From positions 992,001-1,056,000 of the forward strand of contig CAWBAT010000005.1 of NCBI GenBank assembly GCA_963786955.1: a stretch of 64,000 bases of DNA, written 5' to 3'. The stretch's first letter is position 1. Each line of letters opens with the position of its first letter. The notes beneath the pieces are model-generated. The model was given only the letters and a program-made list of their open reading frames with translations. It ran no database searches and had not been told where the DNA came from. The position numbers and the translations under genes were made by a program. This document shows, one piece after another, positions 1-64,000 of this stretch. Origin of the DNA: an uncultured Acidimicrobiia bacterium. GTDB lineage: Bacteria; Acidobacteriota; Terriglobia; Versatilivoradales; Versatilivoraceae.

Positions 1-1218
1 ATCCCAACGCTCAAAATCAGCTTTCCCGCCCCATTCCAGCAGCACCGTTTCCGTCATAAAAAGCTGCTTGGCCTGATCCCCAATCTTTTTAGAAGAAAGT
101 CCCCCGGAAAGCAGCACTTTAGCCACTCCAAACAGCGTGGCAGCGGCCGCTTCTTTCACGGTCTTACTCTCTGTGCTCTCTTCACAGGTAACGCCTGGAG
201 TACTTCTAGTTGGCGCAAACTGCAAATAGGGATTGTAGAGGTAATTTCCTTCAAGACCCTGGACCCGTACCTGCTGAGGGTAAGCAAAGAGAGGATCACG
301 GAACCAGTCGCCTTTCTTGATAAGACCATCATCGGCCTGATCCCAACCCCATGGGGGTTTTGCCGAGCAGCTTCCAATAGGACCGTTGAACGAACAACCG
401 ATGGAAGCATTTTGTCCGTTTGGCATAGCATAGGAATCGGTACAGCAGTAAAGAGAGGAATTGCCTACTTCATTTCGTTTTGCCCATAAAGTCTCTTCAA
501 TGCTGATCAATTCATAACTGACGTCGGGGTCTTTATTGCTCTGAGGCGACTCTGCCCCTCTCCCACGGAAGCGATAGATCATCCCGGGGTGCTGGAAGTT
601 GCTTTCAGTAACCTGTTCGGGTGCTGCTTTCACGCCATGCCCTTCCGGCTCGATATAGAGAGCGGGCTGAAAATGATGCGTTTCGTCTTCCTGCTTCAAA
701 AATACAATAGACCCATCAACAGGGGCATTGTTTGCATTGACTCGTCGATAGTGAGGATTTTCGTATATATAGAAATGGTCGTGGGCGAGGGTTTCCATCA
801 GCACGGGTTTTCCCCATCGTGTCCGATCTTTCTCTATCGTTAAAGTGCACCCTTCCATATCATTTTCATGCTCGGTCTTCGGTGCAAAACCTTCCAAGGG
901 GCGGGCTGTATAGTCCCTCACATGATAAAACGCATAGGTTATGAAAAAATGCTTCGTCGATTCAATGACGGCGTAATACACATAGCCTGGAAGATCATAA
1001 AGGTAAGCATTTCTCCAATTGTTGGCCCCGTTCCAGTCACCGTCGAAGTCAAACCGGGTGACTGAATCCAGAACCACAGAGTGCGCTTCCTGATAGATCA
1101 CGGGAGCATAGTGTTCAGCCAGTGCACGGTACTCTGCTTTTCCCATGGCGAGCAGTGAAGAATAGCTCGTCATGAGCATTAGAAAAAGAAGAGCTTTTGC
1201 GGGTATCCGGTTGATCAT
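1..1218 (-). CDS. Secreted hypothetical protein, truncated by the left window edge and absent from the ORF track
   Basis: Manual translation from ATG at 1218 is open to position 1: MINRIPAKALLFLMLMTSYSSLLA (signal-like)...HYAPVIYQE...DFDGDWNGANNW...YVYYAVIES...YAFYHVRDY...HENDMEG...AKPPWGWD. Confidence 0.8.
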   Translation of the reverse strand, partial: MINRIPAKALLFLMLMTSYSSLLAMGKAEYRALAEHYAPVIYQEAHSVVLDSVTRFDFDGDWNGANNWRNAYLYDLPGYVYYAVIESTKHFFITYAFYHVRDYTARPLEGFAPKTEHENDMEGCTLTIEKDRTRWGKPVLMETLAHDHFYIYENPHYRRVNANNAPVDGSIVFLKQEDETHHFQPALYIEPEGHGVKAAPEQVTESNFQHPGMIYRFRGRGAESPQSNKDPDVSYELISIEETLWAKRNEVGNSSLYCCTDSYAMPNGQNASIGCSFNGPIGSCSAKPPWGWDQADDGLIKKGDWFRDPLFAYPQQVRVQGLEGNYLYNPYLQFAPTRSTPGVTCEESTESKTVKEAAAATLFGVAKVLLSGGLSSKKIGDQAKQLFMTETVLLEWGGKADFERWD

Positions 1219-1247
1219 TTATTCTGTTTGTAGGCGGACTGGGGGGA

Positions 1248-4212
1248 TTATTTTTTTTCTTCGGTTTTCTTCTTTGGTTGGGCCTGATCCATGACACCCT
1301 TTAGCAAATCATCCCAAGGGGATGATTTCTTTTCCGGCGGTTTCTCTTCACCGCCGCTGGCCTCTTTGCCACTGGGAGTTCCTGAAGCTGCCGGAGGGGT
1401 CGCCGATTTCTTGGGTTTAAACAGGCTCTGGATGGAATCCATGGCTTCTTTGACGCTTCCGTCACGCAACATATTCTTCCACAAATCATTAGCGGCTTGC
1501 GGATCTAAGGTGAATTTTGGACTGGTAATGAGCCCCGTCATCCGGAGTGGCAAAACTATATTCCCTTGCGAATTCTTGAAAAGGACACCCGCAGCAACAT
1601 TGGCTAATTGGGTCGAATCCCCGCTCTTACGGCCGGGCTCACTCAAAAGTTCTGCCAGAATTCGGCAATCTGTTGTTTTGTCAAAACCAAAAAAGCCGTT
1701 GCCCTGCAGCCGCATCGTGGTCATCTTCACATGCATATTGGAGGTGAAGATGCGGCCTTCTCGAATAACAAAATCACTCGCCAGATCCTCAAACTCGGTG
1801 CCCGATTGGCCCAGATTCATTCCAGCCAGTTTACCCAAAGTCGCGACCTGTTCGCTCATGTTAAAGCTTGTGATCCGACCCTTTGCAATGCCCAACTTCC
1901 CTGATCCAACGAGACCGTGAGTGAGTTCATCATAATTTGAACCACTGAAATGGAGCTCAAAATCGGAGGACAGATTCCCATAAATCGTGTTCTTCAACGA
2001 AAAATTCTCCGCCAGAAATTCATTGGCATCGACGTTGCGCAGTTTGGCGCTGTAAGTGTAACCTGGCTGAGGCCGGTTAAAGTCAACGGTTAGGCTACCG
2101 GCGTGATCTCCGTGGTCCACTTGAAATTGTAGATTGGATAGATCCAGGATCTTATTTTGCATTCGGACGTTCGACGTCAGGTTTGTCAGAACGCGTGGTT
2201 CGGAATAGACCTTTTCAATCGCCAGACTGCTGTCTTTAATGGAGAGATCACTCAACGGATCTCGGGTCGAACCGCCGCCCCCTCCTGACGCATAGACAAC
2301 GGGAGTTGTTGCGCAAAACAGCAGATTCCAGGAAGCCGGCTTCAAAAGTGTCGAATGCTTGGGAGTTTTATCTCCATCGGAGGCGATGAGATCGGACCAT
2401 TTCGAAAGATTCAGTTGATTAAGCTTTAGCGCAAAAGAAAATACAGGCGAGTTGAATGGAGCCACTTTCACATTCCCGTTGAAATGAATGTCGCTAATGG
2501 TAGCCGAAAGGTCGCTAACGGTAGCCGAGTTTCCCGTAAATCTGAGGAGTGCATTGTGAATTTGAATAGGAACTTTAAGACTGGCAGCCTGCAATACAGT
2601 TCCACTGAAGACAGACTGCCCTTCCACTTGAAGTTCTGAGTTTGGCCGGAAGCGTTCTTTCAAATCCAGTTGAAGGTTTACGGTCCCGTCTTGCAGCTTT
2701 GTACCTTCGGGCAGCCTAAACCCAAAAGAATGGCCAATCGCCTGCAAATCGTTCACTGGCACGGGACGCTCGGTGCTGACTTTGGCATTTAGAAAGGAGA
2801 CAGAGCCAAACCCCGAAGTGAGTTGTAATTGCAAGCGAGTTCTCTCCCCCACACTGGCAAGAAAAGGGTTTGATTGCATTTCGTTGTTTTTGAATATCAA
2901 CGTAACGGGCGATAGGACAATTTTTTCGGACAAGCCCGGATAGCGGATGTTTAAATCCGTAAATTTGGCTTCTCCCTTAAGCGCCAGGTTTCCGGTGTTC
3001 CCTTTAATTTCTAAGTCTGCCTGGCCATATCCGCCGGCTTGCACGCCATTGGGGGGCCCTTGACCAAAAACCGATCCCAGCGCTAAAAGATCATCAAAGG
3101 AAGCCTTGGAGGATTTCAAGCTGAGATCAAGAAGGGTTTCTCCTTTTTGGTTCTGGATTGATCCAGAGAGAGAGATCGTAGAGTTCGGGGCTTGCAGTTG
3201 AAGATGATCCAGATTTAAAGAACCTGAACCAAACTGGTAGCTGAATTTGTGTTGGATTTCACCTTTGACGTGTGCCGATTCCAACGTCCCGAGCGTTGCA
3301 GCAATATCAGAATAGTGAGTCAATCCATCGAAGACAACGCCGCTGGATAGGCTGCCATAGATATGAGTGGAGGTACTCAGCGTTCCAACCCAATGCCGGG
3401 TTGTGGCAATTTCAAACGGGATGAGAAGCTCCGCAACTGGGACTTCGGACAACTCGAGTTTTGCATCCAAGGCCGCTTTGTCCATTGCTTGCAGGTTCAA
3501 AGGACCGAAAGTCCCCGAAAGCCGTAGTTTATTCTTTGGCATTGCCTCCGAGACCCAAGGAGAGATCAAAACGGCTCGCTGTCGTCGGTGAAATATCGGA
3601 TAGCTCCAGGTTGATGTGCTCCCAACGGCTGACTTGACGGCCTCCTTCAGGCAGACTCTTGACGATTGAAAGCGTCCCCTCACGCAGCGCCAGGGATGAA
3701 ATCGCAACGGGAAGAGACTCTGCGTTCTGCGTAGTGGTCGACTGGCTTGCGCTCCCTGATTCTTTCGGCCTTGGCATCGTTGGTGAACTCACCGGGGGAT
3801 GACTTCCTTGACCAGGAGCCTTCATCAGGGAAGAATAATTCCATAGTCCCTCGCGGTTTTGGATCAATTCAACGACCGGGTGGGTGATCTTGAGATCACT
3901 GATTTCTATCTTGCCGCTTAAAAGGGGGAGTATTCCAGCTCTGACGACCAAAGATTCCACCATCATAAACGGATTTTTGCTGAACCCTGGATCGTCTGCA
4001 ATGGTAACCTCTCGCAACTCAATCCCTGGACCCGTAAAGATGCGGACGCCTGCCTCTCTGGCTGTAATCTTGCGCTGAAGCCTGGACTCAAGCTGTGCAA
4101 TAATGAGGTTTTTCAGCCCATTCGAATCGACAAAGAGTGGGACAGCCGACAGGCCGATCAGAACCACTGCCAGGAACGAAACACCGACAATCAATAGCTT
4201 CTTTCGTTTCAC
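1248..4212 (-). CDS. AsmA family protein, split by one frameshift near 3540
   Basis: ORF 3529..4212 has an N-terminal anchor and the AsmA N-domain (LESRLQRKI...GLWNYSSL). ORF 1248..3707 has a beta-rich repeat body and AsmA-like C-terminus (LPLRMTGLITSPKF). Confidence 0.8.
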
Positions 4213-4450
4213 AGATTCAGCCTCAGGAGTTTTGGATCATAGAAGAGTTGCAAAATCGAAATCTGCAGAATTCGATGCCGTGCTGTAAAAACTGCCATGA
4301 ATTCATTCTAGCATTGAGTCCGGAGCGATCAAATCCTGCCTTTGGATCACTCGTGAGAAGGAGTATCTGGAAGTTTACCTTGAATCACTTCCATTCTCCA
4401 GAACCACGAACGAGTCTTCGGCGGCGTGAACGTAAAACCTGCTAGTATAA

Positions 4451-6961
4451 ATGTCCATCCAGTTCGATTATCAAAACCGTACCCTGACCCTAGCGGTTCG
4501 TGACTTGTGCGGGCCAGAATGGTCCGGCGGGAGCCTCAATTTGTTGCCTCTGAGTGGCGTTCGAAACGAGCTCGGGCAGGCCCTCCATGAGGCGCACCAA
4601 ACCCGACAAGCAAAGTTGCATCCTGGGTACCAGAAAGAGCAAACCATCCGGTTTCAGATGATGCATAAAGGCTATTCGGTGCTCATCCAGGGAAGAGTCG
4701 ATGGTGTTTATGAGAGCAATCGCCAAACCATCATCGAGGAGATCAAATCCGTTCTCCGTTTGCAAGAGGAATTTCGACGCGAAGATCTTCCCGAAGGTTA
4801 CTACTTGCAACTAAAAATTTATCTTTATCTTTGGTCTCAACTTCATGAACTCAGGGACGTGGTCGGGAATCTGGTTGTCATCAGCTGTGAGGACCAGAAA
4901 TGGACCTCGGTAGAGGTTGTAACCGATCTAGAGACTATTCACGACTTTATTCAAGACCAGCTCGAACGGATTATCCTGGTCCATGAAGAAAGTTCCCTGC
5001 GGAAAGTAGAACAGGCAACACAGGCAGGCACAATCCGCTTCCCTTTCTCGCAGATGCGCCGGCACCAGGACACTATGATCGAGGCCGTCGATTCTGCCCT
5101 GCAGGACCGTCAACATCTCCTCGTATCTGCGCCCACTGGCATCGGAAAGACCGTGGCAGCGCTTTATGGCAGCTTGCAGTTTGCAGTCAGAAATGGGCTC
5201 TCCATTTTCTTCCTCACGTCAAAGACTACTCAGCAGAGAATTGTGGTAGACACCTTGAGGCTTCTGACCAGTAAGTCCATTTCATCAGGCCCGACCGGCC
5301 GCGAATCCCCCGCACCGTTCAATAGTCTCATCTTGCGATCAAAAGAAAAGAGCTGCGCCAATGATGTCGTATGCTGTCACGAAGCACGCTGCCCCTATGC
5401 GAAGAATTTCTTCGGGAAGATGGAGCGCTCCGCTCTGCGTTCTTCTTTTACGAACGTGCCGGTTATCACGCCGGAACTCGTCTACTCGCGGGCCGTTGAG
5501 GTGGAAGTCTGCCCGTTTGAGCTGTCCCTGGAGCTCGTTCCGCAGGTCCAAGTGACCGTGTGCGACTATAACTACGTCTATGACCCCCGCGTCTCAATCG
5601 AAGGACTTTCAGGTCTGGATGCAAGTCGGATCATCTTGATTGTTGACGAAGCTCATAACCTTTACTCCAGAGCACGCGAATATTACTCCCCTGAGTTAGA
5701 CCTTCAAAGGGTTCAGATTCTGAAACAGCATGCCCTGTCCTCTATGGTTGAATTCGAACTCCCTTTGCAGCAGAGCTTAGCTGAAAATGGACAGGCGCCA
5801 GCCCAATCCAAGCCACTTTCCAATGACTTTCTGAAAGTACTCGCCGAATTTCTCTCTGGAATAGAGGAATACGTCGAGGAACTGGGCGAGCTGTTTCCCG
5901 AAATCCAAGAAAACCCGCAGGCTGTGATTTCATTTGATCGAGAGTTTTTTAGAGAACAAAAAAACACTCTGGATGAATTAATGCAACGCTACTTGATGGA
6001 ACAGCGACGCTGGGGAAGATGGCAGGATGAGGATCAAATCCTTGATTTCTTTTACTCTTTCTCGCGATTTTGCGGCGTATTGGAACTGACTGGCGATGAA
6101 TTTGTCCATGTGCTCGATGTCTCCGCAAAAACACCTCGACTCAAAATCATTTGCCTGGATCCCTCTGGCCAGCTCAAGAAAATAAACAAAAAGTACTTTT
6201 CGGTGCTGGCAATGTCTGCAACCCTGACTCCACTGGAGTTTTATTCCGATGTCTTGGGTCTGGATCAAAATTCCCGGCGCCTTTCTCTGCCTTCTCCGTT
6301 CCCGCCAGAGAATCGTAAGATCCTGGTTATTCCTGACGTCTCTACAACCTATCGACAGCGTGACAAGCATCTGGCCCGAATCGCGCGAATCATCGAGGAA
6401 GTCGTTGCAGTCCACCGCGGCAATTACTTTGCCTTTTTCCCAAGCTTCGATTTCATGGCCCTAGTGGCTCAACACCTCAACCCCTCTGACTACAAGCTTC
6501 TCATTCAGAGCCGGGTGATGGCGGATCACAGTAGAAATGCCCTTTTGGAAAAACTCTCGGCTCAGGGGGAAGCGCATTTAGTCCTCGCTGTGCAGGGAGG
6601 AATTTTTGCCGAAGGCGTCGATTTTCCGGGAGATTTGGCGATCGGCGCTATTGTTGTGGGTCCGGGACTGCCAAAGGTTTCGTTCGAAACAGAGCTGATT
6701 CGCCGCTATTACGAAGAGAATTGTTCCATGGGTTTCGAATACGCGTTTTTGTATCCCGGCATGAATCGTGTGGTACAGTCGGCGGGACGCATCATCCGGA
6801 CAGAGACCGATCGAGGTATTCTCGTGCTCTTGGATCGGCGCTTCGGCTATGAAAACTACATGTCCCTGTTTCCTCGGGACTGGTACGATTCGTCTCCCCA
6901 GGAACTCGTCAGCAATAATTACGTCGACGCGCTGAGGAAATTTTGGAATTCGAAAGAATAA
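4451..6961 (+). CDS. Rad3/XPD/DinG-family Fe-S helicase with N-terminal PD-(D/E)XK nuclease domain
   Basis: Walker A APTGIGKT, DEAH box, Fe-S cysteines (C-ANDVVCC-HEARC-PY...CPFE), motif V EGVDFPG, motif VI QSAGRIIR. N-terminus has GRVDG...IEEIKS. Confidence 0.9.
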   Translation: MSIQFDYQNRTLTLAVRDLCGPEWSGGSLNLLPLSGVRNELGQALHEAHQTRQAKLHPGYQKEQTIRFQMMHKGYSVLIQGRVDGVYESNRQTIIEEIKSVLRLQEEFRREDLPEGYYLQLKIYLYLWSQLHELRDVVGNLVVISCEDQKWTSVEVVTDLETIHDFIQDQLERIILVHEESSLRKVEQATQAGTIRFPFSQMRRHQDTMIEAVDSALQDRQHLLVSAPTGIGKTVAALYGSLQFAVRNGLSIFFLTSKTTQQRIVVDTLRLLTSKSISSGPTGRESPAPFNSLILRSKEKSCANDVVCCHEARCPYAKNFFGKMERSALRSSFTNVPVITPELVYSRAVEVEVCPFELSLELVPQVQVTVCDYNYVYDPRVSIEGLSGLDASRIILIVDEAHNLYSRAREYYSPELDLQRVQILKQHALSSMVEFELPLQQSLAENGQAPAQSKPLSNDFLKVLAEFLSGIEEYVEELGELFPEIQENPQAVISFDREFFREQKNTLDELMQRYLMEQRRWGRWQDEDQILDFFYSFSRFCGVLELTGDEFVHVLDVSAKTPRLKIICLDPSGQLKKINKKYFSVLAMSATLTPLEFYSDVLGLDQNSRRLSLPSPFPPENRKILVIPDVSTTYRQRDKHLARIARIIEEVVAVHRGNYFAFFPSFDFMALVAQHLNPSDYKLLIQSRVMADHSRNALLEKLSAQGEAHLVLAVQGGIFAEGVDFPGDLAIGAIVVGPGLPKVSFETELIRRYYEENCSMGFEYAFLYPGMNRVVQSAGRIIRTETDRGILVLLDRRFGYENYMSLFPRDWYDSSPQELVSNNYVDALRKFWNSKE

Positions 6962-7022
6962 GTCATTTCACTTCAAGCAGTTCTTGCGCCACGGAGCATT
7001 CGGACGGAAATGGTTGTCTTTG

Positions 7023-7050
7023 CGGCGGCCCGGAGGATCCGGGCTCTGCA
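7023..7050 (-). repeat. REP-like palindrome
   Basis: Minus strand reads GCAG-A-GCCCGGA-TCC-TCCGGGC, a GTAG-like tetranucleotide followed by a 7-bp GC-rich stem, in an intergenic position. Confidence 0.4.
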
Positions 7051-7154
7051 GTATCTTCAACATCACGGTTCAACAAGGCCCCGTAGTTCCTAAAAGCGAT
7101 GGCCGTCCAGACACCCATTACACCTGATGCCGCCGGGTCCCTGAACATCCGCGT

Positions 7155-7183
7155 TTGACAAGCGTTTCGGTTTACGTTTTAAT
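7155..7183 (+). promoter_or_regulatory. Putative sigma70 promoter of cysE
   Basis: TTGACA-N17-TTTAAT, followed by a GGAGG Shine-Dalgarno before ATG 7217. Confidence 0.6.
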
Positions 7184-7216
7184 CAATGCAACCCTTGAAT
7201 TTCAGGGAGGGAACCT

Positions 7217-8149
7217 ATGGACAATTCCAACCCAAAACATCAGTTGCCCTTAATCACGGACAGGATCGTGGCGACGTACGGTCCCATTGACGTGCCGTTG
7301 CAGCACCTCGAAACGAATCTTTTACCCTCACGGGAAAACATGGTCCAGCTGGTTGAAATTCTCCAACAGATCATTTTCCCGGGCTACTTCGGGAAAAAGG
7401 GGTTGGATTACCACAGCATCAAGTACCACGTAGGGGACTGTCTCGAGTCTGTTTACGAATTGCTGGTGAGCGAAATCTATCGCGGGATTCGCCATGGATG
7501 CAAGCTCAATGAGAACGAGTGCTCCCATTGTGAAGAGATTGCTGCGTCCCAAGCGATTAGTTTTCTGGCAAAAATTCCCGACCTCCGTCATGCCTTGGCG
7601 AACGACGTAAAAGCAGCCTACGATGGAGATCCGGCCTCAAAAGGCTACGACGAGGTGATCTTCAGTTATCCTTGTATCTTCGCCATCATGGTTTATCGCA
7701 TGGCCCATGAGCTGCACAAGCAAGGAATTCCTCTTTTGCCGCGCATGATCACGGAGTTTGCCCACTCCAAGACCGGAATCGATATCCATCCGGGCGCTCA
7801 GATTGGACAATTCTTTTTTATCGATCACGGAACCGGGGTCGTTATTGGAGAGACCACTATAATTGGCCAAAATGTCAAACTCTACCAGGGTGTCACGCTG
7901 GGTGCGTTAAGTTTCCCAAAAGATGACACAGGAAGGTTGATCCGTGGCCTCAAACGGCACCCCACTATTGAAGATGATGTCGTAATTTACGCCGGAGCCA
8001 CCATTCTGGGCGGAGACACGGTCATCGGAAGAGGTTCGGTCATCGGCGGAAACGTCTGGTTGACTCGGTCTGTTCCACCTCGCACGAAGGTTCTCATTTC
8101 GGATCCACAGCTGATCATGGACCCTCTGCCTAAGCCGGTGATAGCTTAA
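7217..8149 (+). CDS. cysE: Serine O-acetyltransferase
   Basis: AAYDGDPA, GIDIHPGA, FIDHGTGVVIGET, KLYQGVTLGA, KRHPT hexapeptide motifs. Confidence 0.95.
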   Translation: MDNSNPKHQLPLITDRIVATYGPIDVPLQHLETNLLPSRENMVQLVEILQQIIFPGYFGKKGLDYHSIKYHVGDCLESVYELLVSEIYRGIRHGCKLNENECSHCEEIAASQAISFLAKIPDLRHALANDVKAAYDGDPASKGYDEVIFSYPCIFAIMVYRMAHELHKQGIPLLPRMITEFAHSKTGIDIHPGAQIGQFFFIDHGTGVVIGETTIIGQNVKLYQGVTLGALSFPKDDTGRLIRGLKRHPTIEDDVVIYAGATILGGDTVIGRGSVIGGNVWLTRSVPPRTKVLISDPQLIMDPLPKPVIA

Positions 8150-9375
8150 CGAGAGTGTGATTGCAGGTACGACAGCATAAGATGACTGAGTGCACTGACT
8201 CCGATCGATAGGCAATTCTCGTCCACGTCAAATTCGGGAGTGTGAAGCATCCGGGTAATTCCCTTCGCTTCATTACGCACTCCCAGCCAGAAGTAGAATC
8301 CTGGAATTTTTTCCGCAAAACACGCAAAGTCTTCCGCCCCCATCTGTGGCCGTTGCATGATCACATTTTCTTTTCCGAACGCAGATTCGAGCGTTGGGAT
8401 GGCATGAGCAACCAACCTTGGGTGATTCATCGTGACCGGGGCACCCGCAGTCCAGGTGAGGGTATAAGATGCCCCAAATGATTGCGTCACACCCCTCAAT
8501 ACCTCTTCGATCCGTTTCGGGGCCGCCTCGCGAACTTCCGGACTCAGGCTACGCACAATTCCCTGCAGGCGGACTCGATCGGCGAGCACGTTGAACTGAT
8601 TTCCGCCCTCGAAGATTCCAAAAGAAATGAGCAGGGGGTCGCGGACGTCGACCAGGCGGGTAACCATCGTTTGTAATCCCAGCACCACCTGCGCGGCAAC
8701 GGTGATGGCGTCCACCCCGGTATGCGGGTAAGCAGCGTGTGTCTTCCGCCCGTGGATCAGAATTTCGATCGTATCATTGCTCGCCCAAACGGCTCCCGTA
8801 TGGACTCCAATTTCCCCGACCTCGATGGTCGGCATGACGTGAATGCCAAATATTGCCTCCACGGTCGGGTCTTCCAAAACTCCTTCTTTTACCATCAGGG
8901 CCGCGCCTCCCGTTTCCCCCTCCGGTGGCCCTTCCTCGGCCGGTTGAAAGATGAACTTAACCTTGCCCGGGATTACATCTCGAAAATTCATCAGTGTTTC
9001 TGCTACTCCAAGACCCATCGTTGTGTGCACGTCATGGCCACAGGCGTGTTTGACTCCTTCTACCTCAGATTTGTAGGGCACATCCAAAGTTTCTTGAATT
9101 GGCAATGCGTCCATATCAACACGCACTGCTACCGTAGGCCCCTCTTGCTCACCTGCAAGCACCGCTACGACCCCGGTATGGGCTACGAGTGTTTGGACCT
9201 GGAGTCCTAGACTATTGAGGTATTCGGCCACCAATTTGGAGGTGCGAAACTCCCGGTTGCTCAGCTCAGGCTGCCGGTGGAGGACTCTTCGGATCCCGAC
9301 TAGTTTTGGCTGGAGAGACTGCGCCCGGGATTGTACGCGAGTATAAAACCCGCGGTCTAAAATTTCTTCAGCCAT
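8146..9375 (-). CDS. M20D family amidohydrolase
   Basis: LHRQPELS, RVDMDALPI, HACGHD, FQPAEEG, GAEDF, LHTPEFDVDE. Start taken at ATG 9375. Confidence 0.9.
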   Translation of the reverse strand: MAEEILDRGFYTRVQSRAQSLQPKLVGIRRVLHRQPELSNREFRTSKLVAEYLNSLGLQVQTLVAHTGVVAVLAGEQEGPTVAVRVDMDALPIQETLDVPYKSEVEGVKHACGHDVHTTMGLGVAETLMNFRDVIPGKVKFIFQPAEEGPPEGETGGAALMVKEGVLEDPTVEAIFGIHVMPTIEVGEIGVHTGAVWASNDTIEILIHGRKTHAAYPHTGVDAITVAAQVVLGLQTMVTRLVDVRDPLLISFGIFEGGNQFNVLADRVRLQGIVRSLSPEVREAAPKRIEEVLRGVTQSFGASYTLTWTAGAPVTMNHPRLVAHAIPTLESAFGKENVIMQRPQMGAEDFACFAEKIPGFYFWLGVRNEAKGITRMLHTPEFDVDENCLSIGVSALSHLMLSYLQSHSR

Positions 9376-9408
9376 TGTTGTTTTCCAGTAATTCTTCGCC
9401 CCCAAGTT

Positions 9409-9441
9409 GTCCCCCCTTGCACAAGGGGGACTTGAGGGGGG
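9409..9441. repeat. Short C/G-run palindrome
   Basis: GTCCCCCCTTG-CA-CAAGGGGGAC followed by TTGAGGGGGG, intergenic. A similar CCCCTTGAAGGGG occurs at 38103-38115. Confidence 0.45.
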
Positions 9442-9506
9442 TCGTGCGGAATTTGAACATTATTTATTGCGTTTGTATTAACTAATTGATGGAGCCAACG
9501 CCGAAT

Positions 9507-10343
9507 TCACCGCAGCAAATCTTCAAGAGCAGTGGCCGCATCGGTCGATTGATCCCGGTACTTGATGATCATCGGGCATGCCAGGTGGATCCCATGTTGA
9601 CGGGCAAATTCGCCACTAATCGCTCTTGTCCCTGGAACGACAACCGCATTTTCCGGAATGACCAACGGTTTGTCTTTGGTCTTTCTATAAACTTCTTTCT
9701 TGACCAAATCGAAAATCGGGACCGAGCCGGTGATGATAGTTCCGGCGCCGATGACAGCACCCGCTTGAACCAGCGTCCCGTCGTAAATCCCGCAGTTGCC
9801 GCCAACCAAGACGTCATCTTCAATAATGACAGGCATCGCGCCGACCGGTTCCAGGACACCGCCAATCTGACAACCCGCACTGAGATGCACTCTCTTGCCA
9901 ATCTGGGCACAGGAACCTACCAAGGCATGGGAATCCACCATCGTCCCATCGTCTACATAAGCACCCACATTGACATACATGGGAGGCATCAAAGTGACAC
10001 CGTTGCCCAGATAGGCTCCCCTCCGGACAGAAGAGCCTCCAGGCACCAGCCTGACACTTTGAGCTGACGTTCTCAAATCTTTCAATGGATAGGTGTGCTT
10101 ATCTCGAAACTGAAAATGCTGATCGATTGAACAGTCGACGATATTCCCCAGCTTGAAGCCAAGTAGAATCCCCTGTTTGACCCAAGGGTTGACTTCCCAT
10201 TTTCCGTTCTTCTTTTCAGCCGCCCGAATTTTTCCCCCATCCAGCTTCTCAATGAAACAGTCAAAAAGAAGTGCGGACTCCTCAGTGAGTTCCTCACGCT
10301 TCTTTGCAAAGTGAATAAGGATAAGCTTTTCCAAGTCGTTCAT
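9507..10343 (-). CDS. dapD: Tetrahydrodipicolinate N-succinyltransferase
   Basis: [55 protein letters not shown]. Confidence 0.95.
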
Positions 10344-10441
10344 GCTTTTCTTTTGTGGTGGGGTCTGGACAAGAGCTATTCCTTTCGGCTGACTCAATCA
10401 TGTTAACACGAGTTAGAGAAACGAACCGTCGGGGATCGAAA

Positions 10442-10565
10442 ATTAACCTGAACTCCAAAGTTGGTTTTGCTTTGCCTGGTGGAGCGGGCGCTCCGTCGCA
10501 CGCTTAACGAACGCGCGGCGGAGCGCGCGTTTCACCGATCACCAACTTCGGAATTTGAGATTAAT
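10442..10565. mobile_element. MITE/REPIN-like element: outer inverted repeats enclosing an inverted REP doublet
   Basis: Outer IR ATTAACCTGAACTCCAAAGTTGGT / ACCAACTTCGGAATTTGAGATTAAT. Inner arms 10478-10503 and 10511-10536 are reverse complements at 20/26. Each arm is GTGG/GTGA plus an 8-bp stem. TTAA lies at both ends. Confidence 0.7.
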
Positions 10566-10770
10566 AGGTGTTCCACGCGATCGGTTTCTCGAAATGAATA
10601 TCGGGGAATACTCTAACCGGATGGACTCGGACACTTTGGCAAAATTGGTACTGGGGAAGTGAGTAGCATTGGAAATGAGAATCCCATGTGCCTACGAGGG
10701 CATGCCGGCACTCAGAAACTCAAGTATTATCGCGTCGAACGCCACATTCCTTTGGTGTCGCCCTTCAGTC

Positions 10771-12498
10771 TCACTCAATTTCGGGTGCATCCACCGCAAT
10801 GAGCGATTCCGTCTTGGTCTCCCCGGTCTCCAAGTTGACCTTCTTCGAAGTCTTTTGGAGTTGTTTCAAGAAGGCTTCGTCTGATTCAAGTCCCCCCTCA
10901 ACTGACTTCAATGCGCTCAGAAAATATTCGCCCGGCGGGAACCCCTGGATGGTGTAATTACCCTTTTGATCGGACTGCGTTTTTTTGACAAAGCGAGAAT
11001 GGATACCTCTTGATTCAGGATCACCCGGGAAAACCATGACCGTAGCACCTTTGAAGGGAGGTCCCTGCTCATCCGACTTGACGGTACCATTGAGAGATGC
11101 TCCTTGAGGCGAGATCACGACTTCCACTCCTTCCAGCGGGCTGTTGCCTTTGATTTCTATGGATGCATCGGCCATCTCCTGCCCTTCCACGCGGACAGAC
11201 TTCAAGAAAAAATTTCCGGCCAGTCCTGAGACCCTGAGGTAACCGGTCATTTCGGAAACGTTGGCGAGACGAAATGTGAAATCGTCCTTCACTTCACTCC
11301 CCGCGGCTCCTCCCATGAAATTTCCAATGCCACTTTCAAGGTCGGCCATCAATGATACTCGGAGTCGTCGCAAATCTAACGAAGCGTTTTGCCCTTCAAT
11401 CACTATTCGACCCGTGATCTCAATGCCTTCGCCGAGAGCAATCAGGACTCCTTCGATATCGCTGTTCGAGACCTCGACAATTGCGTTCCCAATCAGCTGT
11501 TTTCCTTCCCGTTGAGTCCCTGCAGAAAGGCGGTACTTTCCAGGAAAGAGTCCCTTGAGTTTGAATTCTCCCTGAGCATCGGTGCTGTTCCCCGACGAAA
11601 AGGAGAGAAAATCGCTTAACGGGACACGGACGGGATTAATCCATCCGCCGATGATAGGCTTGCCATCAGGCCCGACGATTTTTCCACTTACCAAATAAGA
11701 ATCGCCCTCGACCAGAATCATGTCCATTCCGGTGAGATCACGGGCTGCGCTCACTTGGATTTTGGAGGCTTCTTGAAGAGTCATGACTCCTGGATAATAG
11801 GTGGAGGGAGAACCGGAACCTCCTTCCGGCATTTCAAAGGCACGATAAACTGCGCTAAGGTAGTACATTCCGGGAGGAATATTGAATAGCCGATAGTGGC
11901 CGCGGTCGTCTGTTTGGGCCATGCCTGTAGGCATAAGCCGGCGTTTTCCTTGAAACGAAGTGTAACGGGCGACTTGAACGAAAGCTCGAGCAACCGGCTC
12001 ATTGTCGGCATCCAAGATACGGCCCTCCACCGCACCACCGCGAATTAATTTGAAATTGATCGAATTGAGACTCTCTCCAGAGCGGACATCCAGGGTAATC
12101 CCGCCAGACTGTGAAAATGAATCAGAGGCCTTCTGCCCGTAAACCTGGTTCACATACCCATTCCGGAAAGCGCTCAAGGTGTATTTCCCGGGTTTGACAT
12201 CTTCGAACCGGTATCCCCCGCTGGCATCCGTTTGAGTTGTGGTCGGTTTATCCCCCGTTTGCGATTGTGTGCCCTGCAGCATGAGGTTCACCTTCCTCAA
12301 GCCCGCCCCCGTGTCAGTTCCAATGACCTTCCCACGAATTGCTCCTCCTTGGGGGACCTCCTTCTTCGCCCCTGCTGTGGGGCTTGGTTGATCGGTGATT
12401 TGCTGATCTTGGCCTTGCACACCCACCTGTAAAGTCACCATCAAGATGAGAGTCAACAAGAAGGTATAGATGGCGGGCGTCCTTGGAGTTCGATACAT
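10771..12498 (-). CDS. Secreted carboxypeptidase-regulatory-like (Cna-B/transthyretin fold) repeat protein
   Basis: Signal-like N-terminus and repeated TD-x-x-G-x-Y/F-x-x-x-x-x-x-PG-x-Y motifs, TYYPGV. Start codon uncertain (12498-12546). Confidence 0.8.
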   Translation of the reverse strand: MYRTPRTPAIYTFLLTLILMVTLQVGVQGQDQQITDQPSPTAGAKKEVPQGGAIRGKVIGTDTGAGLRKVNLMLQGTQSQTGDKPTTTQTDASGGYRFEDVKPGKYTLSAFRNGYVNQVYGQKASDSFSQSGGITLDVRSGESLNSINFKLIRGGAVEGRILDADNEPVARAFVQVARYTSFQGKRRLMPTGMAQTDDRGHYRLFNIPPGMYYLSAVYRAFEMPEGGSGSPSTYYPGVMTLQEASKIQVSAARDLTGMDMILVEGDSYLVSGKIVGPDGKPIIGGWINPVRVPLSDFLSFSSGNSTDAQGEFKLKGLFPGKYRLSAGTQREGKQLIGNAIVEVSNSDIEGVLIALGEGIEITGRIVIEGQNASLDLRRLRVSLMADLESGIGNFMGGAAGSEVKDDFTFRLANVSEMTGYLRVSGLAGNFFLKSVRVEGQEMADASIEIKGNSPLEGVEVVISPQGASLNGTVKSDEQGPPFKGATVMVFPGDPESRGIHSRFVKKTQSDQKGNYTIQGFPPGEYFLSALKSVEGGLESDEAFLKQLQKTSKKVNLETGETKTESLIAVDAPEIE

Positions 12499-12558
12499 GG
12501 AGTTCCCAAACATTTGAGAAATACGGGAGGAGACGTTACCTGTCAAGCATTATACCAA

Positions 12559-13452
12559 CTAAATCAGCTTAAGGCTGCGGAGGACTGAGGCGAGTTTCTC
12601 ACGATTCTTCGGCTGCATGGGTACCAGGGGCAATCGATACACCTCCTCAATCATCCCCATCATGGCCAGGGCGGCCTTCACCGGTACTGGATTGGTTTCG
12701 AGAAAATTAGCTCGCATCAAGGCGTAGGTATGGTAGTTGATTGCTCGGGCTTGATCCCAGCGGTTTTCCATGGCGGCATGGATCATCTGCGCAAATTCCC
12801 GGGGCATCTCGTTTGCCAGAACCGAAATGCAACCGTCCCCACCTACTGAAATCAGGGGCAGTGAAAAGGAATCATCTCCAGCCAGAACAGAAAAGTGTTT
12901 GGGACGATCTCGGAGGATGGCGATCATTTGGTCTAGATTTCCGGAGGCTTCTTTGACTCCGACGATGTTGGGGATCTCAGCTAATCGCAACAGCGTGTCG
13001 GGTTCAATATTGACTCCAGTCCGACTTGGAATATTGTAAATGATGATCGGGATATCGGCCGATTCGGCAATCGCCCTGAAATGCTGGTAGTGACCTTCTT
13101 GGGTAGGTTTGTTGTAATAAGGACCGACCGAGAGGACTCCGTCTGCTCCAATCTTCCTGGCAAATTGAGTCAGGGCAATGGCACGGCGCGTATTATTGCT
13201 CCCACCTCCAATAATGACCTTTGCCCGTTTGTTGACACATTCGACCGTCAGTTCACACACCCGGAAATGCTCATCGTATTCCAGTGTTGACGCTTCACCG
13301 GTTGTTCCGCACGGTACAAGGGCATCAATTCCTCCAGCAATTTGGAATTCAACAAGCCGTCGCAAATTTCCTTCATCGAGTTTCCCGGATTTGTCAAAAG
13401 GGGTCACCAGAGCAGTCATTGCACCGCGAAACAGGGGTTTATCAGTCATCAT
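12559..13452 (-). CDS. dapA: 4-hydroxy-tetrahydrodipicolinate synthase
   Basis: TALVTPF, GTTGE, PYYNKPTQEG, IYNIPSRTG, GVKEASG, ETNPVPVKAAL. It has its own AAGGAG SD before ATG 13452. Confidence 0.95.
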   Translation of the reverse strand: MMTDKPLFRGAMTALVTPFDKSGKLDEGNLRRLVEFQIAGGIDALVPCGTTGEASTLEYDEHFRVCELTVECVNKRAKVIIGGGSNNTRRAIALTQFARKIGADGVLSVGPYYNKPTQEGHYQHFRAIAESADIPIIIYNIPSRTGVNIEPDTLLRLAEIPNIVGVKEASGNLDQMIAILRDRPKHFSVLAGDDSFSLPLISVGGDGCISVLANEMPREFAQMIHAAMENRWDQARAINYHTYALMRANFLETNPVPVKAALAMMGMIEEVYRLPLVPMQPKNREKLASVLRSLKLI

Positions 13453-14262
13453 GGCGCTCCTTTGAAAGCTTACTATGCTGCTGATTATGAGGACACTTAA
13501 TCTTCTGTGCCCTTGCCTACTCAGTAAGTCTTTCAGTACTTGTTCGAATGTAAACAGTCCTTTTCGGCCGCGGATCCATTCTGCAGCCAGGACGGCACCG
13601 GTGGCAAATCCCGCTCGGGACCGGACCGTATGCGTCAATTCAATGGTGTCTGCAGGGGAATCAAAGAGTACCGAATGGATACCCGGGACGTGACCGATCC
13701 TGAGAGACGTGACATGCAGTTCGTCGTCAGCGATGGCGCGATTCAAAGAATCCGTGACAACTTTTTTCTTACGTGGAAACTTTGCCCGGATGATCTCAAT
13801 GAGTTTCTTGGCAGTTCCGCTCGGGCTGTCCAGTTTCTGGCGATGATGGGTTTCGCTGAGACTGACGTCGTATTCGTTAAAAGGTTGAAACAACCCCGCT
13901 GCTCTGGTAACGATTTGATAAAAAAGATTCACTCCCAGAGAGAAATTTGGGGCGTAGACCAAACCGATTCCTGAATTTCGCACCAGTTCCTCTACCTGCG
14001 GGAGGTGTTGGTACCAACCTGTGGTTCCCACAACCACAGGCGTTCTCATGGCTGCCATAAGGCGAAGATTCTCCAACACGGCTCCCGGATTCGTGAACTC
14101 AATGCCGACGTCGGCCGCTCCAAGACTCGTGGCAGAAATCAAGGGTTGTGTCGTGTCGATTCCTTCAGGATCAATCTTGCCGGAGATCGTGTGCCCGCGT
14201 TGCGCCGCCACACATTCGACTTCCCGCCCCATCTTTCCATAACCGATCAGCGCAACTTTCAT
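13453..14262 (-). CDS. dapB: 4-hydroxy-tetrahydrodipicolinate reductase, reading in frame into dapA
   Basis: GYGKMG Rossmann motif, VVGTTGW, NFSLGVNLF, ETHHRQKLDSPSGTA, GFATGAVLAAEW. No stop codon before dapA. Confidence 0.92.
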
Positions 14263-14315
14263 GGCTTTACTCTCGGCCTCCAGCGGCGATCATATCAAAC
14301 ACAATTGAGACGGCG

Positions 14316-15260
14316 TTATGATTTTGTAATGACCCATTCAACAGCACCAAGTCCAGGAATCACTTCGGTTTCTTCCTTCACGGAGGATTGAGCAGAATAC
14401 TCCGCAAAAAACAAGATGATGACGGTAGAAAGATAGACCCAAGTCAAGATGACAATGATCGAGGCGATGGATCCATAGACTGAGGTGTAATTGGAAAATT
14501 GGATCAATCGAGGTGAAGCCATATTTCGCAATTTCCCAGGTAAAGGCCCCTATGACCGCACTCGGGATTACCTGAGCAAATCGCACCCTTGTGTACGGAA
14601 CAAATTTATAAATGAAAGAAAACATGACTACGGCCAAACCCAAACTTACAAGGACGAGCATTCCTTTGATGAACATCGGCGACATGGCATAATGCCATTC
14701 GTCTTTAAGCAAGCCCTTAAGGTAGTGGTCAAAGCGCACAATCATGGTAGTCAGAAAAACAGAAATAAGAATGAAAAAGCCGAAAAGAAGCGTCATCAGG
14801 GCAGCAAACAAGCGGCGCCGAATAAAACCGCGTTCCCGTTTCACTCCCCAGGCCTCATTCAGAGCCAACTCCAAAGGGAGGAAGGCGCCAGAGGCTGTCC
14901 AAATCAATAACACAAGCGCCACGAGTGAAGTCCGTCCCGGTGGAGGCGGTGATAGTCCGGAGATTGTTTTCAACCAGATCTGCTCCGATCGGTAAATAAA
15001 ATCGAACTGAAGTAATGATCGAGTTTTCGAGATGGTAGCGGTGGATAAAGACACCGCCAATACTGAGTAGAATTAATATGAGGGGGAAGAAAGAGAATAG
15101 CGCGTAGAAGGCAATCGCAGCAGCATAGGTGAAATGGTTCCGCTGCAGGAAACCCACCAATGTCCGCCAAAGTCTCGATCCGCTAAACATGATTTCATCA
15201 AAAGAAATTGCTGGTTTTCAAACAAGAATTCTCTGCCGACGTCCGTTTCAGCCAAATCAT
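14316..15260 (-). CDS. YihY/BrkB family membrane protein, frameshifted; start approximate
   Basis: AAAIAFYALFSFFPL, LIWTASGAF...ALNEAW, YKFVP, WEIAKYGF, VYGSIASIIVILTWVY, distributed over three frames. Confidence 0.85.
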
Positions 15261-17888
15261 CTCTCGCTCTGGCGGCTCAGACTAATCAGATTCACAAAGA
15301 TCCGGATTGCCCCGGGCACTCCCTCAGGCAACTGCCGAAACCAGGAGAGGGCGGTCAAAACATACTTACCCTTTCCGTAATCGGCAATCAGTAATCCCCC
15401 GTCCAACATGAGGAAAGCCCGGGTCTCCCATCGAAAGCAAAGGCTTGAAACGGGGATCACGGTCCTGAAAGAAATACAATCCTCGCTCCTGAACCCAGCC
15501 TTCAAAGTCACTTCCTGTAATGCGGTTGGGAAGGTTGAAGATCGAGTTTGACGATTCAAGAATTGTCACCGGCGCCGTTTCGTCCGTAACACGATGGTCA
15601 TCGCTTTGGAGTCTGGCAGGGTAGGGGGGAAACGAACCTCGACTCCATCCTGCACGGCGTTGGTACTGGACGATCAGTGTGCCTCCCGCCTTCACATATT
15701 CCAAAAGCCGGGTGTTGTTTGCAACTAAATCGTCTCGAACCTCATAAGCGCGCACTCCGACCAGGATCGAGCTATAGTTGCTTAGGTCCCCACTCGCCAG
15801 GTTTTCCGGCCCGAGTAGTTTCACCGGGATACCCAATTGCTGGAGCGTATCGGGAACCCTGTCTCCTGGTCCCGTGATATATGCAACGGAGAGGCCGGCA
15901 GGGATATGAAGGTCTAGAACCTCGAGTTGTGACGCTGCTTTCCGATAAATTGGAAAGCGCCACACGTCCTGGACAGAGATCTGCCGGTATTCTTCATTGA
16001 TCTCTGTCCCATTGACAACCGCGATGATCTCGATGGGATAACGACCTGGCTTCAGCCCCGGCTTCGAGATTATTTCGAACTTAAAAGAATTGGCTTCCCC
16101 CTCCCGAGCCAGCGAAAAGGGTATTTCAGCAGGCGTTACGTTCCATTCCGGAGGTGCAGAGCCTTAAGCAAGCCTGAAGAAGATGAACGTGCATTATTGA
16201 CTACTTTGATTTGAATCTCGCGACGGGCTTCGGAAATTTCCAGAGGGATCAACTGCAACGAAGGAGAAACCTCAAGCGATACGGCGGGGAGTACCAGTAA
16301 CGGAACCTTGTGAGTTCCCCGCAAGGGGTTCGAATCCAAAAATTGAACGGGGCGTTTTGAACTTAATCGCACGCCTCGGAGTTGATATTCCAGCAAGGCA
16401 AAGAGGCGAGGGGAGGGAACCGGCGCCAATGTGAAAGGATCATCCGCGATAGCGTAAATCGCATCCTTCCGGCTGTTTCGTTTCCAAGGAATCCGGCTCG
16501 GCTTGGCATCGACTGGAACAGAAACCGAGAACTCAAAAACTGTCTTCTTTCCGGGTTCGACCCATGAGGCCCCTCGTTCTCGCAGTTTCAACTCCCATTT
16601 TTCTTCAGCTGCAAGATCGACCTGAGTGAGTTCAATTTTTTCAGAAAATCGATTCACAACAGTTGCGCGAACCGCAAAGGATTGCCCTGGAGTCACTGAC
16701 GAGTCTTCCGCAAGACCTTCAAAATACAGGCCTGTGGCTAAATCTAAAGCCTTCATGAAATCTCTTTCCTTCTCGTTGAGGAGGAAAAGCAACTTCGCCG
16801 GGTGCCTTGATTCCTGGGTTTCCGAAACTCTGCGTTAACGTTTCTTGAATCTTTCTGAGTTTCACAATACCTTGAAGTAACGGCCCGACAGTTCCGGAAA
16901 AATCTTCCGGCTGGAAATTCTGTCGGGCTTCGCGAACCAAGTGCTCCACCAAACCCATCTCCTCAGAGAGCCATTGTCTTTTCGGTGATTCCGCTTCCAG
17001 GAGTGAAGGAAGGTCCTTTATTTCAAGCACCAGACTGTCGAAGAACCCCGAATCATGGGGAGTATCGGGGTAAATCAAGCGAAAAAATGAATCATATTCG
17101 CCAGGAAGAGCATAGCTGTCACCGCTCCCTTGACTCCGATGAAAACTGTAACCGAGAGCCGCGATTTCCTGGAAGGATGTACCGAAGAGGGGGATATATT
17201 TCCCCGTATTGATGGCAAAGGAAGACTCATCAGCTTTGGACACCCGAATGTAGAGCTTCTGGACTTTCCACGGTGCAAGGCCTTCCTGGGCCAGTTCCGG
17301 GAATTGTTTCCATCTCCCGCAGCAAAAAAGGCCTCCTTGGCCAATATTCCGCAAGCCTGATGGTGTCCATGCCCGTCGCGAGGATCCCCGGACCAAACCG
17401 AGACGATAATGTGCGGGCGAAACTGACGAATGGCACGGACCATGTCACTCAGAATGGCCTCTCGCCCCCACTTTTGAAACGATTCTTCTGCAGTTCTCGA
17501 AAAACCGAAGTCGAACGCCCTAGTGAAATACTGTTCGACTCCGTAGTATTCATCCGCAGCCAGGAGTTCTCCAGTCCGGATCATCCCTAGCCCTTCGAAC
17601 ATTTCCGAACCAATGAGATTTTGCCCGCCTTCTCCTCGAGTGAGGGTGAGCAAAGCGGTTCTTGCATGCAACCCCCGGCTCACATAGCGGAAGCGCCCCG
17701 GAATTTTCATCATCCGGATGTGCCGCAATAAACATGACACGGGAAATAGAAGGCAGTCGGTCTAGTGCCTGGACCAAGCCTACAGCTCCCCGATCTAAAG
17801 GGAGATCCAGTGATTGTGAAAAGAAGAGAAAGAACTAAACGCAAAAAAAGTGAGGGGAAATGAGCAAAAACAATTTTAGTTTAGTCAT
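15257..17888 (-). CDS. Secreted PIG-L family deacetylase with NEW3-like and C-terminal GATase-like domains, multiply frameshifted
   Basis: FIAAHPDDE, LTRGEGGQNLIG, RTGELLAA, RAFDFGFS, GHGHHQACG, HRSQG, DHRVTDE, GWVQERGLYF, FRQLPEGVPGA across successive ORFs. Confidence 0.85.
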
Positions 17889-17998
17889 GGCCGGTTCGTT
17901 TCAAATCAGCGTTATGTTGGGTAGGCTTTCCTGATCCCCGCAAGCAGGACGGCGTGGTCCCATAGAGCGATCGAGATGCTCGGGTAATCCCTTTATAG

Positions 17999-19678
17999 TC
18001 ACACAGGTGCCCGCGCATCGGTTCCGGAAATATATTTTCCGGAAAGGATAAAAACTGCGCCAATCAAAAAGGTCAACAGAACACCATAAGCCGCTGCGGT
18101 TCCGAAATTAAACTGGCGGAGTTGCGAAAGAATTTCAACTGAGATGGGGCGATTCCGCAGAGTATAAATGACGATGGACGTGACGAACTCACCAAGAGCC
18201 GCGACAAATGCGAGCAGTGATCCCGCCACAACCCCGGGAAGCACGAGCGGCAAGGTAACCCTTGAGAAACGAAAGAACCATTTACCCCCCAGCAGACGAG
18301 CGGCTTCATCTAAAGTGGGATCCAGCTGTTCAAAACTGGATTGAAAAGCACGAACGACCACCGGAATATTCCGGATGAAATATGCAAGCGGAAGAATCCA
18401 ATAAGTGCCGACCAGCAGTATTCTAGCCTCCCAGAGACGGTTTTGACTAAAGGTGGTCGCTAGGCTCAAAGCAAGAACAGTTCCAGGGAGCGCCCATGGC
18501 AAGATCACCAAACTACTCAGCAGGAAACGACCGCGTACCTGTTTCTGAACGATGAGAGAGACAATCAGTATGGCAAATAGGAAATTGGCCAGGGTTGCCA
18601 GGAAGGCCATTTGAAGACTATTGAAGACAGGCTCAAGCAATTCCGGAGATGAGAATAATCGAATGTAGTTTTCGACCGTATACTCGGGAGGTAATATTTC
18701 TGTGGTCCAAGTTCCTTCTTTCACAAAGCTGACCAAGATTAGGGTCAGGTGAGGTAACAATAGGACCAACACCATGATGATCCCCAAGAATGCTGCAACT
18801 ACTTGGATTCCTCGGTGTGTCACTCGGGTAGGTACCCAGGATGCTCCTTTGTTCACGGATCTGAATTTGCCCGTTCCTTCGTATCGCTGGAGAAAAAGCA
18901 GGAAAAGGATCGACGTCGAAGTGAGAATTACGGTTTCGACCATCGACATTTTCAGATCCCCGTTGAGCTTGGAATTGTAGATCTGCAAAGCCAGGATCCG
19001 GACACCACCTCCAAAGATATACGGAGCGCTAAAGCTCGCCATTGACGTCATGAAAGTTAGAAGTGATGCCCCAGCCAGAGCCGGGGTAAGCTGTCGCAGT
19101 GTCACTGCCAAAAACGTTCTCAGTCTCGAAGCTCCGAGCGATCGGGCTGCCTCTGCCAGCGTATGATCAATGCGTTTCAATCCTGCTGAAACAAAGAGAT
19201 AAAAGTAAACATACATGGTATAGGCGTGGACCAGCAAGATCGCTCCAACGCCTCGCAGCGAAATAAAGGGCTCACTCCTCCCAAGCCAACGTTGCAAACT
19301 GCGGTTTAATATTCCGCTTTCCCCATAAAGAAACAGGAACGCAATGACTCCGACGAGTGGGGGCAACAGAACAGGTAACGAGGCGAGAGAGGCAAACACT
19401 CGTTTTCCCGGAAAATCATAGCGAGTAAAGAGAAAAGCCAGGGGGATTCCGATCAGGGCAGAAAGGATCACACTCCAGGCAGAGATCCAGATACTGTTGC
19501 GGAGGGCTTCAAGCTGGGAAGGGCTTCTGAAAAACTCCCGGTAGTGAGCCAAAGTCAAATTATTTTCATTCAGAAAACTTTGAACAAATAAGTACAGATT
19601 CGGATAAAGGACCAGCCAGAGCAGAATCCCCAGAACGAAGGTATAGAGCAGGACATCCGAATGACGTTTGACAGGCAT
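17999..19678 (-). CDS. Fe3+/thiamine-type ABC transporter permease (fused double TM domain)
   Basis: Two EAA loops (LAEAARSLGA; LDEAARLLGG) and about 12 hydrophobic segments. Confidence 0.9.
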   Translation of the reverse strand: MPVKRHSDVLLYTFVLGILLWLVLYPNLYLFVQSFLNENNLTLAHYREFFRSPSQLEALRNSIWISAWSVILSALIGIPLAFLFTRYDFPGKRVFASLASLPVLLPPLVGVIAFLFLYGESGILNRSLQRWLGRSEPFISLRGVGAILLVHAYTMYVYFYLFVSAGLKRIDHTLAEAARSLGASRLRTFLAVTLRQLTPALAGASLLTFMTSMASFSAPYIFGGGVRILALQIYNSKLNGDLKMSMVETVILTSTSILFLLFLQRYEGTGKFRSVNKGASWVPTRVTHRGIQVVAAFLGIIMVLVLLLPHLTLILVSFVKEGTWTTEILPPEYTVENYIRLFSSPELLEPVFNSLQMAFLATLANFLFAILIVSLIVQKQVRGRFLLSSLVILPWALPGTVLALSLATTFSQNRLWEARILLVGTYWILPLAYFIRNIPVVVRAFQSSFEQLDPTLDEAARLLGGKWFFRFSRVTLPLVLPGVVAGSLLAFVAALGEFVTSIVIYTLRNRPISVEILSQLRQFNFGTAAAYGVLLTFLIGAVFILSGKYISGTDARAPV

Positions 19679-19683
19679 AGAGA

Positions 19684-20758
19684 TCAGGCCTCTAACACAT
19701 GGAATGCCAATGGAGATCCATAAAGGGTGACAATGGATCCGGCGTCGACCGGCGAAGGAGTCAGCGGATCTTTTCCTGTAGCCAAAATTTGTTGTCCTTC
19801 CCCCTCCAGTTCCCATTCATAGTACGCTCCTGCAAACCGCCCGCCCTTGATCTCTTGCTGGAAAAAGTGCGGTATTCTGATCGTGTCTTGGAAAATTCTA
19901 TTCTCTCCGGTCGCAAGAGCAATCGATAAACCCGGCCTAACACAAATTGCCGATCCCGCGGAACAGGCAGACAAAGTTTTTCTCCTTGCGGGAGTTCGAA
20001 GAACAACGAATTTTCATCCAACCCTTGGAGCCGTAATGCCAGAATGTTGGACTTCCCAATAAATCCTGCGACAAACTCATTCGCCGGATGATTATAAAGT
20101 TCATGGGCGGTTCCGATCTGCTGGCAAATCCCGCTGGAAAGGAGTGAAATTCGATCAGAGAGGGCAAAGGCATCTTCCTGATCGTGGGTCACGAATAAGG
20201 TTGTCATGTTGAGACTGGAAATGAGTTCCCGAAGCTGCTTACGGGTACGCTCTCGGAGACCGGCATCCAGATTGCTCAGAGGCTCGTCGAGCAAGAGAAT
20301 TTGCGGCTCAATCACAAGCGCCCTGGCAATTGCCACTCTTTGCTGTTCTCCCCCGCTGAGTTGGAAGATGGGACGATTTTCATAACCCGACAGGTGAACC
20401 TGACTCAAAGTTTTCCTGACTCTTTCGGGAATCTGTCGCGAAGGAAGGTGAGCCGCTCTCAATCCAAAAGCTACATTTTCAAATACGTTGAGATGCGGGA
20501 AAAGAGCGTAAGACTGAAACACCATTCCCATCGACCGTTGCTCTGGAGACAACGGGTAACGTCGCGGCCCTGGATAAGAATTTTCCCTTCCGACGGAGAC
20601 AAAAATCCCGCAATGAGACGGAGCGTCGTAGTCTTGCCGCAACCACTCGGCCCGAGCAGGCTCATGATTTCGCCCTTCTTCACACTGAGATTGAAATGAA
20701 GCAAGGCAGCTTTGTCCCCAAATCGACAGGTGAGGTTGTTGAGCTCTAAAAACGGCAT
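19684..20758 (-). CDS. ABC transporter ATP-binding subunit (FbpC/PotA type), frameshifted
   Basis: GPSGCGKTT, MVFQSYALFPHL, LSGGEQQRVA, LLLDEP, VTHDQ, C-terminal TOBE-like segment. Confidence 0.9.
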
Positions 20759-21081
20759 TGGGTCATGACCCTAGTGAATGGCCAATAATCGATTATTTAT
20801 GCTGCGTAAAGAATGACGTGTCTTTTCAAACCCAGTCGAATTAAAACGGTGACAGCTTCAATTCCTCTCCGCTGGAGAGGCGAGCTCAGCTTCATGGATA
20901 TAATTGCTTGCAACTTGGTATTACACCTTCTGCCCATAATAAACCTCTCTCGAGGAAAGCGGGGTCAAGGACTCAAAATCGTTCACAAGCCCACATGAAC
21001 GAAATGGGGGCACGACAATTAGGTCGAGATGAATGTCTGCTGGAAAAACACCAGGACCCCGCTAACGAGGCTTCGCCACTC

Positions 21082-22137
21082 TTACATTGTGCCTTTATTT
21101 CTGATTTCAGTGTCCCAGAATCTCATCCACTCATTCGACTTTTCCGCCATAACCTTCCAATCAATAGGCATGTGTCGGATCACCGATTTCGTCATCCACT
21201 CGGGTAATTTTTCCGGAGGGATGTCTTTTCGACAGGGAATGCGATAAAACTGCTGAGCTGCAAGAATCAGGCTATCCTGACTGGTGACGAATTCATAAAA
21301 CTGTTTTCCCAGTTCGAGATTCTTTGATTTAGCCACGAGAGCAATGCCTTCAGTCACAATCGGGGTGCCGCTTAAAGGGATGATGTAAGAAAATGGATAG
21401 CGATATCTGGCTCGTTGCAGTTCAATATCGGGCATGTTCCACACGGTGACGATACCCTCTTGTCTTGCTAGTTTTTGGTTCAAGAGAGTCATATTGGCAA
21501 CGTAGTCTTTCGTATTGAAATCCAGTTTCTTCAGCCATTCGTAACCAGGTTGAGAAGAGCCTGAGAGCTGGTAAAATCTGAGAATCATTGCGCAAAAGAT
21601 GGTTCTCATGGTGCCCGAAGCAAGCGGGTCTCGCAAAATGATTTTCTTGTGCCATTTCGGATCCAACAGATCATCCCAATCTTGCGGAGCTTCGTGCTTC
21701 TTGAGCACAGTGCTATTGAACGCGATGACTTCAGGAGTTTCATAGCTGCCATACCAACCATGGGTGGGACTATGCGAATCTTGCGGTACATGCTCGGCCC
21801 AGCTGGGTTTATAGGGCTCGAGCAAACCCTCATCTTGCCCCTGCTCAAAAAGGACAGAGGGAGCCCCCCACCACAAATCGGCCTGAGGGTTCTCCTTTTC
21901 AGAGCGCAATCGGTCCAAGACATCCTGACTGCCCATATCCATCCAACGCACATCTACCTTGGGGTTCTTCTGCTCAAACAGACTTTCAAACTCGGTCAGC
22001 AACTCTTTACCATGCGTCGAGTAAATGACCAGAACGGTTTTTGAATTTGGGCTGGAAACACAACCATTGAGCACCAGGAGCCATAAGACGACTCCCAAGG
22101 TAATCCGCGCAGTGATCCGCAACTTTGTGAAAACCAT
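21082..22137 (-). CDS. ABC transporter substrate-binding lipoprotein (Fe3+/AfuA-like)
   Basis: Lipobox LNGC, LVIYS, EKENPQADLWWG, APQDWDDLLDPKW, DPLASGT. Confidence 0.85.
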   Translation of the reverse strand: MVFTKLRITARITLGVVLWLLVLNGCVSSPNSKTVLVIYSTHGKELLTEFESLFEQKNPKVDVRWMDMGSQDVLDRLRSEKENPQADLWWGAPSVLFEQGQDEGLLEPYKPSWAEHVPQDSHSPTHGWYGSYETPEVIAFNSTVLKKHEAPQDWDDLLDPKWHKKIILRDPLASGTMRTIFCAMILRFYQLSGSSQPGYEWLKKLDFNTKDYVANMTLLNQKLARQEGIVTVWNMPDIELQRARYRYPFSYIIPLSGTPIVTEGIALVAKSKNLELGKQFYEFVTSQDSLILAAQQFYRIPCRKDIPPEKLPEWMTKSVIRHMPIDWKVMAEKSNEWMRFWDTEIRNKGTM

Positions 22138-22156
22138 CGATCTCCAATCCGGTTGG

Positions 22157-23656
22157 TTATAACGAGTTCAGCTGTCCGATGTAGCCCTGCAATGTCCGTT
22201 CTTGTTTTTGCAGCCAACTCTGGTGGGTATTGAGAATTCGCGTGTGTTGTCTAATGCTCCGGCAGACAGCATCCGGTGCTGGGCCGCCAACGATGGTTCT
22301 GGATTCGACGAACCGGACAGGGTCAAGAATCTCCTCCATTTGGCTTAAAGAGATTTGAATCGCTCGCCCCAGCAAAGCGCGGCTGTGCTTCTCTGTAAGG
22401 CTGGAAACTCTTTGCGAATGGGATTCCCCGCTACGCCGCAAGGGTGTCTTTTGCAGCTCAATAGCCACCTGGCTCACGATCTGATGAGAACTCCTGAAGG
22501 GCAAGTGCTGATCCCGCACGAGCCAGTCCGCCAATTCCGTCAGCGTAATCTCATTGCTTTTACATTTGGACAGCGCCCGCTCTTTGTTAAACGAAGCTGT
22601 GCGCAAAACCGCCGATAACAAATCCAATACGCGAGCCGTATAATCGAAAGTATTTCGAATCGTTGGTTGGATGTCGTCTTCGGCATCCACGATATCCCCA
22701 AAGGGAGTATTATGCAGACCCAGAATAATGGCCTGGCTTTGTCCCAGAGCACTGCTCGCCATGACGCGTAGATGTTCGAGCGCGACGGGATTCCTTTTCT
22801 GGGGCATGATGCTGCTACATTGCACAAAACCATCGGATAGCCGGATTAACTGGCTGTCCTGAGAGCTCCATATCAACAGGTCCTGAATGAAGCGACCGAG
22901 ACTAATCATCAGGGTCGAGACTGCGCAAACACTCTCAATCAAATAATCCACACTGGCAATGCAGCCATAAGCATTTTCCAACACTCGATCAAATCCCAAC
23001 AATCGGCTGACTAACGGGCGATCAATGGGAAAGCCGGTTGTCGTCGCGACACAAGCGCCCAAGGGACATTGATTCACTGTTTGAAAGGCATTCATGAAGC
23101 GTAGAGAATCCCGTTCCAGGAATTCCACAGCTGCCATAAAATAGTGAGCGAGGGTGGTGGGCTGAGCCAGTTGTGTGTGCGTGACGACCGGGAAAATGGT
23201 ATCCAAGTGTTGGCGGGACAACTCGATCAAGGCCTCCCGTAGCGTCGCAATTTGCCTGGCCGAGTGCAACAGATTCTCTCTGAGCAACATTCGATAGAGG
23301 GTGATGTCGACGTCGTTCCGGCTGCGAGCCACACTCAAATACCCGGCAATTTCCGATCCGCACAGGGATTCAAGCTGTTTTTCCATGTAGAAATACAAAT
23401 CTTCTTCGGCACCCTGGTAATCGTAGTTCCGTGCCGATTGATTCTTTTCTCCAATTCTAATCAATGCTCGCAGGATCTTTCTTCCTTCCGTGCGCCCAAT
23501 GATTCCGCATCTCGTGAGCATGATGGCATGGGCCTGGTTGATCTCTGAGAGCGGTTTAAAGAAGTAGTGAACAGAATGTTGGAAGTTAGGCTTCAGGACA
23601 TGCTGCAGGTACGAGGGATGAGGGAATTGCGACTTGGGGCCCTTCGGCTTTTTCAT
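22157..23656 (-). CDS. Argininosuccinate lyase-like C-N lyase (fumarase/aspartase superfamily)
   Basis: ARSRND, THTQLAQP, SSIMPQKRNP signature. It lacks the N-terminal WGGRF of canonical ArgH. Confidence 0.8.
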   Translation of the reverse strand: MKKPKGPKSQFPHPSYLQHVLKPNFQHSVHYFFKPLSEINQAHAIMLTRCGIIGRTEGRKILRALIRIGEKNQSARNYDYQGAEEDLYFYMEKQLESLCGSEIAGYLSVARSRNDVDITLYRMLLRENLLHSARQIATLREALIELSRQHLDTIFPVVTHTQLAQPTTLAHYFMAAVEFLERDSLRFMNAFQTVNQCPLGACVATTTGFPIDRPLVSRLLGFDRVLENAYGCIASVDYLIESVCAVSTLMISLGRFIQDLLIWSSQDSQLIRLSDGFVQCSSIMPQKRNPVALEHLRVMASSALGQSQAIILGLHNTPFGDIVDAEDDIQPTIRNTFDYTARVLDLLSAVLRTASFNKERALSKCKSNEITLTELADWLVRDQHLPFRSSHQIVSQVAIELQKTPLRRSGESHSQRVSSLTEKHSRALLGRAIQISLSQMEEILDPVRFVESRTIVGGPAPDAVCRSIRQHTRILNTHQSWLQKQERTLQGYIGQLNSL

Positions 23657-23712
23657 GAGTGAGTCAGATGTTGGTGGAGAGGCCAGTCAAACTGCAGCAT
23701 GCTCCTCTCTTC

Positions 23713-23988
23713 TTACTTCAGTTTTACCGCCACGTCTGTGCCACGAGTGTAATAGACAGTGATTATCATCCCCGGCTGAAGCTTTTTCTTCATGAGCTGC
23801 TGTTCAACTTTTGGGGAGTAATTGAAGGTTCGGACGTGGTAGATATTTTGTTTGTTCTTGACGGTAATCGCCTTGGGTCCCACGGCGACAACATATCCCT
23901 TAAAATTATCCGTTTGGAGGCTTATGTCCGGCAAAAACCGTCTTGGAGGGGACTTCCAGGAGAGAGAAAAACAAAAGGAAACCGACAA
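23713..23988 (-). CDS. Small exported hypothetical protein, OB-fold-like; N-terminus probably frameshifted
   Basis: FKGYVVAVGPKAITVKN...LQPGMIITVYY...VAVKLK; co-directional with its neighbours. Confidence 0.5.
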   Translation of the reverse strand: MSVSFCFSLSWKSPPRRFLPDISLQTDNFKGYVVAVGPKAITVKNKQNIYHVRTFNYSPKVEQQLMKKKLQPGMIITVYYTRGTDVAVKLK

Positions 23989-24086
23989 TGTAAAAAAATA
24001 TTCGACGACCGGTGATCGTCCGAATCCTCTGAGCGATAAACCCTCTAGCTAACAGAATCTATCTCGTGCTGGAGCGTCATCGGGCT

Positions 24087-24377
24087 TCAATCGATTTCCT
24101 TCTCGTCAATACTGATCTTGAGAGATTTTAGAAATTTAACATCCTGGGAAGTAATATCCAGTCGGGCTTCCTGCACCTGGTCCTTGGAAAGATCCAGTTC
24201 TTCGGATGTCTGTTCCTGATGTTTATTGAAGCCAATCGTGGCTTCCAGAACGAGAAAAACATCGTAACCGGCGCCCCGTATTTGTGTAATGGCATCACTT
24301 ATATTGTCAGAGTTAGAAAGAGTATCATTAATGGCCGTCCCAAGCTCTTTCATGAGTTCCTTTAAGTTCTCGTCCAC
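24087..24377 (-). CDS. Conserved hypothetical protein
   Basis: GTG start: (M)DENLKELMKELGTAINDTLS...GYDVFLVLEATIGFNK...QDVKFLKSLKIS. Confidence 0.75.
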   Translation of the reverse strand: MDENLKELMKELGTAINDTLSNSDNISDAITQIRGAGYDVFLVLEATIGFNKHQEQTSEELDLSKDQVQEARLDITSQDVKFLKSLKISIDEKEID

Positions 24378-24488
24378 TGGTTCCAATCGACCCCCACGCA
24401 CAGACTTGAATCCCGTTGTTATTTCAAGCCCTTTTGAGTTCAGGAAGCCTTCAAATAAAATTGAATGCATTCGTCTTAAACTGGGGCG

Positions 24489-24518
24489 ATGTTACGCCCA
24501 ATACCCTGAGAGTGTCAA
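24489..24518 (-). promoter_or_regulatory. Putative sigma70 promoter
   Basis: Minus strand TTGACA-N18-TAACAT upstream of the 24377 gene. Confidence 0.45.
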
Positions 24519-24613
24519 GGCAACTGCGGTGACTGGCTTATGAGCATAAAGCCACCTCTTAGGGAAGTTATGTTATCATTCTCCGAATTTGAAGAAGGGA
24601 TCGGCCTAGGCAT

Positions 24614-24863
24614 ATGCTCAAGTTGTTATTAAATGCGTTTCGCGACCTGATCAAGACATTTCGGGTCATTTTTCTGGAGACGATGGGATTTTTATTTCTT
24701 GTCTTCGGAGGAATTGATCACTTTCAATGGCTATAAGCAGCTCCGACGATATCTCGATTTCGGTGAGATTTCTTTCGTCAGTATCGTTTCGACAATGACT
24801 TTTGGATTCCTGATGCTGGCATATGGGATTCATTCCTTCTATCAAGTTCGGAAGATGAAATAA
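24614..24863 (+). CDS. Small two-TM membrane protein with one frameshift near 24712, missed by the ORF track
   Basis: Removing one base gives MLKLLLNAFRDLIKTFRVIFLETMGFLFLVFGGLITFNGYKQLRRYLDFGEISFVSIVSTMTFGFLMLAYGIHSFYQVRKMK*. Confidence 0.65.
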
Positions 24864-24965
24864 TCGCCGCTAGGCAGATTCTTGTCTTGTGGGCCAAGAA
24901 CTTCATATCTTGGATTGTACTGATTCGTGGATCGCAAATCACTCTTGTAGTAACTGTCACCGGAT

Positions 24966-26558
24966 ATGCCTTACAAACCTGAGGTTCATCGTTCTTCAAG
25001 GGAACGAATAAAGCCCTGCTGCACGCCCGAAGACCTGGTTGGAATGAACACGGAGAAGGACTTAGGGCGACCAGGGGAATTCCCTTTTACCCGGGGGATT
25101 TATCCACTCATGTACCGCGAACGGCTCTGGACAATGCGTCAATACGCAGGGTTCGGAACGGCAGCTCAATCGAACGCGCGGTTCAAATATCTTCTAGAGC
25201 TCGGACAAACCGGCCTTTCAGTCGCCTTTGATCTGCCTACTCAACTGGGAATGGATGCCGATCATCCCATGTCGAAGGGAGAAGTCGGAAGGGTAGGTGT
25301 CTCTATCAATAGTTTACGAGACATGGAAACGCTTCTGGACGGAATTCCTCTTGACCAGGTGTCCGTTTCCATGACGATCAATGCTACAGCACCCATCCTG
25401 TTGGCGATGGTCATAGCGGTGGGACGGAAGCAGAACGTCCCGCAGGAAAAGCTTTCTGGAACGGTTCAAAATGACATTCTCAAGGAGTATGTCGCGCGGG
25501 GGACTTACATCTATCCGCTCCAATCCTCATTACGGCTCGGTACTCATGTCATCGCCTATTGCAGCCAGCATTTGCCTCAATGGAATCCGATTTCGATCAG
25601 CGGCTATCACATCCGAGAAGCGGGCTCGACGGCAGTGCAGGAGATGGCATTTACCCTAGCCAATGCCATTACTTATGTGGACGCAACGTTACAGATGGGT
25701 CTTGAGGTGGATCGTTTTGCACCCCGCTTGTCCTTCTTTTTTAACGTTCACAACGATTTTCTGGAAGAAATTGCCAAGTTCCGGGCGGCTCGGAGGCTTT
25801 GGGCGAAGACGATGAAATACCGCTTTGGCGCCAAAGATCCCCGATCCTGGCTATTTCGATTCCACGCCCAGACCGCAGGAAGTACTCTGACGGCCCAGCA
25901 ACCCGACGTCAATGTCATCCGTGTCACGCTACAAGCCCTAGCTGCCGTTCTCGGCGGCGCCCAATCGTTGCATTCCAACAGCCGGGACGAGGCGTTGGGA
26001 CTCCCCACGGAAGAAGCCGCTCGGCTGGCGCTCCGCACTCAACAGGTGATCGCCTATGAAAGCGGAGTGTCTAACACAGTGGACCCATTGGGGGGTTCTT
26101 ACGCCGTCGAAACTCTAACCAATGCCATCGAAGAAGAATGCCAAGAATATCTCGACAAGATTGAATCCATGGGTGGTATGCTGGCCGCGATCAACTCCGG
26201 GTTTGTCCAAAAGGAGATCCTGCAGTCCGCCTACAATTATCAAAAGTCTGTGGAGAATGAAGAGCATGTGATCGTGGGAGTCAACCGATTCATCAACGAT
26301 AACCCCGTGACCATTCCGTTGCATCAGATCGATCCAAGGACCGAGTCGCAACAGATCGAATCACTTGAGAAAGTCAAACGAGAACGTAATTTTGAAAAGG
26401 TTGAAGTCTGTCTCGACCAGATCGAACGGCTGGCTGCCACTCCCGAAAATCTCATGCCTGCATTCATTGAAGCGGTTGAAGCTTACGCGACCGTGGGAGA
26501 AATTTCTGCCCGGCTGCGCAAGGTTTATGGGGAGTATCGAGAGAGTAGTAGCTTGTAG
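24966..26558 (+). CDS. Methylmalonyl-CoA mutase family, N-terminal catalytic (large) subunit
   Basis: [52 protein letters not shown]. No B12-binding domain. Confidence 0.93.
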
Positions 26559-26662
26559 AACTTCGGTATTCTATCGTGTTTACTGACAGCGTGAGTCTGA
26601 GGGTGTTTCAACCCTTAAAGGCTCGATTCCCAAAAAATGAACTCTTCCAGGAGACGAACCCT

Positions 26663-27148
26663 ATGGTGTCAAAGAAAATTCTATCAATCTTAGGACTTGG
26701 GCTCATATTGTTGATGGTTGGACCATGCTCCAATTCGCTTTCAGCCGAAAAACCCTCGGTTGAGTACCTGAATTCTCCAGCGACTAAGGCCCTTGGTTTG
26801 CCATTCTCAGAAGCTGTTCGAGTCGGCAATGTACTTTATCTGGCAGGCCAGATAGGGAATACGCCCGGCAAGCTCGAGCTGGTTCCCGGCGGAATGCGGG
26901 CGGAGGCCAAACAGGCAATGGAAAACATGAAAACGATCCTGGAACGCAACGGCTCATCGCTCGATCACGTCGTCAAGTGCACCGTCTTTCTGGCAGACAT
27001 GAAAGACTGGCCTGTCTTTAACGAGGTTTATCGATCATTCTTTTCCAGCCATTTTCCGGCGCGGAGTTCACTCGGCACCTCCGGTCTTGCGATTGGCGCG
27101 CGAGTGGAGATCGAATGCATCGCGGTTGTGCCTGCCAAGAAGAAATGA
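26663..27148 (+). CDS. RidA (YjgF/YER057c/UK114) family protein with signal peptide
   Basis: PFSEAVRVGNVLYLAGQIG, VVKCTVFL, FNEVY, FPARS, VEIECIA; N-terminus MVSKKILSILGLGLILLMVG. Confidence 0.9.
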   Translation: MVSKKILSILGLGLILLMVGPCSNSLSAEKPSVEYLNSPATKALGLPFSEAVRVGNVLYLAGQIGNTPGKLELVPGGMRAEAKQAMENMKTILERNGSSLDHVVKCTVFLADMKDWPVFNEVYRSFFSSHFPARSSLGTSGLAIGARVEIECIAVVPAKKK

Positions 27149-27152
27149 GAGT

Positions 27153-28610
27153 TCATTTCGCATTTCGGAGGATTCCTAACAAAAAGGTCCAGAACCGGTC
27201 CACTGATTCAATATCGATGCACTCATCCGGTGAATGGACTGCCCGCAGGGTGGGTCCAAACGAGACCATATCCATTCCCGGAAATTTTTCACCGATGATG
27301 CCACATTCCAGCCCGGCATGGACGGCCTTGACTTGAGGTTCTTTCCCGAAAATTGATTGGTAAGTTTCTTGGGCAACTTTCAGGATAGGGGAATCGAGAT
27401 TCGGTTTCCATCCCGGGTAACCATCCGCCTGTTCCACTTTGGCTTTTCCCAGTTCCAGTATCGATCGAACCGTCTGGCAGATCTCTTCCATCTCTGACGC
27501 CACCGAGCTACGCTGACTCGTGGTTAGAATGATTCCTTTTTTTCCTGTCTGAATGACGGCCAGATTTGTCGAGGTCTCGACGAGCCAAGTGATTTCTGCA
27601 CTCATCTTGGTGACCCCATGCGGCAACGCCGAAAGAGTCTGGCAGATCTTGCGTTGCAGAGACATTGGAAGCACTTTACCTTTATTGCCCTCCGCAGCTT
27701 CTGCCAGACTAATTTGCAGGTCGGGTTCCACTGTAGACAGCTCGGCCCGGATGGTTTGGTTGAATTGCGTCACGACCTCTTGAACTTCTTCCAGTTTCTT
27801 CTTGGGAATGAATAAAAGGGCTTCGGCTTCGCGAGGGATCGCATTGCTTTTGTTTCCACCGTTAAGTGCTGACAATCTGGCTCCAAGCTCAGTCAAGGCG
27901 AACAAGACACGATTGATGATCTTAATGGAATTCCCTCGTCCCTTTTCGATTTCCAGTCCGGAATGCCCGCCTTTGAGTCCTTTGACCCTAAGAGTTTGGG
28001 CGGAGAACTTCCCTGTTCCCTTTTCAAAATCAAAAGTCCAGGTTCCGGTTGTATTTCGTCCTCCGGCGCATCCGACAAAAAGCTCTCCTTCCTCTTCCGA
28101 ATCCAGATTGATCAAAGTCCGGCTTCTCAAAAAATCAGGTTTCAGATTGGCAGCCCCTGTGAGCCCTGTTTCCTCATCGATCGTAAAAAGGAGCTCCAGC
28201 GGACCGTGCTCCAAATCGCGACTTTCCATGATGGCCAGGTTTGTCGCAACGGCGATGCCGTTGTCAGCGCCCAGCGTCGTTCCGTTCGCCATGAGCACCT
28301 TATCTTTACGAACAATTTCGATCGGGTCCTTGGAAAAATCATGCACGATGTTGGCGTTTTTCTCGCACACCATGTCGAGATGCCCTTGCAGAGCAATGCT
28401 GCCCACATGTTCCCGGCCGGGAGTGGCCGGCTTGCGGACGATGACATTCCCGTAGTCATCCTGATCAGCTTTTAGATTGAAGCGCTTGGCCGTTTTCAAC
28501 ACAAATCGGGCCACTGCCGCTTCATCTTTGGAACCGCGAGGAATCCGCGAGATTTCGGCAAAATATTTCCAAACGCGTTCGGGTTGCAATCCTTCAATGG
28601 CATTTGACAT
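27153..28610 (-). CDS. pepD: Aminoacyl-histidine dipeptidase (M20C)
   Basis: LQGHLDMVCEK, GTTLGADNGI, DEETGLTGA, NLDSEE, GGHSG, HAGLECG, HSPDE. Confidence 0.93.
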   Translation of the reverse strand: MSNAIEGLQPERVWKYFAEISRIPRGSKDEAAVARFVLKTAKRFNLKADQDDYGNVIVRKPATPGREHVGSIALQGHLDMVCEKNANIVHDFSKDPIEIVRKDKVLMANGTTLGADNGIAVATNLAIMESRDLEHGPLELLFTIDEETGLTGAANLKPDFLRSRTLINLDSEEEGELFVGCAGGRNTTGTWTFDFEKGTGKFSAQTLRVKGLKGGHSGLEIEKGRGNSIKIINRVLFALTELGARLSALNGGNKSNAIPREAEALLFIPKKKLEEVQEVVTQFNQTIRAELSTVEPDLQISLAEAAEGNKGKVLPMSLQRKICQTLSALPHGVTKMSAEITWLVETSTNLAVIQTGKKGIILTTSQRSSVASEMEEICQTVRSILELGKAKVEQADGYPGWKPNLDSPILKVAQETYQSIFGKEPQVKAVHAGLECGIIGEKFPGMDMVSFGPTLRAVHSPDECIDIESVDRFWTFLLGILRNAK

Positions 28611-28799
28611 GTTCACTCCTTGAATGGGCTCTATCGAGTAGAGTAAATGCCTCGTCCTGACCACAGGGGGAATTCTAGTGCCCTTTTCTCATGCGGACCA
28701 ACCGGGTCATCTAGCATGGCTTAAGGAAATGGAAAAAACAACCGGCGCTTCGCTCTCCAGTCATTGACTCTGGCTTTCACATCACTGCCGTGGGGAGGC

Positions 28800-30800
28800 T
28801 CATCCGGCTTCCCGGCATTTTTTAACGGGATTCGGATCAAGATCCATGCAATGAGAGCCAGCATCGCCAAGCTGGTCAGAAATGATGGGTCGCTTAAAAA
28901 TCACGAATAACTTGATATCTGCGAAAGCCAGTGCGGCGAAAAGCAAGCCGATAAGCGCCTCACCGGCGATCAGGCCTGAAGCCAACAGCACTCCATTGTT
29001 TTCGACTCTAGCCTTCTGCGCTGCGTTATGTTGCAGCCTGGAGTTCCAACGATCCACAACTCCCTTTAGAACACCTCCCACAAAGATCGCAAAGGTCGTC
29101 TCCAAGGGCAGATACATTCCCACGCTGACGAGCATTGGGCTTCGTACCTGCATCAGAATGAGTCCGGCCCCCAATAGCATTCCCACAATGATCAAAGGCC
29201 AGGCCATTTGACCGCCGACAATGCCTTGGGCCAATAAGGCCATCAAGCTGGCCTGCGGGGCAGGAAGGTTTCGGCCGCCGAAACCTGTGCCACCCGTGTT
29301 GATATCTCCTTGATGCAATACGACCAGAGGCAGAAACATGACAGCGGACGCCAGACCCACTCCAACTAGATCTCCAACTTGCATTTTCCATGGCGTGCCA
29401 CCCAGGATGTGTCCGACTTTGAGATCCTGGAGCATTTCGCCAGCCACTGCCGAAGAAACACACACAACCGCAGCTACACCCAACACCGCCGCTACGCCCT
29501 TACTGCCTTGGGTACCCAGGGCAACCATCAGTAACGCTGCAACCAACAACGTGGACAGGGTAAGCCCACTGATGGGATTGTTACTGGATCCAATGACGCC
29601 AACCAAATAGCCGGAAACCGCTGCGAAGAAGAAACCGGCAATCACCATGACCACTGTGGCAACCCCGGCTACTCTGGCTTCTTGAGCAAAATGATTGTAG
29701 ATCAGAAACGTAACGACTGCCGTCAACGCGATACCCAGCATGATCCACTTGAAGTTGATATCTCGTTCCGTCCGAATCTCCACGTGCTCACCCGTAGCCG
29801 CTTTCTTGACGTCCCCAATGGATCGCTTGATTCCGGTAATGAGGCTGTTCCTCATTCGAAACAAAGTGTACCCAGCCGAGACTAACATTCCCCCGATCGC
29901 GATGGGACGCACAATAAATTTCCAAACATTGTTCGATAGCCCAATCCAGGTTGCGGCATCGGCGGCACTTCCATCGGGGAACAAGCAGGTGAAAGAAAGT
30001 AGGTGATCATCGGCACGAAGAGCCCCCAAGCCAACAGTCCTCCGCTGAAAGTTTAAGGATGCCAGTTTGGGGCCAATAATATAACCCACACCGATGTAGG
30101 CCGGACTGATTCCAGGAGCGCTCAATACCATTCCCCCCTGCGCTGTGGCGTTTCCACTCCCCCGCAGGCCAATGGTGACCTTTGAAAATGGAACAAACTT
30201 CTCCCAGTTGGTCGCAAAGAATTTGAATTGACCGAGAGCCTGAATCAGGGCGCCGACTCCCATCGCAGAGAACAGGAATTGAGCTCCCGTGCCGCCAGCG
30301 CGGCCCGCTTTGTGGATTTCAGAAGCCGCCACGGATTCCGGGTAAGGGAGTTCCGCATCGTCAACCATGACCCGGCGGAGCAGAGCCACAAACATGATTC
30401 CCAACACGCCCCCTGCAAGCATGATGGCTGTGGATTCCAGATAATGGCCGCGCGTGGCAAATTCCGGCCAAATGCCCGCGATAAAGAAAGCGGGAATGGT
30501 GAAAATGGCTCCGGCAGCAACCGATTCTCCAATGGAACCGACCGTCCGAGCAAAATTCTCCTCCAGAATCGATCCTTTGAACAGGCGTAACAAAGCCATC
30601 CCAATCACAGCAGCTGGATAAGTCGCCGCAATCGTCATCCCGGCCTTGAGTCCAAGATAGGCATTGGCCGCACCCAAAACAATGCACATCACGAGTCCAA
30701 TCAGCAAAGCCCTTAGACTGAATTCCGTCATTAACGAATCTGGCGGCACATAAGGCTTTTGCTTAGGCGACTCCGTATTCCCGGCATTCGGCTCAGCCAT
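28800..30800 (-). CDS. OPT family oligopeptide transporter, with local compensating frameshifts near 30000-30050 and a shifted C-terminus
   Basis: NAYLGLKAG, LPYPES, GSSNNPISG, LQDLKVGHILGGTPWKMQ, LPAPQA, ASGLIAGE. Confidence 0.9.
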   Translation of the reverse strand: MAEPNAGNTESPKQKPYVPPDSLMTEFSLRALLIGLVMCIVLGAANAYLGLKAGMTIAATYPAAVIGMALLRLFKGSILEENFARTVGSIGESVAAGAIFTIPAFFIAGIWPEFATRGHYLESTAIMLAGGVLGIMFVALLRRVMVDDAELPYPESVAASEIHKAGRAGGTGAQFLFSAMGVGALIQALGQFKFFATNWEKFVPFSKVTIGLRGSGNATAQGGMVLSAPGISPAYIGVGYIIGPKLASLNFQRRTVGLGALRADDHLLSFTCLFPDGSAADAATWIGLSNNVWKFIVRPIAIGGMLVSAGYTLFRMRNSLITGIKRSIGDVKKAATGEHVEIRTERDINFKWIMLGIALTAVVTFLIYNHFAQEARVAGVATVVMVIAGFFFAAVSGYLVGVIGSSNNPISGLTLSTLLVAALLMVALGTQGSKGVAAVLGVAAVVCVSSAVAGEMLQDLKVGHILGGTPWKMQVGDLVGVGLASAVMFLPLVVLHQGDINTGGTGFGGRNLPAPQASLMALLAQGIVGGQMAWPLIIVGMLLGAGLILMQVRSPMLVSVGMYLPLETTFAIFVGGVLKGVVDRWNSRLQHNAAQKARVENNGVLLASGLIAGEALIGLLFAALAFADIKLFVIFKRPIISDQLGDAGSHCMDLDPNPVKKCREAG

Positions 30801-31063
30801 GGGGGCCTCCTCACAATATTGTGCTTTTAGACCGTCGCAAAAGTAGCACCGGCCCAAACACCCCGTCAAGGCAAACTTGGCGCGGGATTCAGGCAGGCTT
30901 GGGGGAGGCGAGAAAAGCGGGCTGGGTTAGAAAACTTTGATTTTCGGGAAGATATCTCGGGGCCTTAAGAATTGAATGCAGTGCGTGGAGGGGAAAGAGA
31001 ATCTTGAGACGCAGGCACTCTGCTTGGAAGAGAAGGATCTCTCGCGGAGTTCCGCATCACAAA

Positions 31064-32202
31064 CTAGCCAATCGGAACATACTCGACCACCTTAATTCCG
31101 TAGCTCTCCAGGCCCACAATCTTGCGTGGATGATTGGTCAGAAGACGGATATTCTTCAAATGGAGACGAGACAAAATTTGGGCCCCAGTGCCATAGCCTC
31201 GCTGGGTTCGTTTAACACTGTAAGATTCTTCGCCAGCCGGTAATAATCCATGGTAAGCGACACGCGTATTTCCATCCATGCTCCTCAGCTCAAATCCTCT
31301 TCCAGTCTGATGCATATAAAGCAACACACCGCTGCTTTCACGGGCTATGAGTTCCATGGATTTCTCCAATAGTGTTCGACAATCACACACGGCAGAGCCA
31401 AAAACATCACCCGTCAGGCAATGGGCGTGCACCCGCACCAGAACCGGCTGTTTGGGATTAATCTGGCCGTAAATAAGAGCGACATGGGTCTCCTTGTCGT
31501 ATTCGCATTCAAAGGCCAACATCTTGAATGTCCCGTATCTGGTGGGAAGATCGGCCTCGGCAACCTTGTGGACAAAATTCTCCGTCCGTAATCGATATTT
31601 GATTAACTCCGCGACCGTGATCATCTTGAGCCCATGGGTTAAAGCAAATTGGTGGAGCTCTTCGACTCGCGACATCGTCCCATCGTCATTCATCACTTCG
31701 CAAATTACTCCAGACGGAGTCAACCCTGCGATACGAGCCAGATCGACTGCTGCCTCCGTCTGGCCGGCCCGAACAAGTACACCCCCGTTCCGTGCCCTTA
31801 AGGGGAAGACATGACCCGGGCGTACAAGATCTTGCGGCTTCGTATCCGGATGGATGGCGGTTAAGATTGTCTGGGCCCGATCCGCCGCCGAGATTCCTGT
31901 GGACACCTTTCTCTTGGCTTCAATGGAAACACAAAATGCCGTCCCATACATCGAGGTATTGTCCGAGACCATGAGTGGAATTTGCAATTCATCCAGACGT
32001 TCCCCCGTCATCGCCAGGCAGATGAGACCACGACCATGGCGCGCCATGAAATTGATGGCTTCCGGCGTCACCTTTTCGGCCGCAATGGTCAAATCCCCCT
32101 CGTTTTCACGATCCTCATCGTCAACAACAATGACTATTCTGCCCGCTTTGAAGTCTTCGATGGCTGCTTCAACCGTTGCAAAATAGGAATTTTCTCGTTC
32201 AT
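31064..32202 (-). CDS. ribBA: DHBP synthase fused to a divergent GTP cyclohydrolase II-like domain; 1-nt A-run deletion near the start
   Basis: [39 protein letters not shown]; C-domain [27 protein letters not shown]. Confidence 0.9.
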
Positions 32203-32428
32203 GCTGCGATCCGTCTCTTCGATGGCCGCCTTTTTGCTATCCATTCTTTAACCATTCAAATATTTCAGCAATCATCAAGCGTTCTGGCAACTTCACCCTT
32301 CGGCGCCTTCCCTCTATAGAGAAATGCCCCCTCTTTGTAAGGGAGCCTTTTTCTGAGCATGATTCCTTCGTGGGATGGCCCCTTCTTTCCTCATTTCTTA
32401 ATCCCTCCCACAGATCATCGGCAATCCT

Positions 32429-33074
32429 TTAGTACCCCTGCTCTTTCAATATTCTTCCGAAAGAGGCGGCTTATTAGCATCGGAACGCTTGGCAAGGAGT
32501 GATTCAACATATTTGGCCAGGATATCTACTTCGAGGTTTACGGTTCTTCCCACACCGAAGTTGTGGAAGTTCGTGTTTTCCAAGGTGTGGGGGATCAATG
32601 CCACTTCAAACGACCGTTCTGTAGGTTTCGCCACAGTCAGGCTCACTCCATTTACAGAAATCGATCCCTTTTCCACGATGTACGGTCTCAATTCTGTGCG
32701 AATAGAAAATTTCCATGACCCCAAACCCCTCTCGAGATTCAATCGAGAGCACTTGACTCGTCCCATCGACATGCCCTTGCACGAAATGTCCACCCAAGCG
32801 ACTCCCGGGAGTTAAGGGGCGTTCCAGATTAACCTCACTTCCGATTCTTATTTCTCCCAGATTGGACCGTTTCAGCGTTTCTGATGAGATCTCAACTTGA
32901 AAATCCCGCTCAGTTAATTGGCGCACAGTAAGGCAGACTCCGTTCACAGCCACACTGTCACCGAGCTGCATTCCCATCGAGAACCTTGACCGCGCTGACG
33001 GTCATCGTGGCCGTCTCACGGGAGCGTTGAATTGAGCCAACCTTACCAACTTCTTCGATAATCCCGGTAAACAT
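32429..33074 (-). CDS. ribE: Riboflavin synthase (alpha chain), frameshifted
   Basis: [10 protein letters not shown] start, [18 protein letters not shown]...[35 protein letters not shown]. Confidence 0.92.
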
Positions 33075-33117
33075 AGAGTTTGAGAATCACCTTCGAGGTG
33101 GACATGAGATACCAGTT

Positions 33118-34224
33118 TCAACGATGAACATAAGCCTCGACGAGTATGTCCACACCTACCGGTTTAATGGAATAGAAACTCAATTCTATCCCATCCACCA
33201 AATTGATGAACCCCGGTTCTCCCACGAAGGGTAGGGGGGGGACCCCTCCAAGGATTCTCGGCGCAACGAAACAATACAATTTATCCACAGCCCGCTGTTG
33301 AAAAGCCGAAAAATTAACCGTCGGTCCCGCTTCGATGAGGAGGCTCGTCATTTCCCGTCGTCCCAGTTCTTCCAGAATGCTGTCAAAGGAAAGCCGATCT
33401 TTTTCTCTTGGAACGACAATGACTTCAACGCCTTCTTCTTCGAGCTGGTTCTGACGAGAAGGATCCCGTTCAGGCGAACAAAAAACCATTATACCACCTT
33501 CCTTCCGGCTCTGGACAAGTCGACTGGCCAAGGGTAATTGCAGCTGAGAATCCAGGACGCAACGCAAAAGCGGCCGGCGGCGGGCTTGCCCCGTGCGGTC
33601 GGTCAGAAGAGGATCATCTTTCAGAATCGTCCCAATGCCCGTCAATAGTGCATCACTCTCGAATCTGAGTTGCTGTGCCCTCTCGCGGGATCGTTCACTT
33701 GAAATCCACTGGGAATGGCCGTCTGACTGAGCAATTTTCCCGTCCAGCGTCATGGCCGTCTTGAGGACCACCCATGGCCTCCGAACTCGAATATACTTGG
33801 AGTATGCTTCATTGAGCTGAAAAGCCTCTTCCTTTCCGATGCCCACGGTCAAATCGATCCCGGCTTCTTTTAACTTTCGGAAGCCCTCCCCAGAAACCAG
33901 CGGGTTCGGATCTTCCATCGCAGCAACGACCTGAACAATTCCAGATTCGATGACACGCGAAACACAGGGAGGGGTACGCCCGAAATGAGCGCAGGGCTCG
34001 AGATTAACGTAAAGAGTGGCGCCTCTGGCCTTCTCACCGGCCGCCTCGATAGCCCAGACTTCTGCATGCGTCTTCTCTGCAAAACGGTGGAAGCCCTCCG
34101 CGATGACCTGTCCTTCCTTTACGAGGAGGGCCCCGACCAGGGGGTTAGGACTGACGAGCCCTCGTCCCTGTCGTGCGAGATCCAGCGCACGGGCCATGAA
34201 GAAATTATCTTTCTGACCGGTCAT
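33118..34224 (-). CDS. ribD: Riboflavin biosynthesis deaminase/reductase
   Basis: SPNPLVGA, HAE, LEPCAHFGRTPPC, TLDGKIA, SQWIS, DDPLLT. Confidence 0.95.
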   Translation of the reverse strand: MTGQKDNFFMARALDLARQGRGLVSPNPLVGALLVKEGQVIAEGFHRFAEKTHAEVWAIEAAGEKARGATLYVNLEPCAHFGRTPPCVSRVIESGIVQVVAAMEDPNPLVSGEGFRKLKEAGIDLTVGIGKEEAFQLNEAYSKYIRVRRPWVVLKTAMTLDGKIAQSDGHSQWISSERSRERAQQLRFESDALLTGIGTILKDDPLLTDRTGQARRRPLLRCVLDSQLQLPLASRLVQSRKEGGIMVFCSPERDPSRQNQLEEEGVEVIVVPREKDRLSFDSILEELGRREMTSLLIEAGPTVNFSAFQQRAVDKLYCFVAPRILGGVPPLPFVGEPGFINLVDGIELSFYSIKPVGVDILVEAYVHR

Positions 34225-34259
34225 CCGAGTTCCGCGTAGAGGAGCCGATTGGAAACTTT

Positions 34260-35206
34260 TTATTCAAAGAGGGAATTGATAAATTGCTCGGAAGAAAATT
34301 CGATGAGGTCATCGATTTTCTCTCCGATCCCGACATACCGAACCGGGAGGTTCAGATCACGGACGATGGATATGACAACTCCTCCCTTTGCGGTACCGTC
34401 CAGCTTCGTTAAGACAATTCCCGTTACTCCTGCGCTTTTTGTGAATTCCCGGGCTTGCGCCAAACCATTTTGTCCGGTGGTCGCGTCAATCACGAGCAGA
34501 ACCTCATGCGGGAGCGGTCGGAATTTCTCTTCCCGCAATGCGCCGCATCTTTTCCAGTTCTGCCATGAGATTCGCCTTGTTATGCAAGCGGCCCGCGGTA
34601 TCCACGATTAAAATGTCGATCCCGCGAGATTTGGCCGATGCGATGGCATCAAAAAGAACAGCGGAAGGGTCTGCTCCGGGTTTTTGGCGAATGACACTAA
34701 CGCCTGCCCGCGTCTCCCCAGATTTCCAATTGCTCAATTGCGGCAGCACGGAAGGTATCGGAAGCACAAACCAAGACCTTTTTCTCGTCGCGCACACAAA
34801 GGTTGGCCAATTTCCCGATCGTGGTTGTCTTCCCAACTCCATTAACCCCGACAACCATGATCACCCAGGGCCCATTCGCCGTTTGCGCATCGGGAGGCCT
34901 GTGCACTGAGTCTAGCATATTTTCAGCTCACTCTTGATCATCAATTTGAGCTGCGCCGGATCACTTAGTTGACGACGACTGACCTGATTGCGAATCTTGG
35001 CGAGCAACTCATTGGTCGTCTCAATCCGATATCGGACCCAATCAGGATCGGACTCCAGTTCATCGAGGAGGTTCGGCATCGATTTCCTTCTTCCCTTGGA
35101 TGACATCCTCAATGCGGGCAACAAGATTGGATTTGGTTGCGGCAACAGCCGCCTTAAGTTTACTGAAGAATCCTTCTCGGTTTTCCAATTTTTGGAATAA
35201 TTTCAT
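34260..35206 (-). CDS. ftsY: SRP receptor FtsY, multiply frameshifted
   Basis: [60 protein letters not shown]. Confidence 0.92.
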
Positions 35207-35445
35207 TAGGTGCCTCAATCATCAGGTCAGAGGATGATCCTCCGATGAAACGCATCAGGCTTTACGGTCTCTGGCAGTGGGTATGATACCACTTCTTCCG
35301 GTGCGCGTTGAAAATTGAAGTGTCTTAAGTAGGCTGGATCCCCCCTCAATGGGATTCCAAAGCTTCATCCTCTATCTGAGAGGGAAGAGGGCGGCCGTGG
35401 ATTCTGTCCACTTTCCAACAACTAGAAGTTTCGCCAGGCTTGGTT

Positions 35446-37209
35446 TCAAACGGCAATAGCTTCTGGAGCAGGATGTGCAAGTTTAACCACCAGATGCCCT
35501 CGCTCGATGGCTTCGTTGAAGGCACCGACAACTGCAGGATCGTACTTGACACCTGCATTCATGGTGATTTTCTCGCGGGCATACTCAAAACTGAGGGCCT
35601 TTTGATAAGGACGATTCGTAGTCATTGCATCCAAGGTATCGGCAACGGAAATAATCCGCGCAATGAGTGGAATTTCATCGGATCGCAAACGATCCGGATA
35701 ACCATTGCCGTCCCATTGTTCATGATGGAAGCGCAGTCCAGGCAACATGTTGCGCATTTGCTCAATGGGTTTCATGATGTTGTAACCTTTGACGGTATGC
35801 AACTTCATGATCTCAAATTCTTCCGGCGTCAAGAGGCCCGGTTTCTTCAGTACTTTGTCATCGACACCAATTTTACCGACATCGTGGAGCAGGGCCGCAA
35901 TTCGGATGGTTTCCAAAGCCATTTCGTCTAACCCTAGCTGACGTGCGATAATCACCGAATATTCAGTGACTCGTTCGGAATGACCCCTTGTATACGGATC
36001 TTTTTCATCGACGGCGGCAGCCAGGGCCCGAATGGAGCCTAGGAAAAGGGCTTTGTTTTCTTCACCGGCCCGCCGGATCTGCTGAATGTAGAGTTCAAGA
36101 TCGCCGGTCATTTTGTTGAATGTTTCCGCTAGTTCGCCTATTTCATTCCGGCTTTTGATCTGGATTTTCTTGGAGAAGTCTCCTTTGGCGATCGAGTGAC
36201 TCCCTTCCACTAATTGGCTAATGGGATCCGTGATAGATCGTGCACTGTAGATTCCGACACCGGCTGAAAGCAATAACATCAGGATGCCCCATTTGATGGT
36301 CTCGGCTTTCATCTCCGCTACGGTGGCAAAGGCCGCCTTTTGATCGATCTGGACGATGACACCCCAAGGAGCTTCAGCAATCCCAAAATAAGTGCCCAGC
36401 ATTTCCTTTTGATTTCCATCCTCAACGAGCTTGAAGGGCCGAGTCTCCTGCAAGCGCAACATTCCTTTGGACAGCCGCCACTCCTCCATGAAGGCGGAAA
36501 CAATTTCGATTCGACTGAAATCCATTCCAGCAGGGTTCATCTTTTGATCCGGATGGACCACAATCTTTCCGTTGAAATCGACTACATAAGCTTTCTTGCT
36601 GGCCACACTACTGTCGGTCACCCAGCGGAGAATATCATCCAAAGCAAGGATGACGGTCGTGGCTCCTACCCAATGCCGGGAATCCGATTTGATCGGTCTC
36701 GACATGATGATGACAGGGCGGCTTTGATTCCCAACCTCCACGGTCAGGGGCTCACTCACATAAGTCTGGTCCTGGCTAGCATGCTGAAAGGCTTTAGTCA
36801 GATAGTGCTGGGTCATTTCGTCTTCATCCCCATTGTAGACTCCAGCTCGAACCCCTTTCCCTCTCTCATTCACAATATTGATATAGAGAAGATTTTTATC
36901 GCGAGTGACGAAGTCTTCGAGTTTTTTCTGCAAGGCGGGATTGGCGTTCAATTGTGCCATTTGGGAGGAACCCCCGCTGAGCTCCAAAGCGCTGGCAACA
37001 AACCCGTCGATTTGTTTGCGTGCGCTACTGAGGTAGAGGGAAATCAAGCGGGAAAGCGATTGAGCAATACTGATTTGCGAGAATCGTTCTTGGGTCTGAA
37101 GTTTTTCCCGATTGAGCCGAATCAACTGGTAGCCATAAAACCCGAGGGGACAAACACTCACCAGCATGAGCACCAGCATTACATGATGAAGAATCTTAGT
37201 CCGTTTCAT
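35446..37209 (-). CDS. Membrane-bound dCache-HAMP-HD-GYP phosphodiesterase
   Basis: Two TM segments, HAMP (NEIGELAETFNKM), DPYTRGHSERV, LHDVGKIG, HHEQWDGNGYP, RPY. Confidence 0.92.
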   Translation of the reverse strand: MKRTKILHHVMLVLMLVSVCPLGFYGYQLIRLNREKLQTQERFSQISIAQSLSRLISLYLSSARKQIDGFVASALELSGGSSQMAQLNANPALQKKLEDFVTRDKNLLYINIVNERGKGVRAGVYNGDEDEMTQHYLTKAFQHASQDQTYVSEPLTVEVGNQSRPVIIMSRPIKSDSRHWVGATTVILALDDILRWVTDSSVASKKAYVVDFNGKIVVHPDQKMNPAGMDFSRIEIVSAFMEEWRLSKGMLRLQETRPFKLVEDGNQKEMLGTYFGIAEAPWGVIVQIDQKAAFATVAEMKAETIKWGILMLLLSAGVGIYSARSITDPISQLVEGSHSIAKGDFSKKIQIKSRNEIGELAETFNKMTGDLELYIQQIRRAGEENKALFLGSIRALAAAVDEKDPYTRGHSERVTEYSVIIARQLGLDEMALETIRIAALLHDVGKIGVDDKVLKKPGLLTPEEFEIMKLHTVKGYNIMKPIEQMRNMLPGLRFHHEQWDGNGYPDRLRSDEIPLIARIISVADTLDAMTTNRPYQKALSFEYAREKITMNAGVKYDPAVVGAFNEAIERGHLVVKLAHPAPEAIAV

Positions 37210-37531
37210 GAAGACATCTCACCCATGAAGAGGTGATTGCGAACGCCACTTTGGATCAGCCGACCGGTTGGTGATACCAATACGGCTTGTCTCCTTTCCG
37301 ACGCACTTCGGCAACAACGTTCGAGTACACAATCACACGTCCTTTATCGACAAGCCGCGTTTTATGAATTTAAGGAATTCGGGGTGAAGCAGGAATGAAG
37401 CTTCTTTGCCAGATTATGGCAGAGTTGGCCCTGAACCAATCTTCCATTTCGCAGGATCAAACGCAATTTTCCATAGTAAAGAATCCTCAGATTGTGGGAA
37501 GAATTCTCTTCAATCCGATCCGGATCTCCCA

Positions 37532-38085
37532 TCATTTGAAGAATCTCATTGAGCCCTGAGCCTTGCTGGACGACTTGGGGAGGCAGCTTTGGAGGGCCCC
37601 TGCCGGTTTCATCAAAGAGGAGGGGACCGGTGAACTCTCTGGGGCTGAGGTGGGCAAATGTAACGGGGGTGAAGAAGCCGGCTGATCATGTTGAGAAGAG
37701 AAGAAGAGGTAGATGACAGCCTCCCATGAAACCAGAGACTGCTTCCCAGAGATCAGGCCCAAGAGGATCCCGGCAACAATCACCAATGCCCATTGTTTAC
37801 TGGACCAAGCCAAGCCCCATCTAGGAATAAACTGTATCCCATGGCGGGAGGTCTGTTTTCGAGAGCGGGCCGGACTTCATAGTTCGGCATCGTATCTGGC
37901 TCGGCGCTCGGGATCGGTTAGGGTGTCACGAATGAGGTTCAATACCTTCATCCGATCCTCGGACGCTGCTGCCTGATCGTGATGGAAATCGGGATGAGCT
38001 TTATGGGCGAGCTGGCGGTAGGCCTGTTCGATCTCTTCAACGGTGGCCTTTGGCGCAACGTTAAGCGCCTGTCGTAGAAATTCAT
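37532..38085 (-). CDS. J-domain (DnaJ-type) membrane protein; frameshift near 38070 and in-frame TGA at 37877-37879
   Basis: MNFY.ALNVAPKATVEEIEQAYRQLAHKAHPDF...MKVLNLIRDTLTDPERRARYDAEL, then a TM segment (WALVIVAGILLGLI) in the same frame. Confidence 0.65.
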
Positions 38086-38289
38086 AGTGGGTTATTCTGG
38101 ATCCCCTTGAAGGGGGGGAATCGGAACGGCTTACTTGTACACTTTGATCGGGATCCCTTGGAAATCATTCCGACTCGGTTACCCCTTGTCTATTTGACAA
38201 TATCGTCAGATCCCAATAAAGGGTTTAGTGCATACACCCTAAATTGTCTTGATCACTCTTGATCCGTTCACAGGCTCAATGGGTTCACC

Positions 38290-39447
38290 TCAATAACCTA
38301 ACGCTTGCCCAAAATCCTCTAAAATATCTTCCGTTGCTTCAATCCCAATGGAAAGGCGAATCAAACTATCAGTTATTCCGATATTCTTTCGATCAGCAGG
38401 CGAAAGACCTGCATGCGAAGTATTGGCAGGACGTATCGCGAGGGTCTCCACACCGCCTAGACTGGGCGCAATGGTCGGCAATTGAACTTTTTTGAGAAAC
38501 TGTTCGGCATGCTTGAACTCCTCCCTTGGGTTCAAAGCTGAGGACTCCGCCAAAGCCTTGGAATAATTCTCGCGCCCGGGCATGACGGAAATGGGTTTCC
38601 AAACCCGGGTAGTTTACTTTTGCAACTGCCGGATGTGATTCGAGCATTCTTGCTACCGTATCGCGCTCTGATTCTGAAAACCGACTCGCAATGCCAATGT
38701 TTTGAGTCCACGATGCAATAAGAATGCCGCATGAGGATCTAAGGTCCCGCCGAAATGGTTGAGGCGGTGCTTGATTTTCTCGACAAGGTCTCTTTCCCGA
38801 GCACAGCACCACACACGATATCGTTATGCCCATTGAGATATTTTGTTCCACTATGTAAAGAGATATCAAAGCCCCAATCCAGGGGTCGAAAATTCACAGG
38901 GCTGGCAAAAGTATTGTCGATGACTGAATATAACCCATGGTTTTTGGCGAATCCGGGGACCGCCTTTAAGTCCGCTACCTGCAGCAGTGGATTTGTCATG
39001 GACTCGACATAAATCATCTTGGTATTGGGTTTCAAGTGCCGTTTCCAGCTGTCTGGCGTCATCCGCATCGATAAAGGTGTGTTCCAATCCAAATGACGCG
39101 AAGTCGCGGTTGACAAAATCGTGGGTCCCACCATAGAGACAATCTTGAATCAAAAGGTGGCTCCCGGCCGGGAGCAGTGTTAATAAGGTGGTCGAAATGG
39201 CTGCCATCCCGCTTCCAGTGACTAACGCGGCTTCCGCATTCTCCAATGCCGAAAGCTTCGTATGCAGGGCCACGTGGTTCGGAGTATTGTTGAGACGAAT
39301 ATATTTCAGATCGTTGTAGCTTTTTTCCCCGGCATACTCAAACATGGCTGACTGAAAAATGGGAATGGCTACAGCCCCTTCAATTCTCGGATCGGGCTCA
39401 CCGGAGTGAATGAGTTTGGTTTCCAGATGCTTGTATTCCTTCGACAT
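38290..39447 (-). CDS. Cys/Met metabolism PLP-dependent enzyme (cystathionine gamma-synthase/lyase family), frameshifted
   Basis: PIFQSAMF, YIRLNNTPN, SGMAAIS, YGGT, ESMTNPLL, IDNTFASP, HSGTKYLNGHND, SLGGVETL, LIRLSIGIE. Confidence 0.9.
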
Positions 39448-39600
39448 AAATCGAGGCTCCTGTCCAAATTTTGCTTGGGGAGTTCTCAGCCAGAATCCCA
39501 CGATGGCAACTTTCGATAGTTTACCGCTTTTACCAATGCGTTCACACTAGGAATCCTGCAAGATATTTGGTGAAGGGCAACTTCTTATTACAAAGTTCCT

Positions 39601-42271
39601 ATGAGTTCGCAAACCCAGCGCACCACACTTCTCACCTTTCTGGACGACTTTCATCAACGCGGTGACGCCGTTGCTTTTGTCGGGCAAAGGGGATTGAGAA
39701 CAGAACGTTGGTCGTATCGGAAGGTCGCCGAAACGGCTTCTATGATCGCTGTTGAGCTCGAACAACGGGGGCTGGTCCATGGGGATCGGGTTCTCGTGTG
39801 GTCTGAGAATTCTCCAGCGTGGGTTGCTGTCTTCTTCGGCTGCATGTTTCAAGGGATCGTGATCGTGCCATTAGACAGGCAAAGCCCAGACAGCTTTATG
39901 CAGCGGGTTCAAGACCAGGCCAAGGGAAAATTACTCATAGTAGGGGGCGGAGTGGACCCCGGCAAGTGTCTCCCTTTTCATTCCCACGGTGAAACTGGAT
40001 GAGCTTGTTGCCCGCTCACTTCGACATCCTCCCACCAAGAGGATGCCTTCCCGATTACCCAGTGACCTGATTGAAATTGTGTTCACATCGGGGACGACTT
40101 CTGAACCACGCGGCGTCTGCCTGACACACATGAATCTCCTTTCTAACCTGCTTCCTTTAGAAAAAGAGATCCGGCGCTATCAATGGCAGGAACGTTTGTT
40201 TCATCCTGTTCGCTTTCTCAATTTGGTGCCCTTGAGTCATGTCTTCGGACAATTGATGGGCATGCTGGTCCCGCAACTGCTCGGAGGGGAGGTTTGGTTC
40301 CTCAACTCCTTCAAGCCTGCAGAGGTCCTTGAAGTGGTTAGGGACAGAAGAATTTCAGTTTTGATCACCGTTCCACGATTCCTCGACACTTTGAAGGAAA
40401 CGGTCGAAAAAAAATTTGACGGGCGGCGGGAAACTCTCTTTCGGCTCAGGTCCACTTCTACTGGGTTTCTGAAAAACATCTGGCAAGGCCGAGCCGTTCA
40501 TCATCTATTGGGTTGGAAATTCTGGGCATTTGTATCAGGCGGGGCAACCCTGAATCCAGCGACCGGAGCTTTTTGGAGACAACTGGGGTTTGCCGTTGTC
40601 CAAGGATACGGGATGACGGAAACAGCGGCACTCGTTAGCGTGGTTCATCCTTTCAAACCAAGACAAGGATCCATTGGGAAAGTGCTCCCGGGCCATGAAG
40701 TCATGCTGAGTCCGGGAGGTGAGATTTTAGTGAGGGGTAATAGTGTTACTCCGGGATTATGGGACCCGGCCGGCACGGAAGCTAAGGTGACGGACGAGCA
40801 AGGTTGGCTTCATACCGGGGACCTCGCGCAAAAGGATTCAGAGGGCAACTTGTTTTTTAAGGGACGACAAAAAGAAGTCATCGTGACCTCGGCCGGATTG
40901 AATATCTATCCGGAAGATCTGGAACTCGCGCTGAATCAACAACCCGAAATTCTCGCCTGCGCCGTTATCGGAGTAGAGGGAAAGCGTGGCCCAGACCCTC
41001 TCGCCGTCCTTCTCCCGAGGAAAGGCAGTGATCCTCAACTTGCCGTCGAGCGTGCCAATCGAATACTGGCAAACCATCAACAAATCTTACATTGGACCGT
41101 CTGGCCGGAAAGAGATTTCCCACGTACTCCCAACCAGAAAATTCGTAAAGGGGATCTGCTTTCACGGCTGAAACTATCTTCCGAAGAATACGCTCCTATC
41201 CGCTTTGTCGAAAGCCAAGACCGGGAGCTACATGTGATCCAAAGGCTCATCGCGCAAGTCGTTGGGAAAGAACCACCCCTTGTTGGCAGAGATTCTCACC
41301 TCACTAAGGATCTTAAGTTAGATTCAATCGGGAAAATCACACTGCTGAGTGCTCTCGAAGAAGAGTACCGCACGGATATCGATGAAAATGAATTTTCTGC
41401 GGCGGACACGATCGGAGACATCGAGGATCTCGTCCTGGAACAGGCGCAACACGGAAAAGTGCAGAAGGAAATCCATTTCGGAACCACTGCCGAACCCTTC
41501 GAGCCAGACTGTCAACAGGATGTTGCCCTGCCTCGCACCGCTGCGGGAGGCCCGCCCTATCCACTGCCCCTCTGGTCTCTACGATTTCCTTTCACCTGGC
41601 TGCGGCGTTGTTTCATCCAACTGTTTCTCATTCCTTTGGCCCGGCTGCTCCTATGCCCCATCGTCTATGGTTCGGACCAGCTAAAGGAACTCTCCCCTCC
41701 AATTCTTCTCGTGGCTAATCACGTGACTTTCCTGGACCCGGTATTAGTGCTATTCGCCTTACCGCAAAAGTTTAGAAAGGGCCTGGCGATCGCCATGGAC
41801 GGTGAGAAGCTTCGTCATTGGAGGTACTCTGAATCAAACCCTTGGATCATGCGCATTTTTTATCGGCTCACTTATTTCTTAGTGGCTTCATTGTTTAACG
41901 TTTTTTCACTTCCTCAGCGAAGCGGTTTTAGGCGAAGTTTTGAGTATGCCGGAAAAGCCATGGATCTAGGATATAACGTGCTCGTCTTCCCGGAGGGTGC
42001 CCGCACTAAAGACGGCCAGATGGCACCTTTTCGAGGCGGAATCGGCCTCCTTGCATCAGGATTGAACGCAACGATCGTGCCGCTAAAATTGGAAGGCTTG
42101 TTCGAAGTCAAACAGAGATTTCTAACAAGAAAAATGAGAATTCCGCATGCCCGCGCTGGTGAAATATCGATTTGCTTCGGAAAACCTATTCATCCAGATT
42201 CATTGGGGGAACTCAAGGAAATCACCCGATTTCTGGAAAGCGCTGTTGTTAATTCATCCGACCGAACATGA
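39601..42271 (+). CDS. Acyl-CoA/ACP synthetase - carrier protein - lysophospholipid acyltransferase fusion; frameshift near 39970
   Basis: FTSGTTSEPRG, QGYGMTE, WLHTGD, carrier motif LKLDSI, acyltransferase ANHVTFLD and FPEGART. Confidence 0.88.
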
Positions 42272-42722
42272 TAGACCCTGCCTGTCGTAATAATCAGCAG
42301 AATAACCTCAGGTCCCTGAATTCCCGAGCCATAAACCTTTTCGACCTTGGCGGGTGAGATCCATTTGGAAGGTGGCCCCTGAAGAATGACAGGGTCAGAT
42401 TCTCCCACCCTCGTGAATCATTTGCTCCAGGCTTGAAAGAGTTCCATATCCTTTCGTTTCAAGCACTCCATATTTATAGAAAAAATGTGAAACTATAAAG
42501 ACATCTCAAGTTTTTGACGATCAGTTTATCTTAAAAAACTTAATGTTTAGGAATATCTAAGCTACACATTGAAAAGTTAGGTCATAGTTGCTAAGTTATT
42601 CGGCAGACCCAGAATAAATTGAACAATGTTATATTTATTTTTGTCATTTTTATCTTGCTGGAACACAGAGATTTCATATATTATACGAAAGTCTTGACTG
42701 TTATGTACGGAAGGCAGAAAAA

Positions 42723-44447
42723 ATGATTCTAAAAACTATGGATGGGGGCCAGGCCCTAGTTCGATGTTTGGAAAATGAAGGCGTTGAATACATATTTGGA
42801 CTATCCGGCGGAGCCGCCATCCCAATATTTGACGCTTTGGTCACAACCAAAACCAAGATCAAGCTGATATTGGTTCGGCATGAGCAAGGTGCCGCTTTCA
42901 TGGCTGACGGTTATGCAAGGGCGACAGGCAAGCCGGGAGTCGTGCTCGTGACGAGTGGCCCGGGCGCTACCAATACTTTGACTGGCATCATGACTGCGCA
43001 TATGGATTCGGTTCCAATGATCGTGATTACGGGGCAAACGGTTACTTCCATGCTTGGCAAGGACGCCTTCCAAGAAGCCGACGTCTTCGGGATTACCATG
43101 CCGGTCGTCAAACATAGCTATCTGGTCAAAAACGCCAATGACATCCCGCGAATCATGCGAGAAGCCTTTCATATCACCAATACGGGACGACCTGGACCAG
43201 TGCTCATCGACATACCTAAAGACATCAGCCAGGGACCCTTCGGCGGTGACCTCCATGCTGAAATGGACTTGCCTGGTTATCGGATTGACAGTTCCTTCGA
43301 CCAGTCCAAAGTCCTGGATATTGCAGAAGCTCTGAATCGGTCCAAGAAGCCGGTCATCCTCGCCGGTCATGGCGCTATTATTTCCGATGCTTCCGAAGCT
43401 CTCCGCAAGCTGGCAGAAAAAATAAATGCCCCGGTGACCTCTACCCTTCTGGGTAAAGGAGCATTCCCTGAATCCCACCGTTTGTCACTGGGCATGCTTG
43501 GCATGCATGGGACAGCCTATGCCAACAAAGCTCTGGTTGAATGCGACCTGATCATGTCGATCGGTTCCCGTTATGACGATCGTATTGTTGGACAGCCTCT
43601 TCGTTTTTGCCGTAACGCGGTGCGTATCCACATCGACATTGATCGAGCAGAGATTGGAAAGATGATCAAGTGCCAGCACTGGTGTGTCGGTGACGCCCGA
43701 ATGATTGTCGAAGAACTGACCAAGCATGTGACCCGCCTCGACACGCAAGAGTGGCTCAAACATCTAGACGGGTACAAGAAAAAGTTCCCCCTCAAGTACA
43801 AGAAGCAAGGCGGCTTGAAAATGCAGCATGTGTTGGACGAACTGGACAAGCTGAGTGGGGGAAAAGCCGTTATTTCTACCGACGTTGGACAGCACCAGAT
43901 GTGGGCCGCTCAGTTTTGCAAATCCGAGGCCCCTTTCAACTGGTTGAGTTCCGGCGGGGCCGGTTCGATGGGTTATGGCTTTCCGGCCGCCATAGGAGCC
44001 AAATTCGGCCGTCCCAAAGATCTGGTGGTGGCCATTGTCGGAGACGGTGGGTTTCAAATGACCATGTGCGAACTAGCAACGGCTTGTGTGCACAAAGTCC
44101 CTGTCAAAGTCCTGGTCATGAACAACCACTATTTAGGAATGGTGCGGCAATGGCAGGAATTGTTCTATGGGGACCGCAAGAGCGGAGTCGATCTCGAGGG
44201 AAACCCCGATTTTGCCAAGCTGGCGGATTGCTACCCTGGCGCAAAGGGATTTACTCTGAAACGTCCGGCCGATGTCCGCAAAATCCTCACGCGCGCGTTG
44301 GAATACGATGACGGCCCCTGCGTCATCAATGCAGAATGCGTGAAGACGGATAATGTCTATCCGATGATTCCAGCCGGGAAAGCCTTGGAAGACATGTTGA
44401 CCGAAGAACCCAAGGGCCCGATGGAAAAGCCCACTGGATCGACTTAG
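42723..44447 (+). CDS. ilvB: Acetolactate synthase large subunit
   Basis: VRHEQGA, TSGPGATN, DAFQE, GMLGMHG, TDVGQHQMW, GDGGFQM, GMVRQWQ. Confidence 0.96.
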   Translation: MILKTMDGGQALVRCLENEGVEYIFGLSGGAAIPIFDALVTTKTKIKLILVRHEQGAAFMADGYARATGKPGVVLVTSGPGATNTLTGIMTAHMDSVPMIVITGQTVTSMLGKDAFQEADVFGITMPVVKHSYLVKNANDIPRIMREAFHITNTGRPGPVLIDIPKDISQGPFGGDLHAEMDLPGYRIDSSFDQSKVLDIAEALNRSKKPVILAGHGAIISDASEALRKLAEKINAPVTSTLLGKGAFPESHRLSLGMLGMHGTAYANKALVECDLIMSIGSRYDDRIVGQPLRFCRNAVRIHIDIDRAEIGKMIKCQHWCVGDARMIVEELTKHVTRLDTQEWLKHLDGYKKKFPLKYKKQGGLKMQHVLDELDKLSGGKAVISTDVGQHQMWAAQFCKSEAPFNWLSSGGAGSMGYGFPAAIGAKFGRPKDLVVAIVGDGGFQMTMCELATACVHKVPVKVLVMNNHYLGMVRQWQELFYGDRKSGVDLEGNPDFAKLADCYPGAKGFTLKRPADVRKILTRALEYDDGPCVINAECVKTDNVYPMIPAGKALEDMLTEEPKGPMEKPTGST

Positions 44448-44466
44448 GAGACGGAGGAACCCCAAT

Positions 44467-44979
44467 ATGGAAAATCTCTTGATCAGCCGTGATGACACTC
44501 ACACCTTGAGTGTATATGTGTCCAACAAGCCAGGCGTCTTGGCCCGAATCGCCCAGGTTTTCGCCCGGAGAGGTTACAACATCGACTCACTAGTGGTTTC
44601 GCCCTCGGTCGAAGGCAAATTCTCACGTATGACCATTACCGCCATAGGAAATCCCGAGGGCCTGGATCAAATCATTGCTCAGGTCAACAAACTCGTTGAT
44701 GTGATCCATTGTGTCGACCATACGGGCGAAAATGCCGTGGAGAGGGAACTGGCACTGATCAAGATCGGCTTGAATGCGGGCGAACGGGCTGAAGCCTTGC
44801 AGGTAGCCGAGCACTTCAAGTGCAAGACTGTAGATTTGACAGAAACTTCAGTAATTTTGATGGCCACTGGAGACACCGATAAAGTCGATGCCCTGGTGAA
44901 AATGATGGGAAATTACCGGATCATCGAACTCGTCCGGACCGGCAAAGTGGTGATGTCACGTGGAAATATTGAAACTTAA
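44467..44979 (+). CDS. ilvN: Acetolactate synthase small subunit
   Basis: NKPGVLARI...RRGYNIDSL, ERELALIK, IIELVRTG. Confidence 0.95.
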   Translation: MENLLISRDDTHTLSVYVSNKPGVLARIAQVFARRGYNIDSLVVSPSVEGKFSRMTITAIGNPEGLDQIIAQVNKLVDVIHCVDHTGENAVERELALIKIGLNAGERAEALQVAEHFKCKTVDLTETSVILMATGDTDKVDALVKMMGNYRIIELVRTGKVVMSRGNIET

Positions 44980-45277
44980 GGCCCGGTTTTATGGATCCCT
45001 TGAGGTGACCGAAACTCCAAGTATTTTCAGCCTCCTCAGAAATTAAGGGGAGGAGAAATTTGGAATCCGACCGATAATCCCCAATCCTCGGGTTGCAGGG
45101 CCTGGCTGAACCCTACAAACCGAGGTTGAGAGGCTGTATTTCCTCACTAAATTCGGTGAAAACCCTCCCGTGCTTCCTTCCTATTTTCGGGTTTCCTCTT
45201 CCTTTCCAATCAGGCTTGGTGGTAACATCTTTTCAAATCCACCAGAGTTCCATCCAATTCTAAAAGGAGAAAAGACG

Positions 45278-45799
45278 ATGACGATTTTCGGGAAGAGTCT
45301 TTCCGAGTATGTACGCTTTCAGAAGGCCATTCTCTGGTTTATCGCAATCGTGGGGTTGGGAAGACTTGCGCTTTCCATGGCAGGGATACCGAATGCCACC
45401 ACAAAGCTAGTCAGTATTTCCGTCGCTACCTTGTTGGGCTGGCTCTATGTATCGTACAAGGTGAACAAGAAGCAGTTCGGGGGTTATAAGCAATTGCTGC
45501 CGTTAATAGCCATTCAAACGCTTACGGCCAATATTCTCGTTAGCGCCGCAATTTCCCTGGCCATTTTTACAGGCAAAGGGAATATTTATACGGCTCCTGA
45601 ATACAGTGGTGGCGGGGACGGAAAAACGTGGGGGCACGCAGGAGCCCACTTATTCCTGGCTACGATAATTGCTTCCCTAGTCGGCTGGGGTCTTGGCTCG
45701 CTCGTGCTCTTCATCGCCCGGAAAGCCTCAGCCAAAAACCAAGGGACATCGTCTCAGAGCGAAAGCAAGAGCAGAGCAGCAGGAGCAGGCACAAAATAA
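45278..45799 (+). CDS. Hypothetical membrane protein (about 4 TM)
   Basis: AAGGAG SD before ATG 45278; hydrophobic segments; NIYTAPEYSGG loop. Confidence 0.75.
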   Translation: MTIFGKSLSEYVRFQKAILWFIAIVGLGRLALSMAGIPNATTKLVSISVATLLGWLYVSYKVNKKQFGGYKQLLPLIAIQTLTANILVSAAISLAIFTGKGNIYTAPEYSGGGDGKTWGHAGAHLFLATIIASLVGWGLGSLVLFIARKASAKNQGTSSQSESKSRAAGAGTK

Positions 45800-45880
45800 G
45801 CGGGATTAGAATACGCCTGAAGTTGGATCCTGTCCGATTCCGCTTCTGGCGTGTTTGGATTGTTACAGTGAACAAGAATT

Positions 45881-46069
45881 CTAGCTGATTCCCTCTGGCG
45901 GTGGTAGCTCACGGTCACCGCGCCCTCCGAAGTAAAGATAGAGGGTCGGTAGCACGATCAAGATGATCAGGGTTGCCGAAACTAGGCCTCCAATAATTAC
46001 CACCGCCAGCGGCTTCTGAACCTCCGATCCAATTCCTTTTGAAAATGCCATAGGAAGCAAACCCAGCAT
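45881..46069 (-). pseudogene. 3' fragment of a CusA/CzcA-type RND efflux pump
   Basis: LGLLPMAFSKGIGSEVQKPLAVVIIGGLVSATL...VLPTLY matches the last two TM helices only; the rest of the ~1000-aa gene is absent. Confidence 0.85.
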
Positions 46070-46179
46070 GAATTGAGCTTCCCTCGTCAACCACTTACCT
46101 CAAAAGAAATAGTCACAAGCAGTCCCGAAAACCCCTAAGTACTGCTATTCGTAATTGCGGTGATATATCTTAAGATAGG

Positions 46180-46204
46180 CGCCGCGTGGGGTCACGCGGC
46201 CTAC
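46180..46204 (-). repeat. GTAG-family REP palindrome (intact copy)
   Basis: Minus strand GTAG-GCCGCGTG-ACCC-CACGCGGC-G. Confidence 0.85.
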
Positions 46205-46211
46205 AAAGTTG

Positions 46212-46972
46212 ATAGGGGTAGGAAGAGCCGATTCATTTCGGCCCCTCCCCCCTCCGAACCGGACAGGCGGATCTCCCGCATCCGGCTCTCCAGTTGGTGG
46301 TTTTACCTGAAACAGGATTGACCGACTTCCCCAAGACGGTGTCCAGAGTTCCGCTTGGTTCAGCAAAGTAAGTTGTTTTACTTCCATCCTCCGAGGAGGA
46401 TCGTCAACATGCGTAACTTCCAGAGCGACCGTTTCCTCTTCCTTGCAACCGAAGAGGCTTCTCCGACTCGCTTAGCCCAAGGGCACTCACGCCGGTTAGG
46501 TTTAGATCCCACTTTCCGTTACTCATCCACCTTCCTGCGTCCCTTCGCTCCATCCCCGTTACGAGACTTCGCCGCTACTATGGACGCTCTGACTCCTGTC
46601 AGCTCGGCTCTTCGGTCCTCTACCAGCAACATGAACACCGTCTCTGTTCGCCAACAGGTCTCCCTGATTCACGTGTCTGACCTTCCGATCCCTCCGTCTC
46701 CAACCACCCCCCAGGCCCTCGACGTCGATTTCGCACGCTACCCCTCATCGCATCGAGTTTCCCACTCTCGTGGGTCTAGGTTTCACCTTTGCCTAGCAGG
46801 CTCACCGACTCTGACAGGCCGAATCGAGTTTCTTATCGTACGGATGGATCGTTCACCTCCTGTTGCTCCCCACCCCGCCTCGCGGCGACGCAGTTACAGT
46901 TGGTTACAGGCCGGAGAGCGTATACCTGAAGAGGACTTCCACCTCTCCAATCAAACACGCTTTCAGGCGCAC
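46212..46972 (-). ncRNA. ORF-less group II intron (IIB-like), 761 nt
   Basis: 5' end GTGCGCC; DV at 46256-46288 GAGCCGGATGCGGGAGATCCGCCTGTCCGGTTC with AGC triad; DVI with bulged A (46219) and AT end; DIII-like GGAGTCAGAGCGTCCATAGTAGCGGCGAAG...GCGAAGGGACGC; DIV only ~235 nt with no RT ORF. Confidence 0.93.
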
Positions 46973-46995
46973 TAGGCCGGGTCACCGACCCGGCG
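46973..46995 (+). repeat. GTAG-family REP palindrome interrupted by the intron between G (46211) and TAG (46973)
   Basis: Removing the intron restores G|TAG-GCCGGGTC-ACC-GACCCGGC-G. Confidence 0.85.
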
Positions 46996-47182
46996 TTAAC
47001 GTTACCGTATTTATGAAAAGCAGTACTAAGACCGGGATCTTGAGCCAAGAAAGAGCCCCTGGAAAATGACTCAAGGAATTCAGGTGAAGGGTCCCAGCGA
47101 AAGTTAACAATCAGGCAGCCAGGGGTATACTTCTCATCTTCCTTGGACTCTTGGCGTAAAACATACCGGCAATCTAGCCTGT

Positions 47183-47422
47183 CTATTCAATGGTCTTGTC
47201 AATGGTCTTGCCTGGATTTGAGGTCTTGGAAAGGCGAATCAGCGAATCGATAGCTCGTACTGCCTCATGGTGACTGGCATAGACGATTCCGAGTTCTTTA
47301 CTCGAAACAATTCTCGGCCCCTCGTAGAGTTCTTCGGAGACAATGAAACCGCCGTGCTTAGTCTGGATCTCAAATTTGATGCGATCATATCTTCGGGTCA
47401 AATGAGTATCTTGTACGTTCAT
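47183..47422 (-). CDS. Small hypothetical protein (79 aa)
   Basis: ATG 47422 MNVQDTHLTRRYDRIKFEI...; 3' part of ORF 47183..47758, whose 5' part overlaps the sigma factor gene. Confidence 0.45.
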   Translation of the reverse strand: MNVQDTHLTRRYDRIKFEIQTKHGGFIVSEELYEGPRIVSSKELGIVYASHHEAVRAIDSLIRLSKTSNPGKTIDKTIE

Positions 47423-47671
47423 GGTCGCTTTTTTAACCTGAGTTGAAGATTCTCCTGAAGTGGCTCGAACCAGCCAGCGGATAGATAATAGAAAGAATAA
47501 AACTTGCCTACTCGCCCAGCAACTGCAAATTCGTTTTTGCAGGTCCACCTTGTCGCTGGTAAAAAGCTGTTTAGCGATTCCAATCGAGGCCCGGCATATA
47601 ATGAGTCCGAAACAATAACAGAAAAGGTCCTGATTTTGAGGAACTTTTCTGCTTTCTGAAATGAATAAAGA

Positions 47672-48315
47672 ATGTTGACCGAATTCGAGTCCTTGACTGG
47701 AAAGATGGCACCCTCTAATCCACTGAGCCCAGAAGTCGAATTGCTCCAGCGCATGCATAAGGGTGACGAGGACGCGTTTTTGGTCTTGTATCGGCGCTGG
47801 CAGGGGGGGATCTTTCGTTTTGCTCTACAAATGAGCGGAAGCGAATCGATCGCAGAAGATGTGACACAAGAAGTTTTTTTGACTTTGATGAGAGAGCCGG
47901 CTCGATTTGATCCAAATCGTGGGGCGCTCTCTTCTTACCTCTACGGTATTTCCAGGAACTTAGTCCTGCAAGCTTTGCATAAAGGACGCCTGCTCATCCC
48001 TTTAGAAGAAGAGGGGGACTTTCATGAAATCCTCGTCGACCCTACGACTTGCTTGACGATTTGACACGACAGGAAGGCATTGCAGCCGTTCGTCAAGCCG
48101 TGCTGGCGCTTCCGCCTCATTACCGGGAGGCTGTTGTGCTCTGTGATTTGGAGGAATTCAGCTACGAGGAGGCCGCAGAAGTCAGTGAGTGTGCGGTGGG
48201 AACGATCCGCTCTCGACTGAATCGAGCTCATAAATTACTGCTGGAGCGACTCAAGAAACTGAAAGGGGTCCACTCTGGCCCCACAGACCATCGAGTGGTA
48301 AGGAGTTTGGTATGA
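47672..48315 (+). CDS. ECF RNA polymerase sigma factor, frameshift near 48050
   Basis: GDEDAFLVLYRR, AEDVTQEVFL, region 4 LPPHYREAVVLCDLEEFSYEEAA...GTIRSRLNRA. Confidence 0.92.
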
Positions 48316-49177
48316 ATTGTCAGGAATTCGAAAGCCTTGTCCATGCTCTGGCTTCAGGTCGGCTTCTAAACGCGCCCCAGCAAGCACGGGCTCGCACGCA
48401 CGCTGAGAGTTGCTCTTTGTGCTTGACTCGATTCCAAAATGAACGCGTCTTGGCAACCGCACTCAGGGCAATCGCGGCAGAATCTCGAGAGAAGCAATCT
48501 CCCGTCAGGATCGAGAATGCGTTGATCGATGCATTTCGTGGAGCAAAAGATAGTGCCAGCCCGGAAGCAAAGCTTGCTGTTCCAGACCCACGGAAACCCT
48601 ACAAATGCGTTTTCCGGCACTCGAACAGGTCATGCAAATGGCCGGGCATGGACTTATCGCGGCGGCGGCTTCCGCTCTGTTGCTGGCTGGGGTCGGATTC
48701 ATGCACTGGCGAGACCGGTTTGCAGAACGGGCATCTTCTCAGACTTCAAGATTAAATGTCCTCCAGAGCCCGCCATCCTCCACTCCTTTGGGTCAAGTCT
48801 CCGTCGTTCCACAGCACTCTTACCCCCGCGTCGGCTGCCATTCCAAAGATCAAGAAGGGTAGCCACGCAGGAAAGGGTCACAATTCCAGCGTCCAGGAGA
48901 AATGTGAATCGCAAGCTGGATTCAACCTTCGGAAGAAGAAATCGGACCACGCGAAATAGATACGAGCTTTCTTCCCGTGATGGCAGCTAGTCCCTTGGAG
49001 CCAACAGAATCGGGGCATCTCATTCGCGTGAATCTGCCTCGTTCTACTATGGGAAGATTCGGGTTCCCAATCAGTGCCGAAAGAATTGAGGAACCCGTGA
49101 AAGCCGATGTCCTGATCGGAGAAGATGGGGTGGCAAGAGCCATCCGTTTCGTTTACACGACTGAGGCGCTGCCATAA
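48312..49177 (+). CDS. Putative zinc-binding (ZAS-type) anti-sigma factor, frameshifted
   Basis: MNCQEF...HAESCSLC, TM AAAASALLLAGV, C-terminal IRVNLPRS...VKADVLIGEDGVARAIRFV; ATGA-coupled to the sigma gene. Confidence 0.75.
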
Positions 49178-49302
49178 CCCTGGCCGGTAGAGGGTTTGCG
49201 ACGTAAACTGACTACATCTACAGCCAAATGGTTTGAGTTTCTTCAATAGGAACAAAGCATTTTAATCATCGAAAATCTAATTCTAATAAGAAAGGAGATT
49301 TC

Positions 49303-50400
49303 ATGAAAAATTTGGTATTTAATATGGGGGTCATCGCTGTTTTCTTCTTTGCCTTGATTCCATCCGAGCGCGCATTGTCCCAACAGCGGACAAAAAATAA
49401 AGCACTCGCGCCCGAGGAAAGTGATGTTCTTGTCACAACTTCCGCGGTGGCGGTCCCACTTCCACCCCCGGGGGCCGAAGGAACAGTCGTGATCGGAGGC
49501 GGTATCGGTGCGGGAAGCCCAGGAGCAGGAATGATCCAGTTTGCCGTCAGCGACGTGGGCCTGGACATCGCTGCGAAACCTGTGAAGGGAGCGCCCTACT
49601 CTGCTGAGGCTACGACGGAAACCGTCCAAACCCTCAGTGACGGAAACCGGATTCAGCAAAAAAACAGTTCCATGGTTTATCGGGACAGTGAAGGAAGGAC
49701 CCGTCGCGAACACACCGTCGGCCCCATGATTCCCCTGGCTGGCGGAGACGAGCCCCCCCAATTGATTTTTATCAATGATCCGGTTGCCGCGAGTGAGCTA
49801 TATCCTCAATCCAAAAGACCACACGGCCAATAAAATGGTGCTCCCTTCGGCAATGAAACCTCCTACGCCTCTGGCTGGTGGCGGAAGTGGGACTCTCAAG
49901 GCTGGCAAAGGATGTGACCTTCGAAAAGAAAGTGATGCGCCCCGGGACCTGATGGGCCTTTTTTCTTCCAAAATTTCCGCACACAACTCGATGCAAAACC
50001 GGAAACAGAACCTCTCGGGAAACGCATCATTGAAGGAATAGAAACTGAGGGGTACTCGTTCAATTTTGACGATTCCGGCGGGGCAAATCGGGAATGATCA
50101 GCCCATCCAGATTGTCTCCGAACGCTGGTATTCACCAGAACTTGAGACTGTGATACTTTCAAAGCACTCGGATCCGCGTTTTGCGGAAACCACTATCGTT
50201 TGACCGGCATCAGTCGCAGCGAACCGTCCAAGTCTTTGTTCGAGATTCCAGCGGACTACACCGTCAACGAGGGCAGCCTGCCGTGCCCGCAATTGGATAT
50301 CGTAAGAGAATCGTCGCAGGGAACAATTGATCGCAACTCCCCTCACCTAAAGGCAAAACGTGAACAGGTGAACCTCGGCAGGTGTAGAGGTGCCAAGTAG
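49303..50400 (+). CDS. Exported hypothetical protein, frameshifted; end approximate
   Basis: Signal peptide; PVKGAPYSAEATTETVQTLSDGNRI...YRDSEGRTRRE...INDPVA; IGNDQPIQIVSERWYSPEL; EPSKSLFEIPADYTV. Confidence 0.75.
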
Positions 50401-50508
50401 ACTGAGGATTGAATGCGAAGAAGACTGCATTCCCCCTCGTTCCTGTTCAATTCGGGCGGGGACAAGTTTCAATTTGGGGAAATTGATGGAAGCTAAACAT
50501 GAAGGATC

Positions 50509-51435
50509 CTATTTTCTTTTGATTGCTGTTGCTCTCGGCCTGCCCTTCTTCGGACCCTGAAGGGAATCATCGCTGAGATCCGGTTTACCGGCCTGTTCCC
50601 AAGCTGCCGTAATCATGGCAGCAACGGCTGTGATCGACGCATTCAACTGGTCCGCCAGGATTGAACCCGCCATCTCAAAAGAACGTGTCATAGTAAACTT
50701 CGTCATAGTCCCTTCGATTTGAGGCGGCTTTTTTGTCCGCTTTTAAAATGGGATCCGCCTGCAGGAAGCTTTTCAATAGCGAATCAAAAATAAAGTCTCG
50801 AGGATTTGAAATCGGAAATATTGGCGCAGGCTGGATATTCAATCGGTCCCGAAAACGAAGAAGGAGGTCTGATTCAAAACGAAAGTGCAGACCACTTTGC
50901 CCGGTCAATTGGCCATTATAATTGCTGATGGCGTGCAAGGGAACTTGGGCATCGCTCACGTAATGTGCAATCACCGCCGCAAAGAATTGAATTCGTCTCG
51001 GGAATAGTGATTCCGTTCTTCATGATATTGTCGGAATGCTCCGAGTAGCTGATCAAAAACCTGAGCAGTCTTCCATGGCAATAAACCTTCCTTTTCAATT
51101 TTCTCTCGACCGAACTTTTGCGTTGCCTTTTGGTAGTCCCGTGGCAATTCATCAAAAGGGTAGCTGCCATAAGCGTCCAAATCGAGAAAATGGCGAGTCG
51201 TCTCCTCCGTCAAATCCGGCCAACCGCCAAAGATCAGGGTCTATCGAATGCTCGACCACAAATGCCCGGTGCCTCTCGAAGAAGGGTCGTATCGGGTCAG
51301 GAAGAAGGGTGAGAGCCTCCCCGGTAATAAACCGATGTCCGTCATTCCCCCAAGCCCAGCAAGGGATTGCCCCCGAACTGCAGGAAGAAACAGAATGGAT
51401 GAAACCAGAAACAGTCTTGCTGAAGAGGGCAGCAT
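50509..51435 (-). CDS. Secreted S1/P1 nuclease / zinc-dependent phospholipase C family protein, frameshifted
   Basis: AWGNDGHRFI mature N-terminus, SIDPDLWR, HFLDLD, GLLPW, HYVSDAQVPLH, GLHFRFES. Confidence 0.8.
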
Positions 51436-51444
51436 TGGTATCTT

Positions 51445-53256
51445 CTATTGATTCACGTTGAGTGGGGACAGATAGAGCGGTGTATTTTCTCGCCTTAGCC
51501 GAGGACCGCAGCTCATTTCCCGCTCTCCGATTTGCTGGCGCCACATGGCATAATAGAGCCCTTTCAATTCCAGCAGTTCTCGTGCCTTCCAGACTCCACG
51601 ATTCTCCCTTTCTCCAGGACATAGATCCGTTCAGCATGGAGGACTGTCGATAACCGGTGGGCGATCAGGATGCTGATCATTTCTCGTTGCGTCGAGATCT
51701 CACGGATGGTTCACTGATCTCTTCCTCAGTTAGAGAGTCCAGAGAAGAGGTTGCTTCATCAAAGACGAGCAAATTCGGCTTTCGAAGCAGAGCTCGTGCA
51801 ATGGATAAGCGCTGTTTCTCACCGCCGGAGACTTTCACACCGCCTTCTCCGATAACCGTGTCCAGACCCTTGTCGGCTCTCGCTAGAAGGCTCTGGCAGG
51901 CGGCTTTCTCCAAAACCTCCAGGCACTCAGCGTCGGTGGCTTTAGGATTTACAAAGAGCAGGTTCTCCCGGATCGATCCGGAGAAGAGCTGGGTGTCCTG
52001 AGTGACGAAACCAATGCGATTTCGGAGGTGTTCCAGGTCTACTTCGCTCGACGCAATCGCCGTTGTAGAAGATTGTGCCCTCTTGTGGGATATAAAGACC
52101 GACTAGCAACTTAACGAGCGTGGATTTGCCGGCGCCCGAAGGTCCTACAAACGCAATCGTTTCTCCTCGCTCAACCGCAAACGAGATTTCCTCCAATGCC
52201 CGCTCTCGTAGCGGACCGGTGCTGAAAACTAACCCTCGAAAATTCTAACTGGCAGATGTCGGGTAGGATCACCGGATTTACCGGTTTTGGTTCCTTGGGG
52301 GTATGCATGATCTCTTCAAAATTGGCCAATGAGACCTCTGCCTCGCGGTAAGTATTAATGACACTCCCCAACTCCTGAAGGGGTCCAAAAATAAAAAAGC
52401 TATAAATCCATAACGCAAAAAACTCCCAACAGTTATTTGTCGCGCAAAGATCAAATACAGCATCATGAATAGAATGCTGTTCCTGAGAAAATTGACCGAG
52501 GTCCCCTGAATAAAGCTCAAGCTTCGAAGATATCGCACTTTCTTCAGTTCCAAGGCAAGAATCTTGGCCGTTGTGTTATTCAGACGTCGGATTTCCTGCT
52601 GCGCCAAGCCCAGGCTCTTGACTAATTCAATATTGCGCAATGATTCGGTCGTCGCTCCGGCTAGCGCAGTGGTCTCAGTCACAATCACTTTTTGGATTCT
52701 CTTGATCTTCTTGCTGAGGACTGAGCTGAGAATTCCAAGCAAAGGGACCGTCATAAAATAGACGGGAGCAATGGCCCAATGGACGCTCAAAGCGTACCCC
52801 ATGACAAAAACGACGCCGACCAGAGTTGTAAAAACAACATTGATCGCCACATTGATCAACTTCTCCACATCCGAGCGTACCTTTTGCAGTTTCCCGAGCG
52901 TTTCGCCGCTACGCTGATCTTCGAAAATACTATAGGGCAATTCCAGTGAATGCCTCAGCCCATCCGTATAGATTTGAGCGCCTAAGCGCTGGGTAATGAC
53001 ATTAATATAATAGTCCTGAAAATTTTTGGCTACCCGGGAGACAAAGGCAACCCCAATGGCTGCTGCCAGCAGGAGACTGACTCCCCGGAAAAATTCCATG
53101 GTCGTGTAATCCTGATAGCGGGTGGCATATTGGTCAATCAAGTGACGAAAAATCCAGGGATCAAGCAAGGAAAAAATCTGGTTGATGGCTGCGAGCACAA
53201 GAGCCAGCAACCACGAGTTTCCAATGACACTTCAAGTAGGAAAAAAGGAGTTTCAT
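51445..53256 (-). CDS. ABC exporter, fused permease/ATPase (MsbA-like), frameshifted; end approximate
   Basis: TM domain, [40 protein letters not shown]. Confidence 0.88.
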
Positions 53257-53416
53257 GAGTCTGATGACAGTCGGTAGGGGTGTAAGAATTCTGATGATGC
53301 AAACAAATTTCTAGCCTAACTTATGCGGGCCGATTTGTCACTCGATGTGAGTGTCTTCAGCAGCCGATGGGGGTGGGCGGAGGTGACGAGGCTTCAGTGG
53401 CCTCGAATCCACAAAT

Positions 53417-54536
53417 CTAATCAGTTTTTCGGCGTGGAGCTTTTGAATGATAAGTCAGACATTCCGCTTCACGGAAGGGACAAATGGAGAGAATGGATTT
53501 AACATCCCAGCTCCCGTTGATTCGGGAAAGAATAAAGCCTTCCTTGGGTCCGAGTTCGGTGGTCGTGAGCACATCAATGGAAACGGTTAGAAACGGGATC
53601 GCGTCTGGCCGAATGACGGAATGATAAATTTGGCGGACAAGCATGGATTCTGCAGCGACCAGCAACGCTCCGGCTTCGGCGTGATTCGGATCCAACTCCA
53701 GAAAATTAGTCAAGAGATCTAAGGCTTCCGCAGCCTTTTCATGCTTGACATATTCCTTAGCCCGCTCTAAGAGGTCGTCCGTGGTCTCTAGATATTCCGG
53801 GAGTGGCGGCAGTGGGTGCACTAGCTTAGGAAGTTCATCAAGCACTTGGATAACTCCCTCGCAAAGCAGAGCTATAAAGCAAGGAATAGACATGAAATGG
53901 AGAAGCATGCATGTTGTAGCAGATCTCACCCACCGTCAATTGCTTCTTGATATACCAGAGGACTTTGGGGAGGTGGCTCCCAGCGGTCACGTCATGGAGA
54001 CTTTGCCCTGGGACAAGACCCAACACAATCCGATCAGAAGGAATCCGGGCCCGGTAACGTTGCCATTCATCTACCCGATAGATGCCTTCCATCACAACAC
54101 TGGTAGGTCTGATTTGAATCCGAATGAGGTCCTGGGGAAGCAGGGCATTGTCTTCAAAAGCGAAATCTGCCTGCTCCCATAAGAAAAGCTCGTAGATAAT
54201 TTCGAGGGCTCTCTCGCGCAGAAGTTCCATCATTTCGCCGTCATGGATAAGCCCCAGATGCACGAGTGCACGGCCCAGAGGGATCTTCAGCTGCCGGTGC
54301 TTCTCCATCCCTGCCTTAAGACCGGTCTCATCAATTTTTCCATAGTGCAAAAGGAATTGCCCGAAATACTCTTTGGGGTCATTCGAACTCGACCCCACGA
54401 TGATCCCTTTTTCAAAAAAGACCATCTTGGTGATGTTCTCGTGGCGCACCCTCAGGATCCCGCTCTTCTGGCTTATCTCCAGAAACTGTAACAGGTCGGC
54501 CACATTCATTGTCGCTAGACTGCCCACAATACTCAT
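53417..54536 (-). CDS. DUF4388 (PatA-N-like) domain protein with TPR-like segment, frameshifted
   Basis: MSIVGSLATMNVADLLQFL...KSGIL, YFGQFLL, PLGRALV, IYELFLW, EGIYRVDEW; EGFILSRING. Confidence 0.8.
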
Positions 54537-54752
54537 TAACGATCTCCCAGGAACTATCCCAAGAGGCAAATGCTAATGAAGGCTGCAATCGGAATGCCAC
54601 ACCCTTCCCGGCATATGCGCATAAAACAGCTCAACTAATTCCTCGGCCTTCATCCTAACTATTCGTCAAGTTGCTGTTAAATCTTGAGCTTATCTCTGGA
54701 TGAGTGCAATTGAATGAACTTCGAGCTTGTCCAAGGCGGGCGGCGCTTGAGC

Positions 54753-55257
54753 TCAAATTGTCGGTTCCGGCATGCCCCACAGAGACCATTCTTCGCGGGC
54801 TGGGCCATAGACTCCGGGAACTTTCAATCCGGCCTGGCGCATCAAGACGGTCATCTGGCCACGGTGATGAGTCTGGTGAGCAATCAAGGCAGTCAGAGTA
54901 AATCCCCGTTTCCACATATTCCCATACATTTCGTCGCTCTCTTCGAGGCTCTCATCGGTCCATTTAGATTTCATCTCCTCCATAAGGGACAATCCAGCTT
55001 CTTCGTAGGCCCGAAGGATATCTTTCATTGAAGAAGGAACATCCGAATTTTCCTCAGGGCCTTTAACAGAGAGGCCAGTCTTAGTGATCATTTCAGGAAT
55101 TGTCATAACAATATGCCAGGCGAGTCGCCCCAGTGTCCTACCACCCGGCTCGACGCTCTGAGGAAGACAACGATCCGGAATGTGCTTGAACACTTTCCTG
55201 GTTGAATCCAATCTCCTGCATCCAAACGGATTCAAAATCCTGTATTTTTCTGAACAT
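54753..55257 (-). CDS. DinB/YfiT family protein, frameshifted near the start
   Basis: GRTLGRLAWHI, HQTHHRGQMTVLMRQAGLKVPGVYGP. Confidence 0.88.
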
Positions 55258-55574
55258 GGGTATTTTTCTCCTTTGGGATCACGAAAGTTCCTTTTCGCCC
55301 TTAACGAAGGTAAGGGGTCAAGATTTGACTGAACAAGATAAACGCAGGGGCCAAAGCTGACGTCAATGGAGGGTCGTGAACGTCGCGTGGGTAGGCCCCG
55401 TCACATTGCAGGGGCCATACTTGCAAGGTAGAGACACTGGATCTCTGGATTCAAACACAAGTGAAGTAGGTCTGGTCAGCTGGTCGTAAATCAACTGGTG
55501 ATTTCCCGCTAAAAGAGCGGCGCGGGCCAAGGACCTTCTGCGTGAAACTCAAAAAATGCTCAGGGGAAAAGTGT

Positions 55575-55606
55575 GCGGCCTGAATCCAGCGTAAAATTCA
55601 GGCCGC
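55575..55606 (-). terminator. Possible terminator hairpin downstream of the DUF1501 genes
   Basis: 11-bp perfect stem GCGGCCTGAAT / ATTCAGGCCGC with a 10-nt loop, followed on the minus strand by ACACTTTT (weak U tract). Confidence 0.35.
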
Positions 55607-55702
55607 TCGAGAGAGAAATGCGTTCATTGCTATAGACGCAATTCCTTACCAAAAAGACGAAGTAAAAATAAAAAAATTCCCTCGCTGCTCGCTTGCGTCA
55701 AA

Positions 55703-57180
55703 CTAAGCGATGATGGCTTTTATGGGACTGGCCGGTTCGACTCCAGTCAATCGCTGATTGAGGCCCAGGTATTTATAGCTGAACTTCTCGTGCTCGATCC
55801 CAAACTGATTTAGAATCGTCGCCTGCAAGTCCCGCACATGGACCGGATTGTTCACGATGTTGTAGGAAAACTCGTCAGTCTCCCCATACACTGTGCCCCC
55901 CTTGATCCCGCCCCCTGCCATCCACAAACTGAAGCAGCGGGGATGATGATCCCGGCCATAGTCCGTCGGTGTTAATTTCCCTTGCGAATAGATCGTTCGA
56001 CCAAACTCCCCTCCCCAAATGACCAGCGTGCTGTCCAGTAATCCGCGCGATTTGAGATCCTGCACTAACCCCCAGCAACCCTGATCGACATCTTTACACT
56101 GACTGGGTAGCACTTCCGGAAGGAAGTTGTGGACGTCCCAGCCTCGATGGTAGAGCTGCACAAAGCGGACGCCCCGTTCTACGAGTCGCCGGCCATCAAG
56201 CAACCGTTCGCAAAGGTTCCGCCTTTGCGGGCATCCTCCCCATAAAGTTCATAAGTGCTTTCAGGTTCTTTGGAAAGATCGGTCAATTCCGGAACAGAGG
56301 TCTGCATCCGGAAGGCCATCTCATACTGCGCAATACGCACTTGCGTCTCCGGATCCCCGATCTTTTCAAGTTCTAGATGGTTGAGTGCTCCGAGTCCGTC
56401 TAGCATCTGCCGTCTGATCTGAGGAGGAACCCCGTCCGGGTTATTGATATAAAGCACTGGATCACCGCCTGACCGAAGCGCCACTCCCGCATATTGCGCC
56501 GAGAGGAATCCGGCACTCCATAACCGGGCCGAAATCGCCTGCACGCCAGCCTTTGGATGAGAATGGGTGGCATTGAGGACGACAAAAGTCGGCAAGTCCT
56601 GGTTCATGCTGCCCAGACCATATGCAATCCAGGCCCCCATGCAGGGCTTCCCCGCGATCATGTTTCCCGTTTGTATAAACGTGATGGCCGGTTCGTGATT
56701 GATCGCTTCGGTGTGGACCGAGCGAATAATGGCCATGTCGTCTACCATCTTCGCCGTGTACGGCAATAGCTCCGAGACCCAAGCTCCACTCTGCCCGTGT
56801 TGCTGGAATTTGAATATGGACGGGGCAATTGGAAATCGACTCTGTCCCGCCGTCATCGTCGTCAGCCGCTGACCCTTGCGAATGGACTCCGGCAAATCCT
56901 TGTCATACCAGTCTTTCATCCCAGGCTTGTAGTCATAAAGATCGAGCTGCGGCGGCGCTCCCACCATATGCAGGTAAATCGCCCGCTTGGCTTTCGGCGC
57001 AAAGTGGGGAAGTCCGGGAACTCCTCCAACCGCTTGCGGCTTTGAAACACTTTCCGCCAGCGCATTGAGCACATTGTCACCCAGTAGGCTCGCCAGCGCT
57101 AAGCTACCCAAGCCCCGGCCGCTGCGCCCAAAAAATTGTCGCCGCGTTTCAACTAATACAGCTTGATCTATAGGATGCAT
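55703..57180 (-). CDS. DUF1501 sulfatase-like Tat-exported protein, copy 2; frameshift near 56190
   Basis: TRRQFF twin-arginine motif, [45 protein letters not shown]. Confidence 0.88.
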
Positions 57181-57202
57181 CGATCCCCCCCAAACATATC
57201 GA

Positions 57203-57244
57203 TTACTTGTTAAAGACTTCGTCCAAATTCATGACTTGGTTTGC
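57203..57244 (-). pseudogene. Relic 3' end of a second DUF1553 gene
   Basis: Encodes [13 protein letters not shown], nearly identical in DNA to 58854-58895. Confidence 0.8.
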
Positions 57245-57349
57245 TATTATGTCCAAACTCTAACCTATGATGCCGAAATCGGCAAACAAGAGGTATCCAT
57301 TTGCTCGGATTCGCAACTTTTTCGGCCCCACGATATTTCGCGGCAGTAA

Positions 57350-58828
57350 TCAAGCGATGATGGCTTTTATGGGACTGGCCGGTTCGACTCCTGTCAATCG
57401 CTGATTGAGGCCCAGGTATTTATAGCTGAACTTCTCGTGCTCGATCCCAAACTGATTTAGAATCGTCGCCTGCAAGTCCCGCACATGAACCGGATTGTTC
57501 ACGATGTTGTAGGAAAACTCGTCAGTCTCCCCATACACTGTGCCCCCTTTGATCCCGCCCCCTGCCATCCACAAACTGAAGCAGCGGGGATGATGATCCC
57601 GGCCATAGTCCGTCGGTGTTAATTTCCCTTGCGAATAGATCGTTCGACCAAACTCGCCTCCCCAAATCACCAGCGTGCTGTCCAGCAATCCGCGCGATTT
57701 GAGATCCTGCACCAACCCCCAGCAACCCTGATCGACATCCTTACACTGACTGGGCAACACTTCCGGAAGGTTTCCGTGGACGTCCCAGCCTCGATGGTAG
57801 AGTTGCACAAAGCGGACGCCCCGCTCCACCATGCGACGCGCCATCAGGCAGCTATAGGCAAAAGTCCCGCCTTTGCGGGCATCCTCCCCATAAAGTTCAT
57901 AAGTGCTTTCAGGTTCTTTGGAAAGATCGGTCAATTCCGGAACAGAGGTCTGCATCCGGAAGGCCATCTCATACTGCGCGATACGCACTTGCGTCTCCGG
58001 ATCCCCGATCTTTTCAAGTTCTAGATGGTTGAGTGCTCCGAGTCCGTCTAGCATCTGCCGTCTGATCTGAGGAGGAACCCCGTCCGGGTTATTGATATAA
58101 AGCACTGGATCACCGCCTGACCGAAGCGCCACTCCCGCATATTGCGCCGAGAGGAATCCGGCACTCCATAACCGGGCCGAAATCGCCTGCACATTTGCCT
58201 TAGGATTAGAATGAGTCGCATTGAGGACGACGAAAGTCGGCAAGTCCTGGTTCATGCTGCCCAGACCATAGGCAATCCAGGCCCCCATGCACGGTTTCCC
58301 CGCGATCATGGTTCCCGTTTGTATAAACGTGATGGCCGGTTCGTGGTTGATCGCTTCCGTGTGCACTGAACGGATAATCGCCATGTCATCTACCATCTTC
58401 GCCGTGTAGGGTAATAGCTCCGATACCCAAGCTCCACTCTGTCCGTGTTGCTGGAATTTGAAAATCGACGGGGCAATTGGAAATCGAGTCTGCCCAGCCG
58501 TCATTGTCGTCAATCGTTGGCCCTTGCGAATAGATTCGGGAAGGTCTTTGTCGTACCACTCTTTCAATCCCGGTTTGTAGTCGTAGAGATCAAGCTGCGG
58601 CGGCGCTCCTACCATATGCAGGTAGATCGCGCTCTTGGCTTTCGGGGCGAAATGGGGAAGTCCGGGAACCCCGCCTACCGCTTGCGGCTTGGCGACACTC
58701 TCTGCCAGCGCATTGAGCACATTGTCACCCAGCAGACTCGCTAGCGCCACGCTTCCCAGGCCCTTCGCACTCCGGCCAAAAAACTGGCGGCGGGTTTCAA
58801 CTAATACGGCTTCATCTATAGGATGCAT
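57350..58828 (-). CDS. DUF1501 sulfatase-like Tat-exported protein, copy 1
   Basis: Same motifs as copy 2, with an intact ORF. Confidence 0.92.
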
Positions 58829-58853
58829 CGATCCCCTCCCCAAAATACATTGC

Positions 58854-61800
58854 TTACTTGTTGAAGACTTCGTCCAAATTCATGACCTGGTTTGCCACCA
58901 TGGTCAAAGCGGCAACTTGCGGAACTGCAGCCGTCAAGTCTGCTTTGGACTCCCCAACCGACAACAGCTTCTGGGCATCTTCGGGATGCGAGTCATAATA
59001 AGCCAGAAATTCCTTATAGGCACGCTTGACGATCTCCCGTTCTTTTTCATCGAAAGGACGAGCCAGAAGTCGTGCCGACATAAAATCAATTTCACGGTCT
59101 AAATTACCGTTGGATTCCCGCAGGGCGCGCTGAGCAAGAGCCCGTGCCGCTTCTACAAACTGCGTGTCATTCATGGTCACTAAAGCCTGTAACGGCGTGT
59201 CTGTCCGTTCCCGACGCATCGTGCAAGTCTCCCGCGTCGGCGCATTGAAAATATCCATCGAAGCCGGAGGCGCACTGCGTTTCCAGAAGGTGTACATGCT
59301 CCGTCGATAGAGATCTTCGCCTTTGTCCTGCTTGTAGAAGCGGGTATTGCTTCCTATCATCGCGACGGTTTCCCACACTCCGTCAGGCTGGTAGGGTTTG
59401 ACACTCGGCCCGCCAATCTTTGGCACCAGCAGTCCACTGGCCGCTAAGGCATAGTCCCGGACCATCTCTCGCATCCATTCGGAATCGCGGCCCGCGTGAT
59501 AACAGTCGATTCTCCGGATCCACCTTCAGCTTCTCTTCCGTCGTCACCGCCGATTGCCGGTAGGTCGCCGAGGTCACCATCAACTTGAAAAACTTCTTGA
59601 TGTCCCAGCCCGATTCGCGAAACTCCACCGCCAGCCAGTCCAGCAGTTGCGGATGCGAGGGCGCCTGCCCCTGCGATCCAAAATCTTCCGCCGTCTTCAC
59701 CAATCCCGTCCCAAACAATTCCTGCCAGTACCGATTCACCGTGACCCGCGCCGTCAACGGATTCGACGGATCCACCAGCCACTGCGCTAGCCCTAGACGG
59801 TTCCGCGGGAACGATGCCGGCATCGGCGGCAACGCCGCCGGAACGCTCGGATCTACTTTCTCCCGCATCTGATCGTATTGCCCGCGAAATAGAATATGTG
59901 CCATGGGCTTCGTGTCCGACTTCTCTTCCATGACCAGCGTCACGGCGCTGCGCTCACGAATTTCACGTTTCTCGGCTTTCAACGCTTTGAGCCGGGCAGC
60001 CAGTTCGCGATACTTGGCATCTTCGAGGGTCAAGAAATAAAGATGGAATGCATCGCGTTCGGCCGCACTCCACTGGTCGGGTTGTTTTTCGCGTGCCAAC
60101 TCCATCATGAGCCAAAGCGACGCGAGCTGCCCTTCTTCAACGGAGATCGGACGCGTGAAAATACGAAGATCCGCAATGGCGCCACCTTGAAAGAAGAGCT
60201 TACCATTCCCGCCGACTAGCATTGGGGATTTTGTCCGAATCTCTCCCACGAGCTCAGTCGTTTGGTCGCCGGCCCCTTGGGTTGGGATGGCTCTGCCATT
60301 CAAGTAGAAACTGAGACCCGCCTGTTTTCGACTTCCATCGTAAGATACAGCCACATGATTCCATGTCCCTGGCTTCAATTGTTCTTGAAAACCCGCGACA
60401 ATGCTGACAGTTTTTCCTTCGTCGCCAATGAGTCGAAACGCCACCACGCGGGCCCCAATATCAATTCCCCAACCACGATTCTTGTCATCCGGATCCATCT
60501 GATATACGACTGCAAAATTATCCGACCCGGTCGGCTGGTAAATCCAGAGGGTCACAGAAAAGGGTTTATCAGCAGAAAAATAATCACTATTGGGAAGCTG
60601 CACTTGAGTGTTAGCCCCAAATTTGAGGGCCTTACTCCCGGGAATCCCTCCTTCACCGATAGTAATTCCTTCCGGAAGAGATACCGCACTCGTCTGCCCG
60701 TTCATTCTGAGATTAGCCTGTTCTCCGAAAGAGAAAGCGAGCAATTCCGCCGACGCTTCGAAAGGGGACTTCAACTGACGGTGGGCATTTGAACTGAGCC
60801 ATTGATCAAAAGCGCTGTCCGAGGAGATCCGTGCCTGCTGCATCTGGCTCTGCACTGTTAATTCTTCTTTGTTGAGCAGGTCCCAACGCACCTGGTCTTT
60901 TTCCCCGGGTACTACGATCGCCGGAGGTGTGTTAGGCGCGTTCCCATCCATGGCGTATTGTGTAGTATTCCGGAAGAAGGCCGTCATGGAATAGAAATCC
61001 TTCTGCGAGATCGGATCAAACTTGTGGTCATGACAGGTCGCGCACCCGACCGTTAATCCCAACCACACGGCCCCCGTCGTGTCCGCCCGGTCCTTCGCAT
61101 AAATCGCCTCCACCTCTTCTGCAATGACTCCCCCTTCGTTCGTCGTCACATTACAGCGCTGAAATCCCGACGCGATCTGCTGTTCCCTTGTCCGGTTGGG
61201 CAGCAAATCCCCCGCCAACTGCTCGATCGTAAACCGGTCAAACGGAAGATTCCGATTGTAGGCGGCGATCACCCAATCCCGATACGGCCACATCTCCCGA
61301 TAGTTGTCCACATGGATCCCGTGCGTGTCCGCATACCGCGCTGCATCCAGCCAATACCGCCCTCGATGCTCTCCCCAGCGCTCCGACGCCATCAGCCGAT
61401 CCACGAGCTTCTCGTAGGCCCCCTTCGTATTGTCTTTCACAAACGCTTCCACCTCTGCCGGCTCCGGCGGTAATCCCGTCAAATCCAACGACAGTCGCCG
61501 AATCAGCGTCCGCCGATCCGCCTCCGGCGCGGGTTTCAACCCGGCCGCCTCTAGTTTCGCCAGAATAAACTGATCCATCGGATTCCGTACCCAAGCCTTT
61601 TCTTTGACCGCCGGCAACTCCGGACGCACCGGCGCTGCGAACGACCAAAGCTCTTTCCACCCTGCTCCTTGCTCAATCCACTTCTTCAAGAGCTCGATCT
61701 GTTGCGGCGTCAGCGACTTGTGCGAAGATTCTGGCGGCATCTTTCGAGCCGGATCTTCCGCCGAAATCCGCTGGTATAGCAGACTCTCCTGGGGTTTCCC

Positions 61801-62058
61801 CGCCACGATCACCGTCCCGCTGTCCCGCACTTCATACGCCCCTTCTTTTGTGTCTAATCGCAAATCCATCATGCGCGTGTTCTTGTCCGGCCCGTGGCAC
61901 TGAAAACAGTTATCCGACAGGATCGGTCTTATGACCCGCTGAAAATCAACTCCTCCTGCCCCTGCCTTTACCACCGGTTGCTGAGCCATTTTGATCGAGC
62001 AAAAAAAGCAGGCCAGGAACAAAAAACAAAACCCGAGAGAACGAAGTACTGTTTTCAT
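58854..62058 (-). CDS. Planctomycete-type cytochrome c / DUF1549 (PSCyt2) / LamG / DUF1553 (PSD1) protein; frameshift near 59470
   Basis: CFQCH and CATCH haem motifs, [32 protein letters not shown] (LamG), [21 protein letters not shown]. Confidence 0.92.
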
Positions 62059-62461
62059 AGAATGCCTCACCTTGAAAACCTTAGACTGATCAAGACTTAT
62101 CCTCGCCATAGGTAATATATGATTTTACTAAATCGTTTCCCTCGTTGCAAGCCTATGGATAAATTTCGAAAGATTTGGGGGAATTCAATTTTTTGCCGGA
62201 TTGGATGGCTCCGTGGAGGAACTCCATGGGCAATTAGGATACCCACCAAGCAACGCCTTGAACGAAAAGCACCCCGGAAATCTAAAAAGCCATCGTGTAG
62301 GACCTTTTTCCGGTTATAATCTGTGCACTCCTTGGTTTTATCTGATGACTGCATCTGGCCTCAGGTTGCATTTCATTTAAAGAGCCAGAACCAAGAAGAA
62401 TCATTGCATAATGAAAATAAACGGTCTTAAAAAAGACCGTTTGAGAGAAGGGGCTATTCCA

Positions 62462-63538
62462 ATGAATAAAGGTAGAATCCAGGCGTTAATTCTCTTTATG
62501 TGTATCAGTGTCTTTCTCGTCAGCAAATTAAGTGCGCAAATGCCGTCTCAATGGAAAGCGCACGACCTGAACCGGCCACGCCCACCGATTGTAAAGCCAG
62601 GGACCCAGGCATTACCTGTCGCTCCGCCTTCGGACGCAGTGATTTTATTTGATGGAAAAGATCTTTCGAAATGGCGGAGTGAAGATGGCAGCCCGGCGAA
62701 ATGGGTTTCCGTCAACGGGTATATGGAGTCGGTGAAAGGGAGTGGTTATCTATTTACTCGCCAGAATTTCGGGGATATTCAGTTGCACGTGGAGTGGGCC
62801 ACGCCAACTCCTCCGTCGGGAACAAGTCAGGGACGCGGCAATAGCGGTGTTTTTCCAATGGGGCTTTACGAAATCCAGGTGTTGGATTCCTATCAAAACG
62901 ACACCTACCCGGATGGGCAGGCCGCGGCGGTTTATGGTCAGTATCCACCTCTGGTCAACGCTTGCTTACCGCCTGGGGAGTGGCAGTCTTTTGATATCGT
63001 ATTCCGACGACCCCGATTTGATGCCGACGGAAAGCTGCTTGAACCCGCGAAAGCCACCGTCTTCCAAAATGGCATTTTGGTCCAGGACAGCGCAAAACTG
63101 TGGGGGCCCACGACGTGGCTCCAGCATCTCCCCTATGAGCCTCATCCTGACAAGCTCCCTCTTTCTTTACAGGATCACGGCAATCCCGTCCGTTACCGGA
63201 ATATCTGGCTGCGTGAGCTTCCAGAATGGGTCGAGCCTGGCCCCACCAATCCTGCAACGGAGCCGGCTATTACTTTGCAACCGGCAGAACTAAATCGTTA
63301 TGTCGGTAAATATGAGTCGTCCAATGGCGACATTTATACTATTGCGCGCGAGGGACAACAGCTCTGGGCTCATTTCTACGGACCTGGTAAAGTGGAACTC
63401 GTGCCCCATTCGACGAGCAAGTTTTCTCTTCGATGGACGGCGGCTACTGTTACCTTTGATCTAAACGCCAATTCACTCCCCAAAGGGTTCACGATTGATA
63501 TTGGAGGGGAGCAACGTTACTCCAAGAAAGTTGAGTAA
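62462..63538 (+). CDS. DUF1080 (3-keto-disaccharide hydrolase-like) protein with a C-terminal DUF3471-like domain
   Basis: PSDAVILFDGKDL, FGDIQLHVEW, RGNSGVF, YEIQVLDS, LQDHGNPVRYRNIW; tail LNRYVGKY. Confidence 0.88.
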   Translation: MNKGRIQALILFMCISVFLVSKLSAQMPSQWKAHDLNRPRPPIVKPGTQALPVAPPSDAVILFDGKDLSKWRSEDGSPAKWVSVNGYMESVKGSGYLFTRQNFGDIQLHVEWATPTPPSGTSQGRGNSGVFPMGLYEIQVLDSYQNDTYPDGQAAAVYGQYPPLVNACLPPGEWQSFDIVFRRPRFDADGKLLEPAKATVFQNGILVQDSAKLWGPTTWLQHLPYEPHPDKLPLSLQDHGNPVRYRNIWLRELPEWVEPGPTNPATEPAITLQPAELNRYVGKYESSNGDIYTIAREGQQLWAHFYGPGKVELVPHSTSKFSLRWTAATVTFDLNANSLPKGFTIDIGGEQRYSKKVE

Positions 63539-63610
63539 ACTCGATAAGCCAGACGCGACCTGCGCCATTCTGCCTGGGTACAGCGTTTGTTTAGAACCAC
63601 GAGCAGGCGC

Positions 63611-64000
63611 TTACCCCCAGAACGGTTCCCCCGGCTCCATGTATTCCTTTAAGAAATCAGGGTTAATATCGAGACCCAGACCTGGTCCCATAGGGACCTG
63701 GAGCAAACTGTTTCTTACTACCGGTGGATTCGTGGCCGACATTTTTTCGGCAATCCGATCGGGCCACCCCAGCGGGCTCTCAGATCGGAAGAAATTATGT
63801 ACAGAGGCACCGAATTGGGCGGAGGCCATCGTGAGGACCAGGCTGCCCACATTATGCAAGGCTACCGGAGTACGGGTCATCGTCGCGTAGTCAGCGATTT
63901 TCTTGACGCCGGTGATCCCGCCAGCAAAAGCGAGATCGGGATGGATAAAGTCGACGGCCTGGTTATCAATAAAAGGCTTAAATCCTCTCAGCAGCTCAAG
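63611..64000 (-). CDS. Mandelate racemase/muconate lactonizing (enolase superfamily) enzyme, C-terminal part
   Basis: Open to the window edge: FKPFIDNQAVDFIHPDLAFAGGITGVKKIADYA...ALHN...PMGPGLGLDIN. Confidence 0.85.
   Translation of the reverse strand, partial: LELLRGFKPFIDNQAVDFIHPDLAFAGGITGVKKIADYATMTRTPVALHNVGSLVLTMASAQFGASVHNFFRSESPLGWPDRIAEKMSATNPPVVRNSLLQVPMGPGLGLDINPDFLKEYMEPGEPFWG

Follow-up and report, generated by a model that had tools for sequence, protein, structure and literature searches.

The window locus

The DNA analysed here, a stretch of 64,000 nucleotides that we call the window, carries on its minus strand what appears to be a complete group II intron without an open reading frame (ORF). 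The intron stands inside an inverted REP doublet, directly after the first of its two hairpins. The features of the locus, in minus-strand order, are as follows.

46973-46995, minus strand: 5' exon REP, an 8-bp GC hairpin with a 3-nt loop and the tail CTA; IBS1 is GCCUA at 46973-46977
46212-46972, minus strand: ORF-less group II intron, 761 nt, 5' GUGCG ... AU 3'
46791-46795, minus strand: EBS1, UAGGC, intron positions 178-182, assigned to the terminal loop of a domain Id3-type hairpin
46704, minus strand: EBS3, a G at intron position 269 that pairs with the opening base of the 3' exon (IBS3)
46289-46549, minus strand: domain IV of the ORF-less form, structured, with the start region of the lost ORF retained
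46256-46288, minus strand: domain V, 33 nt, with AGC triad, 4-bp distal stem and 5-nt loop GAGAU (RF00029 and family alignment)
46212-46255, minus strand: domain VI, with bulged branch-point A and 3' AU (RF00029 alignment; the CCUACCCCUAU end is conserved family-wide)
46211, minus strand: IBS3, C, first base of the 3' exon and last letter of the CTAC (GTAG complement) of the 5' REP
46180-46204, minus strand: 3' exon GTAG-REP, the inverted second member of the doublet, set off by a 6-nt spacer at 46205-46210

Both junctions can be read directly from the minus strand. The 5' exon ends in ...GGCCTA at 46973 and is followed by GTGCG from 46972, while the intron ends in ...CCCCTAT at 46212, after which the 3' exon begins with C at 46211. 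The intron termini, GUGCG at 46972-46968 and AU at 46213-46212, correspond to the group II end motif GUGYG/AY, which is kept in 44 full copies of the family bar one GCGCG and one AC. A sequence-only reading of this DNA had called a complete 761-nt intron with these ends. The Rfam model for domains V and VI (RF00029) agrees, matching 46212-46290 on the minus strand over the full model with 55.4 bits against a gathering score of 40. The bulged branch-point A of domain VI falls at 46219, 8 nt from the intron's 3' end. Two models of domains I to IV, RF02001 and RF01998, align with parts of domains I and III at 21.5 and 22.1 bits, which is below their gathering scores, and we used these alignments solely as a guide to the Id3 hairpin.

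Has the ribozyme decayed? At the 175 columns that are conserved to at least 93% among 57 family ribozymes, the window copy shows 0 deviations, and its ribozyme is therefore intact by sequence. A blastx comparison of intron positions 401-700 with the family reverse transcriptase returned nothing below E 0.017. Judged from its letters, the element is an intact-looking ORF-less group II intron, for which splicing activity is predicted. On the minus strand, an ORF of unknown family (47183-47758) precedes it by ~210 nt, so transcription from that ORF might run on into the intron. Apparent duplicate composition rows at 45200 and 47200 yielded no repeat, and we regard their likeness as a coincidence.

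The REP doublet in the host genome and its congener

Excision of the intron had been expected to restore an inverted pair of REPs. We sliced the window to build a 65-nt ligated-exon query (30 nt before the intron and 35 nt after it), and the window's own genome holds 71 uninterrupted matches to this query across the junction, 10 of them 100% identical over all 65 nt. Full-length matches at 95% identity or more number 19, and 56 ungapped matches keep GCCTA followed directly by C. Thus, the window intron interrupts one copy of a multicopy REP doublet, with its ends as predicted. Copies of the intron had also been expected to show repeated GCCTA-C REP junctions, but the tails vary among its relatives. 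In the congener G002, the orthologous intergenic site (contig C18) has neither doublet nor intron; at C13:299826-299961, a paralogous doublet runs unbroken over the very point of the predicted junction.

The 5' exon REP folds as DNA at -11.1 kcal/mol, a value equalled by 2/200 shuffles. GTAG-headed perfect hairpins, the window target included, number ~499 in the host genome and fall into several subfamilies. The same genome has 21 matches to Y1_Tnp (PF01797), a count in which RAYT and IS200/IS605 TnpA are pooled. As a plain consequence of its position, the insertion would remove from the window REP the GTAG end needed for RAYT recognition.

The multicopy REP family had been proposed as a safe landing pad for the intron. 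The target is indeed multicopy, but active use in the host genome is not borne out: there is no cognate protein, and the intron occupies 1 of the 72 doublets. Apart from the window copy, the intron has left a single trace in the host genome: on contig C4, a 167-nt remnant with an internal deletion, which directly follows a GTAG REP, there after the full CTAC.

Target hairpins across the family

We collected 94 distinct 5' junctions of the intron family from 61 related genomes, a metagenome scan and a protein scan of species genomes that used the protein of an ORF-carrying relative as query (best 80 of 571 confirmed relatives). At 83/94 junctions, a hairpin of -6 kcal/mol or better ends no more than 7 nt from the insertion point, as compared with 17.8% of 820 random control positions from the same loci. 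Median hairpin energy is -9.65 kcal/mol at the junctions and -3.8 kcal/mol at the controls; 11/94 junctions have no hairpin of this strength and position. The hairpin 5' of IBS1, which had been suggested as a possible extra determinant at the window, is therefore a family-wide feature.

The tails that follow the hairpin are more diverse. CTA stands at 23/94 junctions and CTAC at 8/94, together 31/94, and the other 63/94 have different tails (CGCTC, CTCCA, GAATC, GGGTG and others) with matching EBS1s. The sequence-only reading, which saw in EBS1 a match to the GTAG end of REPs, is therefore too narrow for the family as a whole. Its placement of the intron inside the GTAG tetranucleotide is right for the window copy and the other 22 CTA junctions, but not for the 8 copies that follow the full CTAC.

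Targets with other tails are repeats as well. Copies of a TGGAGC-headed element number 34/20/11 in G010/G016/G000 (G000 being the window's genome) versus 1/2/0 for the reversed control pattern. The GTAGGGAACG-type target hairpin has 16/17/6 copies and the GAGCGC-type 22/15/12, each versus 0 in controls. All four target hairpin families that we counted are multicopy in genomes of the bacterial family, and two of them have no GTAG head. No T-run is visible in the 3' exons inspected, which argues against these targets being intrinsic terminators of the classical sort. The rule of targeting extends beyond GTAG, and its constant feature is the hairpin.

The pairing code

How is the tail recognized? 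A blind covariation scan compared exon positions -1 to -20 with every variable column in the first 470 intron bases of 58 copies. Its top five pairs join exon -1 to -5 with intron 178 to 182 (z 8.5-10.5; 54-57 of 57 paired), and the next-best score is z 4.7. The segment at 46791-46795 that had been picked as EBS1 is thus the sole partner of the 5' exon in the scan, and in the window it pairs 5/5 with the last five 5'-exon bases. When EBS1 loops were located by regular expression in 58 copies, 49 paired 5/5 with their own exon, 7 paired 4/5 and 2 paired fewer. EBS2 left no trace in the blind scan of 58 copies, in which exon -6 to -20 showed no covariation. On the 3' side, a scan of the exon likewise found a single partner, intron 269 (46704) with exon +1, paired in 43/44 copies (z 8.1). 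The EBS3-IBS3 pair types seen include C:G, A:U and U:A.

The location of UAGGC in an Id3 loop, also part of the sequence-only reading, is favored by family covariation and by the RF02001 alignment. A single-sequence fold of the window EBS1 region instead pairs the AGGC of EBS1 with a nearby upstream GCCU, but this fold is not significant (z -0.93). Given this competing local fold, the loop assignment draws on the family covariation and the RF02001 alignment. Altogether, the results for EBS1, EBS3 and the hairpin define a target address that consists of a hairpin, then five bases, then one base.

The class of the intron

ORF-carrying relatives of the window intron are ~1.88 kb long and code for a reverse transcriptase/maturase of 448 aa, which matches TIGR04416 at 407 bits. 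The match spans residues 64-404, leaving no room for an endonuclease domain. As the ORF-carrying reference we used L031, in which a 1879-nt intron minus a 1347-nt ORF leaves a 532-nt ribozyme; in L008, the reverse-transcriptase ORF is broken into several frames. Compared with solved structures, the relatives' protein scores 238 bits against 7uim, 217 against GsI-IIC (6ar1), 153 against LtrA and 150 against the 6me0 maturase/reverse transcriptase, but since we know of no class E/F protein in the PDB, "closest to IIC" is a weak statement about it.

All 54 domain V strings that we extracted from the family start with GAGCC (the AGC triad), are 33 nt long and have a 4-bp distal stem and a 5-nt loop, GA(G/A)AN. 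Class IIC is distinguished by a CGC triad, a domain V distal stem that is 2 bp shorter and an EBS1 of 3-4 bp (PMC1702495). The first two hallmarks are absent from the 54 strings, and in place of the third there are five covarying pairs, each with z of at least 8.5. The family does share with IIC the lack of EBS2/IBS2 and the stem-loop in the 5' exon. Classes E and F are described as IIB-like, with a domain V loop of 5 nt and a length of 450-700 nt once the ORF is discounted (PMC3753933). The family agrees with them in the loop, the 532-nt ribozyme and the protein without endonuclease, but not in the EBS2-IBS2 duplex, since it has no second covarying block. By the criteria of PMC1702495 and PMC3753933, domain V is IIB/E/F-like and not IIC-like, in keeping with the IIB-like affinity that had been assigned to the intron. 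The outgroup of class C in PMC4748821 consists of class F and g1 proteins. Provisionally, we regard the family as a lineage related to class C that combines an E/F-like catalytic architecture with targeting of the IIC kind, its protein being placed by comparison with solved structures only.

The ORF-less form and its domain IV

How widespread is the ORF-less form? It is present in 8/31 genomes of the bacterial family, 7 of which were found with a domain-IV query and one, G016, by a full-length search. The full-length copies in these genomes are 708-763 nt long and 73-96% identical to the window copy, and each occupies a different site. G002 and G010 hold both ORF-less and ORF-carrying forms, and G006, G008, G011, G016 and G019 have partial matches beside the ORF-less copy. 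Metagenome contigs contribute 16 more ORF-less copies, a biased set because the domain IV motif by which they were selected is specific to the ORF-less form. The 14 with both ends found measure 738-781 nt, and both ends were usable in 13/16. The description of the intron as a non-autonomous lineage is supported by this recurrence of an ORF-less form.

EBS1 and flank could be read in 9 of the metagenome copies: 6 pair 5/5, 1 pairs 4 + 1 GU and 2 pair 3 + 1 GU. The EBS1s of ORF-less copies that match their own flanks 5/5 are TAGGC, GAGCG, TGGGA, GATTC, CACCC, TGGAA, TAGCG, GTAGA and AGTCC. TGGAG forms 3 Watson-Crick and 2 G-U pairs, and GTAGC in L004 reaches 4/5 only. The ORF-less form has inserted repeatedly, and most copies that can be checked have an EBS1 that matches their own site.

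In a covariation set of 19/20 copies, compensatory changes appear at 22 of the 41 consensus pairs that make up domain IV of the ORF-less form. In this set, 93.8% of cells are paired versus 26-44% when the partners are slid, and 0/500 shuffles were as high. The domain lines up colinearly with the opening ~140 nt of the L031 ORF and is probably a protein-binding DIVa platform. Its covariation suggests selection for such a platform, which would in turn imply mobilization in trans. In a ribozyme tree (FastTree, midpoint-rooted), ORF-less and ORF-carrying copies interleave; a single old origin of the ORF-less form is therefore unproven, and recurrent deletion or recombination may apply.

The state of the window's copy

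We found no member of the family protein in the host genome. The best tblastn matches reach 46% (partial) and 39% identity, the latter in two unrelated introns at the start of contig C5, as compared with at least 58% identity among the family proteins shown. With no cognate protein, the window copy is probably stranded, although a protein-coding copy could be unassembled because the assembly is 93% complete. Most likely, then, the window holds an intact-looking but stranded insertion; otherwise it may hold a recent arrival without a helper. Occupancy of 1/72 doublets fits inactivity, and equally a very recent arrival.

In three metatranscriptomes and one metagenome, contigs at least 90% alike cover parts of the family ribozyme, but not the window junction. 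Two joints in those contigs, running from near 46205-46210 to 46973, have extra or different letters and a low depth (3.4-4) and may be uninterrupted REP doublets of other organisms. A distant blastn search of a plasmid collection returned nothing beyond short domain V or domain I segments, which covered no more than 11% of the query.

Discussion

We conclude that the window element is probably a non-autonomous derivative, devoid of an ORF, of a group II intron retroelement that targets hairpins, and that it probably entered its REP doublet by reverse splicing at the 3' foot of one of the hairpins. We propose that the family reads its target by a GC-rich DNA hairpin, which would take the place of IBS2, by five bases paired with EBS1 and by one base paired with EBS3. 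At the hairpin's 3' foot, the intron would then reverse-splice into DNA that is single-stranded or structured. REP-type repeats provide tens to hundreds of sites outside genes and could thereby act as landing pads, and EBS1 would drift towards a match with the hairpin tails that are common in the host. In the 0.75-kb form, the reverse-transcriptase ORF would have been lost and a structured domain IV kept, and this form would be spliced and moved in trans by the protein of ORF-carrying relatives. The window copy itself is presumably inactive at present.

Could the GTAG tetranucleotide be the address in its own right? In this narrower model, an IIB-like lineage has an EBS1 specialized on the GTAG end of REPs. 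The window copy, which pairs UAGGC with GCCUA and separates the G from TAG, fits it well, as does the position of both host-genome copies at GTAG REPs. Moreover, CTA or CTAC at 31/94 junctions compares with roughly 2% expected for a fixed 3-4-mer by an arithmetic estimate. However, we consider the narrower model unlikely, given that the remaining 63/94 tails are matched by their own EBS1s, that multicopy GAGCGC- and TGGAGC-headed targets are used within the same bacterial family and that the insertion point shifts between CTA and CTAC, with only the hairpin constant. The hairpin might instead point to an ordinary class C intron that targets intrinsic terminators and struck the REP through its terminator-like stem-loop. 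The lack of EBS2, the 5'-exon stem-loop and the intergenic insertion are all expected of such an intron. Among solved structures the relatives' protein is nearest to IIC reverse transcriptases, but this closeness counts for little because, to our knowledge, the PDB has no class E/F protein. IIC introns are known to follow terminators "or other inverted repeats" (PMC1702495). The AGC rather than CGC triad, the EBS1 of 5 rather than 3-4 bp and the want of a T-run in the 3' exons inspected nevertheless make an ordinary IIC intron quite unlikely.

A third explanation dispenses with intron mobility altogether: the intron would be an immobile fossil, carried as cargo in a REP doublet that was moved as DNA by a REP-associated tyrosine transposase. 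The intron does lie between two inverted REPs, as do those of L220 and L163, and the host genome has 21 Y1_Tnp matches and no cognate intron protein. Yet there is a single full copy in this genome, the ribozyme is without decay, and copies in other genomes have different EBS1s that match different flanks. The latter is the signature of reverse splicing, not of DNA cut-and-paste, and we hold the passenger explanation to be very improbable.

If the window element is a derivative of a hairpin-targeting retroelement, what kind of lineage does it represent? Tentatively, and at somewhat less than even confidence, we suggest that the 0.75-kb ORF-less form is a long-lived, trans-mobilized, "SINE-like" lineage. 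It would receive a borrowed reverse transcriptase on a domain IV platform of its own, conserved and covarying, spread between genera and be specialized on REP/REPIN hairpins, with an IIB/E/F-type architecture that reached IIC-style targeting with a 5-bp guide. By borrowing a reverse transcriptase and using REP hairpins, such a lineage would parasitize autonomous introns and the REP system at once.

Why does this matter beyond one locus? The combination of a hairpin and a short guide is the IIC route to safe sites, and the way in which the hairpin is read, as well as the reach of this strategy beyond class C, is still being worked out. The family is a natural data set for this question, with ~94 independent insertions, a 5 + 1 base code, no EBS2 and a non-IIC domain V. 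It also indicates that an RNA-guided element can use REP-type repeats as landing pads, much as some IS elements do, which links two kinds of selfish DNA. A recurring ORF-less form whose structured domain IV is conserved speaks against the view, expressed in a review, of ORF-less introns as rare, immobile leftovers (PMC4424553). Finally, the ORF-less form is a possible compact, trans-driven targeting RNA.

Comparison with known systems

In Thermosynechococcus, group II introns that lack an ORF are reportedly mobilized or spliced in trans. Like such trans-served introns, the window family has ORF-deleted derivatives that coexist with ORF-carrying relatives (review, PMC4424553). The same review describes bacterial ORF-less introns as rare and usually found beside related proteins, the absence of such a protein being exceptional (C.te.I1). 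Unlike the usual ORF-less introns described there, the window copy sits in a genome without a related protein. Unlike known ORF-less introns, moreover, the form has one architecture across at least 7 genera of one bacterial family and 16 metagenome contigs, at 73-96% identity.

With class C introns (B.h.I1, O.i.I1, E.r.I1), the family shares a 5'-exon hairpin that replaces IBS2, a short IBS1 and a one-base IBS3, as well as the lack of EBS2, an endonuclease-less protein and intergenic insertion after stem-loops (PMC1702495, PMC4424553). It differs from them in the AGC triad, the 5-nt loop on a 4-bp distal stem and the 5-bp EBS1. IIC introns target intrinsic terminators and attC sites, whereas the window family uses REP-type hairpins without T-runs. 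With class E/F introns (Ge.ur.I1, Pe.th.I2, So.us.I2) it has in common the 5-nt domain V loop, an IIB-like EBS3, the size of the ribozyme and the endonuclease-less protein (PMC3753933, PMC3552965). Reported class F members come from Acidobacteria, Geobacter and a planctomycete (PMC3753933, PMC3552965). The published E/F introns are treated as homing elements with an apparent EBS2-IBS2; in that place, the window family has a hairpin and no EBS2 covariation.

The sequence-only reading named no earlier description of this manner of targeting, but a claim of novelty is too strong, since PMC1702495, PMC8919778 and PMC1525189 precede it. Introns with g6, U1 and U2 protein types, near class C, insert immediately behind predicted terminators (Miura et al. 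2022, PMC8919778), so the targeting of hairpins beyond strict class C has a precedent. As in the window family, insertion there follows stem-loops, including "I-shaped" terminators without a U tail. As described, that work measured distance to predicted terminators, rather than REPs, EBS1 covariation or ORF-less lineages. With the hairpin targeting of IIC and related introns already in print, the mechanism counts as a variant of an established strategy. Among the published main texts searched, no account turned up of a group II intron family that regularly targets REP hairpins, nor of a recurrent ORF-less lineage of this kind. The word "intron" has 0 occurrences in the main text of two REP surveys (PMC3733652 and PMC12306157).

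REPs themselves have been described as targets of other mobile elements, including the IS elements ISPpu9/10, ISPa11 and ISPsy8 (Tobes & Pareja 2006, PMC1525189). In a table of the same paper, 2/9 copies of a P. putida group II intron are marked as associated with REPs. Like these IS elements, the window family uses REPs as safe, multicopy targets. The IS elements, however, are DNA transposons whose transposase reads the DNA of the REP, whereas the window family appears to be guided by RNA, through EBS1 and EBS3, together with the shape of the hairpin.

The REP doublet and its surroundings

The intron interrupts a doublet of GTAG REPs, and this doublet is itself an insertion in the source lineage. 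At the orthologous locus of a congener (G002:C18:91584-93068), the two flanks are directly joined, and both doublet and intron are absent. Just downstream of the doublet lies a short reading frame:

45881-46090, minus strand, window: 69-aa ORF with an AcrB/AcrD/AcrF family match (profile positions 972-1020 of 1021, E 9e-15)

The match covers only the final ~50 residues of the family. Since the rest of the gene is absent upstream, the ORF has the look of a gene fragment standing alone.

Other group II introns in the genome

Intron sequences also lie outside the window in the same genome (G000), some of them at the start of the window's own contig (C5):

C5:270-5075: two additional matches to domain V/VI, each scoring 46.6 bits
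C4:568526-568692 (L002/L003): 167-nt remnant of the window's intron

The reverse-transcriptase pieces at C5:270-5075 are only 36-46% identical to the protein of the window's intron family, and the region consists of unrelated group II introns adjacent to each other. The C4 remnant consists of intron positions 1-104 fused to 683-761. It lies immediately 3' of another GTAG REP, whose end there is CTAC, not CTA. This flank would match an EBS1 of GTAGC, the variant borne by a 96% identical intron copy in the related genome G011.

EBS1 fold and metatranscriptome coverage

At window positions 46780-46800 (minus strand), AGGC of EBS1 is able to pair, in a single-sequence fold, with a GCCU that is normally part of the Id3 stem. 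The small rival hairpin so formed might lower EBS1 availability in the window's copy.

Contigs from sediment metatranscriptomes stack on domain V and on the intron's first 100 nt (46236-46303 and 46848-46915), where their summed word depth reaches about 3500. This pile-up probably comes from many related introns in sediment communities, and DNA carry-over may contribute to it.

Relatives and target variety

Among the relatives, L055 and L056/L057 belong to the same family or genus by genome classification, and their titles name different phyla (Acidobacteria; Acidimicrobiia). These record titles do not reliably indicate which organism is meant.

One metagenome contig (L153:227-1077) carries a tandem pair of ORF-less introns, the second starting exactly where the first ends. 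The target of the second may have been the domain VI hairpin of the first with its ...CTAT tail. Several ORF-carrying copies from one and the same genome (L064, L065, L090; L074, L076, L060) have in common the hairpin tail and, in addition, 10-20 nt of 3' exon. These copies therefore target larger composite repeats, not lone hairpins.
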